In this document: positions 1-64,000 of the stretch, one piece after another
Layout: each line of letters begins with the position of its first letter
Numbering within the stretch: the stretch's first letter is position 1
Origin: Okamejei kenojei
Taxonomy: Eukaryota
Length of the DNA: 64,000 nt
NCBI GenBank assembly: GCA_035221665.1
Contig: CM069133.1
Location: 78,430,001-78,494,000, forward strand
Direction: 5' to 3'
Notes under the pieces: generated by a model
What the model was told of the DNA's origin: nothing
The model's database searches: none
Seen by the model: only the letters and a program-made list of their open reading frames with translations
Translations under genes and position numbers: made by a program

Positions 1-16
1 GTCCCACTTAGTCTAG
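1..16 (+). mobile_element. 3' terminus of a non-autonomous Helitron (rest lies upstream of the window)
   Basis: GTCCCACTTAGTCTAG|T, identical to the 3' ends at 9833 and 10641 (CTAG end followed by target T). Confidence 0.7.
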
Positions 17-176
17 TAGGTTATATATTCTCCAACATGTTTTCACATGTTGAAGGGTTGCTGCATGGGTGGAAATGTCTTGGTGTAAATGTTGCAGATA
101 TCACCACACTTGCTTGGCGCCCTATACTCATGCATTTCCTGGGTGGGAAAGACCAAGATTTAAAGCTGCAGGTTAA

Positions 177-387
177 AGGGCCTGTCCCACTTTCACAACC
201 TAATTTGCCCTTGACTCATACTCGCAGCATGGTCGTCACGAGGTTGTAGAAGGTCGTAGGTAGGTCGTGGCAGGCCATGATGCTAGTCGTAGGTACTCGT
301 GGGTCGGGGCGTTTTTTTCTAGCATGATGAAAAATGTCCATGGGTAAAAATGGTTGTGAATTCGGTCATGAAAGTAGGACAGGCCCT
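177..387. mobile_element. PIF/Harbinger-type MITE
   Basis: TIRs AGGGCCTGTCCCACTTT ... AAAGTAGGACAGGCCCT, flanked by TAA on both sides (174-176, 388-390). Confidence 0.75.
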
Positions 388-1039
388 TAATTCTCTGGGG
401 AAGCACTTAACATGTTGCCTTCCCTCATTCGAATTCCTTGGTCAGTATTTGTTGAGAACATCCATGACTCTGCTGACACTGATCCTAATACATTTTACTC
501 CTGTTTCCTCTCCTATTTCTGCTCATGTTTCTGTGAGATTATTATGACTTTGATGCCCTTCACCTGATCCTTTGATCCTATCGTCATAAAATATTTCTCA
601 GGAGCAATGCACAACAAAATCTTTTTTTCTCTGCACCTGCTCTCTTCGAAAAAAAATCTTATTCTAGTTCTATTGTTCCATTGTTTCCAGCTGTTCCCCC
701 ATTTCTAACCACCAATTCTCTAAAGTGCTGAGATATGCTATCATCATGCAAGTGCTTGCCCATCTTTTTTGCATGTTGGTGTATCTTATCTCCTTCCTCT
801 CCTTAATGAGTAAAATTCATGCCACAGTCAAAAAAAGGTTATCAGTCAACAATGTTCTAAAAACAACAACTATAGACCAAAGGAGTGAACTTGGCTCGTG
901 GCATTGATCATGGATCAAACCATTCTTCTGCAATGGATGCTTGCCTGAATCTCAAATTTAATCCATCTGTTAGTTATCATGTTGCTATGAATAGCACATC
1001 AATGTTGACTGGAATATCAGCAGTTGAAGGAAGCATCTC

Positions 1040-1555
1040 ATAGAAACATAGAAACATAGAAAATTTGGTGCAGGAGGAGGCCATTTGGCCCTTCGAGCCT
1101 GCACCGCCATTCATTGTGATCATGGCTGATCATCCACAATCAGTAACCCATGCCTGCCTTCTCCCCATATCCCTTGATTCTGCTAGCCCCTAGAGCTCTA
1201 TCTAACTCTTATAAATGAATCCAGTGAATTGGCCTCTACTGCCTTCTGTGGCAGAGAATTCCACAAATTCACAACTCTCTGGGTGAAAAAGTTTGTTCTC
1301 ATTTCAGTTTTAAATAGCCTTCCCTTTATTCTTAGACTGTGGTGCCTGGTTCTGGACTCTCCCATCATTGGGAAATTCTTTCCTGCATCTAGCTTCTCCA
1401 GTCCTTTTATAATTTTACACCTTTCTATAAGATCCCCTCTCATCCTTCTAAATTCCAGTCAATACAAGTCCAGTCTTTCCTATCTTTCCTGATATGACAG
1501 TCCCGCCATCCCGGGGATTAACCTCGTGAACCCACGCTGCACTGCCTCAATAGCA
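1040..1555 (-). mobile_element. CR1-clade LINE 3' fragment
   Basis: ORF 1198-1443 reads RGDLIE..KI.KG...TRHHSLRI...FFTQRVVNLWNSLP (CR1 ORF2 C-terminus); (TTCTATGT)n tail at the left end. Confidence 0.9.
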
Positions 1556-1627
1556 TTTTTTTATATTTCTGTCTAGTTTCCCCTCAGCCTCTTGACACTC
1601 CTCAGAGTTTGTCTAACTTGTCCTTAT

Positions 1628-2008
1628 AGGCAATACCCACTAATCCAGACAGCATTCTGTAGCAATGTTATAAAATTTTGAGATTTAAAAAATCAAGTCT
1701 GCAATTTATCCCATCAGATAAAGCATAAAAAGAAGTTTAATTTGACATGTAATCACTTTCATATCTTCAGTACTAAAAAGGTTATGGCCATTTTCATACT
1801 CGGAAATTAGCATCTTGTTCCCTATTGCTTTTCCATTGTCTTAACACAATAACCTGCGATCGAGGACAGTCAAAAGCCCATAACTTTCTTAAAAATTAAG
1901 AGAACTGAAAGAATTTTTCAGTTATTATAGATTGAAGCATTCTGAAACAAATATGAAACAATCTTACTTGGATTACTTAAATTAAAACATATAATTAGTT
2001 GGTTACCT
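1628..2008. mobile_element. possible non-autonomous DNA transposon remnant
   Basis: Imperfect inverted termini AGGCAATACCCACTAAT / ATTAGTTGGTTACCT around an AT-rich interior; no clear TSD. Confidence 0.3.
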
Positions 2009-2299
2009 CATCTCAAGGTCTAGCCTTCTTTGCTAGGTTAGGGCAGCAGAGGGCGAAGGAATTTTTGGTTCCTGCACATCCTGGTTTAGATAATGACAGC
2101 ACTGAACAATGTGTGAGCTGGTCTTGTAGATACTTGCACACATTATTGTCATCCACATGGACAGGTGAAATAATCCTGCATGAAATAACGCACCCTGATG
2201 ACCAAATTTCACGTGACATTTTGTACAAATACTGGGTCATTTGCTTTGAAATTATCCCTGACATCAGGTTGTTCCTTTTGCCTCATCGATTGTGAATCT

Positions 2300-2990
2300 G
2301 TTTTACGTGGATGTTGCCAGGACTCGATCAGGTAGAGATCCACAGTCTCTTTCCCAGAGTAGGGGAAACGAGGACCATGTTATTGGAAATATGTTGTTAG
2401 CTGGAAAGGATACAGAGAACATTTACGAGGATGTTGGCAGAAATCTTGGGCATGAGCTATAGGAAGAGGTTGAGCAGGCCAGGACTTTATTCCTTGGAGG
2501 AGGATGGGATAAGGGGTGATCTTATAAAGGTGTACAAAATCATGAGTGGAATGGATTGGGTAGAGTACCCTGCCCAGTGTAGGGGAATTGAAAGCCAGAG
2601 GACATATGTTTATGGTGAAGGGGAAAAGATTTAATAGGAACTAGACCAAGTCAGACCCGTTGGACTCCGTCCCCCAACACGGAATTAACCAGATTGACAC
2701 ACACACACAGACACACAGACACAAAGACAAAGACCTTTAGTTATATAGAGATAGAATACATTTTTCACACAAAGGGTGGTCGGTGTATGAATCGAGCTAC
2801 CAGAGGAGGTAGTTGAGGCAGGGACAATTGCAATGGTTTAAGAAACAGTTAGACAGGTACATGGACAGGACAGGTTTGGAGGGATATGGGCCAAATGCAG
2901 AATAGCCGGGACTAGTGTAGCCAGGACTTGTTGGTCGGTGTGGATATGTTGGGCCGAAGGGCCTATTTCCATGCTGTATGACTGTGACTC
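2300..2990 (+). mobile_element. degenerate CR1 LINE 3' fragments
   Basis: ORF 2431-2634 SYRKRL..GLYSLE...RGDLIKVYKIM; typical 3' UTR GGGCCGAAGGGCCT.TTTCC.TGCTGTA. Confidence 0.8.
2641..2751 (-). mobile_element. 111-bp mini Helitron inserted in a CR1 fragment
   Basis: Minus strand reads A|TCTCTATATAACTAAAG ... CCAACGGGTCTGACTTGGTCTAG|T: TC start, CTAG end, A|T target, termini shared with the 8428 and 9944 elements; interior mostly (GT)n. Confidence 0.75.
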
Positions 2991-4719
2991 TAAATACGCA
3001 ATTGCCTTTATTAAATCCAAATGTATTCTGACGTCTGCCTATCAGAATCTCAGTGGTTGCCTATCTTATAGTTATAGTATTCTGGTGACAAAATAAAACC
3101 TGTACACGTTTTTGTTGCAATTTTGCATTTTTTCATCTTGTCTCAGTGCATCATTCAGTTCTGCTAAGATGTTTGACATTTTCTGGAGCCATGCTTAACT
3201 TCTTTCTCTCTGAGGGATCAGCAATATGAAGTTGTTTCCATTATCCATCATGCGTACTCTGCAGGGTCAAGTGCCCTTTGAATATTATCCTTAACACGGT
3301 AATCATCATCTGAGCTACAGAGGTAGTGACTGCTTCTGTCCACTTTGGATATGCATCTTCTTTGATCAACACATTTTCCACAAATGGACCTGCAAAATCC
3401 CTATTTATCTGTGATTGGATCACAGGGCCATGTGTTGAGGGAAGCTGCTGGAAAATTCTTGCAATACTCTTGACATTATTGACATTCCTTTACAAATGTC
3501 TACCAACTGCCTCATCTATTGCAAGCCTCTAGATAAAATGTCTGGCATTTGCTTGACATTTGATACATTAAATGTGTTTCAGACTGCGCTTCCTTATGTT
3601 TGACCAGCATTTCCGGATCTGTAAAGAACCCACACTATACTGGGCTGTTGTCCTCTATCTTTTTGTACATCGAGGTAATAATCTTCAAATCTCACATTGG
3701 CCTTCACACCAATGCGGAGTTGTTTTCCACGCACGAGGGGATAATGTCACATCTCATTGTGGTAGCAAAGTGTTGTTACTGGAATATTGCCCTTGTGTTG
3801 ATGACTCAATCCCCATGGTATTGGTGCTTCACATGAAGGTGCATCAACTAACAGTCATCTCAGTCCCTTCATATTCCCATGATGCTCTCAGCTCTTGTAT
3901 TCCCGAGTATTGTTGTGTGAGTCAATGTTAATACCTCCACCTGTATCTAATTGAAGTTATTGCTGAGCCGGATGACTCCTTGAGCTCCACTGTACCATCT
4001 GTCTACTGCTGCTTCAATTCCAACGGGTACATCACCAGTAATCAAGTAACTGAAACTGTTTGCATTGGAAATGTCCTTCCTTCAATGTGAGCTGAGTACA
4101 ACAAGGTTCAGTAGAGCTTCACCTCAATATTACCAGTCCATACGATCTGTGTGATCATTCTAGCTCACCACCTTTTTGACCTGTGATACTCTTCTTCCCA
4201 ATAGGCTTCAGACTGTTCAGTCACTTGAGTTTACCATTACTTTTGTTTTATTTTCCGATGAGTGGAATTAGGTGCTTAATACAGAGGGTGTTGATCCAGG
4301 AAAGGATGCTGACTTTAGTTTCCTTTTACTACTAATTGATAAGTTTGACACATACACATTATTATAAGGAGTCATCATTTTGCAAGATTATTATTTCTCC
4401 AGAGATGCTGCCTGACACACTGAGTTACTCCAGCAGTTTGTCTTTTCCTCTCATCTGCATTGCTTCTCTGCTCCTGAGGAAATTAGTAATGGACTGAATC
4501 TCAATTCTACTTATGGAAATGAAGGGATCTAGTTCAAGCAGTATCAGTTACAGGAACTTTATTTGTTGACCAGTATTGACTGCTTCTTGCCTGCGGATTA
4601 ATTTTAAAATCATTGATTTTCCAGTTGATTTCTTTTAGTAAAATAAATATTTTCGAGGTAGTTAAATCCCTTGGGTTGGATATATATTTTTGGAGACACC
4701 GCATTTTTCACAACTTAAG

Positions 4720-5005
4720 AACTTCCCAAAGTGTTTTACACTCCAAGTAGTTTTTGAAGTGTAATCACTGTTATACTGTAGAAAGTTCAGTGACCAATAT
4801 GCACACAGCCTGCTGTGATAATGAAAAGACAATCAGTAATAATGAAGTTTGAAATGTAATTAATTGGACATTTCCTACGTTTTTCCTCGAAATCTCGTCT
4901 TGGGTTCCTTTATATCCCTGAGAGAGTGAATGGGGCCTTGACGTAAGGTAAAGTGCAAAATGTGATATGTCTGACATTGCAGCAGTCCCTCAGCGCTGCA
5001 GTACT
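4720..5005 (-). mobile_element. old Deu-domain SINE (SacSINE1/AmnSINE-like); related remnants near 15760-15960, 33270-33447 and 52320-52470
   Basis: Recognisable motifs CCCAAAG.G.TTTAC, TTTTGAAGTGTA.TCACTG and GACA.TGCAGCA.TCCCTCAG..CTGCA; family assignment from recall, not from an alignment. Confidence 0.55.
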
Positions 5006-5496
5006 CTCCATCTTAGAAAATGGAGAGACCTCACGGTTCTCCAATATGGAGACAAACAGCCAACAGATAACAATCAATGTTGGTGGTATTCCAATTGTAG
5101 ACACATCAGAGACTACAGATGCAGGAATCGGAGGATAAAACAAAGTGCTGGAGGAACTCATTGGGTCGTAGCATCAGTGAAGAGAAATATAGATGATATT
5201 TTGGTTTAATACTCTTCTTCAGACATGGAGTGGAGGGGAATTAGCTGCTTGAAAGAGGTGAGGGGTAAGGGGTAAGTGATAGGTAGATTCTGGTAAGGTA
5301 GAGTTGATTGAGAGCTGGGTCAGGTGGGGAAGAGAAAGGTGGCGATGATAACCAATGCTGGAGGTGATAAGGAAAGCAGACAAAAGGGTGCAATTTTTAT
5401 AACTAGAACCTCAGCTGCAAAAGATGAACAACAGTGATATTATTAAGGTTCTCTATGAATAGCTATTTTGAACTTGGATCCATCACCTGCTCTTTT

Positions 5497-5776
5497 GGGG
5501 CATTACAGTGGCGCAGTAGTAGAGTAGATTCATGACAGCTCCAGAGACATGGGTTCGATCCTGACCTCGGGTGCTGTTTGTACAGAGTTTCATCATTCTC
5601 CATGTGAATGTGTGGGTCTTCTCTGGCTGCTCTGGTTTCCCCCCACATTCCGAAGATGTTCAGGTTTGTAGGTTAATTTGCTTCCGTAAAAAAAAATGTC
5701 CCTAGTGTGGCGGATAGAACTGGTGTACGGGTTAATGCCGGTCGGCAAGGACTCGGTGGGCCGAAGGGCCTGTTTC
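5497..5776 (+). mobile_element. tRNA-derived SINE (HE1/V-SINE-like)
   Basis: Pol III A box TGGCGCAGTAG, B box GGTTCGATCC, core TGGGT.TTCTC.GG.TGCTC.GGTTTCC.CCCACA, CR1-like tail. Confidence 0.85.
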
Positions 5777-6449
5777 CTTTTTAACTTTTATAATGAACAT
5801 CTAGAAGCGGTAGTTGAGGCAGGTAATATAGCGATGTTTAAGAGACATTTAGACAGGTACGTGGATAGGATAGGTTTAGAGGGACACGTGCCAAATGCAG
5901 GCAGGTAGGACTAGTGTAGATAGAACATGTTGGTCAGTCTGGACAAGATGGACTGAATGTAGATAAGCAGGTGTGTGAAGCAGGACTCCGGAAACTATTC
6001 CTTTTGATACATCTCCTGCAATTCATGAGTCAAAACCCCTTCCAAGTGTCAATCCTGGTGCCACCCTGTGGACTCGAGCTAGCCAGGAGTTTCCACCAAA
6101 GAACCTTTTATCATCTCTTCAACGTCATTGCTTATTACCTTAAACAGTTAATATGGCCTTTGAAAGCAACAAGATGTCTGGACCAGATTTGCAAGGCATC
6201 CAACCTCTCAGCTCAATACAAATGAGATCAGCCTCTGGACTCGATAGGTGTGGATGCTGTGGGGAAGGAAGTCAGATATGCCCACATCTAATCCAAGCGC
6301 AGTCCTTACTCTGTGCACAGAATTGTTACTTTTAAAGGCCATATGTTTATGGCCAACTGTTTAAGATGATAAACAGATACATTTAAGAGCTGCTAAAAGG
6401 GTCTTTGGCAGCAGATGTTTTCTCAATCGGTGGTGGCCAGTGCCATCTT

Positions 6450-8000
6450 CTACATTGTTGTGTGCAACCTCATTGCAGTCGTCAATCTAACAGAGAAAGT
6501 GTTGGGGGACAGTGCCAGTATAGGCTTGGAACAAGGGCTGTACAACATAACAGCCAAAAAGACCGGCATAGCTGAACCCATGTGAGTGCCCATGGCTATA
6601 CCTTTAACTTGGAAAAAAATAGAAACATAGAAAATAGGTGCAGGAGTAGGCCATTCGGTCCTTCGAGCCTGCACTGCCATTCAATATGATCATGGCTGAT
6701 CATCCAACTCAGTATCTCTTACCTGCCTTCTCTCCATACCCCCAGATCCCTTTAGCCACAAGAGCCACATCTAACTCCTTCTTAAATATAGCCAATGAAC
6801 TGGCCTCAACTACCTTCTGTGGCAGAGAATTCCACAGATTCACCACTCTCTGTGTGAAAAATGTTTTTCTCATCTCGGTCCTAAAAGATTTCCCCCTTAT
6901 CCTTAAACTGTGACCCCTGGACTTCCCCAACATCGGGAACAATCGAGAAAGTGAGACGAGTCAAAAGAGAAGTTGTTGAGGGTGAGGATTAGTTCCGCTA
7001 AGCGGAAGAGAGTGTTAATAGAGCAAAATTAATTGGTTCTCTATTCAACGAAGAACAGGAGGGCCTTAAGGCCTTCCTGGTGGGGATGGAGGTATGGAAG
7101 CACTGGACGTCCATGGTAAAGTTGAGGCAATGGGGGCCTAGAAATTAAAGCTATTGAAGAGTTGAAGGGTGTGTGAGTTGTCTCGGATGTAGGTCTGAAG
7201 GGAATGGACAAAGAGGTATAAGATGGAATCAAGATATGTGCAGATGATTTCAGTGAGCAGGAGCAGGCAGAAACAATGGGTCTGCCAGGAAAGTCTGTAG
7301 ATTTTGGGAGGAGATAGCATCAAACCGAGCAGGCTGGTGAATGATAAGGTTGAAGGCACTGGAGGGTAGATCACCAGAGGGTAATGAGATCAGCAACAAT
7401 CAAGGAGAGGAAGACTTGGTGAACCATTGTCAAGGGGTAGGTGTGAGGAAGTGTCTGAGAGCTGGCGCCTGACCTTTGGCACGGTAGAAGTCAGTCTGCT
7501 AGACTATCAACGTCACCTCAATTGTCTGTGTGTTTATTGATATTATTAATGTTGGGATTGTTGCTGAGTGGGCAGAGGGGTGCATGTGGAGGAGGTAAGG
7601 GGAGTCAAGACCTTTGATGTCGCACTAGCAGTAGGAATATTGATGGACTCAGCAGAGAATAAAGTAAGTTGAGGTGCATTGCCAGTCTGGGTGAGTGAAG
7701 GCCAGAGCTGCGGGAGAGTCAGAATGAGGGCTTGCTGGTGACAGCGCATGGCAACCAGTGTGGAACGCAGGATATGGAAGGAGAACTGTTGCGAGAAGCA
7801 GTGCTTTGAGTGTAGTACCTGAAAACCTGGTTGTGTCCGAACTGGCATATCCACAAGTGGATTTGGTGCAGAATAAAATAAAGTTGAGGTCCATTGCAGG
7901 TGCGGGTAAGGCCTGGAGCTGCGGGAGAATCAGAACTGGTGGTTTTTGCTGGTGCCAATGCATGCGTGGTGTCCAGGTCAGAACAAACTGACCTGTGCAC
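6450..8000 (-). mobile_element. Penelope-like element relic (N-terminal region and RT), interrupted by CR1
   Basis: Translations FQVKGIAMGTHMG, HQEGLKAL and FS.HILRSTLVAMR; homologous to the 17.8-19.7 kb element. Confidence 0.75.
6620..6944 (-). mobile_element. young CR1 3' fragment nested in the Penelope relic
   Basis: ORF 6709-6942 FFTQRVVNLWNSLPQKVVEA; TTCTATGT tail. Confidence 0.9.
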
Positions 8001-8427
8001 CACACATGGCTGCTGCTTTGCTGCAGAGCTGTTGGTTATCCAGCAGCATGGTCCAGCCTGCTGTTCTTCCTGTTTGTAATATCATCTCCCTTTCAATGCA
8101 TTTCAATGTTTTTGCTCTTTCCAGCAATTTAGCTGCTAATTTTGGAGATGATGTCCCAGGATGAAAGTGGGCAATTAAAGCCTGCAGAGTGAACAAAGGA
8201 AGAATGTTTCTACGCTGCTTTTCATCCCAGCATTTTACTGACATATCGTTGTGTTGCTTCTGCACAGGTTATGCGAATCTGAGCAGTAAAAGAATATGTC
8301 CAACACCAAGTCTGTGATTCACTTCTTATTCACTGATCAAAAATCCTGTACATCTGGATTCAGTCATCCACAGGAAGTGTGATCAGCAGAGCAGCACTAA
8401 AACATGGGAAACTTCTCAAACAAGTAA

Positions 8428-9833
8428 TCTACCTATACATAACTAAAACTCTGATCTTGTGCTCTACCGGTTTGCGGGGTTTTCCTATTCAAAAACGGTA
8501 CGCGATAATGCTACGATTTTTTGCCAGGCAATTCACCGTTCTCCTGTGCTGCGAGTGCAACACGTTCTGTTCAGATGGGTGGTATATTGTAAAAGTTATC
8601 AAGGTTTAAAAATTTTAAAGAACGCACGTGCGCAGATTCCTTCAGTCAGCGTCACGCAGATTGGTCTCTTCTCCTGTCAGTCAAAGCCACGGCCAGGATG
8701 GTGATGCCCCTTCCTGCCCCACCAGTGGCGGCCTGTCCCACCTCATCACAAACTCCTCTCTCCCCTCCTCACAGTAACTTGTCTATTGTCTCCCCCACCA
8801 CCGACGACGGCCATGGGGTGGGGGGGGGGGGGGGCGTTCAGTGGAGGCCCAGTGGAGGCCCTGGTCCCGTCTCTCTCCCCCTCATCACCCACCCCTCACC
8901 CCCGTCTGCCCTCTGAGGCAATGGCGGTCCCGTCTACCCGTCCCTCCGGGTCCGTCTCCTCTGCCACCGCCGTTGCGGTAATTCACCCTCACAGCCTTCT
9001 TGGAGGAAATCTCCACCAGCTCATCAAAACACATGGTGCCCACCGTGAGGAACACTGACTCCTTCCACCCACCATGATCCGGTGGCGGCAGTGAGCAGGC
9101 AGGCAGGGGACGGGCTGAGTATCAGCTGAGCTGGAGTGGCAGAGGGAGGGAGGGGGAGACAGTTGCAGGGTGGCCGAGTTTGAGTAACTCCCACACACAC
9201 ACACGATGCAAACTGGTTCAATCATCAAGTCAACGGGATCTAAACCCCAGCTAACAATGAATGACCTGTGGAGGAAGGAACTGCAGATGCTGCTTTTTAT
9301 GACTGGAGCGAGGGAGAGAGGGAGTGACTGAGGGTAGGGAAAAGGAGAGGACGGGAGAGGTGAGGGAGCGATTGGGGAGGAGAAACATGCTAGGAAGGTG
9401 TGGAGGGAGAGTGGGGGATTGAGGGGAAATAGAGGGAGAGGAGGACAGTGGGGGAGGTCAGGAGGGTTAGTGGGGAGGATGGGGGAGGTGAGGAGGGGGG
9501 GTAGGGAGGGGAGAGGAGTTATGGAGGGATGAAGTGAGTGACTGAGGGTAGGGGAAAGGAGAGGGAGGAAGAGGTGAGGGAGGGATAGGAGGAGGGGAGG
9601 AGGGGAGGAGGAGAGGGGAATGAAGAGGGAGGGTGAAGAGAGTGCCGGGGGACAAGGGGAAATGAGCCGTGCCTGCACAGTTGGGCGCTGGGTGAGTGGT
9701 GCAATATCACGTTGGGGGGACGGATTGCAATGGGGGAACGGGTGAGTGGTGGAATATTGCATTGGGGAGTGGGTTGCGTTGGGGAACCAGGCCTCCCATG
9801 CGACAGGGGCCCAACGGGTCCCACTTAGTCTAG
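8428..9833 (+). mobile_element. non-autonomous Helitron (1.4 kb, GA-rich low-complexity interior)
   Basis: A|TCTACCTATACATAACTAAAA start; subterminal hairpin GGGGCCC-AAC-GGGTCCC (9806-9822) ending 11 nt before the terminus; CTAG|T end; no TSD. Confidence 0.8.
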
Positions 9834-9943
9834 TAGCCTTTAAATCCAATGAGATCTCCCCTTTCAAGACCAATTCTATCTTTCCACTTTACCCACCCAG
9901 TAATACGACTGCTTGCCTTTTTTGCCCATTTTCCATGCATAAA

Positions 9944-10641
9944 TCTATATAACTAAAAGTTTCATCTTAACCACTTCCTGCCTGCACTGCATATAGATTT
10001 TAGAAAAAACACTACCATGTATCACTATGATTTTTGGCCATCTTACTCACAGTCCTCCTCCGCTGAGGCAGCCCCGAGGGTTTTTCTGATCGATGAAAAA
10101 TAAAAAGTTATGAGTGTTTAAAAAATCTTGAGATCAGCTGATTGGTCCTCTCGGCTGTCAATCACCACGATGAAGGTAACGCCCCTTCGAGGGGGGCAGG
10201 ACTATAAAACCCCAGATGCCTGGACATGAGTCAGTCACTCTGGAAGATCGTGAGGAAGAGTCCACAACTGTTATTCTAAGCTGTAAATCAACTGGACTGT
10301 GAGTCTGCAATGTAATTACAATACATGATTTGTTAGCCTTTAATGACAATGCAATGAATTGTTTGGCAATTTGGTGGCCTGCACTCTGCTTGAAATGCTA
10401 TGAAATTGAATTTTGTGGCCTGCTTGAAATGGAATTTCAAGGAATAGCCGTGAGTGAACTGCCAGCCCACCAGCCCTGAGTAGCTGATCTGCCAGCCCAC
10501 CAGGCCTGTGACTGAGCCATATAATCCATAAGGCCCACAATGTCCATACTAGCCCTCTGGAAACCAGTCCCTTCAGCCCACAACACCCATATCAGTGCTC
10601 CAGAAAGCCCCCCCCCCCCCAATGGGTCCCACTTAGTCTAG
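9944..10641 (+). mobile_element. second non-autonomous Helitron with a different interior
   Basis: A|TCTATATAACTAAAA start; ...CCCAATGGGTCCCACTTAGTCTAG|T end. Confidence 0.8.
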
Positions 10642-11802
10642 TACTTCATAAATTCAAAAGTTCTAGGAGCAGAATTAGGCCATTCGGCCCATAAAGTCTT
10701 CTCCACATTAAATCATGGATGATCTTTCTTTACCTATCAGTCCCCATAACTCTTGACATCCCATACTAATCAAGAATCTGTCAATCACCACATTTAAAGT
10801 AACCATTGTCTTGGCCTCCACAGCTGGCTGTGGCGTAGTTTTATTGTTTAGGAAGGAACTGCAGATGCTGGTTTCCACCGAAGATAGACACAAAATGAGT
10901 CCTTCCATTCCTTCTATCCAGAGATGCTGCCTGTCCTGCTGAGTTACTCCAGCATTTTGTGTCTATCTGCATTGTTTTATTGTACAGGTTCTTTTAAATC
11001 ATAAACTCTCTGGGCCAAAGTTTCTGCTTTAGATTTTCTGCAAATTGGCCCCAAAATATAATTTATGCTTAAAACCTGTAATCTTTTACAGCAGCTATGT
11101 TGATATCAGATGATTTGTGCTGTAGAATAAACTAGGGTGATTGTGTGGAAACCCCAGTCATGTCTAATTATGCTCTAATTCTGAACAGTCTACAACAGAA
11201 ATGGAAATAGTAAATGAATTGCAATCTTTACTTCAGAATCCGACCAGGAAGAGGGGTGTGTGTTTCAGTAAAAGCCAGCAGAAATTGGTTACGACAAATC
11301 TGTACTTGTGAAAGAACTAAATTACAGAACACATATTATCATTAGTATTCTTGTCATTTCAATGGCATGCACATGTCTCAGTGAAACTTAAATACTGTTT
11401 GCAGAGCTATTTCTGACTGACTTAAAATTATGGTCGTAAGGGAGTCAGTCACAGGTACTGTGCAGATCCATCTGTTTCTGGTTCAATGTAACCAATGTTC
11501 AATGTTATATTCATACATAATTTACTGTTAACATACTTTATTTCTGAACCTTGCTCCTGATACTGTCTTTCTCTGTTGGTTTTATTTAAGACATACCTGT
11601 GCTTGATTATACCTGACCCCATTGTGAAATAGGGTCTGCAAGAATAATGCGTTAACAGCCTCCTTGCCAATATACTTTTTTTTGTGTATATGGCTGATGT
11701 AAGATTAGCTTTGGTAATTTAGTGGATTTCACTTCTGGAATCTATCAAAATTCAAATTCTGATTAGAGCAAAGGAAAACCTTGTTGATTTATCATTGGAG
11801 AT

Positions 11803-11890
11803 AACCATATAACCATATAACCATATAACAATTACAGCACGGAAACAGGCCCTCTCGGCCCTTCCAGTCCGTGCCGACCATTTGTTTTCC
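11803..11890 (-). mobile_element. CR1 extreme 3' tail with (ATATGGTT)n repeats
   Basis: (AACCATAT)3 followed by sequence matching the reverse complement of the 54610-54680 tail. Confidence 0.75.
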
Positions 11891-13055
11891 CCTATTAGGG
11901 ATTCCCCTATTTCCCCTATAAGATGATTAGGAGATGGTGTTCACAAGCATGCAAATCTATAAGAGTTAATTAAATGTCTCTTTGCAAATAAAGTAACTCA
12001 TGACTATATTTGAAGCCAAGTCTTTAGAGAGCAAGTATTTTCTTTGTAACTGCTGATGCACAAAAAATGCCATGTACACAAAAAATGTCCATAACCATAC
12101 TTCCCTCAATGAGATTAAGTTGTGGCAGAAGCAAAAGTGTTTTAGTTTGCATGACAGAAGCCAATGACTTTGACCAGTCCAAAACTCACTTTCCTGATTC
12201 AAGAAAAGGCATGTTTGTGCAATGACAGCAAGACTACCTGGGGAAAGAAATGTAAAATCAGCAGGAGCACAGTTGCTCAAAGGTCAAAAATAAAACAAGA
12301 GAAACTCAAGGAAAAAAAATCAATATTTTCTTAAACAGAAACCTAGATTGTGTTACCAATCATACTTTAGTGATTTAGCTGATTGTTTCATGAATGAGCC
12401 TCCTTGCGATATTTAAAAGAAAACAGAGACTTGTATCATTGTGTTTGGCATGAAAAGTGTATGCTTTTATTTCCAATGTTCAAAATAATGGGCAGTGATC
12501 CAAGCTGCTGTGTGAAGTAAGAACAGCGTACTGCCTGTGATGCCATTCCAAAGTGACATTAAGCTCTATCATCTAATCTCTATCAATCTTCACCTTTCCG
12601 AGTGCATATACACAAAGCATCAGTGTATCAATACCCAATGTACTTATATTGAAGACTTGCCTTTCAACACAGATGATTTTGCTTGAACGATCAATCTTGT
12701 GTTGAAAAGGAAATGCTTCATATGTTTCTTGTATATAGTTCATGTTTATAAAATTTACAGGGCTGAGCATGGAAAATTTGATTGGCTAGAACTGAGTGGA
12801 ATTACAATTATATAAGTAATCTTAGTACAAAGCAAAGATTAAGATTCCCCTCCTCAGTACATATTGGCTTTGGCAATTCATAAATTTTTGCTAGTGTGTA
12901 GGATAGTGCTAGTGTATGGGGTGAACGCTGGTTGGCATGGACTCAATGGGCCAAACGGCCTGTTTCCACACTGTATCTCTCAAGTTCAGATGTGGCACAG
13001 GGAAGATAGGGGCAGAAACAAAAGGTGGAAAGTGGGGGTGGGGTTTGATTAGTTA

Positions 13056-13367
13056 CTTTAGTTTAGTTTAGAGATACAGCACGGAATCAGGCCCTTCAGC
13101 CCACCGGGTCCGCGCCGACCAGCGATCCCTGCACATTAACACTATCCTACACCCACTGGTGTAGTTTTACATTTACCAAGCCAATTAACCCACAAACCTG
13201 TACGTTTTTGGAATGTGGGAGCAAACCGAAGATCTCGGAGAAAACCCATTCAGATCACGGGGAGAACGTACAAATGTACAGACAGCACCCGTAATCGGGA
13301 TCAAACCCAGGTCTCTGGTGCTGCATTCGTTGTAAGGCAGCAACTCTATCGCTGCGCCACCGTGACT
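13056..13367 (-). mobile_element. tRNA-derived SINE (HE1-like), full length
   Basis: Reverse complement of the A/B boxes at 13295-13365, core, and (CTAAA)n tail. Confidence 0.85.
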
Positions 13368-14634
13368 TAGAATTTGTGAATTAAATGTTCATACTGTTGG
13401 GTTTTAAGCAACCCAAGCGGAATATGAGTTTGCATGTTGTCTCAGTCTGGCAAAGGAGGAGGCTCAGGACAGAAAGGCCCATGGAAATGGGAAGAGGTTT
13501 TAAAATGGTTAGCAATCGGGAGATCCAGTAAGCTTCAGCGGACTGAGCGCAAGTGTTCAGCAAAATGGTCGCCGAGTCTATGCTTGGTCTAGTCATTGTA
13601 CAGGAGGCCACATCAGGATCACAGGGCTAATATTTGAGCAGAAATGTGGAGGTCCACTCAAGACTTAGCCTCTGACTTTGTTTGTTTTGCTGCTTTAACT
13701 TAAACAGGATATAAATGGGAATTTGTCTACACAGGATAATTGAGATCATGAGTTCAGCAGAGAAGCAAAAAAGGTCTCCGCGACTTGAAAGCGGCATTCT
13801 TTGTGTATACAAACAAAAACAAGACAAGGATATTAGAAACCTGAAAGAAAAATAGAAAATTAAGTACTCAGCAGTCATCATATCCCTGTGGTGAGAAGAA
13901 CAAAGTTAACATTTTGAGACTCATCATTAGTCCATTCTATGGTTTGAAGGCACCATAGAACAACATTTTATTCCTTTCAAGAATAATTCTGCAAGGTGTG
14001 GAGTTGTTCCACTTGAACAGGTCAAGCAGTGTGTGAGCAGCAAAGAGGCACAGCATATCATCAGAGACAGAGGTCAGTCTCAAACAGAGGGAATCAGAAT
14101 GCTGAAAGTGCCAGTCTGAGGAAAGTTCCTGACCCAAAAGGTCAGCTGTCCATTCCACCCTCATATGGTGCCTGACCCGCTGAGTTCCTCCAGCACTTGG
14201 TGTTTGGCTCTAGATTCCAGCATCTGCAGTTTATTGTGTCTCCAAATAACAGAGGAATTGTGGTACGGAATTAGAACTGAAGTTCTGTGGGTAATGGGAC
14301 AATGAGACAAAATAAATCTTTTGGCAGGCTGGAAAATTAGCTCTGAATGGACTGTCTTCATAATGCATCCACATTTAAGAAACTGTGCTGTTGATTATAA
14401 AAATAACCGTTGTCTTATACTTGTGAATTAGTGAATCTATTAGATTCCGGCCATTTAACTGACCTGTCCGAAGAAGGGTCCTGACCCAAAATGTCACCTG
14501 TCTATGTTCTTCAGAGATGGTGCCTGACCCATTGAGTTACTCCAGCAATTTGCATCTTTTTTATCTGAACATTTGTCCGGTCATTCCCTTTCTTTGTCGA
14601 TATGGCTTCTGACATTCCACTTCCTCCTTTTCAG

Positions 14635-14641
14635 AGCTTAG
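14635..14641 (+). other. candidate 7-nt microexon or recursive AG|GT splice site
   Basis: TTCTGAC branch-like motif, TTCCACTTCCTCCTTTTCAG acceptor, AGCTTAG, then GTAAGC donor. Confidence 0.25.
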
Positions 14642-14721
14642 GTAAGCACCTTGCACTTGGGCGCCTGGCAAAGTCACTTTACATTAGGTGTTTGGCGATG
14701 ATTGAAAGCAGCAAAGCATTA

Positions 14722-15231
14722 TGGGCCTGTCCCACTTAGGCGACATTTCAGGTGACTTTTGAGGCGAGTGCAGGAGACTCTGCGCTCGCCACATGGTCGC
14801 CACATGTTCGCTGGTGGTTTCAGGTGAGTCTCCTTCATGGTCGCGTGAAGTTCCAGCATTCTGGGAACTAGTTGCTCCCTCAGTATGATCGCCACAAATT
14901 TTTCAACATGTTGAAACATTTTCTGCGACCAAAAATTCTCACCCCACACCCCCTTTAAAGGACTTACCGTACACTGTGCTAGCTGTCTTAATTACATCAC
15001 CAACCTTCCTGTTCATCGCGGTGTGTGTCTGTATCACCTTGGCTTTGCACCGTGTGAATTTCAGACAGCGCTCCCCCCGCTTGCCCTGGCCCCCGCCTTT
15101 GCGATGTGTTTGCGTGTGTGTGTGTTCCACTCTGACAGTTGCCGTTCCATTTCCCGGTTTTTCGCTCGACTGCCGGTAACTTGACAGTCGCCGGCAGTCT
15201 GCTGAAAAATCGCCTAAGTGGCACAATCCCA
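14722..15231. mobile_element. PIF/Harbinger-type MITE
   Basis: TIRs TGGGCCTGTCCCACTTAGGCGA / TCGCCTAAGTGGCACAATCCCA, flanked by TTA/TAA. Confidence 0.7.
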
Positions 15232-15984
15232 TAAGCCTTCCAAATGTTCTTCTTCCAATGCGAGAAGAAAGATGTACATGGATGTAACAGACATCCCATC
15301 AATATGAGAAACAATGCCCCTTTGGAATCTAATATATGGCTGCATCGCATCTAGTTTCTCCTTAACTTCACCCATTCCTTGCAAATGCTGGAATTTGCAA
15401 AGGGTCAGAGGTTGGCTCGCAGTTAACTGAGTTGCTCTGTAAATCATCAATGTTGTCAAGTGCACAAGTTGATCTTGACTGTTGTATTTATTGTTGTTGA
15501 CATATGGCAGACAGTCCAGCTGACGGGACCAGAATGTGCAGTATCAGTTTAATTGGTAACACATGCATTCATTTGCCCAAGACATTTTCCTGGTCAGTAT
15601 CAGGGAGCTCTGGAGAAGTGAAAGACTTGATCCTCTGTTCTTGGATACATCCAGGATTTTAGATGCTAAACAGCAAAGTATCTCAGCTGTCTTTTACAAT
15701 GTTTGCAGTCGTCGGATGAATGCCAAAAGGATCTTTTTTTTTCATATTTCAGCTTACAAATAAAGACTTGCATTTATACTGCGTCAGCTTTGAGTATCCT
15801 GAAGGATTTAAAGCCAGTGTAGAAATGTCATTGTGTGGCCAGTGTTATTATGCAGGAAACAGAGCCCGAGCTGCCTACAGTAATCTTCCAGAAAGAGCAC
15901 TGCAATAATAGCCAGATAATAATTTGTTTTTGGAAGACATTAACTGGAACACCGGAGATTGCTCAACCATCTTATTATGTCTTA

Positions 15985-16142
15985 TTATTATTAATGTTTA
16001 GTGTTTTCTGAGTCATTCGTAACTGTCACTGTATGTCATTCGTAACTGTCACTGTATGTTTTACTTGTGGGCAGAGCACCAAGGCAAATTCCTTGTATGT
16101 GAATACTTGGCCAATAAACTTACTTACTTACTTACTTACTTA
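15985..16142 (+). mobile_element. LINE 3' end (Rex/Babar-like) with (ACTT)n tail and a 23-bp tandem duplication
   Basis: CAAATTCCTTGTATGTG...AATAAA(CTTA)n; GTCATTCGTAACTGTCACTGTAT repeated twice at 16012-16057. Confidence 0.5.
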
Positions 16143-16686
16143 TCTTCTATGAAATTTTACTTATATTAGAACGGACCGGAAATCTGTTTCTCTCTGCAGC
16201 TAGTGCCTACCCCACTGAATGCCTCCAGCACTTGCTTTTTCATTTCAGATCTTTAGCATCTGCAGTATTTTGATTGTCAATCTCATCATTATTAAAACAC
16301 ACAAGATCCTACGGCAGTGCAACAAGCTCAATGTCAAGATGGTTTCAATATCAGGAGGGTCTCAAACATGGAAACATTACTACAAGATAAGGAGCTAGTC
16401 ATTTTTTCAAAGTGGTGGGTCTTTTTATTTGAGATCTGGCCACCACTGGCAAGGCCACATTTATTGAAAAAAAAACCAAAGTGCATCTCTGGAGGACATA
16501 GAAAGGTGACATTTTAGGTCAGGACTCCTCTTCAGACATTTATTGAACTAGGTATCTTTCTGGACTAGGACAGAAAACATTTAAGAGTTGACTACATAAG
16601 TAGTTCTGGAGTCTAATTGGGTAGGAGTAGCTGAATTTCTCCACTTAACACAGCAACATGACTAACAGTCTGCACCTTTCAACATG

Positions 16687-16995
16687 GCCATTCGGCCCAT
16701 CAACTCTACTTCGCCATTCAATAATGGCTGTTCCATCTTTCTCTCTCAACCCCATTCTCCTGCCTTTGCCCCCACAACCCCTGACACCCTTACTAAACAA
16801 GAATCTGTCAATCTCTGCATTAAAAAAAATCTATTGACTTGGCCATTTCAGCCATCTGTGGCAATGAATGCCACAGATTGACCACCCTTTAACTAATGAA
16901 ATTCCTTCTCATCTTTCTAAAAGTACATCCTTTTATTCTGAGGCGAAAGCCTCTGGTCCTCGACTCTCCCGCTAGTGGAAATATCCTCTTCACAT
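16687..16995 (-). mobile_element. old CR1 3' fragment
   Basis: ORF segment FPLAGESRTRG..LRIKG and a CR1 3' UTR. Confidence 0.7.
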
Positions 16996-17794
16996 TCACT
17001 CGATCTGAAATGTTGCCCGTCCATTCCCCCTCCACAAATGCTGCCTGACCCACTGAATTCCTCCAGTACTTCATTTTTGTTCTCAAGATTCCAGCATCCA
17101 CAGCCTCTTGTGCCTCAATTAAACCTCGTGCCTTCTGCACTATTAAATTGCAGTAATATTGCTTTGTATCGTCATTCTCAGGTTGTACTTCAATTCCTCA
17201 ATCTAGACCCAATTAACACAACAAAGCAAGAATGATAACATTTTGAAAATGTGCCGTGTTCAGTTGAAGGCTACCTGAGCCAGACAAATGTTTGTTTAAT
17301 TTAATCTTCCTGTTGGAGACATCTCAATGGCTATTGTGTATTTGGCAAGAATGTTGTCAGTATCTGTTATCTAACCATTGAAGAAATATTATCAATGACT
17401 TTTGTTTAAGTTACTGCTTAATATTGGTCAGTAGAACTCATAAAACTTGGCAGACTGTTTGTAGATCATTGGATAAATAGTTTATATTCGAATGATAATT
17501 TACACTTGAGTCCTTAGCAAATTGGAATTAGCAGCATAATTGTACAATTCTTATCAAGTTAAAAGCTTATTTATCATTTGGATATTTTTCTTCTTTTTCC
17601 ATCATCCATAAAACACAATTGTTTGTGATGATCATTTTTTTTTAGTTCTTGGAGCATCAGTCTGTTGTGGCATGCGGAAATTGCAACACTGGCAGACAGA
17701 ATGAGATTACTGTTAGACCCTTTGTTTCAGTGATAGTTTGAAGCATGTTAAAATCAAAAGCCTTTCTGTCTCTTCACACAAACCTTCAAACCTG

Positions 17795-19672
17795 ATCTCC
17801 ACTCACTCTGCAACAACCCCGATTGGGTGATCAAACCTGCCGACAAGGGAGGTGCCGTGCTAGCCTGGCGTGCTGATCTCAACCAGTCTGAGGCTAGGCG
17901 CCAACTCTCAGACACCTCCTCCTACTTATCCTTGGACCATGCAGACGAGCACCAGGCCATTATATCAAGCACCATCACTGGCTTCATCGCTTCCAGCTCC
18001 CTGCCCTCCCAAGCCTCCAACATCATCGTTCCCCAGCCCCTCACAGCCCGATTTTACCATCTCCCCAAAATCCACAAACCTGACTGTCCTGGCAAACCCA
18101 TTGTTTCTGCTTGTTCTTGTCCCACCTAACTTATTTCCACATACTTCAATTCCATCCTATCCCCCTGGTCAAATCCCTCCCTACCTATGTCCAAGAAACC
18201 TCACATGCTCTTCATCTCCTTCATGACTTCCATTTTCCAGGCCCTCACTCCCTCATCTTCACCATGGATGACCAGTCACTCTACACCTCCATCCCCCACC
18301 AGGAGGGTCTTAAAGCCCTCCGTTTCTCCATGGGCCACAGAACCAACCAATCCCCATCTACTAATACTCTCCTCCACGTAGAAGAGTAGGTCCTTACCCT
18401 CAACAACTTTTCTTTTGACTCCTTCCATTTCTTCCAAATCCAAGGCATAGCTATGGGCACACGCATGGGCCCCAGCTGTGCCTGTCTCTTTTGTAGGATA
18501 CGTCGAACAATCCTTGTTCAAGGCTTACCGTGGCCCTATCCCTGAACGCTACCTCTGCTACATTGATGAGTGCATTGGTGCTACCTCCTGCACCCAAGCA
18601 GAACTCACTGACTTCATCCATTTCACCACAACTTCCATCCGGCACTCAAATTCACCTGGACCATTTCCGACATCTCCCTACCGTTTCTAGACCTCACTAT
18701 CGCAGGTAACTGACTACTGACCAACATCTACTGCAAACTCACTGACGCCCATGGCTATCTGGACTACACTTCTTCGCACCCTGCTTCATGTAAGGACTCT
18801 TTCCCCTATTCCTAATTCCTCTGTCTACGCCACATCTGCACCCAGGATGAGGTGTTCCTAATCAGGGCATCGGAGATGTCCTAATTCTTTAGGGAATTGG
18901 GGTTCCCCTCTTTGACTATAGATGAGGCTCTCACCAGGGTCTCCTCTATATCGCGTAAGTCCGCTCTCAAACCCCATCCCCCCACTCATAACAGGACAGA
19001 GTCCTCCTTGTCCTCACCTTCCACCCTACCAGCCGTCACATACAATGGATAATCCTCCAACATTTTCGCCACCGCCAACGGGATCCCACCACTGGCCACA
19101 TCTTCCCATCTCCTCCCCTTTCGGCTTTCCGCAAAGACCGCTCCCTCCGTAACTCCCTGGCCAATTCGTCCCTTCCCACCCTTCCCACCCCCTCCCCTGG
19201 TACTTTCCCTTGCAACCGCAGGAAATGCTCCACTTGTCGCTTTACCTCCCCCCTTGACTCCATCCAAGGACCCAAGCAGTCTTTCCAGGGCTGAGGCAGA
19301 GGTTCACCTGCACCACCTCCAACCTCATCTATTGCATCCGCTGTTTTAGGTGTCAACTGCTCTACATCGGTGAGACCAAGCGCAGACATGGTGATCGCTT
19401 CGCTCATTTCGCATTAACCAACCTGATCAGTGGCTCAGCACTTCAACTCCCCCTCCCATTCTGAATCCGACATTTCTGTCCTGGGCCTCCTCCATGGCCA
19501 GAGTGAATCCCACTGCAAATTGGAGGAGCAGCCTCTCTGCCACCCCTCCCCCCCCCCTCCCCCCCCTCCCCCCATCAGTCTGAAGAAGGATCTCGACCCG
19601 AAACGTCACCTATTCCTTCGCTCCATAGATGCTGCCTCACCCGCTGAATTTCTCCAGCATTTTTGTCTACCT
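17795..19672 (+). mobile_element. Penelope-like retroelement, 5'-truncated and frameshifted (RT + GIY-YIG endonuclease + 3' repeat with hammerhead ribozyme)
   Basis: IKPADKGG, FYHLPKIHK, LYTSIPH, GIAMGT, YIDE (YxDD position); NLIYCIRC..CQLLYIGET at ~19320-19378 (GIY-YIG); hammerhead at 19580. Confidence 0.92.
19580..19607 (+). ncRNA. minimal hammerhead ribozyme motif at the Penelope 3' end
   Basis: CTGAAGA-A-GGATC-TC-GACCC-GAAA-C-GTC: catalytic core boxes, stem II (one mismatch), palindromic minimal stem III, GUC cleavage triplet. Confidence 0.7.
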
Positions 19673-20939
19673 TCAAAACCCGATCAGCATGTAAGTGAGG
19701 TGCACCTTTTTATTCAGTCCCTCAGAACCCCAATTTGTTACTTGATGGTCAAGTTCACACACTGAGGATACTTTACAGCACTCATCAACAAGTGATCTTG
19801 CAGCTTCATTCAGAATTTTTGTCAATAGGTTTTTTATGTGTGTCAATCGTAACTGTTCAAGCTTCAAGAATGTATAGTAAGCTAAATCAAATGATATTTT
19901 AAGTGGTCAAGCAAAACATAAAGCATGACATTTGTCTTAATGCAGCACATGAAACCTACGGTGGAGGAAATTAACCTTTGAATTTAATTTAACCAAATAA
20001 AAGGAGGTATACAAATTGTACAGAATTCATTAAGTGTAAACCACCAAAGAGTAACTTTTCTCCATGGTCTTTTGTGACCAGCATTTCTCAGTATTCCAGT
20101 CATTGTATCATTATGAATCAAAAGAGACCATTCATCTCATTGTAATCATGTTGGTTCACTACAGACTGTCAAATCAGTCCCACTCTCCTGCTTTTCTCCA
20201 GTTCATTTGTCACTTTGGCAACTGTGTATTTCTGCTTCCATCATCATCACAAGATGAATTCTCTGTTTATGAAGAAATAAATTCCTTATTTGCCAAGGTT
20301 GTTTTTTGCTCATTACTTTGAATCTGCTTCTCCTGGTCTTCAACCATCCACTGATGGCAACAGCTTCTCTCTGTTTGCCCAATCTGTCCATCGTGATCTC
20401 ATATCTCATTATTTATTTTGCTCCATGGAAAACAACCCAGGTTCTCTGTCCCAACCTTGCATTTGAAAACCCTTATCCCTGGATCCATTCGAATAAGTCT
20501 TTCCTGACTCTCTCCTGATTTCACATCCTTCCTGAGCTCAACTATTGATTTACAGATGTTTAACATAAGCTTCTCTAATTTTGTTCACTGTTTCTTAAAT
20601 TGTGATGCTCAGGATCCCAAGTCACTTCATTTTCAAATATTTCAGCACATATGCACCTTGGTATCTAGGTCCTTCTGTCCCTTTCATTTAATTTCATCTC
20701 TATCTTTGCTAAAGGGTATCATTTCACTCTTCTCCATTAATTTTAATGTACAACTCAATCAACCAGTCTATCTATATCCTGTTGCTCTCCTCTTCGATTT
20801 TTACCGCATCTCCAAGATCAGCGCAATTTGTACATTTTACTCTATATACCTATTATTAATGTCTCTATAAATATCTAGGTTCCCAGCAATAGCCCTTTGC
20901 TACACCACTGCCAACCAACTGCTGGTATGAGAGAAAATA

Positions 20940-21252
20940 GGGCGGCATGGTGGCGCAGCAGTAGAGTTGCTACCCGACAGCATCAGAGATCCGGGTTTGA
21001 TCCTAACCACGCATGCTTGTCTGTGTAGAGTTTGTTCGTTCTCTCCATGCCTTACATGGGTTTTCTCTGGGATCACTGATTTCCTCCCATATTCCAAAGA
21101 CATACAGATTTGTAGGCTAATTAGCTTGGTATATTGTAAATTGTCCCTAGTGTGTGTAGGATAGTGTAAGAGTGCGGGAATTGCTGGTCAGCACAGACTC
21201 GGTGGACTGAATGGCCTGTTTCCACGTTGTATCTCTAAGCTAAACTAAACTA
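20940..21252 (+). mobile_element. tRNA-derived SINE (HE1-like), full length
   Basis: GGGCGGCATGGTGGCGCAGCAG A box, GGTTTGATCC B box, (CTAAA)n tail. Confidence 0.85.
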
Positions 21253-21689
21253 TGGATAACTGCATACACTACTCTCTGCTTTCTCCCCACAAATCATTGT
21301 TTTATTAATGCTTCCACTTTAAACTGCCATGTCTCGATTATATGTTCACCAGCTTTGTGTGAGAGACTTGTAAAGTACTTGCTGAAAAACCTTATAATCA
21401 ACATTTGCTGCATTTCCATCAACCTGCTCTTTCCCTCCCTCATCAAGCAATTTAATCAGGTTAGCCAAACAAATTGCCTTTAACAAACTGCACTGTTTCA
21501 TCTTAATAGACTGCAACTATTGCGAATGCTAATGGAGTTCAAATGGGTAAATGATTTTTTGCACTCTTATTTTAAACAGAATAATTCATTCTTAAAACAC
21601 TGGATGGTTCTTGCAGGAAAAATAATGGCATTATTAATACACAGGAAAGTTCAAGGAATTAAGTGATGTGGTGTCACATGTCAACAATA

Positions 21690-21983
21690 ATGTGCACATA
21701 ATTTGGATTTTTAACATAACATGCTATCCCAAGGAACATCAAAAGGCTTTTTCAAAGGAACTTTGATATTGAATCACATAAAGAAATGTCAGGGCAGATG
21801 AACAAAAGATTGACCAAACAGGTGGGTTTGAAGGAGTGTTTTAAAGGAGAAAACAGAGGCAGAAAGGCTTAAAGGCAGGAATTCCTTTCCTATGGTGGTG
21901 ATTCAGAGACGGTCAAGGAGCCAGAATTGAGGAAGCACGATTATAACACAGAATAATGTGACTGATTAAGCTCACAGAAATAT
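21690..21983 (-). mobile_element. old L2-like LINE 3' fragment, continuing at ~26524-26580 (split by the DIRS insertion)
   Basis: Motifs GGGCAGATGA.CAAAAG...GGT.GGTTT.AAGGAG.GT.TTAAAGGAG on the left and TTGAAAACAAG.A.GAGAATT.TAAA on the right; recognised from recall. Confidence 0.5.
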
Positions 21984-22210
21984 GTAAAATAGTAAGATTA
22001 AATGAGAACTTACCAGTCTGAAGTTTGATCCTTATTTTATGAGGAGTTACGATGAGGGATTTCGTGAAGACTCCGCCAGCACGCATGCGCGACATTCTTC
22101 AAAGCAGCGGTGTGGAATCACAGATAGCAGCACTGACTGGAGATAGTAAGATTAAGAGACACTAATATACCAGTTAACCTTATGATAGAGGGTTGGGAGC
22201 GAAGGGCACA

Positions 22211-22304
22211 AAATCCCTCATCGTAACTCCTCATAAAATAAGGATCAAACTTCAAACTGGTAAGTTCTCGATTAATCTTACTATTTTACTTCGGAGTCAC
22301 ATGA
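22211..22304. repeat. DIRS internal complementary region (ICR)
   Basis: 22211-22289 is the near-perfect reverse complement of 21984-22062; 22290-22304 (TTCGGAGTCACATGA) is the reverse complement of 26500-26514 with one mismatch. Confidence 0.92.
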
Positions 22305-22485
22305 GTGACTTCGTGAAGATTTCAAAGCTCTGTGATTCCATGCCCTGGACCACGTCCATGCTCACACACTGCCGTAACTACTGATGGAGGAAGTATGTCA
22401 ACGTATTTCAGACTTGAACAAAGCTGAAAAATAATAACGTATTTATTAATACAAACAAAAAAACCCTGAATTCGGGGAAAAAGGT

Positions 22486-23526
22486 TTAGGGGACAGCACT
22501 TAAAACTGAATCTGCAAATGTTGCGGGAGCGACCACAGGTTTGTTATAGAAACGTTGGAATGTTCCTTCACTGGCCCAGCCCGCTGTTGCGAGGACATGA
22601 TCCATGGGTACCTCCATGGTCCTTGCCGCTGATGTGGATACAGCCCTAGTAGAATGAGATTTAAAAATGTCAGTGTCTCCACCTGCTGCACCCAATACCA
22701 CCCTGAGCCACCTGGAGATAGTCTGCACCATCACCCTGTGATGTGGGTTTTTGAAGCTGATGAACAGACCTGTCTCCATTCTCCTGATGTTTTGGGTGAC
22801 ATTGATGTAATGTCGGAGATAGGTGGTTATGCAGAGTTGTACATCAACGGGATATGCTCGGAATTCCAATTTTAGACCTGTTGTCCCAGGCCTATGATGT
22901 TTGAGTAACTCGTCTATAAAGAAGGTTACTTTGGTGGGGGTCGAGACCATCCTGTCCAGTTTTAGTTTGTGGAGGGTCTGGACCCGTTGTGCTGTGATCA
23001 GTGCCATTAACATCACCAATTTGAAGGTGAGTTTATCCAGTGGTAGAACTGGAACTGGTGACCAGCTCCTGAGTAGGGACAACACAACCCCAATGTCCCT
23101 GGTTATATTATAGCGTGGTCGGGGAGGGTTGGAATTGAATATATCCCTCATAAGTTTAGATACCAGCTGGTGGGATCCTACTCCGATATTGAGATAAGAT
23201 GACAGTGCACTTCTGGCACTGTTGATGGCACTGTAGCTAAGGCCCTCATCATAGTGAAGGCCCGCGAGGAATTCCAGCACATCAGTGATCGTTGCAGAGT
23301 TGTAGGTGGTCTTGGTCCGAGAACAGAAGGCCTCCCATTTTCTTATGTGGGTGAGGTACTGCTTCCTCGTGGACTCTCTGCACGATGCCGTGATGATATC
23401 CATGGTCCTCGTTGACAGCCCGAATCCCAGTAATGGTCTCTTCAGAACCTGCAAGCCAACAGGTTCAGATGACCATGGCACAGATGACTTTCCCCTGTTA
23501 TAGGATGGGTCACTAGATTCGAGCAT
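22486..23526 (-). CDS. DIRS tyrosine recombinase (346 aa, open frame)
   Basis: N-terminal SAM-like domain (STRKQY...WE.FC, SYSAINSARSALS); catalytic R (AQRV), HSTR (HxxR), AGW and RFY tyrosine. Confidence 0.88.
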   Translation of the reverse strand: MLESSDPSYNRGKSSVPWSSEPVGLQVLKRPLLGFGLSTRTMDIITASCRESTRKQYLTHIRKWEAFCSRTKTTYNSATITDVLEFLAGLHYDEGLSYSAINSARSALSSYLNIGVGSHQLVSKLMRDIFNSNPPRPRYNITRDIGVVLSLLRSWSPVPVLPLDKLTFKLVMLMALITAQRVQTLHKLKLDRMVSTPTKVTFFIDELLKHHRPGTTGLKLEFRAYPVDVQLCITTYLRHYINVTQNIRRMETGLFISFKNPHHRVMVQTISRWLRVVLGAAGGDTDIFKSHSTRAVSTSAARTMEVPMDHVLATAGWASEGTFQRFYNKPVVAPATFADSVLSAVP

Positions 23527-24335
23527 TTAGGAACCTGCACCCATGGTTCTTTCACCATGTCGAGGACCACCGGGTACCCTGGTTGTGTGGGCCAGTCGGG
23601 TATTATCAGAATCCCAGATGCAGAGTCTAGCTGGATTTTTTGCAATACCCGACCGATGAGGCAGAACGGGGGAAATGCATAGAAGAACAATTTCTCCCAA
23701 TGTAGCGAGAACGCGTCCATCGCCACTGCCCCAGGATCTGGTTCCCAAGAGACATATGTTGGTATCTGATGGTTCAACCTGGACGCAAAGAGGTCGATAT
23801 CTGGTGTTCCATACTTGGCTATAATATTTGCAAATATTTGGGGGTTCAACATCCACTCGGTTTTGTCATTAAATACTCGTGACCTGGTGTCCACCACTAT
23901 ATTGAGTTTACCCGGAAGGTATGTAACTGATATCCAAATATTTCTTTCAATACACCAGAGCCAAATTATGTTTGCCAATTCATCGCAAGATATCGACTTG
24001 ATACCACCCATATGGTTTAAATATGCCACCACTGTGGTATTATCTATCTGAAGACGGACATGCGTATGATGCATATTTGTGCAGAAATCCCGCAGTCCGT
24101 GAAATGCTCCCAGCATTTCCAAATAGTTTATACCTTGTGATTGGAGTAAAGTAGATTCATGCAAATCCCATCTGCCGCCACCACTGGAAGTGGTGTCGGT
24201 AGCTCCCCAGCCCTGGGCGCTTGCGTCGGTTTGTAACACGACTGATGGGTTTGAAATTATGATGGGATTAAAACAATTATGAATGTTGCTAATCCACCAT
24301 CGTAGCTCAATCTTTGCCTTGTTTGGCAGCTGCAT
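23442..24335 (-). pseudogene. DIRS RNase H + Dam-like methyltransferase domain (C-terminal part of the RT ORF, frameshifted from RT)
   Basis: LQTDASAQGWG, INYLEM, IDNTTVVAY, YLPGKLN (RNase H); DIDLFAS, DAF...W, YAFPPF, PDWPTQP (MT-like); overlaps the YR ORF by 85 nt. Confidence 0.88.
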
Positions 24336-24468
24336 AGGTCTGTCAAAATGTCAAGCATTTGTTTTTAATGCTGAGATCTATGCTCTTTGCAAATTTTGAT
24401 AATGTAACGGCCCAAATTGTGCAGCTGGAAATGTAGTTTCCCAATCACCTTGGCAGCATGTCTAATAG

Positions 24469-24908
24469 TCAGTGGTTCCTGGCGCAAGCAAGGCTATTAC
24501 ATGCCTCTATTATGTCTGTTACTTTGTTCTCTGAGAAAGTGACAATCATATGATTGGTGTTAATCATGAATCCCAGGTAGTCCATAATCACAGAAGGGTT
24601 GAACTTAGATTTGTCTGGATGGATGACAAACCCCAGTTTTTCGAACAGTGACTTGGTACCTGTCACAGCTAATTTAGCTAATTCCAAAGTTTTTCCCACA
24701 ATTAAAATGTCATCAAGATATGCCATGACTATGTGGTTTTGTCTTCTTAGAGACGCCAATACTGGTTTTAGTATTTTGGTAAACAACCTGGGGGCTATTG
24801 TAAGTCCATTAGGTAAGGCTTTGTACTGCCATAGCTGCCCCATAAAGACAAATTTTAAGTATTTACGGTGATGTTTCCGTATAGGCACTGAATAGTATGC
24901 ATCTTTAG
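24469..24908 (-). pseudogene. DIRS reverse transcriptase core, N-terminus deleted
   Basis: KDAYYSVPI, QYKALPNGL..APRLFTK, AYLDDILI, YLGF; fused in frame to gag-like sequence at ~24908. Confidence 0.88.
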
Positions 24909-26336
24909 GGTTAGTTCCCGTTGCTCTGTCGGGTTGAACCTGAGGCCTGTTTGCTGTTGCATATGGATGCTGCCTATGGTACGCCAATGGTCTGCTTGAG
25001 GAAGGCGGTTTAATCAATCCGACCACTTTGGCTCCCTCATCCAGGTCTTTTACCTGTTTACGCAGGTCATCACCAAACAATTGTCTTGGAGGCGGTGTAA
25101 CATTGGCCTCGCACAAACCCTCAAACTTGGGGTTTTATGTAGGACGGATAGAGCTCTTCTGAAAGCAGTTTATTTCGTACTGTGTGGTGCATAGCAGAGC
25201 TAATGCATCCTGCTGCTCTTCCCTCATATCTGTACCATCTATTGACCTGGCAAATGCAGTGATGCCTGAGGTCAGTAATTTCAGGATCTTTTGGATTTTT
25301 AACTCCTGAGCCCTGATCCCAGGGCTGATGTTACCCCAAATGGGTGTATTGACAGTAGGGACATTCAGCGACACGCAATTCTCCGGAGCCATGTATTTGC
25401 TGGTTGTCTCCGAGATTACCTATTCTTGTAGCTGGTGGGTCGTCAGGTAATTGATGCTTGCCGCTAGCCTCGGTTGAAGAGGCTGCCCTTTCTGGGATGG
25501 TTGGGCGAACTTCGATACCATTCCCAGAAGTTCCTCTTCTGGCATCTCTTGCAACAATGGATCTTCCACCAACCCCTCTTCGAAGACAGCTAGTGTCTGT
25601 TGAGGAGGGAGAGAATTTGGACAGCGCTGTCATGGGCCCTGCCGTGGATCTCCGGGATTCTATGGAAGCACTCTCCTGATGGAGTAGGTCTCTTTAGAGC
25701 AGCTGCTCAACCATGCGCTCCATTCGAGCTATGCGACCACCGCCGCTATCTGCGGACGGCAAGTCGTCTTCCCCAAGTTCTGATGAACAAATGGGGCCTC
25801 TACCGACAGTCCGCACCTCGTCGAGGTGATGTCTATGGGACTGAGGTAGGTAGTCGGTGCCAGCCGCTCCTACGGGGCTACACGACTCCCGCGCGGATTT
25901 GCTGCTTGTCCGCAGTCTTCCGGACTGAAGCGGTGGAGAGCTGGTGCCAGCCGCTCCAGCGGGGCTACGCGACTTTGGTGCGGTTTTCCCACCGGTCCGC
26001 CCTCTAGCGAACTGTAACTGTGGAGTGTCGGGGTGTGCCGTTGAGACAGGCCCTGTTTTACGCACCTTTTTACCGCCGGCCTGGTTCTGTTCGGGCTGAA
26101 GCGGTAGGGAGTCGGGGTCTTGTCTACCCTGCTCCCGCGTGGTCCTCATACCAGTATGCAGCTCCCTGGACTGCTGTGGTGGAGAGTCGGGTCCTGCCGA
26201 CTGAGCGGGGCTCCCCGACCTCCGCGCTTTTTTCCCGGCCCGTGTTGCGGGTGCTGCCGCTTCTGCGGTGAGCTCAGGGGATGTCGGCCGCTGACTATGT
26301 CCATAGTCCCGCAGTCTTTTTTGTCCTCCTTTCCAT
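24909..26336 (-). pseudogene. DIRS gag-like ORF1, frameshifted
   Basis: Position upstream of RT; fragments PENC.SL.VP.VN..IW, LFGDDL and an R/P/S-rich N-terminus; ATG in strong Kozak context at 26336. Confidence 0.6.
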
Positions 26337-29300
26337 AGTTTCTCTGGAATGCAAACAAATACAGAAAACTAACCAGCTCAAGGTTAGTGAAAACTTACCT
26401 GAGGGCCTTTTTTGAAGCTGCCGGCAGAGGAGCGCACTCCACCCCCCCCCCCCCCCCCCCAGCTGTCGACTGCAAATGCAAGCGACGAGATGTCACGCAT
26501 CACGTGACTCCGAAGTAAAATAGGCCCATTGGAGGTGGGGGAGCTGTTGAAAACAAGCAGGAGAATTGTAAACTTGAAGCTTTCCTTAACCAGATAACAG
26601 ATTGAGTATTATTAAAGCAATGAGAACCAAACTCATGCACGGAATGGCAGCATTTGAAGAGTTTAGTCTTATTCTTGCGAGTCTTCAATTTTTGTGAGAT
26701 GTTCTTAAGACAATGACAAATATTAGTGTTTGTGCATTGTTTGCTCCTTTCTCTCATTACAGTCTATTATCTCTCTATTTGATTGTTGTTCGTTCCAATA
26801 TAATTCACCCTCATTTTGTCTTGCATTTGTCTGTTTCTTGTTTCTTTGTACTAATTGGTTAATAAAATAATCTGTGGGTCCCACTGTTTACTTAAGTCCC
26901 TGATATCCTATTATCTCATTATACTGTTATAAGTTTGTACTTGCATCAAACCATTGTGTGAATTTAATTTCAACCTGAATTTTGCTGGAAAGATCCAAGG
27001 ATACATACTTTGTAGTGCTCTATTCTAGCAAGATCAAGCCCTCTTTGATACGCACATTTTCTGTCGTTTTTCGAACTCAGTCCAGGTAACATCCAACTGT
27101 CACCACACATGGGTCGAATCAATCAGATGCTGTAGCCCTCAGCAGCTGGGAAATCCCTTAAACCCTTTGTTGATTCTGATTCACCAGTAAACAAAATAAC
27201 AACAAGTCGAGTTTCTTCCAGTGACCCAAGTATCATTTTTTTACAGTGCAGATTTAAGCAGGTGAATAGCCATTCAGATATCGGCTGCAGTCTCACTATC
27301 ATCAATTGACTGTAACTTCTAGGTATCAGACATAACCAACAATCTTTATACAGAGAAAAACATGGCATTAATTAAATTTCATTGCCGATGGCCCTGTTTT
27401 GTTATTCATTGCATGTCGTTCATTGTTTATTTTTGTCATTTGGATAATTCCAAGTCAATAAAATTGATTGCACAGAATTTTCACATTTACTTAATAACAA
27501 AGATATTTAAAACCATTTCAAAATTAAATTATTGAAAATGGAAAATTTAACTGCTGCTCATATAATTTACTTTACCAGCATTACTGTGTTTTTATTATTT
27601 CATCTCAAAAAGATTCTCATAGTAAAATCTGATAACCTTTTCATGCAGATTGTTGCACTGATTTTTTTTCCACATTGTATATTTTCATAAATGTCTTTCA
27701 TAATAAGCATGTTTGTCACTTCTGTTGGAATATAATTGCCTGTCAATGTGGCAATCATAATGGGCTATTGTTAGAAAATAATCTTGGAAAAAGCTTATTA
27801 TGTGTTCTTACATTTGAATAACACAACGTATTGCTGCTGTGTAATTTCTGTGAAATTCTAAATGTAGCACAAAAGAAAGTTGGTGCATCTTTTTTAACAT
27901 CGTCTGCAACTGAGAGTTGAACGTCATCCTGCAAACATGTCCTACTTACCCACTTTTCGATTTGCGAGAGGTGTGACAATGAGCCAGCGGACTCTGGGAC
28001 AACATTTTAAACTTGTATTGAGACTGGCAGCTTCCTATTGAATGGAGACACAAGAGACCGCAGATGCTGGAAACTAGAGCAACAAATAATCTGCTGAATG
28101 AACACAGAGGGTCTGGCTGCTGCTTGACGAAGGTGAAAGGGGCAAAGTGCAAAGGAGATATACAGGGCAAGTGTTTTATTCAGAGAGTGGTAGTTGCCTA
28201 GAACATGCTACCGAGAGTGGTGGTGGAAGCAGATATGATGAGGGCATACAAGAGGCTTTTGGATAGGCTCAAGGATATGCAGGGACTTAAGGGATATGGA
28301 TCGTGTGCAGGCAGAGATTCATTTAACTTGGCATCATGTTTGGCCAGTCTGATTGGCCGATGGTCCTGTACCTCAGTTCTATGATCTATGTTGAACCTCT
28401 GAGTTGTCTATCGCTCCAACTTCTAATTTAACTTGCTTTCACATTGGCCTACTGGATTCCTCAGATTTCATGAAAGGCAGGCAGCTGAGGAAAAGTCTCT
28501 TCAAGTGGAAGGCAATTATAAATTGCATCGAGCAAGTGGTTTATAATTGGGGATGGGGAAAATAATGCTCTAGCCCCTGCAGTCTGTGCGCACTCCCTGT
28601 CAGATGTCCTCCTGTGGTCAAGAATCTCTCCTCCACTGCACATGTGACCACATAAGTGTGAGCTTCCAATCAGTCTGAACCCAGGTGGGAATCCATGCAC
28701 CTGGTGTATTGAAAGCACTTAGAAGAAAGGCGGGATTTTATGTTTCCCATCTGAACCTGGCTACCATCCCAGCAACAACACCATCCAGAACGACCATATA
28801 ACCTCTCGAGCATTCCTTATTTGAATGCATACAATGTGCTGGAGTAACTTAGCAGGTCAGGCAGCATCTCTGCAATATGTGGATAGGTTCTGGAGAACAT
28901 GGACAGGTGATGTTTTGGGTCGGGACCATTCATCAGGCAACTGAATGTCACCTATCCATGTTTTCCAGAGATACTACCAGGTCCTCTGAAACACTCCAGC
29001 AGGTTGTGTCCTTTTTTTTCAGTAAGCTGGCATCTGCAGTTGTTTATATGCACCATTTTAATGATTGCCCTGTTAAACAGTTAAATGCTGGAGTAATATA
29101 GCGGGTCTGGCAAAATCTCTGCAGAAAATTAATTTATTTTTCGGGTTGCTACCCTTCTTCTGAATTATATGGAGGGTGGGGAGGGAACCTCGAAGAGATA
29201 CAGGGGGTGGACAAAACATGGCAAGTGAGTGGTGGATAAAGGTGAGGGGGATTTTTGATTGGCAGATGGTTAGACAAATGACGGAGGTGAAAAAAAAGTG

Positions 29301-30769
29301 TGAGGTAAGTATAGGAGGTATGAATTGTAAAGCCAGAGGAAGGAAAACAGGTTAAGGGGCTGTGGGGAGCCTCTCTCCCCCTCTCTCCCCCAAGCTTGGG
29401 CAGGCAGGACTCGTGTAGATGGGCATGTTGTTCGGCATTGGCAAGTTGGGCTGAAAGGCTTGTTTCCATGCCGTATGACTATGATTTTATTTTGTAAACA
29501 ACGACTGCCTATACCATGAAATACATTGAAATATGTGGTTATGTATATTTCCTCGAGAGTTAACCATTAATTTTATGGGTTTTGTTTAAACGTCACTAAC
29601 TTTTAATTGTTTAATGCCAGCATTATAACTGCACTCAAAATTGGTTGTGATTTATGAACCAATTTTTTCCATCTTCTCTTTTCCATGATTAATTTGGACA
29701 TCTAGAAAGTTATTCAATTTACTGTTTGTTTGTGCAGGGAGCATTTCATCATTCTGTAATCTTCTTCATGATCCAAATTATAATTCAATAGAAGGAGGTG
29801 TTAACTCCGAATGTATACACGACTCCTCTATAATAGAATCTGAACATTACTGATTATGTGATTTTTAAATACCCTGTCTGTGCAAGCTAAATTGACATTC
29901 TCAAAAATGCCATGTGATTTTTGCAGATTTATCTTAAAATCTTGTCTGAAGCCAGATTGACTGTTTCCTTACAAAAGCACAAATATCATCACAATGATTT
30001 TGTTCCAAGTAGCTCACCTTCTTGGCTTGAATACATATCAATGCCCCATAATCGCATAATTTCAAAACTCATGAAATCCTCATCCAGCCTGTTGAGAGTA
30101 TTGACAAGGTTGTGGCTCATCAAGGGGAAATTTGGTTCAGGCAATAACTGCCGACTTTGCCAGAGACATTCAAAGGGACATACAACATGGAAACAGGGCC
30201 TTCAGCCCAGCTCATCCATACCAACCAAAATGCCCCATCTTAACAAGTCCCATTTGCCCACATTTGGCCTTTATCTTTCCTATTCCTAAACCTTTCCTAT
30301 TCATCTCCCTATCCATGTGTCTGTTGCTCTATCTGCCTTAACTCCCTCCTCTGGTAGTTCATTCCATCTACCTGCAACCGCTCAGGTTCATATTAAATCT
30401 TGCCTCACTCACCTTAAACCTTGTTTTTGATTCCCCTACCTTGGGCAAAAGATTTCCCAAGACACAGAATTAAAAGGAATTCTACATGAGTAATGCTCAA
30501 GCAGCCGTAAGTACCAGAGGAAAAAGTTGTTATTCACAATCATCGTCTTGTCAAAATCTAGTAAAATCTTTTCATTGATAAATCCAGTAGATGTCAGTGA
30601 TAATAAACATATAATACCATGTTATATTTGCAGTACAGAAGCAGGAATATGAGCACAGAAGATTCATTGTTGATGTTTGTACTCCGTGTACACATTCCCC
30701 TACCTTTTGAACTTCATGATCACAGCCAACTGTGACTCTTGTCAGCAGTCATGCGGTACGTTGAAGTCG

Positions 30770-31975
30770 AGTCAAGTTGGGTTTCTTGTCATATACTCAA
30801 GTACAGTGAGGTACAGGTACAATGGAAAATCTTGTTTGCAGTAGCATCACTGTCACTAAGACTCAGACAAACACACAAAAACATTTATGCATGAATAATA
30901 CATAAGTTGCATATAAAATGTTCTAAAAGAAAGATTGTGCAACAAAAATAAGACATTAGTATAAAAGCACATTTAGAAAAATAAGTCCATGGTAGTGCAA
31001 TGGGGAGGCTGTAGTGTTTCTTATCGAGGTAGGTTGAGAGTTGTGCTGATTGGTTCAAGAACCTGCTAGTTGTAGGAAAGTAGATTTTATTGAACCTGGC
31101 AGTGGGACTTCAGGCTTCTATACTACCTACCTAACGGTAGCAGAGATAAGGATAAGGGGGATGTCTTTTAGGACCGAGATGAGAAAATCGTTTTTCACAC
31201 AGAGAGTGGCGAATCTGTGGAATTCTCTGCCACAGAAGGTAGTTGAGGCCAGTTCGTTGGCCATATTTAAGAGGGAGTTGGATGTGGCCCTTGTGGCTGA
31301 AGGGATCAGGGGTATGGAGAGAAGGCAGGTACAGGATACTGAGTTGGATGATCAGTCCATGATCATATTGAATGGCGGTACAGGCTTGAAGGGCCGAATG
31401 GCCTGCTCCTGCACCTAATTTCTATGTTTCTATGTTTCTATAAGAATGCATGGCCCAGATGGTAGAGATCCTCGATGATAGATGTCACCTTCTTGAGGTA
31501 TCAATTTATGTAGGTGTTTATGATGGAGGGGGAGGGCTGTGGCCAACATAGACCTGACTGAGTCTACCGCACTCTGCGGCCTCCTGTGTTCCTGTGTATT
31601 AGAATGGCCATACCAGGTCATGATGCAACCAGCCAGGATACTTTCTACAGTGCATCTGTAGAAGATTGTGAGACATGCCAAACCTCTTTAAACTTATTAG
31701 AGGAGCTGACACACCTTCCTCGTGGTTACATATATGTGCTGGGGACAGGACAGGCCATACAAGATGTTAACTTCCAGGAAATTAAAGCTGCTAACTCGCT
31801 CCTCCACTGACCCATGAATAAAAACTGGCACGTGGTTCCCCAACTTCCCCTAGCTGAAGTCAACGATTAGTTCCTTGGTCGTTGACGTTGTTTGAGAAGT
31901 TGTTGTTCTGGCACCACTCAACCAGGTGTTCTATCTCTCTCATGCAAACTCCAAATATTTGCATTGGTGAATTGG
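30770..31975 (-). mobile_element. Rex1/Babar-like LINE 3' fragment, split by a CR1 insertion
   Basis: ORF 31430-31681 FYRCTVESILAGCI..WYG matches the 62539-63090 ORF. Confidence 0.75.
31151..31439 (+). mobile_element. young CR1 3' fragment with ATAAG target duplication
   Basis: Nearly identical to the 3' part of 43252-43627; ATAAG at 31146-31150 and 31440-31444. Confidence 0.88.
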
Positions 31976-32480
31976 GTCAGGATGACCCCGACTCTATCTA
32001 ATCCACAAAAGATAGAGACAAAATGCTGGAGAAACTCAGCATGACAGGCAGCATCTCATGAGAAGGAATGGGTCCGAAGAAGGTTCTCAAACCGAAACGT
32101 CACCCCATTCCTTCTCATCAGAGATGCTGCCTGTCCCGCTGAGTTACTCCAGCATTTTGTATCTGTTAATCTTCAGTGTAAACCAGCATCTGCATTTAAC
32201 TTCCTACACATTTTATCTAATCCACAGCTTTCTGGGTTTACCCATCATGGTGTCCCCACTTTAGTTATTGTTCTGAGCTTACATATGCATTGAATACATT
32301 TAACTTTGTGTATGTGAACATTCTGTAGGCATCATATTGAGTGGGGTTACTGCAGACATGATCACATGTACATCTGGTAATGTATCTATAGATGCCATTT
32401 TTTTTCTATTAACATATATTTTCCCATATTTTATTTACATAAAATAGATAAAATCAAATGTTGTAGATATATATAAAAAT

Positions 32481-32607
32481 CTGAAGATGGGTCTCGACCC
32501 GAAACGTCAAGAGTCTGAAGAAGGGTCTCGACCCGAAACGTCGCCTATCTCCTTCACTCCTTAGATGCTGCTGCACCCGCTGAGTTTCTCCAGCTTTTTG
32601 TGTACCC
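32481..32607 (+). mobile_element. short Penelope-derived insertion with two tandem minimal hammerheads
   Basis: CTGAAGA..GGGTCTCGACCC GAAACGTC at 32481-32508 and 32515-32542; 11-bp TSD TATATAAAAAT (32470-32480, 32608-32618). Confidence 0.85.
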
Positions 32608-33447
32608 TATATAAAAATAATCCTTGTGAAGAATTTCCATTTTCATCAAATTATTTTCCATTTCACATAAAATTAAGTGAAATGTCACACATTAGTAAGG
32701 AGCTGCGAAATTAAAAAATAATCATTTGGGGAAACACCCTAATTTCATGGCTGGTTGAAATTTCCATGGATCTCACACTTTTCAAAAAGTGTATATTTTT
32801 AAAACTGTTTCCATTTTCACTGTGATAAAATTATCTTCCTATGCTGCCTCTGCAACAGTCAAGAGCAGCAGGAGAAGGAAAGGATATGCATTTATAGCGT
32901 CTGAGAGATACAACACAGTAATAGGTCCTTCGGCCTACTGAGTGTGCAGTAACCATCAAGCACCTACTTTTACATAAATCCGATTTTATCAATTTTATTC
33001 ACCCCGCGCTCCCATCAACTCATCTCCTCATCTTAGATTCTATTACTCACCTCTACACACTAAGGCTAATTTTCTGTAGCCAATTAACTGGCCATCATAG
33101 GTACATGGGGAAAGCCAGCGTACCCGAAGGAAACCAATGTAGTCACAGGGAGAACATGCAAACTCCACACACAGACAGGAGCAGTGAGCTGTGAAGCTGT
33201 TGCTTCATTTGCTAGCCACTGTGCTACATTTACAGAGTATTTTCCCTGATTGTGGGACTCTACTAAATGCTTTGCAACCAACAGTTACCTTTGTTTTGCT
33301 ACATAATGCACAAAAGAAAGAGGCAGTGTGGATGCAACAAGATCCCACAAAGAACGTTGAGATGAATGATCAGGCAAACTGGTTCATTGATTTTGATTCA
33401 GGAATAGAAAGTGATAAAGAGACATGGAGAACTTCCCTGTTGTTTAG

Positions 33448-34446
33448 AAACATAGAAAACATAGAAAAATAGGTGAAGGAGTAGGCCATTCGGCCCTTTG
33501 AGCCAACACCACCATTCAATATGATCATGTAAAATCAGTACCCCGTTCCTGCTTTTTCCCCCATATCCCTTGATTCCTTTAGCCCTAAGAGCTAAATCTT
33601 AAGGGCCTGTCTCACTTACGTGTCCTTGGCACGCAGATTACGTGCCCTCGTGGTCGCGTTGAGACGCGATGGTCCTGCAAAGGTCGAGCGTGATTACATG
33701 CGTACGCACAGCCGTCTGGAGCACGTGACGTCATTTGAAGATGGACACAAAGCTGGAGTAACTCAGCGGGACTGGCAGCATCTCTGGAGAGAAGCAATGG
33801 GTGACGTTTCGTGTCGAGACTCTTCTTCATTCGGAAAAGAAGGGTCTGGACCCGAAATGTCACCGATTGCTTCTCTCCAGAGATGTTGCTCGTCCCGCTG
33901 AGTTACTCTTGCATTTTGTGTCTATCTTCAATTTTCTTGGCCCCGCTCTGGGAGCAGAAGTGGGGGGCGGATCCGGACAGCAACGGCCATGAGCCCCAGG
34001 CCAGGTTCGGCGATCGTTTCCGTGCTTCTGCTGCTGTTGAAGGTGAGACGTTGCGTCGTGCCAGGGTCTTGGGCCTGTCCCACTTTGGCTGTCAGTTCCG
34101 CAACAGGCCGTTGGCACGCGAAGATTTTGTTCACTACAAAAATTATGGAGCCCCACACAATGTCTCGCATAACTACATACTCCTCCGCGCTTCTAAGTGG
34201 GACCGACCCTGCGCGGCCATACGATGCCCGTATGCCTCAATGCATCCACGAGGTCGCGTAATTTGCGTGCCAAGGACACGTAAGTGGGACAGGCCCTTAA
34301 CAGTCCCTTGAAAACATACAGTGAATTGGCCTCCACTGCCTTTGGCAGAGAATTCCACAGACTCACAGCTCTCTGGGTGAAAATATTTTTCCTCATCTCA
34401 GTCCTAAATGGCCTACCCCTTACTCTCAAACGGTGACTCCTGGTTC
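33448..34446 (-). mobile_element. CR1 3' fragment (host of the MITE) with TGTTTAG target duplication
   Basis: CR1 tail at 33448, ORF piece FTQRAVSLWNSLP at the right; TGTTTAG at 33441-33447 and 34447-34453. Confidence 0.85.
33602..34297. mobile_element. PIF/Harbinger-type MITE containing an inverted Penelope-derived insert (~33733-33931)
   Basis: ~50-bp TIRs AGGGCCTGTCTCACTTACGTGTCCTTGGCACGCA / TGCGTGCCAAGGACACGTAAGTGGGACAGGCCCT; TTA/TAA flanks. Confidence 0.85.
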
Positions 34447-34611
34447 TGTTTAGCAAAGACATTGGGATACAGTTTTTATTAATAATCCATAAATTCATAA
34501 ATCAGTTTAAATTCCATTTGGAATATTTTGGTGGACCAAGAAACCAAGAACCAAGATAAGGCTTGTTGTCCATCCCTACTTAGGAAGGTAGTGGTGAATC
34601 AGCATTTGAAC

Positions 34612-34888
34612 TTTAGTTTAGAGATACAGCATGGAAACAGGCCATTCGACCCACCTGACTCCATACTGACCAGCGATCATTCATGCACTGGTTCTATCCT
34701 ACGCATACAGAAGCCAATTAACCTACAAACCGGCATGCCTTTTGGAATGTGGGAGGAAACAGGAGCACCTGGAGAAAACTCTCGTAGTCACAGGAGAATA
34801 TGAAAACTCCATATTGCTGGCATCCTTAGTCATGATTGAACCCGGTTTCTCTGGCGCTGGAAGGCAGTAACTGTACCACTGTGCCACC
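34612..34888 (-). mobile_element. tRNA-derived SINE (HE1-like)
   Basis: Same core and tail as the 13056 copy, more diverged. Confidence 0.75.
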
Positions 34889-35985
34889 CATTTTTTACAG
34901 ACACTCACTTGTTAGAATGATTCAATTTAAGCTAAAAGCAGAAATTACCACAATTACTTTGCAGGTCAGGCACCATCTGTGGAGTGAAAAATGTGAGCTG
35001 ATGTTACAGTGGACAATTAACTGACCGACCTGCAGTCAAAAACGTTGCATCAGAACTGCATAATTCGAATTTAAAAAATTGAATTGGTTCTTATCTGAAG
35101 TTGTTGAATTCGATGCTGAGTTTAGGGCTCTGGCATGCCATGAGGGAAGAGAGATGCTGTGCCTTGAGTTTATAGTGAGCTTTATTGAAGCAGTGAAAGC
35201 AGCCATTGACATGGATGTTAAATTAGGGGTGAGAGTGGGATGGAGAATTCAAGTGAAAAGAATTGGAAGTTTCCGGTCGTTCTTACTGATTGAATGGGTG
35301 TATCCTTCAATATGGTCACTCAATCTACATTTGGCTTCACCATGGAGAAGACCACATTATTAGAGCACTCAAGTTAAAGTCTCATCTGACAGTGAAAAGC
35401 ATTTCATAGCTGAGTAGCTGTAAGTGTAGTATTATCCTGAGGTTTCTGGAGCAGGGTTCAGCCTGTGGTGCCCCGTTTCAGCAATGAGAGCGTAATGACT
35501 GTTTCTGTTCATAAGTTCGTAAGTTCATAAGTCAGAGGAGTGGAATGAGGCCATCGAGTCTGCTCCACCATTCAATCATGGCTGACCTATCTTTCCCTCT
35601 CAACCCCTACTCCTGGCTGTGCTGATCTGTGCTCAAGTTGTTATCATCCTCTCTGAGGTAAATCACATGGTTTTAGTTGGTTAAAATTAAAAGTTATTCT
35701 GCTGGTAATTCAGTAGTTTTCTTGCGTACACTCTGCAGTTGCAATGCCTTGGAAACTAACACCTGTAACTATGCTCAGTAAACTTCAATACACAAGGTTT
35801 TGTTAGAACAGAGCGAGTTTCTTTTCTGTATCAGTTAGAAATGTGTTGTTGTAAATTATTATCAGCTTTGTTGCGTGGGCAGTTAAGTATGGATAGGTTA
35901 TTATCTGTTTGATGCCTGATTAAAAAAATGTTGACAGAAAAATCACTGAGATTCCAATACACATTCCTTCCAATGTTCAACCTTT

Positions 35986-36227
35986 AGTGTTAAAGAAGGA
36001 ACTGCAGATGCTGGAGAATCGAGGGTACACAAAAGGCTGGAGAAACTCAGTGGGTGCAGCAGCATCTAAGGAGCGAAGGAGATAGGCGACGTTTTGGGTC
36101 GAGACCCTTCTTTAGACTGAAGCTGTAAGTGTCAGACTGAAGAAGGGTCTCGACCCGAAACGTCGCCTATCTCCTTCGCTCCTTAGATGCTGCTGCACCC
36201 GCTGAGTTTCTCCAGCCTTTTGTGTAC
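35986..36227. mobile_element. fold-back Penelope-derived hammerhead insertion
   Basis: Two inverted copies; intact core at 36137-36164; 16-bp TSD CCAATGTTCAACCTTT (35970-35985, 36228-36243). Confidence 0.88.
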
Positions 36228-36470
36228 CCAATGTTCAACCTTTTTTGTTTTAGACTTTGCTTCAGTTTTTAATCAAAAAAACATTTCTCACTTGGGAGAA
36301 ATCATTTCCTTACAGTGGGAGAAACTGAATTGGATGTTTACATATTTCATGCATTAATCCCATTCCAGGCTCTCTGCTCCACGTCAATCATTCCAATTTG
36401 TCATTCCACCCCTCCCTGTATTTCCTACCATCTCACATTCTTCCACTTACCCTGCCTCTCACTGTTACAG

Positions 36471-36479
36471 ATGTGCACT
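36471..36479 (+). other. candidate 9-nt frame-preserving microexon (ATGTGCACT)
   Basis: ~100-nt AG-free pyrimidine/YCAY-rich tract, TGC near the acceptor, TTACAG acceptor, GTAAGT donor. Confidence 0.45.
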
Positions 36480-37803
36480 GTAAGTGACTTAAGGTTAACT
36501 CTTTTTTCCACATGTATTGTTTTTGTTGTGGTCCGGTTAACACAAGATGAAATAAGAAAATTACCAGATAATAATATTTTCTCAACTAATCAAAGATCAT
36601 AAATATTAAATGTTCTGTTTTACAGTCTTAAATACTTCCTGGATACAATTTCTCAAAACAGTGGAGGCTGGCAGGAGATATATTAGACATTGCTATAATT
36701 ATGAGAGGCTTAGTTAGGGTAGAAAGTCAGAACATTTTTCCTGGGGTGGAAATGTTAAATACTAGACACCATAACTTTAAAGTGAATGTTTAAAGGAGAT
36801 GTGCAGGGCACGCTTTTTTATACATCAAAAGCAGTAGGGGCCTTGAATGCACTACACTACCAGGAAGGTCATAAAGTCATACATCGTGGAAATTGGTCCT
36901 TTGGCCCAACTTGCCCACATCCGACCATCTTGTCCCATCTATGTTAATCTCACCTGCCTGCGTTTGCCCCATATCACTCTAAACCTATCCTATCCATGTC
37001 CCTGTCTAAAGTTTCTTAAATGTTGTGATAGTACCTGCTTCAACTACCTCCTCTGGCAGCTCGTTCCTTATACCCATCACCCTTTGTATCAAAAAGTGAC
37101 CCCCTCGGGTACCTATTTAATTTTTCTCCTCTCACCTTAGGCCTATGTCCTCTGGTTCTCGATTCCCCTACTCTGGTCAAGAGACTCTGTGTTCACCCAA
37201 TCTACTGAGTTGGCAGCAGCAGATATGATAGTTGTGTTTATGAAGCTTTTAGACGGGCATGTGAATATGGAGGGAATGAAGGCATGTGAATCACTTGCAG
37301 GCAGAAGGGATTAGTTTAATTTAGTATCATGTTCAACACGGGCATTGTGAGCTGAAGGTCCTGTGCCTGTACTGTATTGCTCTATGTTGCATATTGAAAG
37401 AAGATGGAAGATAAATTTATATTACATTTATCTATCATATGTAAAATTGCATTCCATTTTTAAAAAAAGCATGCCCTGTACAACTCCTTTAAACATTCAC
37501 TTTATAGTTATGGTCTCTAGAACTTGACATTTCCACCCCAGGAAAAAAAGTTATGACTTTCTACCCTAACAAAGCCTCTCAGAATTTTAGTAACTTCTAA
37601 AAGATCTTATGCCATCCTCTACTGTTTTGAGAACTTGTATCCAGGAAGTATTGAAAACAGTAAAACAGAACATTTAATATTTATGATCTTTGATTAGTTG
37701 AGAAAATATTATTATCTGGTAATTTTCTTATTTCATCTTGTGTTAACCTGACCTCAACAAAACCAAAACATGTGGAAATAAAAGTTAACCTTAACTCACT
37801 TAC

Positions 37804-37812
37804 AGTGGACAA
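37804..37812 (-). other. inverted paralog of the candidate microexon (TTGTCCACT)
   Basis: Minus strand reads CTCACTGTTACAG|TTGTCCACT|GTAAGTGA. Confidence 0.35.
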
Positions 37813-38079
37813 CTGTAACAGTGAGAGGGTAAGTGGAAGAATGTGGGAGGGGGTAAAATACAGGGAGAGGGCAGGATGACAAATTGGAATGATTGACGTG
37901 GAGCAGAGAGCCTGTAATGGGATTAATGCATGAAATATGTAAACATCCAATTCAGTTTCTCCCACAGTAAGGGCATGATTTCTCCCAAGTGAGAAATGTT
38001 TTTTTGATCAAAAACTGATGCAAAATTTAAAACAAAAAGGTTGAACATTAGAAGGAATGTGCATTGGAATCTCAGTGAC

Positions 38080-38159
38080 ACAAAAAGCTGGAGAAACTCA
38101 GCGGGTGCAGCAGCATCTAAGGAGCGAAGGAGATAGGCGACGTTTCGGGTCGAGACCCT
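38080..38159 (-). mobile_element. truncated Penelope-derived insertion (5' end lost inside the hammerhead)
   Basis: 22-bp TSD TGTGCATTGGAATCTCAGTGAC (38058-38079, 38160-38181). Confidence 0.88.
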
Positions 38160-38907
38160 TGTGCATTGGAATCTCAGTGACTTTTCTGTCAAAATGTTTT
38201 TTCAGACAGCAAACAGATAATAACCTATCACCATACTTAACTGCCCACACAACAAAGCTGATAATAATTTACAGCAACACATTTCTAACTGATATGGAAA
38301 ATAAACTCGCTCTATTCAAACTTGTGTATTGAAGTTTACTGAGCACAGTTACAGGTGTTAGTATCCAAGGCATTGCAACTGCCAAGTGTACGCAAGAAAA
38401 CTACTGAATTACCAGCAGAATAACCTGGAAGATACACTTCAGATTGTTAGTTAGTTTCATTAACATAGATAGATCAGTTATGATTGAATGGCAGAGTAGA
38501 CTTGATGGGCTGAATGTCCTAATTCTGCTTATACTTGATTTTATTAATGACATAAACTTATGAACTATGCATCGGCTGATTTGAATGCCACAGGTGCACT
38601 CCTCAGTGGACAGTGGATATCCTGGTTCATTCAAAGCGCTAGGTGGGAACCATCAGATGGTCATGGAAGGAACACACTTCTCCACATTTTTCTCTATGAA
38701 ATCGGTAACAACCTTGGAGTATCCATTCAAGTTGTTGCCGAGTTCTTGAACATCACCCAGTGTATCGAGTTCAAATAATTATTAAGTTGCTCCTCTGACT
38801 CCCCTGATCAGCTCTGTGTAGTCCTCTGTGCGGGTGCTGCATTCTTCAGACATTGCCTTTCTGCAGGTGGTCTGATTTGCTAAAGTGTGGGTGAAGATAG
38901 GATCAAT

Positions 38908-39220
38908 AGTGGCGACACAGTGGCACGGCAGGTAGAGCCGCTGCCTCGCAGTACTAGAGACTTGATCCTACTTACAGGTGATGTCTGCACGGTGTTTATA
39001 TGGTCAGTTTGTACGTACTTCCTGTGACCATGTGGGTTTTCTCCGGGTATTCCAGTTTCCTCAAACACTCCAAAGACGTACAGGTTTGTAGGTTAATTCA
39101 CCTCTTTCATTTGTAAATTGTCCCTATTGTGTAGGACAGTGCTGGTGTACAGGAATTGCTGGTCAGTACAACCTGGGTGAGTCGAAGGGCCTGTTTTAAA
39201 GCTGTACCTCTAAAGTCTAA
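38908..39220 (+). mobile_element. tRNA-derived SINE (HE1-like)
   Basis: tRNA-like head, core and CR1-like tail. Confidence 0.75.
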
Positions 39221-41199
39221 AATATGCTCCAGTGATGGTGGAATAGCAGTGTTAGAGAGTGTTTGATCCTCTGGTATTGCAGGAAATATGCAGGTTTGGA
39301 AGTATCTTCTTCAAACTAGCCTTGTTAAATTGCTTGACAAATATGGTATTTGATAACCATGGCAAATAGTTCCTCAAGTATTTTATAACTATCGCACATA
39401 TTTCTCAAGCACTAGTCGAGCATTTGCCTGAGGCCAGAAGTGGACTGCAGTCATGATGACAGAGGCATGTAGAATTGATGGCACTTCACTGCTATATATT
39501 GCGGGAGGGGGAAGGGGCAGAAGTTAGACAAGACCACAATGTCCAAGGCAGATGCCGCTGTCTCTCTCTTCCCTCAATGACACGATGGATCGAGAAAACC
39601 TCAGGCGGGAGAACCGAATCTGGAGATCTGAGAATGCCTTGGCTCTGTAAAACAGTATTCTCTCATATCCCTTTGGCAAAGCAACCTTGCACTTCTGTCT
39701 TATTTTACAGGCACTGCACATTGGCCAAGTGGATGCTGGGGAATAGAGCGAGGCGGTTGTTAGCATTGTGCTTCTTTGTTACATGGAGGACCCCCTTGTG
39801 ACCACGATTCTTGGCACAATGGAGGCCATCCAGTTTTCTAGGCAGGGTACTCATTGTGCCTATGTGTCAATGGAGTCAGGATATCCATGTCTGCCAGGTG
39901 ATCGTAAGATCGCTCATTCATTTAAATCATCTGGAAGCCTGTTAGTTGCTGTGCCATTCTTTTGATTGTTAGGAGTTTAAAATGGATATATTTAAGATTA
40001 TCCTGCCCAACTGCAGGCAAAATGGTGCCACTCTCCATCACCATTCTTATTATCACGCCCACTAAATGTCACCTAAACCAGCCAGGCAGAGCTTTTCAAT
40101 AGTTAGAAGGACAGATTTGCAGAACATGTCCAATAATCCTAAAGGAGCAAAGCATGAGATATAAGATTGGCTTTTCTGCCATTGCACATATCCCAAGAAC
40201 AATAAATGAGAAAAGTAGATAAAGACACTAAAATGTTCAGATGCAAACTTGATTTTGTGACTAGTGACAGATGTACAATATACATTGATCTGTAATGCTG
40301 AATCTGTATAGGCAGCAATTTCCTATGGGAAATATATTGGCTTATGTGTCTTAAGTAAATATGTCTTAAGAGAATGTTTGGTGTGAGGTGAATCAATCAT
40401 GCAAAATGTTTTTAAATATTTGGACTTTCTTAAGAGCTGAAGAAAATAATGGATGAACTAATAGGTGAATTCACAGCAATGAAACAATGAGATGAAAAGG
40501 TTGCAATAAACTCAATACTATATTGTGATGGAACAAAATAAATGTTTCTTCAATAAGCAGTGAAACTTTAGAATGTGCTGCAATAAGTCATGCCACTTCA
40601 ATATTCATTAAATACAAGTGGTTGAGTTAGAATAGAGCAAATGGCCTTTTCCTGATCTGTTAAATCTTAGTTTAAATGCATTGGTGAAATATACAAGTGA
40701 AATATGTTACTTTGGCATTTCAAGTTATTGTTCTGCAAGGTAAAGTTGTACCGATTCAGTCTGAGGCATTAATTGTCCTTAGGTTTTCTTACCACTGGAA
40801 AGGCTATTATTAACCTCCATTATTCAGTTGCCAAGTTGAGTAGCATCCTGGGCCACTTTAGAGGACAAAATAAAAAAGGTCACCACAATGGTGTGGGACT
40901 AGGATTGCATCTCATCCAGATTGGACTAGAATGATGCGCGATCTTATAAAGGTATTGGAGTTGGCAATTCAGCCCCGCAAGCCTACTCCAGAACATAGAA
41001 CACAGTAACAGATCCTTTGGCCCATAATGTCCATGCTGAACATGTTTTTTAAAGATACAGTGCAGAAACAGGCCTTTGTCCCACCGAGTCCACACCGACC
41101 AGTGCCCCCGTAGACTGGCATGATCTTACACATTAGCGCCAATTTTACTATTTTTCTGAAGCCAATTAACCTATAAACCTGTACGTCTTTGAAGAGTGT

Positions 41200-42152
41200 T
41201 AAAACAATCTCCTCTGCCTGCGCATGATCCATATCCCTCCATTCTCTGCATATCCATGTGTCTATTTCAAATGCCACTGTAGTGCCTGCGTCCACTCCTG
41301 ACAGTGTGTTTCAGGCACCAACCATTCTCAGTTTCCCCGCACATCTCTTTTAAGTTTTCCGCCTCTCAACTTAAAGCTATACTCCCTCGTCTTTGATATT
41401 TCAACCCTGGGAAAATGATTCAGACTGTCTGCCCTATCTATGCCTCTCATAATTTTATGTACTTCTAGTTTGTCCAACCTCTCCTTATTGTTAATACCAT
41501 TTAATCCAGGTAGCAGTCTGATAAATCTCTTCTGCACCTTTTCCAAAGTCCCCAAATCCTTCCTGTAATGGGATGACCATGGGCTTAGCATGATCATGTC
41601 TGATTTTTTACATCTAAGTGATTTCCGTGCCTTTTCTGCATATCCCATGGTGGACAATAGACAATTGGGTGCAGGAGTAGGCCATTCGGCCCTTCGAGCT
41701 AGCACCACCAATCAACTTGATTATGGCTGATCATCCACAATCAGTACCCCATTCCTGCCTTCTCCCCATATCCCCTGACTCCGCTATCTTAAAGAGCCCT
41801 ACCTAGCGCTCTCTTGAAAATATCCAGAGAACCGGTCTCCACGGCCATCTGAGGCAGAGAATTCCACAGACTCACAACTCTCGGTGTGAAAAAGTGTTTC
41901 CTCATCTCCGTTCTAAATGGCTTACCCCTTATTCTTAAACAGTGGCCCCTGGTTCTGGACTCCCCCAACATCGGGAACATGTTTCCTGCCTCTAGCGTGT
42001 CCAAACCCTTAATAATCTTTCAATAAGATCCTCTCTCATCTTTCTAAATTCCAGAGTATTCAAGCCCAGCCGCTCCATTCTCTCAGCATATGACAGTCCC
42101 GCCATCCCGGGAATTAACCTTGTGAACCTAAGCTGTACTCCCTCAATAGCAA
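41200..42152 (-). mobile_element. two CR1 3' fragments (older ~41200-41580, younger ~41652-42152)
   Basis: ORFs 41328-41711 (WS.HY.KD...LEKVQKRF) and 41789-42004 (RVVSLWNSLP). Confidence 0.85.
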
Positions 42153-42201
42153 GGAGAGATTAAGACAAAAATGCTTAAGGAGCATTTTGCACATTAGTGG
42201 A

Positions 42202-43706
42202 GTAAAATAGTGAGATTAAATGAGAACTTACCAATTCGAAGTTTGATCTGCATTTTATGAGGAGTTACAATGAGGGATTACGTGAAGACCCCGTCCAGCA
42301 CTCATGCGCGACATTCTTCAAAGCAGCGGTGTGTATTCACAGAAAAAACACAACAATTGAAATAAATATAGTAAAGAAAAAATAAGAACTTAATTACGTT
42401 GATCTGTAAAATAGAGGGTGGGAGCGGAGGGCACGTAATCCTTCATGATAAAATACAGATCAAACTTCGAACTGGTAAGTTCTCATTTAATCTCACTATT
42501 TTATTTCGGAGTCACGTGAGTGACTACGTGAAGACTTCAAAGCTCTGTGATTCCGAACCGTGTACCAGCTCATGCTTCACTCACTGTCTGAAGACCTTAG
42601 AGGGAGGAAGTATGTTATCACAATCAACAATAACCTGTTTGTGAACAAAAAAGGTTTATTAATGACAACAAAAAACAGAGAGCTCTCCCAGGCTTAAATT
42701 AAATATTATCTGCAGACTCTAAAATTCTGTCTGTAAATGTAGCAGGTTCCGCCAGCGGCTTATTATAAAACTTTGGAAAGTTCTTTCCGAGGACCATCCT
42801 GCTCTGGCCAGAATATGGTCCATAGGCACGTCCATTCGCCTAGCCGCCGACGTAGATGCAGCCCTGGTGGAGTGAGATTTGTAAACATTAGTATTGACTC
42901 CCGCAGACTTAAGCACCTGCTTGAGCCACCTTGAAATGGTTTGGCTCGTCACCTGACCATGAGGCTTCTTGTGGCTTATCCATAAGGCTTTTTCTCTCCC
43001 TCTTAAGTTGTATGTTGTGTCTGTGTAATTTACGAGATGGGTCTTGGCACACAGCCGTGGGTGAGATGAATATGCCCGGAACTCCATGACTGGAGGCGTG
43101 GTACCTGGTCTAGTTTGTTTGACCAGTCCCTGAATATGGAATGTGAAACAGTCCAATTACTCTGTCATGCTATCCAGCCTCAGAAGGTGGAGGGACTGTA
43201 CCCTTTGAGCTGACACTAGTGCCATGAGCATGACTGATTTCAGAGTAAGTTACAAAATTCTAAAGGGGTTGGACAGGCTAGATGCAGGAAGATTGTTCCC
43301 GATGTTGGGGAAGTCCAGGACAAGGGGTCACAGTTTAAGGATAAAGGGGAAGTCTTTTAGGACCGAGATGAGAAAATCGTTTTTCACACAGAGAGTGGTG
43401 AATCTGTGGAATTCGCTGCCACAGAAGGTAGTTGAGGCCAGTTCGTTGGCCATATTTAAGTGGGAGTTGGATGTGGCCCTTGTGGCTGAAGGGATCAGGG
43501 GGTATGGAGAGAAGGCAGGTACAGGATACTGAATTGGACGATCAGCCATGATCATATTGAATGGCGGTGCAGGCTCGAAGGGCCGAATGGCCTGCTCCTG
43601 CACCTAATTTCTATGTTTCTATGTTTCTAAGTTGTTCCAGCGTGAGTGACCTGGGTGGTGGCCATCTCCTAAGGTACGTCAGCACAATGCTGACATCCCA
43701 GATCTG
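42202..43706 (-). mobile_element. second, diverged DIRS1 copy: 3' terminus, ICR and C-terminal part of YR, split by CR1
   Basis: Begins with GTAAAATAG; terminus and ICR homologous to 21984-22330; ORF 42719-43156 QTISRWL...HSTRAASTS...AGW; YR resumes after 43628. Confidence 0.9.
43252..43627 (+). mobile_element. young CR1 3' fragment inserted in the YR gene, TAAGTT target duplication
   Basis: ORF 43224-43532; TAAGTT at 43246-43251 and 43628-43633. Confidence 0.92.
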
Positions 43707-44664
43707 AGTGTTCACGCGAACCATGGTCTGCATTGGGGCTGGCTCCATTCTTGCATGGTATCAGCAAAGTTGTATGGTTAGCAGTACTTCCTGCTTGGGT
43801 GATATGTCAGAAAGGCAGGAATTGTCTGAACAACAGGAATATCCTGCACGACTACGTCTGAAGGATCTCATTGCTGGTACTGCCCTCAGTGAACATTATC
43901 TACCATAGGCTTTATCCATCCTGGGACTGGGAATACTGAATCCAGGCTCAAATGTTAGTGTCAGTCTGAGAGAATGCATATTTTTTTTTATTCCATTCCC
44001 GGCAGAGCATTCAAAACAAGGTCATGTCTGTCTGATTGATCTGGTACTAATCTCATTGTATTTTGTGCCATCTTCATGTCTATAAATTAGCAGCCAAGTT
44101 TACCTATAAAACTGCCATGTTCGTCAAAGTAATTAATTGAACGCGAGGAATTGAGAGATGTCCCAGTACGCCAGTGGGAAATATAATTAACACTGTTGTG
44201 CCATTGGTTCTGGCAACGATTGATGTAGCCATTTGTACAATCTGGATTGAACTCAACCAAATATCTGTGTGATGGTACGCATGATCACCTGGGTAAGTAG
44301 TTAATATAAAAAACAAAGATCTGATTAACAATCTTCTTAATGGTGGTTATTGGTAATACAAATCTTGTGCAATGTTGTATTTGAGGGATTGCGATGCAAT
44401 TTAATGCCATCAAGGAGCCTGGTTTGGCAGTAGCAAAACCATACACTTGACACACTTGATATTAATTTCCTAGCAATTAAATTGACAGTGACAAAATAGT
44501 ACATGACATGTAGAAATGACAGGTGAAGCTTGCCACCAAGATTTTGATGAGCTGCATGATACAATTTCTATCAGAACGCTTGTGTGAGGAAATTATGGAT
44601 ATTTGCTTTGGAACTTAAATATTTTGGTTTTCTTTGAGTGTTCTGAATAGGCTGCTGCATGAAT

Positions 44665-45055
44665 GGTACACATCTGGATCACTGCCATAATTTTCCATCA
44701 CTCAACATAAAATGCACACCTGGGTGCCACAGCCAAGTTTTTCCATCACTCACCACCCAATTCACATCTGGATGACACTGCCATGATTACCTTTGCTCAC
44801 CAGACAATGTACACCTTGGTGACACTGCCTCGATTCATTGCAGCAATATACAGTGCACATCTGGATAACAATCCAATGTTTTCCATACCCAAACCTTCAA
44901 TGCATATGTGGATGGCAGTGCACATCTGGATGGCACTGCCATGATTTTCCATTACTCCATCTGCAATGCACATCTGGATCATACTGCCAAGATTTCCCAT
45001 CACTCAACACATAATTCACATCTGGATGACACTGCCTCGATCTTTCATTATTCAT
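44665..45055. repeat. degenerate ~46-48 bp minisatellite (about 8-9 units)
   Basis: Unit TGCACATCTGGATGACACTGCCATGATTTTCCATCACTC...; CATCTGG cores at 44671, 44765, 44858, 44923, 44971, 45019, variants at 44717, 44812, 44905. Confidence 0.85.
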
Positions 45056-45596
45056 GCAAGAGCGTTTTAAGGAGTCATGTGCTGCATGATGAATATTTCT
45101 GCTAATTCAATTCAACTCCCTATTAACATTTGTGCAACTAAATGACCAAAGTTAGCACACCAGAAATGGTGATCCAGTGGCTAAACGCCTGACACCCCAA
45201 ATTATTTCCATTATAATCACCTGGACTTCACCAAACCGTCAAAAACTAGTTGTAGGTTCCACTTCAAGATGAATACCATTCTTACTTCATACTTCATTGC
45301 CATTGAGCCTCAACCCTGGAACTCGGAGGCGCTGTGGTGGAAGTTTATGCTACCTTTAATTTTATGTGGTTGTGTGTCTTGTTGCTTTTCACTTAGTATG
45401 GCTGTCTGGTAACTCAAATTTTGCAGTACCTTAATTTGTACATAAACTGACCTTGAAACCTTGACCTTGAAACCTTGAACACTCTACCCACCAGCATGTG
45501 GGAACTCCTCTTTCACAATTACCGCACTGATTCAGGAAAGCAACTCACTACCACTTTATCATGCGCAATTAGAGATAAGCATTAACTGTTGGCCTT

Positions 45597-46445
45597 GCAG
45601 GAGTGGGCAGATGCATGGCAGGTGAAGTTTAATGTGGATAAATGTGAGGTTATCCATTTTGGTATATAAAACAGGAAGGCAGAATATTATCTAAATGGCA
45701 TCAAGTTGGGAAAAGGGGAAGTACAGCGGGATCTGGGGGTCCTTGTTCATCAATCTGTGAAAGTAAGCATGCCGGTACAGAGGGCAGTGAAGAAAACAAA
45801 TGGCATGTTGGCCCTTATAACAAGAGGAGTCGAGTATAGGAGCAACGAGGGCCTTTCGCAGTTGTACAGGACCCTAGTGAGACCACACCTGGACTATTGT
45901 GTGCAGTTTTGGTCCCCTAATTTGAGGAAGGACATTCTTGCTATTGAGGGAGTGCGGCGTAGGTTTACAAGGTTAATTCCCGGGATGGCGGGACTGTCAT
46001 ATCCTGAGAGAATGGAGCGGCTGGGCTTGTACACTGTGGAGTTTAGAAGGATGAGAGGGGATCTTATTGGAACATATATGACTGTTAAGGGTTTGGACAT
46101 GCTAGAGGCAGGAGACATGTTCCTGATGTTGGGGGAGTCCAGAACCAGGGACCACAGTTTAAGAATAAGGGGTAAACTATTTAGAACAGAGGTGAGGAAA
46201 CACTTTTTCTCACAGAGAGTTGTGAGTCTGCGGAATTGTGTTCTGCCTCAGAGGGCAGTGGAGACCGGTTCTCTGGATACTTTCAAGAGAGAGCTAGATA
46301 GGGCTCTTAAAGATAGCAGAGTCAGGGGATATGGGGAGAAGGCAGCAACGGGGTACTAATTGAAGATGATCAGCCATGATCACATTGAATGGTGATGCTG
46401 GCCCGAAGGGCTGAATGGCCTACTCCTGCATCTATTGTCTATTGT
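45597..46445 (+). mobile_element. CR1 LINE 3' portion (ORF2 C-terminus, 217-aa open segment)
   Basis: RDLGV, LYRTLVRPHLDYCVQFWSP, RGDLI; CTATTGT tail. Confidence 0.92.
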
Positions 46446-48525
46446 AATGTACAAATCCTGTGAAATAAATTCACAAAAACAAAGCAAAAAAGGATGGTTG
46501 ATATTTGCAGTGTAGCCTTGGAACCAACTGATCGGGGAATCAAATAAACAAGTTACGACCCAAAATGCTGGTGTAATTCAGCAGGTCATGAGATCATGGA
46601 TAGGCCACGTTTTGGGTCAGGACCTTTCTTCAGTCTGATTGCAAGGATGGGATAAGGGGTACATGGGAGGGCAGAGGTTGTCCTCCAGGGATGCTGCCTG
46701 ACCCTCAAAGTTATTTTGTATCTTTCCTCAATCAGGGAATCCTGTTGGACTATTGAAATGCATGTCTGCAGCACACAGTCTGTCTCTAGCCATTTACTTG
46801 CCTGTATCATTTATTTGATCATTACTCATCATTATAACGGACTGCTTATTTAAGGAACAGAAGCTGTAAAGCTGCATTTAAGTGCTGATATTGTTCATGC
46901 AGCCAGTTATTTTTTCTCTCGCATCATTAGAATGCACGGGGAATAAATCAGTACCTCCCTATAAATGAACATTCCCATTAAGAGTACACTGGTTAACTGG
47001 CATGATTCCATCTCGAGCATAATAAATTCTGAATTCATTGGCATTGTGCATAATGACTTGAGGGTGTAAACTTGCTTTATGTGATCTTTGACCAGAAATT
47101 TGTCTGTCAGCCCAGTATTAGATAAATGGGCCATTTTTCAAATGAACAGCGAGGCTGAAGAATGTGGAGGCTGTACTTCATGTCTTTAGTCAGACACTGA
47201 GGCCTGGCCTTGATCCAAATACTACAGGCTAGCACTAATACCTTTTTGCCGCTGGAAGCAGACAACAATTAGCTTAATGTGGCACTGATGGTACCAGTAA
47301 TATTGTGAGTCTTCCAATTCGGTGAGTGACTGTGCCACCGTTCAACCAACAAAACAGGATAAACACAAAGATTTTACAGCGAAGCAATCTTATTCTGACT
47401 GCCGAGCACTTGATCAAAGTATTACCATGCTCACAGAGGCGCAAGAAAGTATAGTTGGTGGAATCTTGAGCAAAAAGCTAAGTGCTGGAGGAGCTCAGAG
47501 GGGCAGGCAGCATCTGTGGAGGCGATGGAGAGTTGAGGTTTTGGGTCTGGACCCTCCTTCAGACATGCTCAGTTACCATGCTCAGTTTTATGCACTAAAT
47601 ACTGCCCTGTGTTCCCACACAATTGCATTTTTCTTTTACACTCTCATCTAAAATCAGGAATTGTAAAATGAATAAGCATTTAGCCCAGGATAGAAACAAA
47701 AAGATGGAGTAACTCAGAGCTTCAGACAGCATCTCTGGAAAAACAGAATAGGTGATGTTTTTTGTATCATGGCCCTTCTTCAGATTTTACTGAGCATTTA
47801 GCCCAGATCATTTTACCTCAATCATTTTGGATGTTTAAAAACCATGGCTATAGAAGTAGCCCTCACTACAAACCGCCCACTCCCCAAAGGTGTCAAACTC
47901 CTTGGCACTCCCATGATTGGCACTTGCTTCAAGCATTTGATGAGGTTCCAAAACAGTAAGTTGGCCACTTTTTTGTCACAATGGATAGCTTTAGAAACAC
48001 AAATGAATTGAAAAAGTATTTGCCACTGCTTCTCAATCCAACTCGAACAAAGTGCTGTATATTTTGTGAAGTCATTATTTAGTCATTTAAGATTGAGGTA
48101 CTCAAGGGTGGTGAATTGACACTCATTTGAAATGCTTATGTTTTGTGATAAGCCCACTTTCAATGTATTAATTACATTTTGCCAAGTTATCACTTAAATA
48201 TATTAAGAAAAAAATGGTAAAATATATTTTCAAAGCAGTTTTTCTAAGTGCTGGCACGTTCTTTGACCAGAAACTTTGATAAGAGGCAGCATTTAATTTT
48301 GAATTTCAAACCAATTGCCATTGGTTGTGCTGAAGCAGAACCCTACTCTTAAATCTTTCCACAATCCCTGCAGGATTATCAATGATTTACTTTAACGGTC
48401 ACTCCCAGGTTAGTTTTGTCAATAATGTAACAGGATTAGGACAGTTATCTCCAGCCAACCAAACCTCATCCCATTGCATTAATGTACTGCATTCACATGC
48501 TTTTGACATGAAAAATACACAGATG

Positions 48526-48620
48526 GTCTGAAGAAGGGTTTCGGCCCGAAACGTTGCCTATCTCCTTCTCTCCATAGATGCTGCTGCACCCGCTGAGTTT
48601 CTCCAGCATTTTGTGTACCT
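48526..48620 (+). mobile_element. short Penelope-derived hammerhead element
   Basis: CTGAAGA-A-GGGTT-TC-GGCCC-GAAA-C-GTT at 48528-48555; stem II retained through G-U pairs. Confidence 0.8.
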
Positions 48621-48880
48621 GTGATGATTCTCAATGATATTTAGGCATAAACAGCAAATGCATGTCAATGCATAACATTCAAAAATCGCTCTCTACATTA
48701 TGCCACTTAGCATGATATAAAAAAAATAAAATTTTGCTCTCCTTCACTATTGAAACTGTATCATAAAGAAGTGAGTTGATGTATTTGTGCACAAGGGTTG
48801 AGTTAAACTTGCAGTAGAAATTTAAATCTTGTCATTTCAAGTGCAAAAGTATTTTCCCATGACATACTATGAGCTACCAG

Positions 48881-50870
48881 CGGGGCCGGATTTACGTATA
48901 AGCTTGACAAGCTTAAGCTTAGGGCCTCGAGATCCAGGGGGGTCCTCGCAGAGCCGGATTTAACACTCGGCGTCATAGGCTGAAGCCTAGGGCCTCGAAA
49001 TCTAGGCGGCCTCCGGCCAAGGCAGGACACCTGCCGTTCAACTCTGGACAGGTCCCCCTCTCTATCGCTCTCCCTCTGTCTGTCACTCTCCGACTTCGCC
49101 CACCATCCGTATCCCTGTCAGGGCTGCCGGGTCTCCGCTCGCTCCTCATCCGCCGGCACGGCAGGCCGCCTTTCACATGCTCACTGCTACAGCCAGCACA
49201 TCCTCCCCCCTGCACATGCGCACAACCAAGGCCAGCACATCATCGAGCGCCCTGCGCATGCGCACTGCCACGGCAACTGGTCAGCTCTTGCTGTCTCACA
49301 CGTCAGAGACCAGTGTTCGATCCTGTCCTCGGGCACTGTCTGTGTTGAATTTGCACATTCTCCCTGCAAGCGTGTGAGTTTCCTCCCACATCCCAAAGAT
49401 GCATTGGCTTTGTAGATTAGGTTGGTCGCTTGGTCTCACCGATGTAGAGCAGCTGACACCTAGAGCAGTGGATGCAGTAGATGAGGTTGGAGGAGGTGCA
49501 GGTGAACCTCTGCCGCACCTGGAAAGACTGCTTGGGTCCTTGAATGGAGTCAAGGGGGGAGGTAAAGCAACAAGTGTAGCATCTCCTGCTGTTGCAAGGG
49601 AAAGTGCCAGGAGAGGGGGTGGTTTGGGTGGGAAGGGACGAATTGACCAGGGGGTTACGGAGGGAGCGGTCTCTGCGGAAAGCCAACAGGGGAGGAGATC
49701 GGAAGATGTGGCCAGTGGTGGGATCGCATTGGTAGACAAAAAAGCTGGAGAAAATCAGCGGGTAAGGCAGCAGCTATGGAGCGAAGGAATAAACGACATT
49801 TAGGGTCGAGACCCTTCCTCAGATTGATGTCGTGGGGGGGGGGGTGGAGACACGAAAAAGAAAGGACGAGGCGGAGACAGTAGGCTGTGGGAGAGCTGGG
49901 AATGGGAGGGGAAGGAGGGAGAAAGCAAGGACTAACTGAAATTAGAGAAGCCAATGTTCATACCGCTGGGGTGTAAACTAACCAAGCAAATATGAGGTGA
50001 TGCTCCTCCAATATGCGGTGGGCCTCACTCTGGCCATGGAAGAGGCCCAGGGTAGAAAGGTTCGATTCAGAATGAGAAGGGGAATTGAAGTGTTGAGCCA
50101 CCGGGAGATCAGGTTGGTTATTGTGAACTGAATGGAGGTGTTGTGCGAAGCCTGCACTTGGTCTTACCGAGGTTTATCATGCGCTGAATAATCCAACCAC
50201 ATTTTTGTTCCGAAGTGGAAAGAAATAATAGAAATTGCATTAATTGCAATGTGTAAAAAGAGTTGAGATACTGTATTATAATTTTGCTGCAAGTCATTGT
50301 GGTATATATCATGTCTTGATTGGTGAATATGTTTAGTTTGTGACTTTATTTAAAGTTGAAATAATATGTGAATGCTTCATTGAGCATAATTCCGACTGGT
50401 AACTACGCACTTCGTCCGAGCACATTATCGCACGTGTCATGCGAGCCGTCTTAAATGACCACCAAAACTGTAATTTGGCAACTTAAAAAGCTGCCACGGT
50501 TGCCCGGCTGACAACAGATAAAAAAAAATTACGTGAGAGCCCTGCAAGGTGTATAATATTTTTGACACTGTCATAGGCCTTTCTTCCATATGCTATCACA
50601 ACGCACTGTAGTCTCTAAACAACCCTTCAGTGATTTTCCTTACCCTCCATTTCAGAATAATAGTGTTTTAAGCCAATAACTCAACACCAGCAATGGCAAT
50701 AAATAAATAAATAAAAAGCACAGCTTTCCAGCTCCTTATCTCATTGGCCACGCTCGGCTGCAAATCGGTGTCAATCTGGTGGACCATCTTCTTCTAGTCG
50801 TGGTGGTGGGGGATTGGGAGGGGCCTCACAAGTGGAACTTAGGGCCTCTCTTCATCTAAATCCATCCCTG
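48881..50870. mobile_element. non-autonomous hAT element carrying SINE and Penelope fragments
   Basis: 8-bp TSD GCTACCAG (48873-48880, 50871-50878); TIRs CGGGGCCGGATTTA / TAAATCCATCCCTG; subterminal CTTAGGGCCTC repeats. Confidence 0.85.
49420..50170 (-). mobile_element. rearranged Penelope 3' region (GIY-YIG + terminal repeat) inside the hAT element
   Basis: ORF 49417-49686 NLIYCIHCSRCQLLYIGETKR; degenerate hammerhead at ~49794-49822. Confidence 0.85.
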
Positions 50871-51117
50871 GCTACCAGTCTGACAAACACTGAGAAGAAA
50901 CGCGGTGTTGAGGTGGAGGGGGGGGGGGGGGGGGTTAAACACGCGAGAATTCATAGGCCCAGGAAACGCCAGGGATGGGTCCGATACTTACGCCGCCTGC
51001 ATGCTGCTCGCTCTCTCTGCTCGAGCAGCCAGAATCACATCACGTGACGCCAACTCATTGAGTAATTGCGGAAGTGGGGATTCAACAGGAGCCTCGGATC
51101 GCTATAACCAATATCTG

Positions 51118-51151
51118 CTATTTAGTGGTCCATTATCACGAGGGTTTACTG
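51118..51151 (-). mobile_element. solo pogo/Tigger-like terminal inverted repeat
   Basis: Minus strand TA|CAGTAAACCCTCGTGATAATGGACC; partner end not found. Confidence 0.4.
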
Positions 51152-51764
51152 TAATAGTGCAAAACACAATTAGGAAACAAATCTCCGGTAGTGCAAGAAG
51201 TAATCCTTTGTGTTCTATTACTGAGTTTGAATTAGAATCAGGTTAGGCAAAGAACCTAATAGATGTGAGAAAATCCCTCTTCCTGAATCTGGCAGTGTGG
51301 GACTTTAGGCTTCTGCACAATAGTAGCAGTGATAAGAGGGCATGGCCTGGATGTCTGGGATCTTTGATGTTAGACGTTCCCTTCATGAGGCAGCGCCTTA
51401 ATTCAGATTCAGATTCCTTTATTGTCATTCAGACCTTTCGGTCTGAACGAAATTTGTTACCTTGCAGTCATAACATGTAATAAATTAAAACAAAACACAC
51501 AATAAACACATATTTGTAAGCAGATGCTTTTGATAGTGGAAAGGACTGTGCCCGTGATGAACTGGGCTGAATCCAGCACTCTTGCTTTTCTGAGTTGGAA
51601 TTGCCATTCAAGGGCATGATGCAACTGGTCAGTATAATTTCCATCGTACTTCTGCAGACGTTTGTTACAGTATTCATTATTCCAATAGTAATTACATTTG
51701 CTGATTTGTGAAGAAAGTCAGAATGTCACTTTTCAAGATTTCAAAACAACTCCTAGTAATGGAC

Positions 51765-51978
51765 TTTGTTTTAAAGAAGGAACTGCAGATGCTGGAGAAT
51801 CGAGGGTACACAAAAAGCTGGAGAAACTCAGCGGGTGCAGCAGCATCTAAGGAGCGAAGGAGATAGGCGACGTTTCGGGTCGAGACGTCTGAAGAAGGGT
51901 CTCGACCCGAAACGTCGCCTATCTCCTTCGCTCCTTAGATGCTGCTGCACCCGCTGAGTTTCTCCAGCTTTTTGTGTA
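51765..51978. mobile_element. fold-back Penelope-derived hammerhead insertion
   Basis: ~80-bp essentially perfect inverted arms; intact core at 51889-51916; 14-bp TSD TCCTAGTAATGGAC (51751-51764, 51979-51992). Confidence 0.9.
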
Positions 51979-53949
51979 TCCTAGTAATGGACATTTGGTG
52001 CAGAAGGTGCACAGCTTCACTTCTCTCATTTTGCACATTAACAAAATAATTTTAATTTATGCTCTTGCAACTTTGGTGATTGAAACACTGAAATTTGAGA
52101 GCACACATCGATCTTGATAGCATTCTAATTTAAACATCATTATTGCACCTTGTTTGCAAGGATTATCTTTTCACATTTGTTCTCATCTTTCACACTTCTG
52201 TTTTTGTTCTGTCAAGTGGGTGTTTGAAAGGCAGGAACTCTGTGACACCTAATTAGATGCAATGAAATAATGTAGATGGCTTTGGGCTGGTTTACACTTG
52301 GAAGACAAGCTAACATTAACATAGCATCTTTCACAGGACATTTCAAAAGGACATCTCTAAACCCAATAAAATACTTTGAAGTGCAGCCAGAATTGTTACA
52401 GGAGAAATCCAATTTATACACAGAAAAGTCCTATGAATATCAATGAGATAATGACCGGATATAGTGTTGGCTGAATGAGATTCAGTTTTACTCCGTAGAT
52501 TTCATTCAAACAGTGGCATTTAAAACAGAAAACGCTGGAAATATTCAGCAGGTCAGGCATATCCATAAAGAGAAAAGCATTAATGGTTTGGATTGATGAC
52601 ACTTGGTTTACCAGCTGAGATTTACCAAAATCCATTTCTGTAACAACATCTCTTTCCAGAGCAATCGGACGTATTTTGCCGTAGGACATTTTACATTCAT
52701 GCAAGTAATTAAAAATCAAGCTTTTGCTGCAAAACCTAATTAGCCAACAAACTGACAAAACCCTGTCTGCTCACAGTACTTGTACCTTCAATGCCGTTAA
52801 AAACTTAGTCCAGAAAATGATTTAGCTCTTTCTGGATTTATTTAATTATTTAAGACTTGGAAAGTACACTAAAAGTTGACACAAAGTACTGGAGTAAGTC
52901 AACGGATCAGACAGCTTCGCTGAAGAACATGAATAGGTACTTTGTGTCACTTTGTGTCTTTTCTTTTATAAATTGGCATATGCAGTTTCTTGTATCTGCA
53001 CAAAAAGTTAATTAGATGTAGAAATAATGAGATATTATTGACGGATTTGGGTATAAAGAACACAATTTCAAGTTTGCAGGTAACTGAGAGATTTTAAATA
53101 ATTCCGAAAGAAGGAGATCAGGAGTTTGTTTTATGTACAGTGGTTTATAACTCAAAATTTAAAAAAACTGCTGGGCCAAGTAGGGTAATATTAATGGAAG
53201 TAACAAGGTTTCTGACAGACCCACTGAGGTTCTCCAGCAGTCTGTTTATTGCTCCAGATTATAGCAACAGTAGTCTCATGTCCCTCCATTATAATCCAAA
53301 ATGATGGAAGTAGTATTAATAAAGAAACTGGCGCAATGATTGGACAATGTTGTAGTAATATGGGAACTGAAAATTGGCATTGGACCAGATGGCTATCTTA
53401 TCGGAGGGACTGAAAGAGATACAATGGACTCCATCCATGTGGACTGATTCTGTGATTGTCACAGTTGAATCTGTCCATAAGGATATTTACAGTCAATGTT
53501 AAATAATTGATCCTTTAATAACATTGAAAAGATCCATTCTTCCCTCATAAGTACATTTTGAGATTTTTTTTTATTGGTTAGAGTATATTTAAAAATCTGT
53601 GCAATTGTTCTTTATATCCAAAACTGCAACTGAATTTAACCTCGGGAATTCTAATTGGATGAAATGATACACCCTGATCATGAGTTGCAAAGCCCAATAT
53701 TGGCGTAAGCTGGTTTAGAAATTGCTTTGTGTGGCACTGTAGATTTACATGCTGTGTTGTTCACCTTGACTAAAATATCAGCTTGCATTTTTAGTATTTA
53801 CAGATGCTGCTTAATTTTTAGACAATTTTCTCATCCAAACGCCTCCTGTATGGTACAGATGGCTGATAGTCTCGAGTAGTGCTACTCTGACGCCAGTGTA
53901 ATCCTGTGTATTGATTGCAATAGAAAGGGCTTTGCACAGACCTGCAGAA

Positions 53950-54680
53950 TATTGAGGAATGCTGTGGAACAGAGGGATCTAGGAATAACTGTGCATAGTT
54001 CCCTGAAGGTGGAATCGCATGTAGATAGGGTGGTAAAGAAAGCCTTTGGTGTGCTGGCCTTTATAAATCAGAGCATTGAATATAGGAGTAGGGAAGTAAT
54101 GTTAAAATTGTACAAGGCATTGGTAAGACCAATTCTGGAGTATGGTGTACAATTTTGGTCGCCTAGTTATAGGAAGGATGTCAACAAAATAGAGAGAGTA
54201 CAGAGGAGATTTACTAGAATGTTGCCAGGGTTCCAGCAACTATGTTACAGAGAAAGGTTGAACAAGTTAGGTCTTTATTCTTTGGAGCGCAGAAGGTTAA
54301 GGGGGGACTTGATTGAGGTCTTTAAAATGATGAAAGGGATAGACAGAGTTGACGTGGATAAGCTTTTCCCATTGAGGGTAGGGAAGATTCAAACAAGAGG
54401 GCATGACATGAGAATTAAGGGACAGAAGTTTAGGGGTAACGTGAGGGGGAACTTCTTTACTCAGAGGGTGGTGGCTGTGTGGAATGAGCATCCAGCAGAG
54501 GTGGTGGAGGCAGGATCGATTTTAACATTTAAAAGTAAAGTGGATAGGTATATGGACGTAAAGGGAATGGAGGGGTATGGTCTGAGTGCAGGTAGATGGG
54601 ACTAGGGGAAAACAAATGGTCGGCACGGACTGGAAGGGCCGAGAGGGCCTGTCTCCGTGCTGTAATTGTTATATGGTTAA
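53950..54680 (+). mobile_element. CR1 LINE 3' portion (second subfamily, ATATGGTT tail)
   Basis: ORF 53952-54605 RDLGI, LYKALVRPILEYGVQFWSP, FFTQRVV.VWN. Confidence 0.92.
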
Positions 54681-55854
54681 TACAGGCAAATGTATGTTGT
54701 GTGTCCATTGCTTCAACATGTATGAATCCAAATAACAGAGCTCTGGAAACATTCATGAACCCAGATAACGGAGCTCTGGAAACAATCAGAAATCACGAGC
54801 AAGTTCTGCTTTTTGGCATCATTTATATGGCATTAAAATCAAAACTCTTCTGCACACATCTTGAAATGAGTGCAGTGAGCACATGACCAATGAAGGTGGT
54901 CCGTCACTCACTTCATCAGAAATATAATTAATCGCATCTGACTCCTGGTTGATCCCATGTGATAAATGTATTGGCTATGCATACTGAATACATTCCTGAT
55001 GGAAACCATATCTGAAGTGCTTAGATTATTGCACAAGTGTTTATAAACTAGTTTTTAGAACTATTTCAGTTGCATACCTTCACATTAACGTTTTGGCATT
55101 AGATCATCAGGCTATCATGTGTCTCATCTATGCCGGATACAAAAAAAGTAATGTTGCCATGTTTTCCTGACTTGTGGCAATGTATGTGAGTTTTTTTTAA
55201 GTTAGTGCGTTTTCAGGATCATAATATCACTGACAAGCTAACATTTATTGCCCATCCCTAATCGGCCATAGAGAAGGTGGTGAAATGGGTCACGAACCCT
55301 CTGTAATCTGGTCTTTAGGATGCACAGTGTGTTCAACAAGTCAGTCAGAGGTGCATTAATCCACATCATATTAAATTAATTAAAGCCTATTAAGAACGTC
55401 TGGTACACTATGTGGAACATACTCTGGCTGAATAAGCATTTCCAATACTTTTGGTCCAAATGCGTTGTTAATAGCTTCTGGTCTATCCACATCATCTGCA
55501 TGGCTTCTCTTGTTTTTAGGTCAAATACTTCGGAAGTGTATGGTTTACTGGTCCATTGGAGGACCCACTGAATTTTTTGTGTATTTTTGTGGAGTTGAGA
55601 AATCTATTACAACGTTCCACATGGTTAATAATTAAGATTGTTGAGCCATTCTAATTAACTGTGAGACAGCTCCATAGTGGCGGGAGTGGAGGTCCACAAA
55701 CATAACGTGAATTTCCAAAGGCACAGTATATAAACACATAGGATACAATGCAGTTCCACGGTCTTTGTAAATGTTTCTATGGTAGGTCAGACACACCACC
55801 AACTTTCCAACACATTCTCAATCTTGCTTTGCTCAAATTAGCATTTTGGCAGCG

Positions 55855-56140
55855 TTTTAGACTAGAAACAGGCTCTTCGGCCCACCAAGTCCATACCAAC
55901 CAGCAATCACCCTATACACTAGCACTATCCTACACACCAGGAACAATTTACATATTTACCAAAGCCAATTAACCTACAAACCCATTAATCTTCGGAGTGT
56001 GGGAGGAAACCGGAGCACCGGGAGAAAATCCACGTGATCACAGGAAGAATTTATAAACTCCGTCAAGGCAGCACCAGTAATCAGGATCGAACCCGAGTCT
56101 CTGGCTCTGTAAAGCAGCAACACTACCACTGTGCAACCCC
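55855..56140 (-). mobile_element. tRNA-derived SINE (HE1-like)
   Basis: Reverse-complement B box GGATCGAACC at ~56084 and core. Confidence 0.8.
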
Positions 56141-56179
56141 AATATTTGATTAATCGTCATGGCGTGGTTGACAACTCAA

Positions 56180-58085
56180 ACTCCCAAGGATGAAGAGGAT
56201 AGCAAAAAGTGGTGAACACTGCCCAGTTCATCAAAGGTACTGATCTCCCCACCATCAAAGGATCCTACAGGAGTCACTGCCTCAAAAAGGCATCAGAGAT
56301 CCACACTACCCTGACCATGCACTCATTTCACTCCTGTCATTGGGAAGAAGGTATAGGAGCCTGAAAACTGTAACGTTTAGGTTCAGGAGCATCTTCTTCC
56401 CAACAATAATCAGGCTATTATACTGCAGCCTCCAAATAAGCTCCCAACTACATAAACTGGAGACATTGTTTTTTCTTTGCACTATGATTATGTTTTTGAC
56501 AGACTGAACTTATTTTTTGTTCTTTAATATCGTGTTAACAGAGTCCTTTGTTTACATACAGTGCCCTCCATAATATTTGGGACAATGAACCATCATTATT
56601 TATTTGCCTCTGCACTCCACAGTTTGAGATTTGTAATAGAAAAAAATCACATGTGGTTAAAGTGCACATTGTCAGATTATATATATTCATTTCACCATGC
56701 AGAAATTACAGCAATGTTTATACAGTTAGTAATTTGTTACATAACCTTTGCATGCAATGACTGCTTGAAGTCTGTGATTCATGGACATCACAAGTTGCTG
56801 GGTGTCTTCTCTGGTGATGCTCTGCCAGGCCTGTGTTGCAGCCATCTTTAGCTTATGCTTGTTTTGGCATGCTCAATTGGGTTCAGATCGGGTGATTGAC
56901 TTGGCCACTCAAGAATTGACCATTTTTTAGCTTTCAAAAAACTCCTTTGTTGCTTTAGCAGTATGTTTGGGATCATTGTCTTGCTGTGGAATGAACAGTT
57001 TTGAGTTTTGAGGCATTTGTTTGAACTTAAGCAGATAGGATGTGTCTATACACTTCTGAATTCATTATGCTACTACCATGAGCAGTTGTATCATCAATGA
57101 AGAGAAGTGAGCCAGTATCTTCAGCAGTCATACATGCCCAGGCCATAACACCCCCACCACCATGTTTCACAGATGAGGCGGTATGCTTTGGATCTTGGGC
57201 AGTTCCTTCTCTCCTCCATGATTTGCTCTTGCCATCACCTTCGTCTCATCTGTCCACAAGATCTTTTTCCAGAACTGTGGTTGCTCTTTTAAGTATTTAT
57301 TGGCAAACTGTAACCTGGCCATCCTATTTTTGCGGCTAACCAATGGTTTGCATCTTGCATTGCAGCCTCTGTATTTCTGTTCATGGTCTTTTGTGGACAG
57401 TGGTCATTAACAAATCCACACCTGACTCCCGAAGAGTGTTTCTGATCTGTCAGACATGTGTTTGGGGATTTTTCTTTATTAAAGAGAGAATTCTTCTGAC
57501 ATCAACTGTGGAGGTCTTCCTTGGCCTGCCAGTCCCTTTGCGATTAGTAAGCTCACCAGTGGTCTCTTTCGTCTTAATGATATCCCAAAGAGTTGAATTG
57601 GGTAAGCCTAAGGTTTGTCTGATGTATCTAACAGTTTTATTCTTGTTTCCCACTCGTAATGGTTTCTTTGACTTTCATTGGCACAACATTTGTCCTCATG
57701 TTGATAAACAGCAACAAAAGTTTGCAATGGTGATGGAAAGACTGGAGGAAAGATTAGCTGCTGAAAGCCCTCTTATACCTGCATAAAGGAGGCAATCAAA
57801 CACATCTGAGCAATTACAAATGCCTGTGAAGCCATGTGTCCCAAACATTTCTACATGGTGAAACCAAAATGTGTAAAAATGGTCTTTAATAAAATCTGAC
57901 AATGTGCACTTTAACCACATGTGATTTTCTTTCTATTAAAAATCTCAAATTGTTCATAGTACAGAGGCAAATAAATAAATGATGGGTCCCAAACATTATG
58001 GAGGGCACTGTATCTGTTCTGCTGCTGCAGATATCAATTTCTGGACATATGACGATAAAACACTGCTGACAACTCTTGACTCTTG
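56180..58085 (+). mobile_element. Rex1/Babar-like 3' fragment split by the Tc1 element
   Basis: 56200-56420 is homologous to 62830-63065; the 3' UTR continues after 58012. Confidence 0.7.
56559..58010 (-). mobile_element. Tc1-like transposon with long TIRs and a decayed DDE transposase
   Basis: TA|CAGTGCCCTCCATAAT ... ATTATGGAGGGCACTG|TA; inner TIR motif TCACATGTGGTTAAAGTGCACATTGTCAGAT at both ends; GRPRK, GGGVMAWACM, QQDNDPKH and WPSQSPDLNPIE on the minus strand. Confidence 0.93.
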
Positions 58086-58299
58086 ACCCTGAGGATACCT
58101 ACTCCATTAAAGGTGTTAGGTAAATACAAGTGCTTCTTCTTAGCTGGATCTCTGATGTTTTGATGTTACTGAATCAAGTCAAGAATGTTTAATTGTCATA
58201 TGTCCCAGATAGAACAGTTACATTTTTATTTGCAGCAGCACAACAGAATATGTAAATGCAGTATACATTTACATATTCTGTAAATAATATAATAAATGA

Positions 58300-58450
58300 N
58301 NNNNNNNNNNNNNNNNNNNNNNNNNNNNNNNNNNNNNNNNNNNNNNNNNNNNNNNNNNNNNNNNNNNNNNNNNNNNNNNNNNNNNNNNNNNNNNNNNNNN
58401 NNNNNNNNNNNNNNNNNNNNNNNNNNNNNNNNNNNNNNNNNNNNNNNNNN
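58300..58450. other. assembly gap (N run)
   Basis: Run of N. Confidence 1.
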
Positions 58451-59959
58451 NAAATGATAATAGTGCAATAATGTAAGATAAGTGGCTGTTGTAAATTGCT
58501 CTTCGAGTGTCGATAGATGGCAGAAAGAAACAAGGGAGAGGGGGTTGGTTGATGCCCTTGTGTGAGAATGAGTAAGCTGCAGGAAATTTGGTGAGAGGAA
58601 TGATTTGTTCTTCTGGGAGCTGGCATGCACCATGGTAGCCTCTTGTGTCATTATAAATAAAAAATTAAGAATACATTTTCTGGCATAGCAACTTCAATAT
58701 TTCATAAACACAGGAATGAACGTGAGTGCTAACAAAGTAACCTAGATTAACCATGGATTGAACAGAGGAGAACATTTATAATTGCAGTTGTTAGGGTTTT
58801 GAAAAGATTTGATCAGAAATGAAAGCTATTTCATGCTGAACAGTACAACAGAAGCAGAGAGCACAACTTTGACTTGTATCGGGATAAATTCAGAACTAAT
58901 TTGTGGAAGCAATATTTCACTGAGCAAGTTGTCAGTCTCCCCAGGGAGATGATGGAAGCAGTTCATATTGATTTATTCAGAAGCAAATTGGAAAGATTTA
59001 TTTCAGACAAAAAGCAGTTTAGTGGGAGGTACATGGTTAATGTGAGGCAAAAGGTATCTGATCTGGTCCAATTGCTTTTGTGGTATTGATGTTGAGCAAT
59101 AACTTCTTGACACCTTCAACCTCAATTTTAATAGCAGGCATATAAGCATCTGGGCTGGGCGGTAGATCTGGAAATGATGAAGGCTCCATATCTTCCCGGG
59201 TGAAAACGTGTTGAAATTGGTTTGCAAGAGCTTCCGCTTTTGCCTGGTCTCAGTGATCAGACAGTTGTTTGCTTTAAGCATCTGGATACCAGTGTTGTCT
59301 GTCCATCTGGATTTCACATATCTCCAAAAAGCCTTGGGTTACTCTCCCCCAAGAATAGAAGAAACATGTTGTCTCTGAGCACTCCTAAGTGCATGATCGA
59401 CTTGCTTTCGCACTGTAGTAAAATTGGCCCAGGCCAATTTTGTGCCCCTTTTTGGTGATCATTGGTCGGCCGAAGGATCTGTTTCCACGTTTTATCTCCA
59501 AACTAAAATAAATTAAGAGGGTGTGGATTTTTGAAACGTGATGAATGGAGAACCTGACTAGTGAAGTTGCACTGTTCTTTTTCTCCTTTGCTCTGCAATG
59601 ACTCAATGATTCAATAATACTATGTTGTCACATGTACCTCAGAACAGTGAAATACTTTGCTTTGCATACAACCCCGTAAGATCAGACACCATGTTTCTGG
59701 TGTCAACAAAGTTATAAAAAGTTAATCGAACTGTCTTATCTTCTGCTGGCAGTGGCAAACCAGGCCTTCCACTGCACGTGGTAGCATGCGGCCGCCTGGT
59801 CCCCTCCTTCATTGTCGGCTACCACCCGCCAGGTTGCTCGCGATGGTCCACCTGACTCCCAACAGTCCGCCTACACTCTCGGCTGTTGCTCGTGGGTCCC
59901 TTCTCGCTCTCGGCCGTGAGGAAGGCTAACATCACTCCTCTTGGGCATCCGGGTTGTTA

Positions 59960-62900
59960 ACCAAGATGGCGCCTGCCTGCGGCGACTTTTGCGGAGCACC
60001 AGAACAGAAAAGATTTACCTACAATTTTAATCAACCTGCATCCGGGAAACGGCAGTAATCGGTGCCGTTTAAAACAGGCTGCTTGGGCAGCTGAAAGCGC
60101 TGGCAATTTCGCAATCTCCTGCAGCTGCGGGAGTCCCGGACTTTAAATCTTCCCACGCTGGCTGTGAAACTCCCGACCCGACTGAGGATCCCAGGTACGG
60201 TACCTGATAACCCCGGGATGACCTCCAGAGCCGACGGGCTGGATCTCCCAGAAACAATGAAGCTGGAGCTGCCGACTTTGGGGGAGCCCCCTTTCGTTAC
60301 GGAGCTGGAGCTGCTGTCTGTCAGGGAATTCCTGTTCCAGCGCAGGTCCGCAGAAACAGCAGGTACAGTAAACTCAGTATCTGGAAACAAAGGGAAAGCC
60401 TCCATTGTGTCCGGAAACATGGCCGTCGGGCAGGACTTCAGGTCAGACTGAAGTGCAGGGGACTTCGGCCCCCTCTCCCTACTATCCTACTGGCCAATGT
60501 ACAGTCCCTTGAAAACAAAGTGGAGGAATTAAGGGCAAGACCGCTTTATCAAATGGAGCTGAGGGAATGCTCCATACAGAGACATGGCTCACCCCCAGCT
60601 CCCCAGACTCAGCGGTCCAGCGTGAAGGGTTCTCCATCCACCGTATGGGCCGTACACTGGCATCGGGGAAAGGGAGAGGAGGGGGCGTCTGCCTCATGGT
60701 CAACTCTGCGTGGCGCTCAGACATGGCAGTCCTGTCCAACTCCTGCTCTCCACACCTCGAACATCTGGCGGTGAAGTTACGTCACTTCTACCTTCCGAGT
60801 GAATTCACCTCCATCATCCTGACCGCGGTCTACATTCCACCCCAGGCACTAGAGGAGCTGCACGCCGTGGTCAATAAACACCAGACGTCTTACCCCGAGG
60901 CATTTACCACCATTGCTGGGGACTTCAATAAGGCAAATCTCATGAAACAACTCCCCAACTTCCACCAACATGTCTCCTGCTGCACCAGAGGACCAAACAC
61001 CCTCGACCACTGCTACACCACAATCAAGAATGCCTATCGTTCTATCCCTCGCCCTCACTTTGGGAAATCCGACCATACCGCGGTGCTGCTTCTTCCTGCC
61101 TACAGGCAGCAATTGTAGAGCGCACCCCCAGAGGTGAGGACAGTACAGAGCTGGTCGGGGGGGGGGGGGGGTGGGGGGGGGGGGGTGAGGGCAGAGGAAC
61201 AACTCCAGGACTGTTAGGAGTCTGTAGACTGGGCAATGTTCAAGGACTCGGCAACGGACTTGAACGAATACGTCACAGACTGACCAGAGTTGAACAGTTG
61301 TTACCGACTTTAAAAATAAATGTGTGGAGGACTGCATCCCTACAAAAACCTTCCGAGTGTTTCCCAATCAGAAACCTTGGATGAACTTTGAGATCCGCAC
61401 TATTCTGAATTCCAGACACAGAGCAGTCACGTCTGATGATACAGTGGACTACAAGATACGATCTTGGTAAGGCCATCAAAAAGGCCAAAAGGGACTTCTG
61501 CTCCAAACTGGAGGATGAGACAGATGTTCGGCAGCTGTGGCGGGGCCTGAATGCAATCACTTCCTACAAGGCGAAACCAGGAGGAAGCTCGAATGTCGGC
61601 GAAACATCACTCCCTGATGAGCTCAATGCGTTTTACGCACGCTTTGATAGGGAGAATACTGATGTGCCTTCCCGAGCCCCCATTCGCTGTGATGGTATTT
61701 CAGTCTCAGTCACAGGGGCCGACGTCAGGAAATCCTTCAGAGGGGTGAACCCTCGAAAAGTGCCTGGACCATATGGTATACCCGGTCGTGTTCTAAAAAC
61801 CTGCGCGGACCAACTGGCTGGTGTTTTTAGGGACATTTTCAACCTCTCACCTCTGAGGACTGAGGTCCCCACCTGCTTTAAAAGGGCATCAATTATACCA
61901 GTGCCCAAGAAGAGTAAGGTGACGTGCCTCAATGACTATCGACTAGTGCCACTAATGCCTTTGGTGATGAAGTGCTTTGGGAAGTTGATCATGGAGCAAA
62001 TCAACTCCCACCTCGACAAAACCTGGACCCACTGCAGTTCGCTTACCGCCACAACAGATCAATGGTGGATGCGATCTCGCTGGCCCTTCACTCCGCTCTG
62101 GACCACTTGGACAACAAAAACTCATATGTCAGGTTGTTATTCATCGATTACAGCTCGGAATTTAATACAATCATCCCCTTCAAGCTGGTTACCAAACTCG
62201 CAGAACTGGTTCTCTGCGCATCCCTCTGCAATTGGATCCTCGACTTCCTCATTCACAGACCACAGTCGGTTCATATTGCTGGAAATGTGTCAGCCTCGAT
62301 AACAATCAGCACGGGAGCACCTCAAGGCTGCATGCTCAGCCCCCTGCTGTACTCACTCTATACTCATGACTGCGGTCACAGTGCGAACTCCATCATCAAG
62401 TTCGCTGACGACACCATCGTTGTGGGACGTATCACTGATGGGGATGAGTCAGAGTATAGAAGAGAGATCGAGCAACTGTCCATATGGTGCCAGCACAATA
62501 ACCTGGCCCTCAACACCAGAAAAACCAAATAACTGATTGTGGACTTTGGAAGGAGAAGGATAGGGACCCACAGTCCCGTCAATGGGTCGAAGGTTGAAAG
62601 GGTCAAGAGCTTCAAATTCCTGGGCGTGCACATCTCTGAATATCTTTCCTGGTCCGAGAACACTAATGCATTTATCAAGAAAGCACATCAGCGCCTTTAC
62701 TTCCTGAGAAGATTACGGAGAGTCGGTTTGTCAAGGAGGACTCTCGCTAACTTCTACAGGTGCACAGTAGAGAGCTTGCTGACTGGTTGCATCGTGGTTT
62801 GGTTCGGCAACTTGAGCGCCCTGGAGAGGAAAAGACTTCGAAAAGTAGTAAACACTGCCCAGTCCATCATCGGCTCTGACCTTCCTTCCATCGAGGGGAT

Positions 62901-63250
62901 TTATCGCAGTCACTGCCTCAAAAAGGCTGGCAGCATCATCAAGAACCCATACCATCCTGGCCACACACTCGTGTCCCTGCTACCTTCAGGTAGAAGGTAC
63001 AGGAGCCTGAAGACTGCAACGACCAGGTTCAGGAATAGCTCCTTCCCCACAGCCATCAGGCTATTAAACCTGGATCGGACAAAACTCTGATCATTAATAA
63101 CCCATTATCTATTATTTGCACTTTAAGAGTTTATTTATTCATGCGTGTATGTATTTATATAATGATATATGGACACACTGATCTGTTTTGTAGTAAATGC
63201 CTACTATGTTCTGTGTGCTGAAGCAAAGCAAAAATTTCATTGTCCTATCA
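59960..63250 (+). mobile_element. near-full-length Rex1/Babar-clade non-LTR retrotransposon (APE endonuclease + RT), disrupted
   Basis: AAGATGGCG 5' end; LPTILLANVQSLENK, TETWL, GDFN, TLDHCY, SDH (APE); [27 protein letters not shown] (RT); several frameshifts and stops, and a G tract at ~61157-61184. Confidence 0.9.
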
Positions 63251-64000
63251 GAGATTGAGACCATGCTTATTGTCAAAGCACAAAATGCTAAAGGAGCTCA
63301 GAGAGTCAGGCAGCACCTGTGGAGGGAATGGACAGTCACCAATCCATTCCCTCCCAGATATTGCCTGACCAGATGAGTTCATCCAGAACTTTGTGTTTTA
63401 CTCAAGATTCCAGCAAACGCAGGCTCTCACATCTCCATGCCTTTTGTCACATGGACTACTTGATACGCCTCTTCATTGTAACGGTAGCTGCCTCCTGAAA
63501 CTCACTGACACGGAAGCTGTGACAACATCAAATAATATTCTTCCTTTGCACAAAAAGTCACAGATGTGAAGGAGTTAATTGAGAAAAACAAAGTCTAGAC
63601 AAGTTCTTCAACTTCTCCAGGATTGCAGGCCACTGTGAGGTTTGACATTTTGATAAATTGTAACCTAATTTTTCTGAGACAAGCTGCAGATGAAAGCAGA
63701 ACTTGAGCATCACATTCCAAGGCAAGTCAATGCAAACAACACAAGTGCCTTGCTTGTCTCGCTGAATCAAATCTAAATTAACAGTTAATTTCCAACACTT
63801 CATTTTAGTGACAAGCAGTGCTGCGTGAAGGGGGAAGCATTGTTCCAAGTGTGATTAGAAATCCTAAGGAGGGATAGAGAATTCATTTCACTCGGTGATA
63901 TCAGTTTAGATGTCTGTGGGAGGACTTGAACCTCAAAAAAAACAGTGAAGAATTTGAATGCATAGCCTCCAAGCACAGTCAACAGGGAGTAGCAATGCTA

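What the first reader, a model, noticed from the sequence alone, without database searches (positions are those of the whole stretch)
35693..38424. Candidate neural microexon trapped in a ~1 kb inverted duplication (potential pre-mRNA hairpin switch)
Seen: arms 35693-36820 and 37461-38424 are inverted copies around a ~640-bp spacer, with no TSD at the outer edges. The left arm reads a ~100-nt AG-free, YCAY-rich pyrimidine tract, CCCTGCCTCTCACTGTTACAG | ATGTGCACT | GTAAGT. The right arm has the same layout on the minus strand (TTGTCCACT) but lacks the proximal TGC. Known: a 9-nt exon with a long AG-exclusion zone, proximal UGC (SRRM3/4) and YCAY clusters (NOVA) is the vertebrate neural-microexon signature. 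Inference: one copy is a real microexon of an unseen long-intron host gene, and any transcript through the locus could fold into a long dsRNA burying both splice sites, giving exon silencing or ADAR editing. In phase 1 the two copies read x-V-H with a synonymous GTG/GTC change, which is weak support only.
Basis: partly seen in the sequence, partly recalled or inferred. Interest (0 to 1): 0.75.

Follow-up and report, generated by a model that had tools for sequence, protein, structure and literature searches.

The report
Mirrored mini-exon in PTPRD leader
In a cartilaginous fish, an old backwards copy of about 900 bases sits beside a likely 9-base optional exon in the likely untranslated leader of the synapse gene PTPRD and would pair with it in the RNA, probably an accident of DNA repair that would mute the exon rather than a regulated switch.

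Summary
The inverted repeat is real: arms 35693-36819 and 37463-38424, 7.8% substitutions, only two copies in the genome. The unseen host is most likely PTPRD (+ strand). Its start-codon exon lies 341 kb downstream, so the 9-mer cannot be a coding x-V-H insert. If spliced, it is a 5'UTR exon that begins with ATG. The left arm is the original, because a LINE fragment runs on across its inner edge; the right arm is an antisense copy with no target duplication and is also present in a relative. The splice signature matches or exceeds this genome's four real PTPRD microexons and is rare in 977 kb (2 sense sites against 0.1 simulated). However, no junction read, editing or deep conservation could be shown, no match was found in the mouse or human tables searched, and the exon zone diverges faster than the arm average. 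Inverted pairs are common here. Best reading: a repair-mediated duplication that caught a probable UTR microexon and would dampen it constitutively. A regulated hairpin switch is not excluded but is unsupported.

The parts
35693..36819 (+). Left arm, the original (donor) sequence
   Evidence: a LINE fragment aligns across its inner edge in 5 of 14 hits
37463..38424 (-). Right arm, the derived inverted copy, antisense to PTPRD, no target duplication
   Evidence: 0 of 7 repeat hits cross its inner edge; no flanking direct repeat; outer junction crossed by a contig of organism C, 38210-38496
36820..37462 (.). Spacer (loop), mostly LINE/SINE fragments
   Evidence: coverage profile
36471..36479 (+). 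Candidate 9-nt 5'UTR microexon of PTPRD, begins with ATG; splicing not shown
36369..36470 (+). 100-nt AG-free pyrimidine tract with 8 YCAY, UGC at 36453-36455 and the acceptor AG; the AG at 36367-36368 could alternatively open a 111-nt exon
37804..37812 (-). Antisense copy of the 9-mer, 2 of 9 positions differ; lacks the 4 nt that carry the UGC
35984..36229 (.). Palindromic young repeat insertion in the left arm with a 16-nt target duplication (Penelope-like end: name recalled and from an earlier AI note)
   Evidence: (I6, D20)
38078..38160 (.). 83-nt half of the same repeat family inserted in the right arm, flanked by a ~20-nt direct repeat
36684..36851 (+). Old LINE 3' fragment that crosses the left arm's inner boundary and shows which arm is the original

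Best explanation
An old inverted copy of about 900 bases, likely made by DNA-break repair, lies 643 bases downstream of its source in what is likely the long untranslated leader of PTPRD; the source holds a likely 9-base exon, and the copy is predicted to pair with it and would dampen its use constitutively rather than act as a regulated switch. Shown: the repeat, its direction of copying, the PTPRD coding exons downstream on the same strand, and the splice-signal anatomy. Inferred: (1) a long PTPRD transcript starts near C3:76.8 Mb and runs through the locus; (2) the 9-mer is an SRRM3/4-type 5'UTR exon whose ATG would open an upstream ORF (9 codons, ending about 80 nt before the main ATG, if joined straight to the start-codon exon); (3) the copy arose by template capture at a break; (4) the duplex forms long before the far-off downstream exon is made, so it would favour skipping and attract ADAR editing.
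For: Host: Ig1 exon matches PTPRD at E 3e-30; a second Ig1 exon, the signal-peptide exon 341 kb downstream of the candidate and further exons are all on +. No other coding exon was found from -600 to +520 kb (0 of 130 candidates gave a credible Pfam hit). T-over-A skew is +0.019 to +0.022 from 76.86 Mb through the window and in the known gene, but -0.013 in 19 samples upstream of 76.81 Mb (p 0.01-0.02). A tyrosinase-family gene lies 3.1 Mb upstream, as recalled for human synteny. Human PTPRD has an extended non-coding 5'UTR and spans about 2.3 Mb (PMC3395855, PMC9900141, passages). Exon: AG-free 100 nt and 0.775 pyrimidine against 51-93 nt and 0.725-0.775 for this genome's meA3, meA6, meB and meC. 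Copy: direction, no target duplication, single partner within 5 kb, matching repair-mediated duplications (PMC2671141, passages). Duplex: -764 kcal/mol with the second arm against -253 without; AG and GUAAGU are paired.
Against: No RNA junction was seen. The promoter of a long isoform was not found in 76.86-77.26 Mb, and skew can also come from replication. The mouse MicroExonator table lists two Ptprd leader microexons, both unconserved and neither matching; human tables list only coding PTPRD microexons (partial files). Between the arms the exon zone 36405-36534 differs at 18 of 126 columns (14%) against 7.8% overall, and 2 of the 9 exon bases differ, so the arm comparison shows no constraint. 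At loose thresholds chance gives about 2.7 look-alike sites. The copy is longer than the longest proximal human case in PMC2671141 (619 bp), and no empty site was seen.
Confidence: 0.45

Rival explanations
1. The 9-mer is never spliced: it is a chance splice-like site in a pyrimidine-rich patch, and the repeat is a neutral repair scar in intronic or intergenic DNA.
For: 3773 YAG-short-GTRAG sites occur in 1.26 Mb; simulation gives about 2.7 sites at the real-microexon thresholds. No mouse or human match. The exon zone diverges faster than the arm average. Two more low-copy inverted duplications lie nearby.
Against: At strict thresholds 2 sense sites were seen against 0.1 simulated, with no independent antisense site. 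Long AG-free pyrimidine sites favour the PTPRD strand, 15 against 3 (14 against 3 without the candidate, p 0.006). The ancestral arm is the sense one.
Confidence: 0.37
2. The inverted copy was kept by selection as a regulated RNA switch: the duplex silences the exon, and neural factors or ADAR editing reopen it, tuning PTPRD translation through the upstream ATG.
For: In the predicted duplex the UGC (36453-36456) is bulged out and the A of the ATG is mismatched. The copy is shared with organism C. Runs of 89 and 50 identical nt flank the exon. Inverted Alus change splicing of nearby exons (PMC2533698, abstract and section 7).
Against: The bulge follows from one 4-nt gap. The arms have drifted 7.8% with two later repeat insertions and many indels. 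Age alone explains sharing with a relative about 6% away. Neural microexons depend on an unpaired branchpoint-to-acceptor region (PMC12871342, passages), which this duplex removes.
Confidence: 0.08
3. The constrained element is something else: a longer 111-nt leader exon using the AG at 36367-36368 and the same donor, or an enhancer in the nearly identical flanks.
For: A usable upstream acceptor exists. The best-kept stretches between arms are 36315-36404 (1 difference) and 36535-36623 (none), not the 9-mer. The site lies about where the last far-upstream mammalian leader exon would fall (mouse leader intron of 269 kb against 341 kb here; scaling partly recalled).
Against: The upstream acceptor is weaker in pyrimidines; identical runs can come from conversion between arms; no outgroup alignment.
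Confidence: 0.1

Closest known systems
Repair-mediated duplications (Pace et al. [quoted passage not shown]
   Same: One extra copy, donor within 5 kb, no target duplication or poly(A); an exon-like sequence ends up antisense inside its own gene.
   Different: This copy is about 900 bp (their proximal maximum 619 bp); breakpoint signature unclear; empty site not seen; the captured element is a putative microexon with all its splice signals.
SRRM3/4-type neural microexons, including the coding PTPRD microexons meA3, meA6, meB, meC (PMC12871342 passages; PMC7821500 supplement rows; found in this genome)
   Same: 9 nt, canonical sites, long AG-free pyrimidine tract, proximal UGC, same gene and strand.
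   Different: Lies upstream of the start codon, so not a coding insert; carries an ATG; no mouse or human counterpart in the tables searched; inclusion not shown.
Inverted intronic Alu pairs that form dsRNA, are edited and alter splicing (PMC2533698 abstract and section 7; PMC13019027 listing only)
   Same: Inverted pair within 2 kb in one intron, long predicted duplex.
   Different: The arms here are single-copy host DNA, and the exon and its splice sites lie inside the stem rather than beside it or in the loop.
Mouse Ptprd leader microexons at chr4:76534733 (24 nt) and chr4:77815334 (9 nt) (PMC7821500 supplement 2)
   Same: Short exons in the long non-coding leader of the same gene.
   Different: Different sequences; scored there as novel, unconserved and mostly excluded, which shows such leader sites can be lineage-specific noise.

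Membership tests
SRRM3/4 neural microexon | 3-27 nt with canonical AG/GT sites | tested here: met
SRRM3/4 neural microexon | Extended pyrimidine tract and proximal UGC | tested here: met
   compared with four PTPRD microexons of this genome
SRRM3/4 neural microexon | On the sense strand of a transcribed intron | tested here: inconclusive
   PTPRD is on + downstream and skew fits, but the upstream promoter was not found
SRRM3/4 neural microexon | In-frame coding insert (the usual case) | tested here: not met
   start-codon exon is 341 kb downstream
SRRM3/4 neural microexon | Neural-specific inclusion in junction reads | not tested
   no RNA was laid on this locus or on the PTPRD exons
SRRM3/4 neural microexon | Deep vertebrate conservation | tested here: inconclusive
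   no match in mouse or human tables; no distant genome available
Repair-mediated duplication | Sequence at one other place, within 5 kb | tested here: met
Repair-mediated duplication | No target-site duplication or poly(A) tail | tested here: met
Repair-mediated duplication | Microhomology, filler or deletion at breakpoints; empty site in a relative | tested here: inconclusive
   inner end falls in a T run; organism C already carries the copy
Intronic dsRNA splicing modulator / ADAR substrate | Inverted pair within about 2 kb able to form a long duplex | tested here: met
   (prediction only)
Intronic dsRNA splicing modulator / ADAR substrate | A-to-I editing and an effect on inclusion | not testable with these tools
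   needs matched RNA and DNA reads or a minigene

The most novel reading that the evidence does not exclude
PTPRD carries an undescribed, uATG-bearing neural microexon in its giant 5' leader, and in this fish lineage an antisense duplicate of that exon acts as a built-in cis 'antisense oligo' that hides both splice sites but leaves the SRRM4 UGC bulged out, giving an editing- or SRRM-gated switch on PTPRD translation.
Probability: 0.08. Interest if true: 0.75.

Novelty: new member of a known kind. Interest (0 to 1): 0.36.

Why it matters
PTPRD's long leader is hit by neuroblastoma deletions and aberrant splicing (PMC3395855, passages), yet what its small exons do is unclear. A leader microexon with an upstream ATG would link neural splicing to PTPRD translation. 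A natural antisense copy over a microexon would be a ready test of the proposal that microexons need an unpaired acceptor region (PMC12871342). If the 9-mer is not spliced, this is one more repair scar. Searches for a printed description found none: PTPRD + microexon + 5 UTR + shark, 0 papers with 3 of the 4 terms; inverted duplication + exon skipping + dsRNA, 0 with all 5 terms; searches listed nothing on this case.

Tried and rejected
Coding x-V-H reading: rejected, the site is upstream of the start codon. Minus-strand host or right arm as the real exon: rejected. A TLR7-like fragment 38 kb upstream as host or synteny marker: rejected, 114 matches genome-wide. A 60-nt exon candidate at -229 kb is retroelement sequence. 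The 135-aa minus-strand ORF and the 34-aa peptide at the CpG island near +218 kb gave no credible hit. Sequencing runs: no RNA holder listed, which says nothing on expression. Laying four relatives on 20 kb was swamped by repeats; only a few long pieces were usable, so base-level conservation of the exon in relatives remains open. The metagenome pattern scan gave 0 matches, uninformative for a fish. Rfam gave only below-threshold miRNA hits on the palindromic repeat. LINE/SINE orientation bias was inconsistent. The long-isoform promoter was not found in the 400 kb read; 76.81-76.86 Mb, where the skew turns, was not read. Conversion between arms as the source of the right-arm repeat piece was considered; its own target duplication favours a separate insertion. 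Supplements not seen that could hold a human or chicken counterpart: PMC12871342 (unreadable), files 13-19 of PMC7935315, file 1 of PMC4317164, file 13 of PMC12626420.

Full report
Observation. The repeat is as described: arms 35693-36819 and 37463-38424 around 643 nt, with 73 substitutions in 934 aligned columns. The core has two matches in the genome, the arms themselves. The left arm carries a palindromic young repeat with a 16-nt target duplication; the right arm carries a separate half of the same family. The 9-mer, its splice sites, the 100-nt AG-free tract, the UGC and 8 YCAY are at the stated places.

Host gene. I read 600 kb upstream and 800 kb downstream of the window, plus 400 kb and 20 samples further upstream. 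A rough exon scan and Pfam on 130 candidates found no coding exon near the window. At +526 kb lies an exon matching the first Ig domain of PTPRD (E 3e-30 against PTPRD, 1e-23 against PTPRS). The preceding Ig1 exon, a 165-nt signal-peptide exon at +377 kb and later exons are all on +. A CpG-rich, promoter-like region with a + strand donor lies at +218 kb; I take it for the short-isoform promoter from recalled human structure. The candidate is therefore 341 kb upstream of the start codon and 182 kb upstream of that promoter, and is transcribed only if a long isoform exists in this fish. That is inferred, not shown. Human PTPRD has an extended non-coding leader and spans about 2.3 Mb (PMC3395855, PMC9900141, passages). 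T-over-A skew in low-copy DNA is about +0.02 from 76.86 Mb through the known gene (28 of 40, 50 of 81 and 45 of 64 blocks positive) and -0.013 upstream of 76.81 Mb (7 of 19; p 0.01-0.02). A tyrosinase-family gene lies 3.1 Mb upstream. Against this, no promoter was found in the stretch read, and replication can also cause skew.

Direction of copying. Other copies of an old LINE align straight across the left arm's inner edge in 5 of 14 hits and across the right arm's inner edge in 0 of 7. The left arm plus spacer is thus the original, and the right arm is a later antisense insertion without target duplication. A contig of organism C crosses the right arm's outer junction, so the copy predates that split; long pieces from other relatives of that group (organisms E and G) differ by about 6%, near the 7.8% between arms. 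This fits repair-mediated duplication: donors within 5 kb, and one human case of an exon copied backwards into its own gene (PMC2671141, passages). Such pairs are not rare: 19 alignments at about 16 places in 1.26 Mb, 3 of them in low-copy DNA.

Is the 9-mer an exon? This genome's own PTPRD microexons have AG-free zones of 51, 63, 93 and 62 nt and 0.725-0.775 pyrimidine; the candidate has 100 nt and 0.775. In 977 kb upstream of the start-codon exon, 3 of 686 low-copy + sites and 1 of 701 - sites (the copy) pass AG-free >=60 and pyrimidine >=0.72. Simulation expects 0.1 sites at the strict level where 2 are seen, but 2.65 at the loose level where 7 are seen. Against it: the mouse table lists two Ptprd leader microexons, unconserved and unlike this one (PMC7821500 supplement 2); the human tables searched list only coding ones; and the exon zone differs between arms at 18 of 126 columns, with 2 of the 9 exon bases changed, though without an outgroup the changes cannot be assigned to an arm. 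I put the odds that it is spliced near even.

Mechanism. If spliced, the exon adds an ATG to the leader. Joined directly to the start-codon exon it would open a 9-codon upstream ORF ending about 80 nt before the main ATG (from the exon's first frame); other leader exons could change this. In a + transcript the arms fold into a duplex of -764 kcal/mol against -253 without the second arm, pairing the pyrimidine tract, AG and donor; the UGC is bulged out and two exon bases are mismatched. Inverted pairs this close are edited and can alter splicing (PMC2533698, abstract and section 7), and neural microexons favour an unpaired acceptor region (PMC12871342, passages). The plain expectation is constitutive damping. 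A regulated switch needs selection or tissue control, for which I have no evidence beyond the suggestive bulge.

Verdict. It is a new member of a known kind of duplication that happens to enclose a credible, untested PTPRD leader microexon. Interest 0.36; 0.75 if the switch were shown, which I put at 8%. Other papers seen: PMC12626420 (supplement rows), PMC7265247 (passages), PMC13019027 (listing only). Human exon positions and the repeat family names are recalled.

Noticed in passing
L019:1591-2167 (C3:78.39 Mb, 38 kb upstream of the window): A frameshifted ~590-bp TLR7 ectodomain fragment (best PDB hit TLR7, E 2e-23) has 114 matches across the genome, many 85-97% identical. Two copies share a 2.3-kb surrounding unit at 93%, while the C12 copy with a 516-aa open frame shares only the 588 bp: probably a host immune-gene piece captured and spread by a mobile element.
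   Followed up: partly
window 14635-14641 (+): A second microexon-like site on the PTPRD strand: 7 nt, strong acceptor, 87-nt AG-free zone, in single-copy DNA next to a repeat.
   Followed up: partly
window-relative -115162 (25 nt), -99984 (60 nt), -80360 (39 nt), all +: Further small exon-like sites that could be PTPRD leader exons; 60 and 39 nt equal recalled human leader exon sizes.
   Followed up: no
window 35970-36243 and 38058-38180: The same young palindromic repeat family inserted separately into both arms at nearly the same paralogous spot, each with its own target duplication.
   Followed up: partly
window-relative -111425..-109561 and 492745..493743: Two more inverted duplications of low-copy DNA (390 bp at 97%, 214 bp at 93%) in the PTPRD region.
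   Followed up: partly
window-relative 665589, 666186, 669091, 718781 (+): PTPRD coding microexons meA3, meA6, meB and meC are present in this genome.
   Followed up: yes
C3:76.81-76.86 Mb: T/A skew changes sign here, a candidate place for the long-isoform promoter; not read.
   Followed up: partly
window 44659-45054: Diverged tandem array of ~46-48-nt units (D5 and D6).
   Followed up: no
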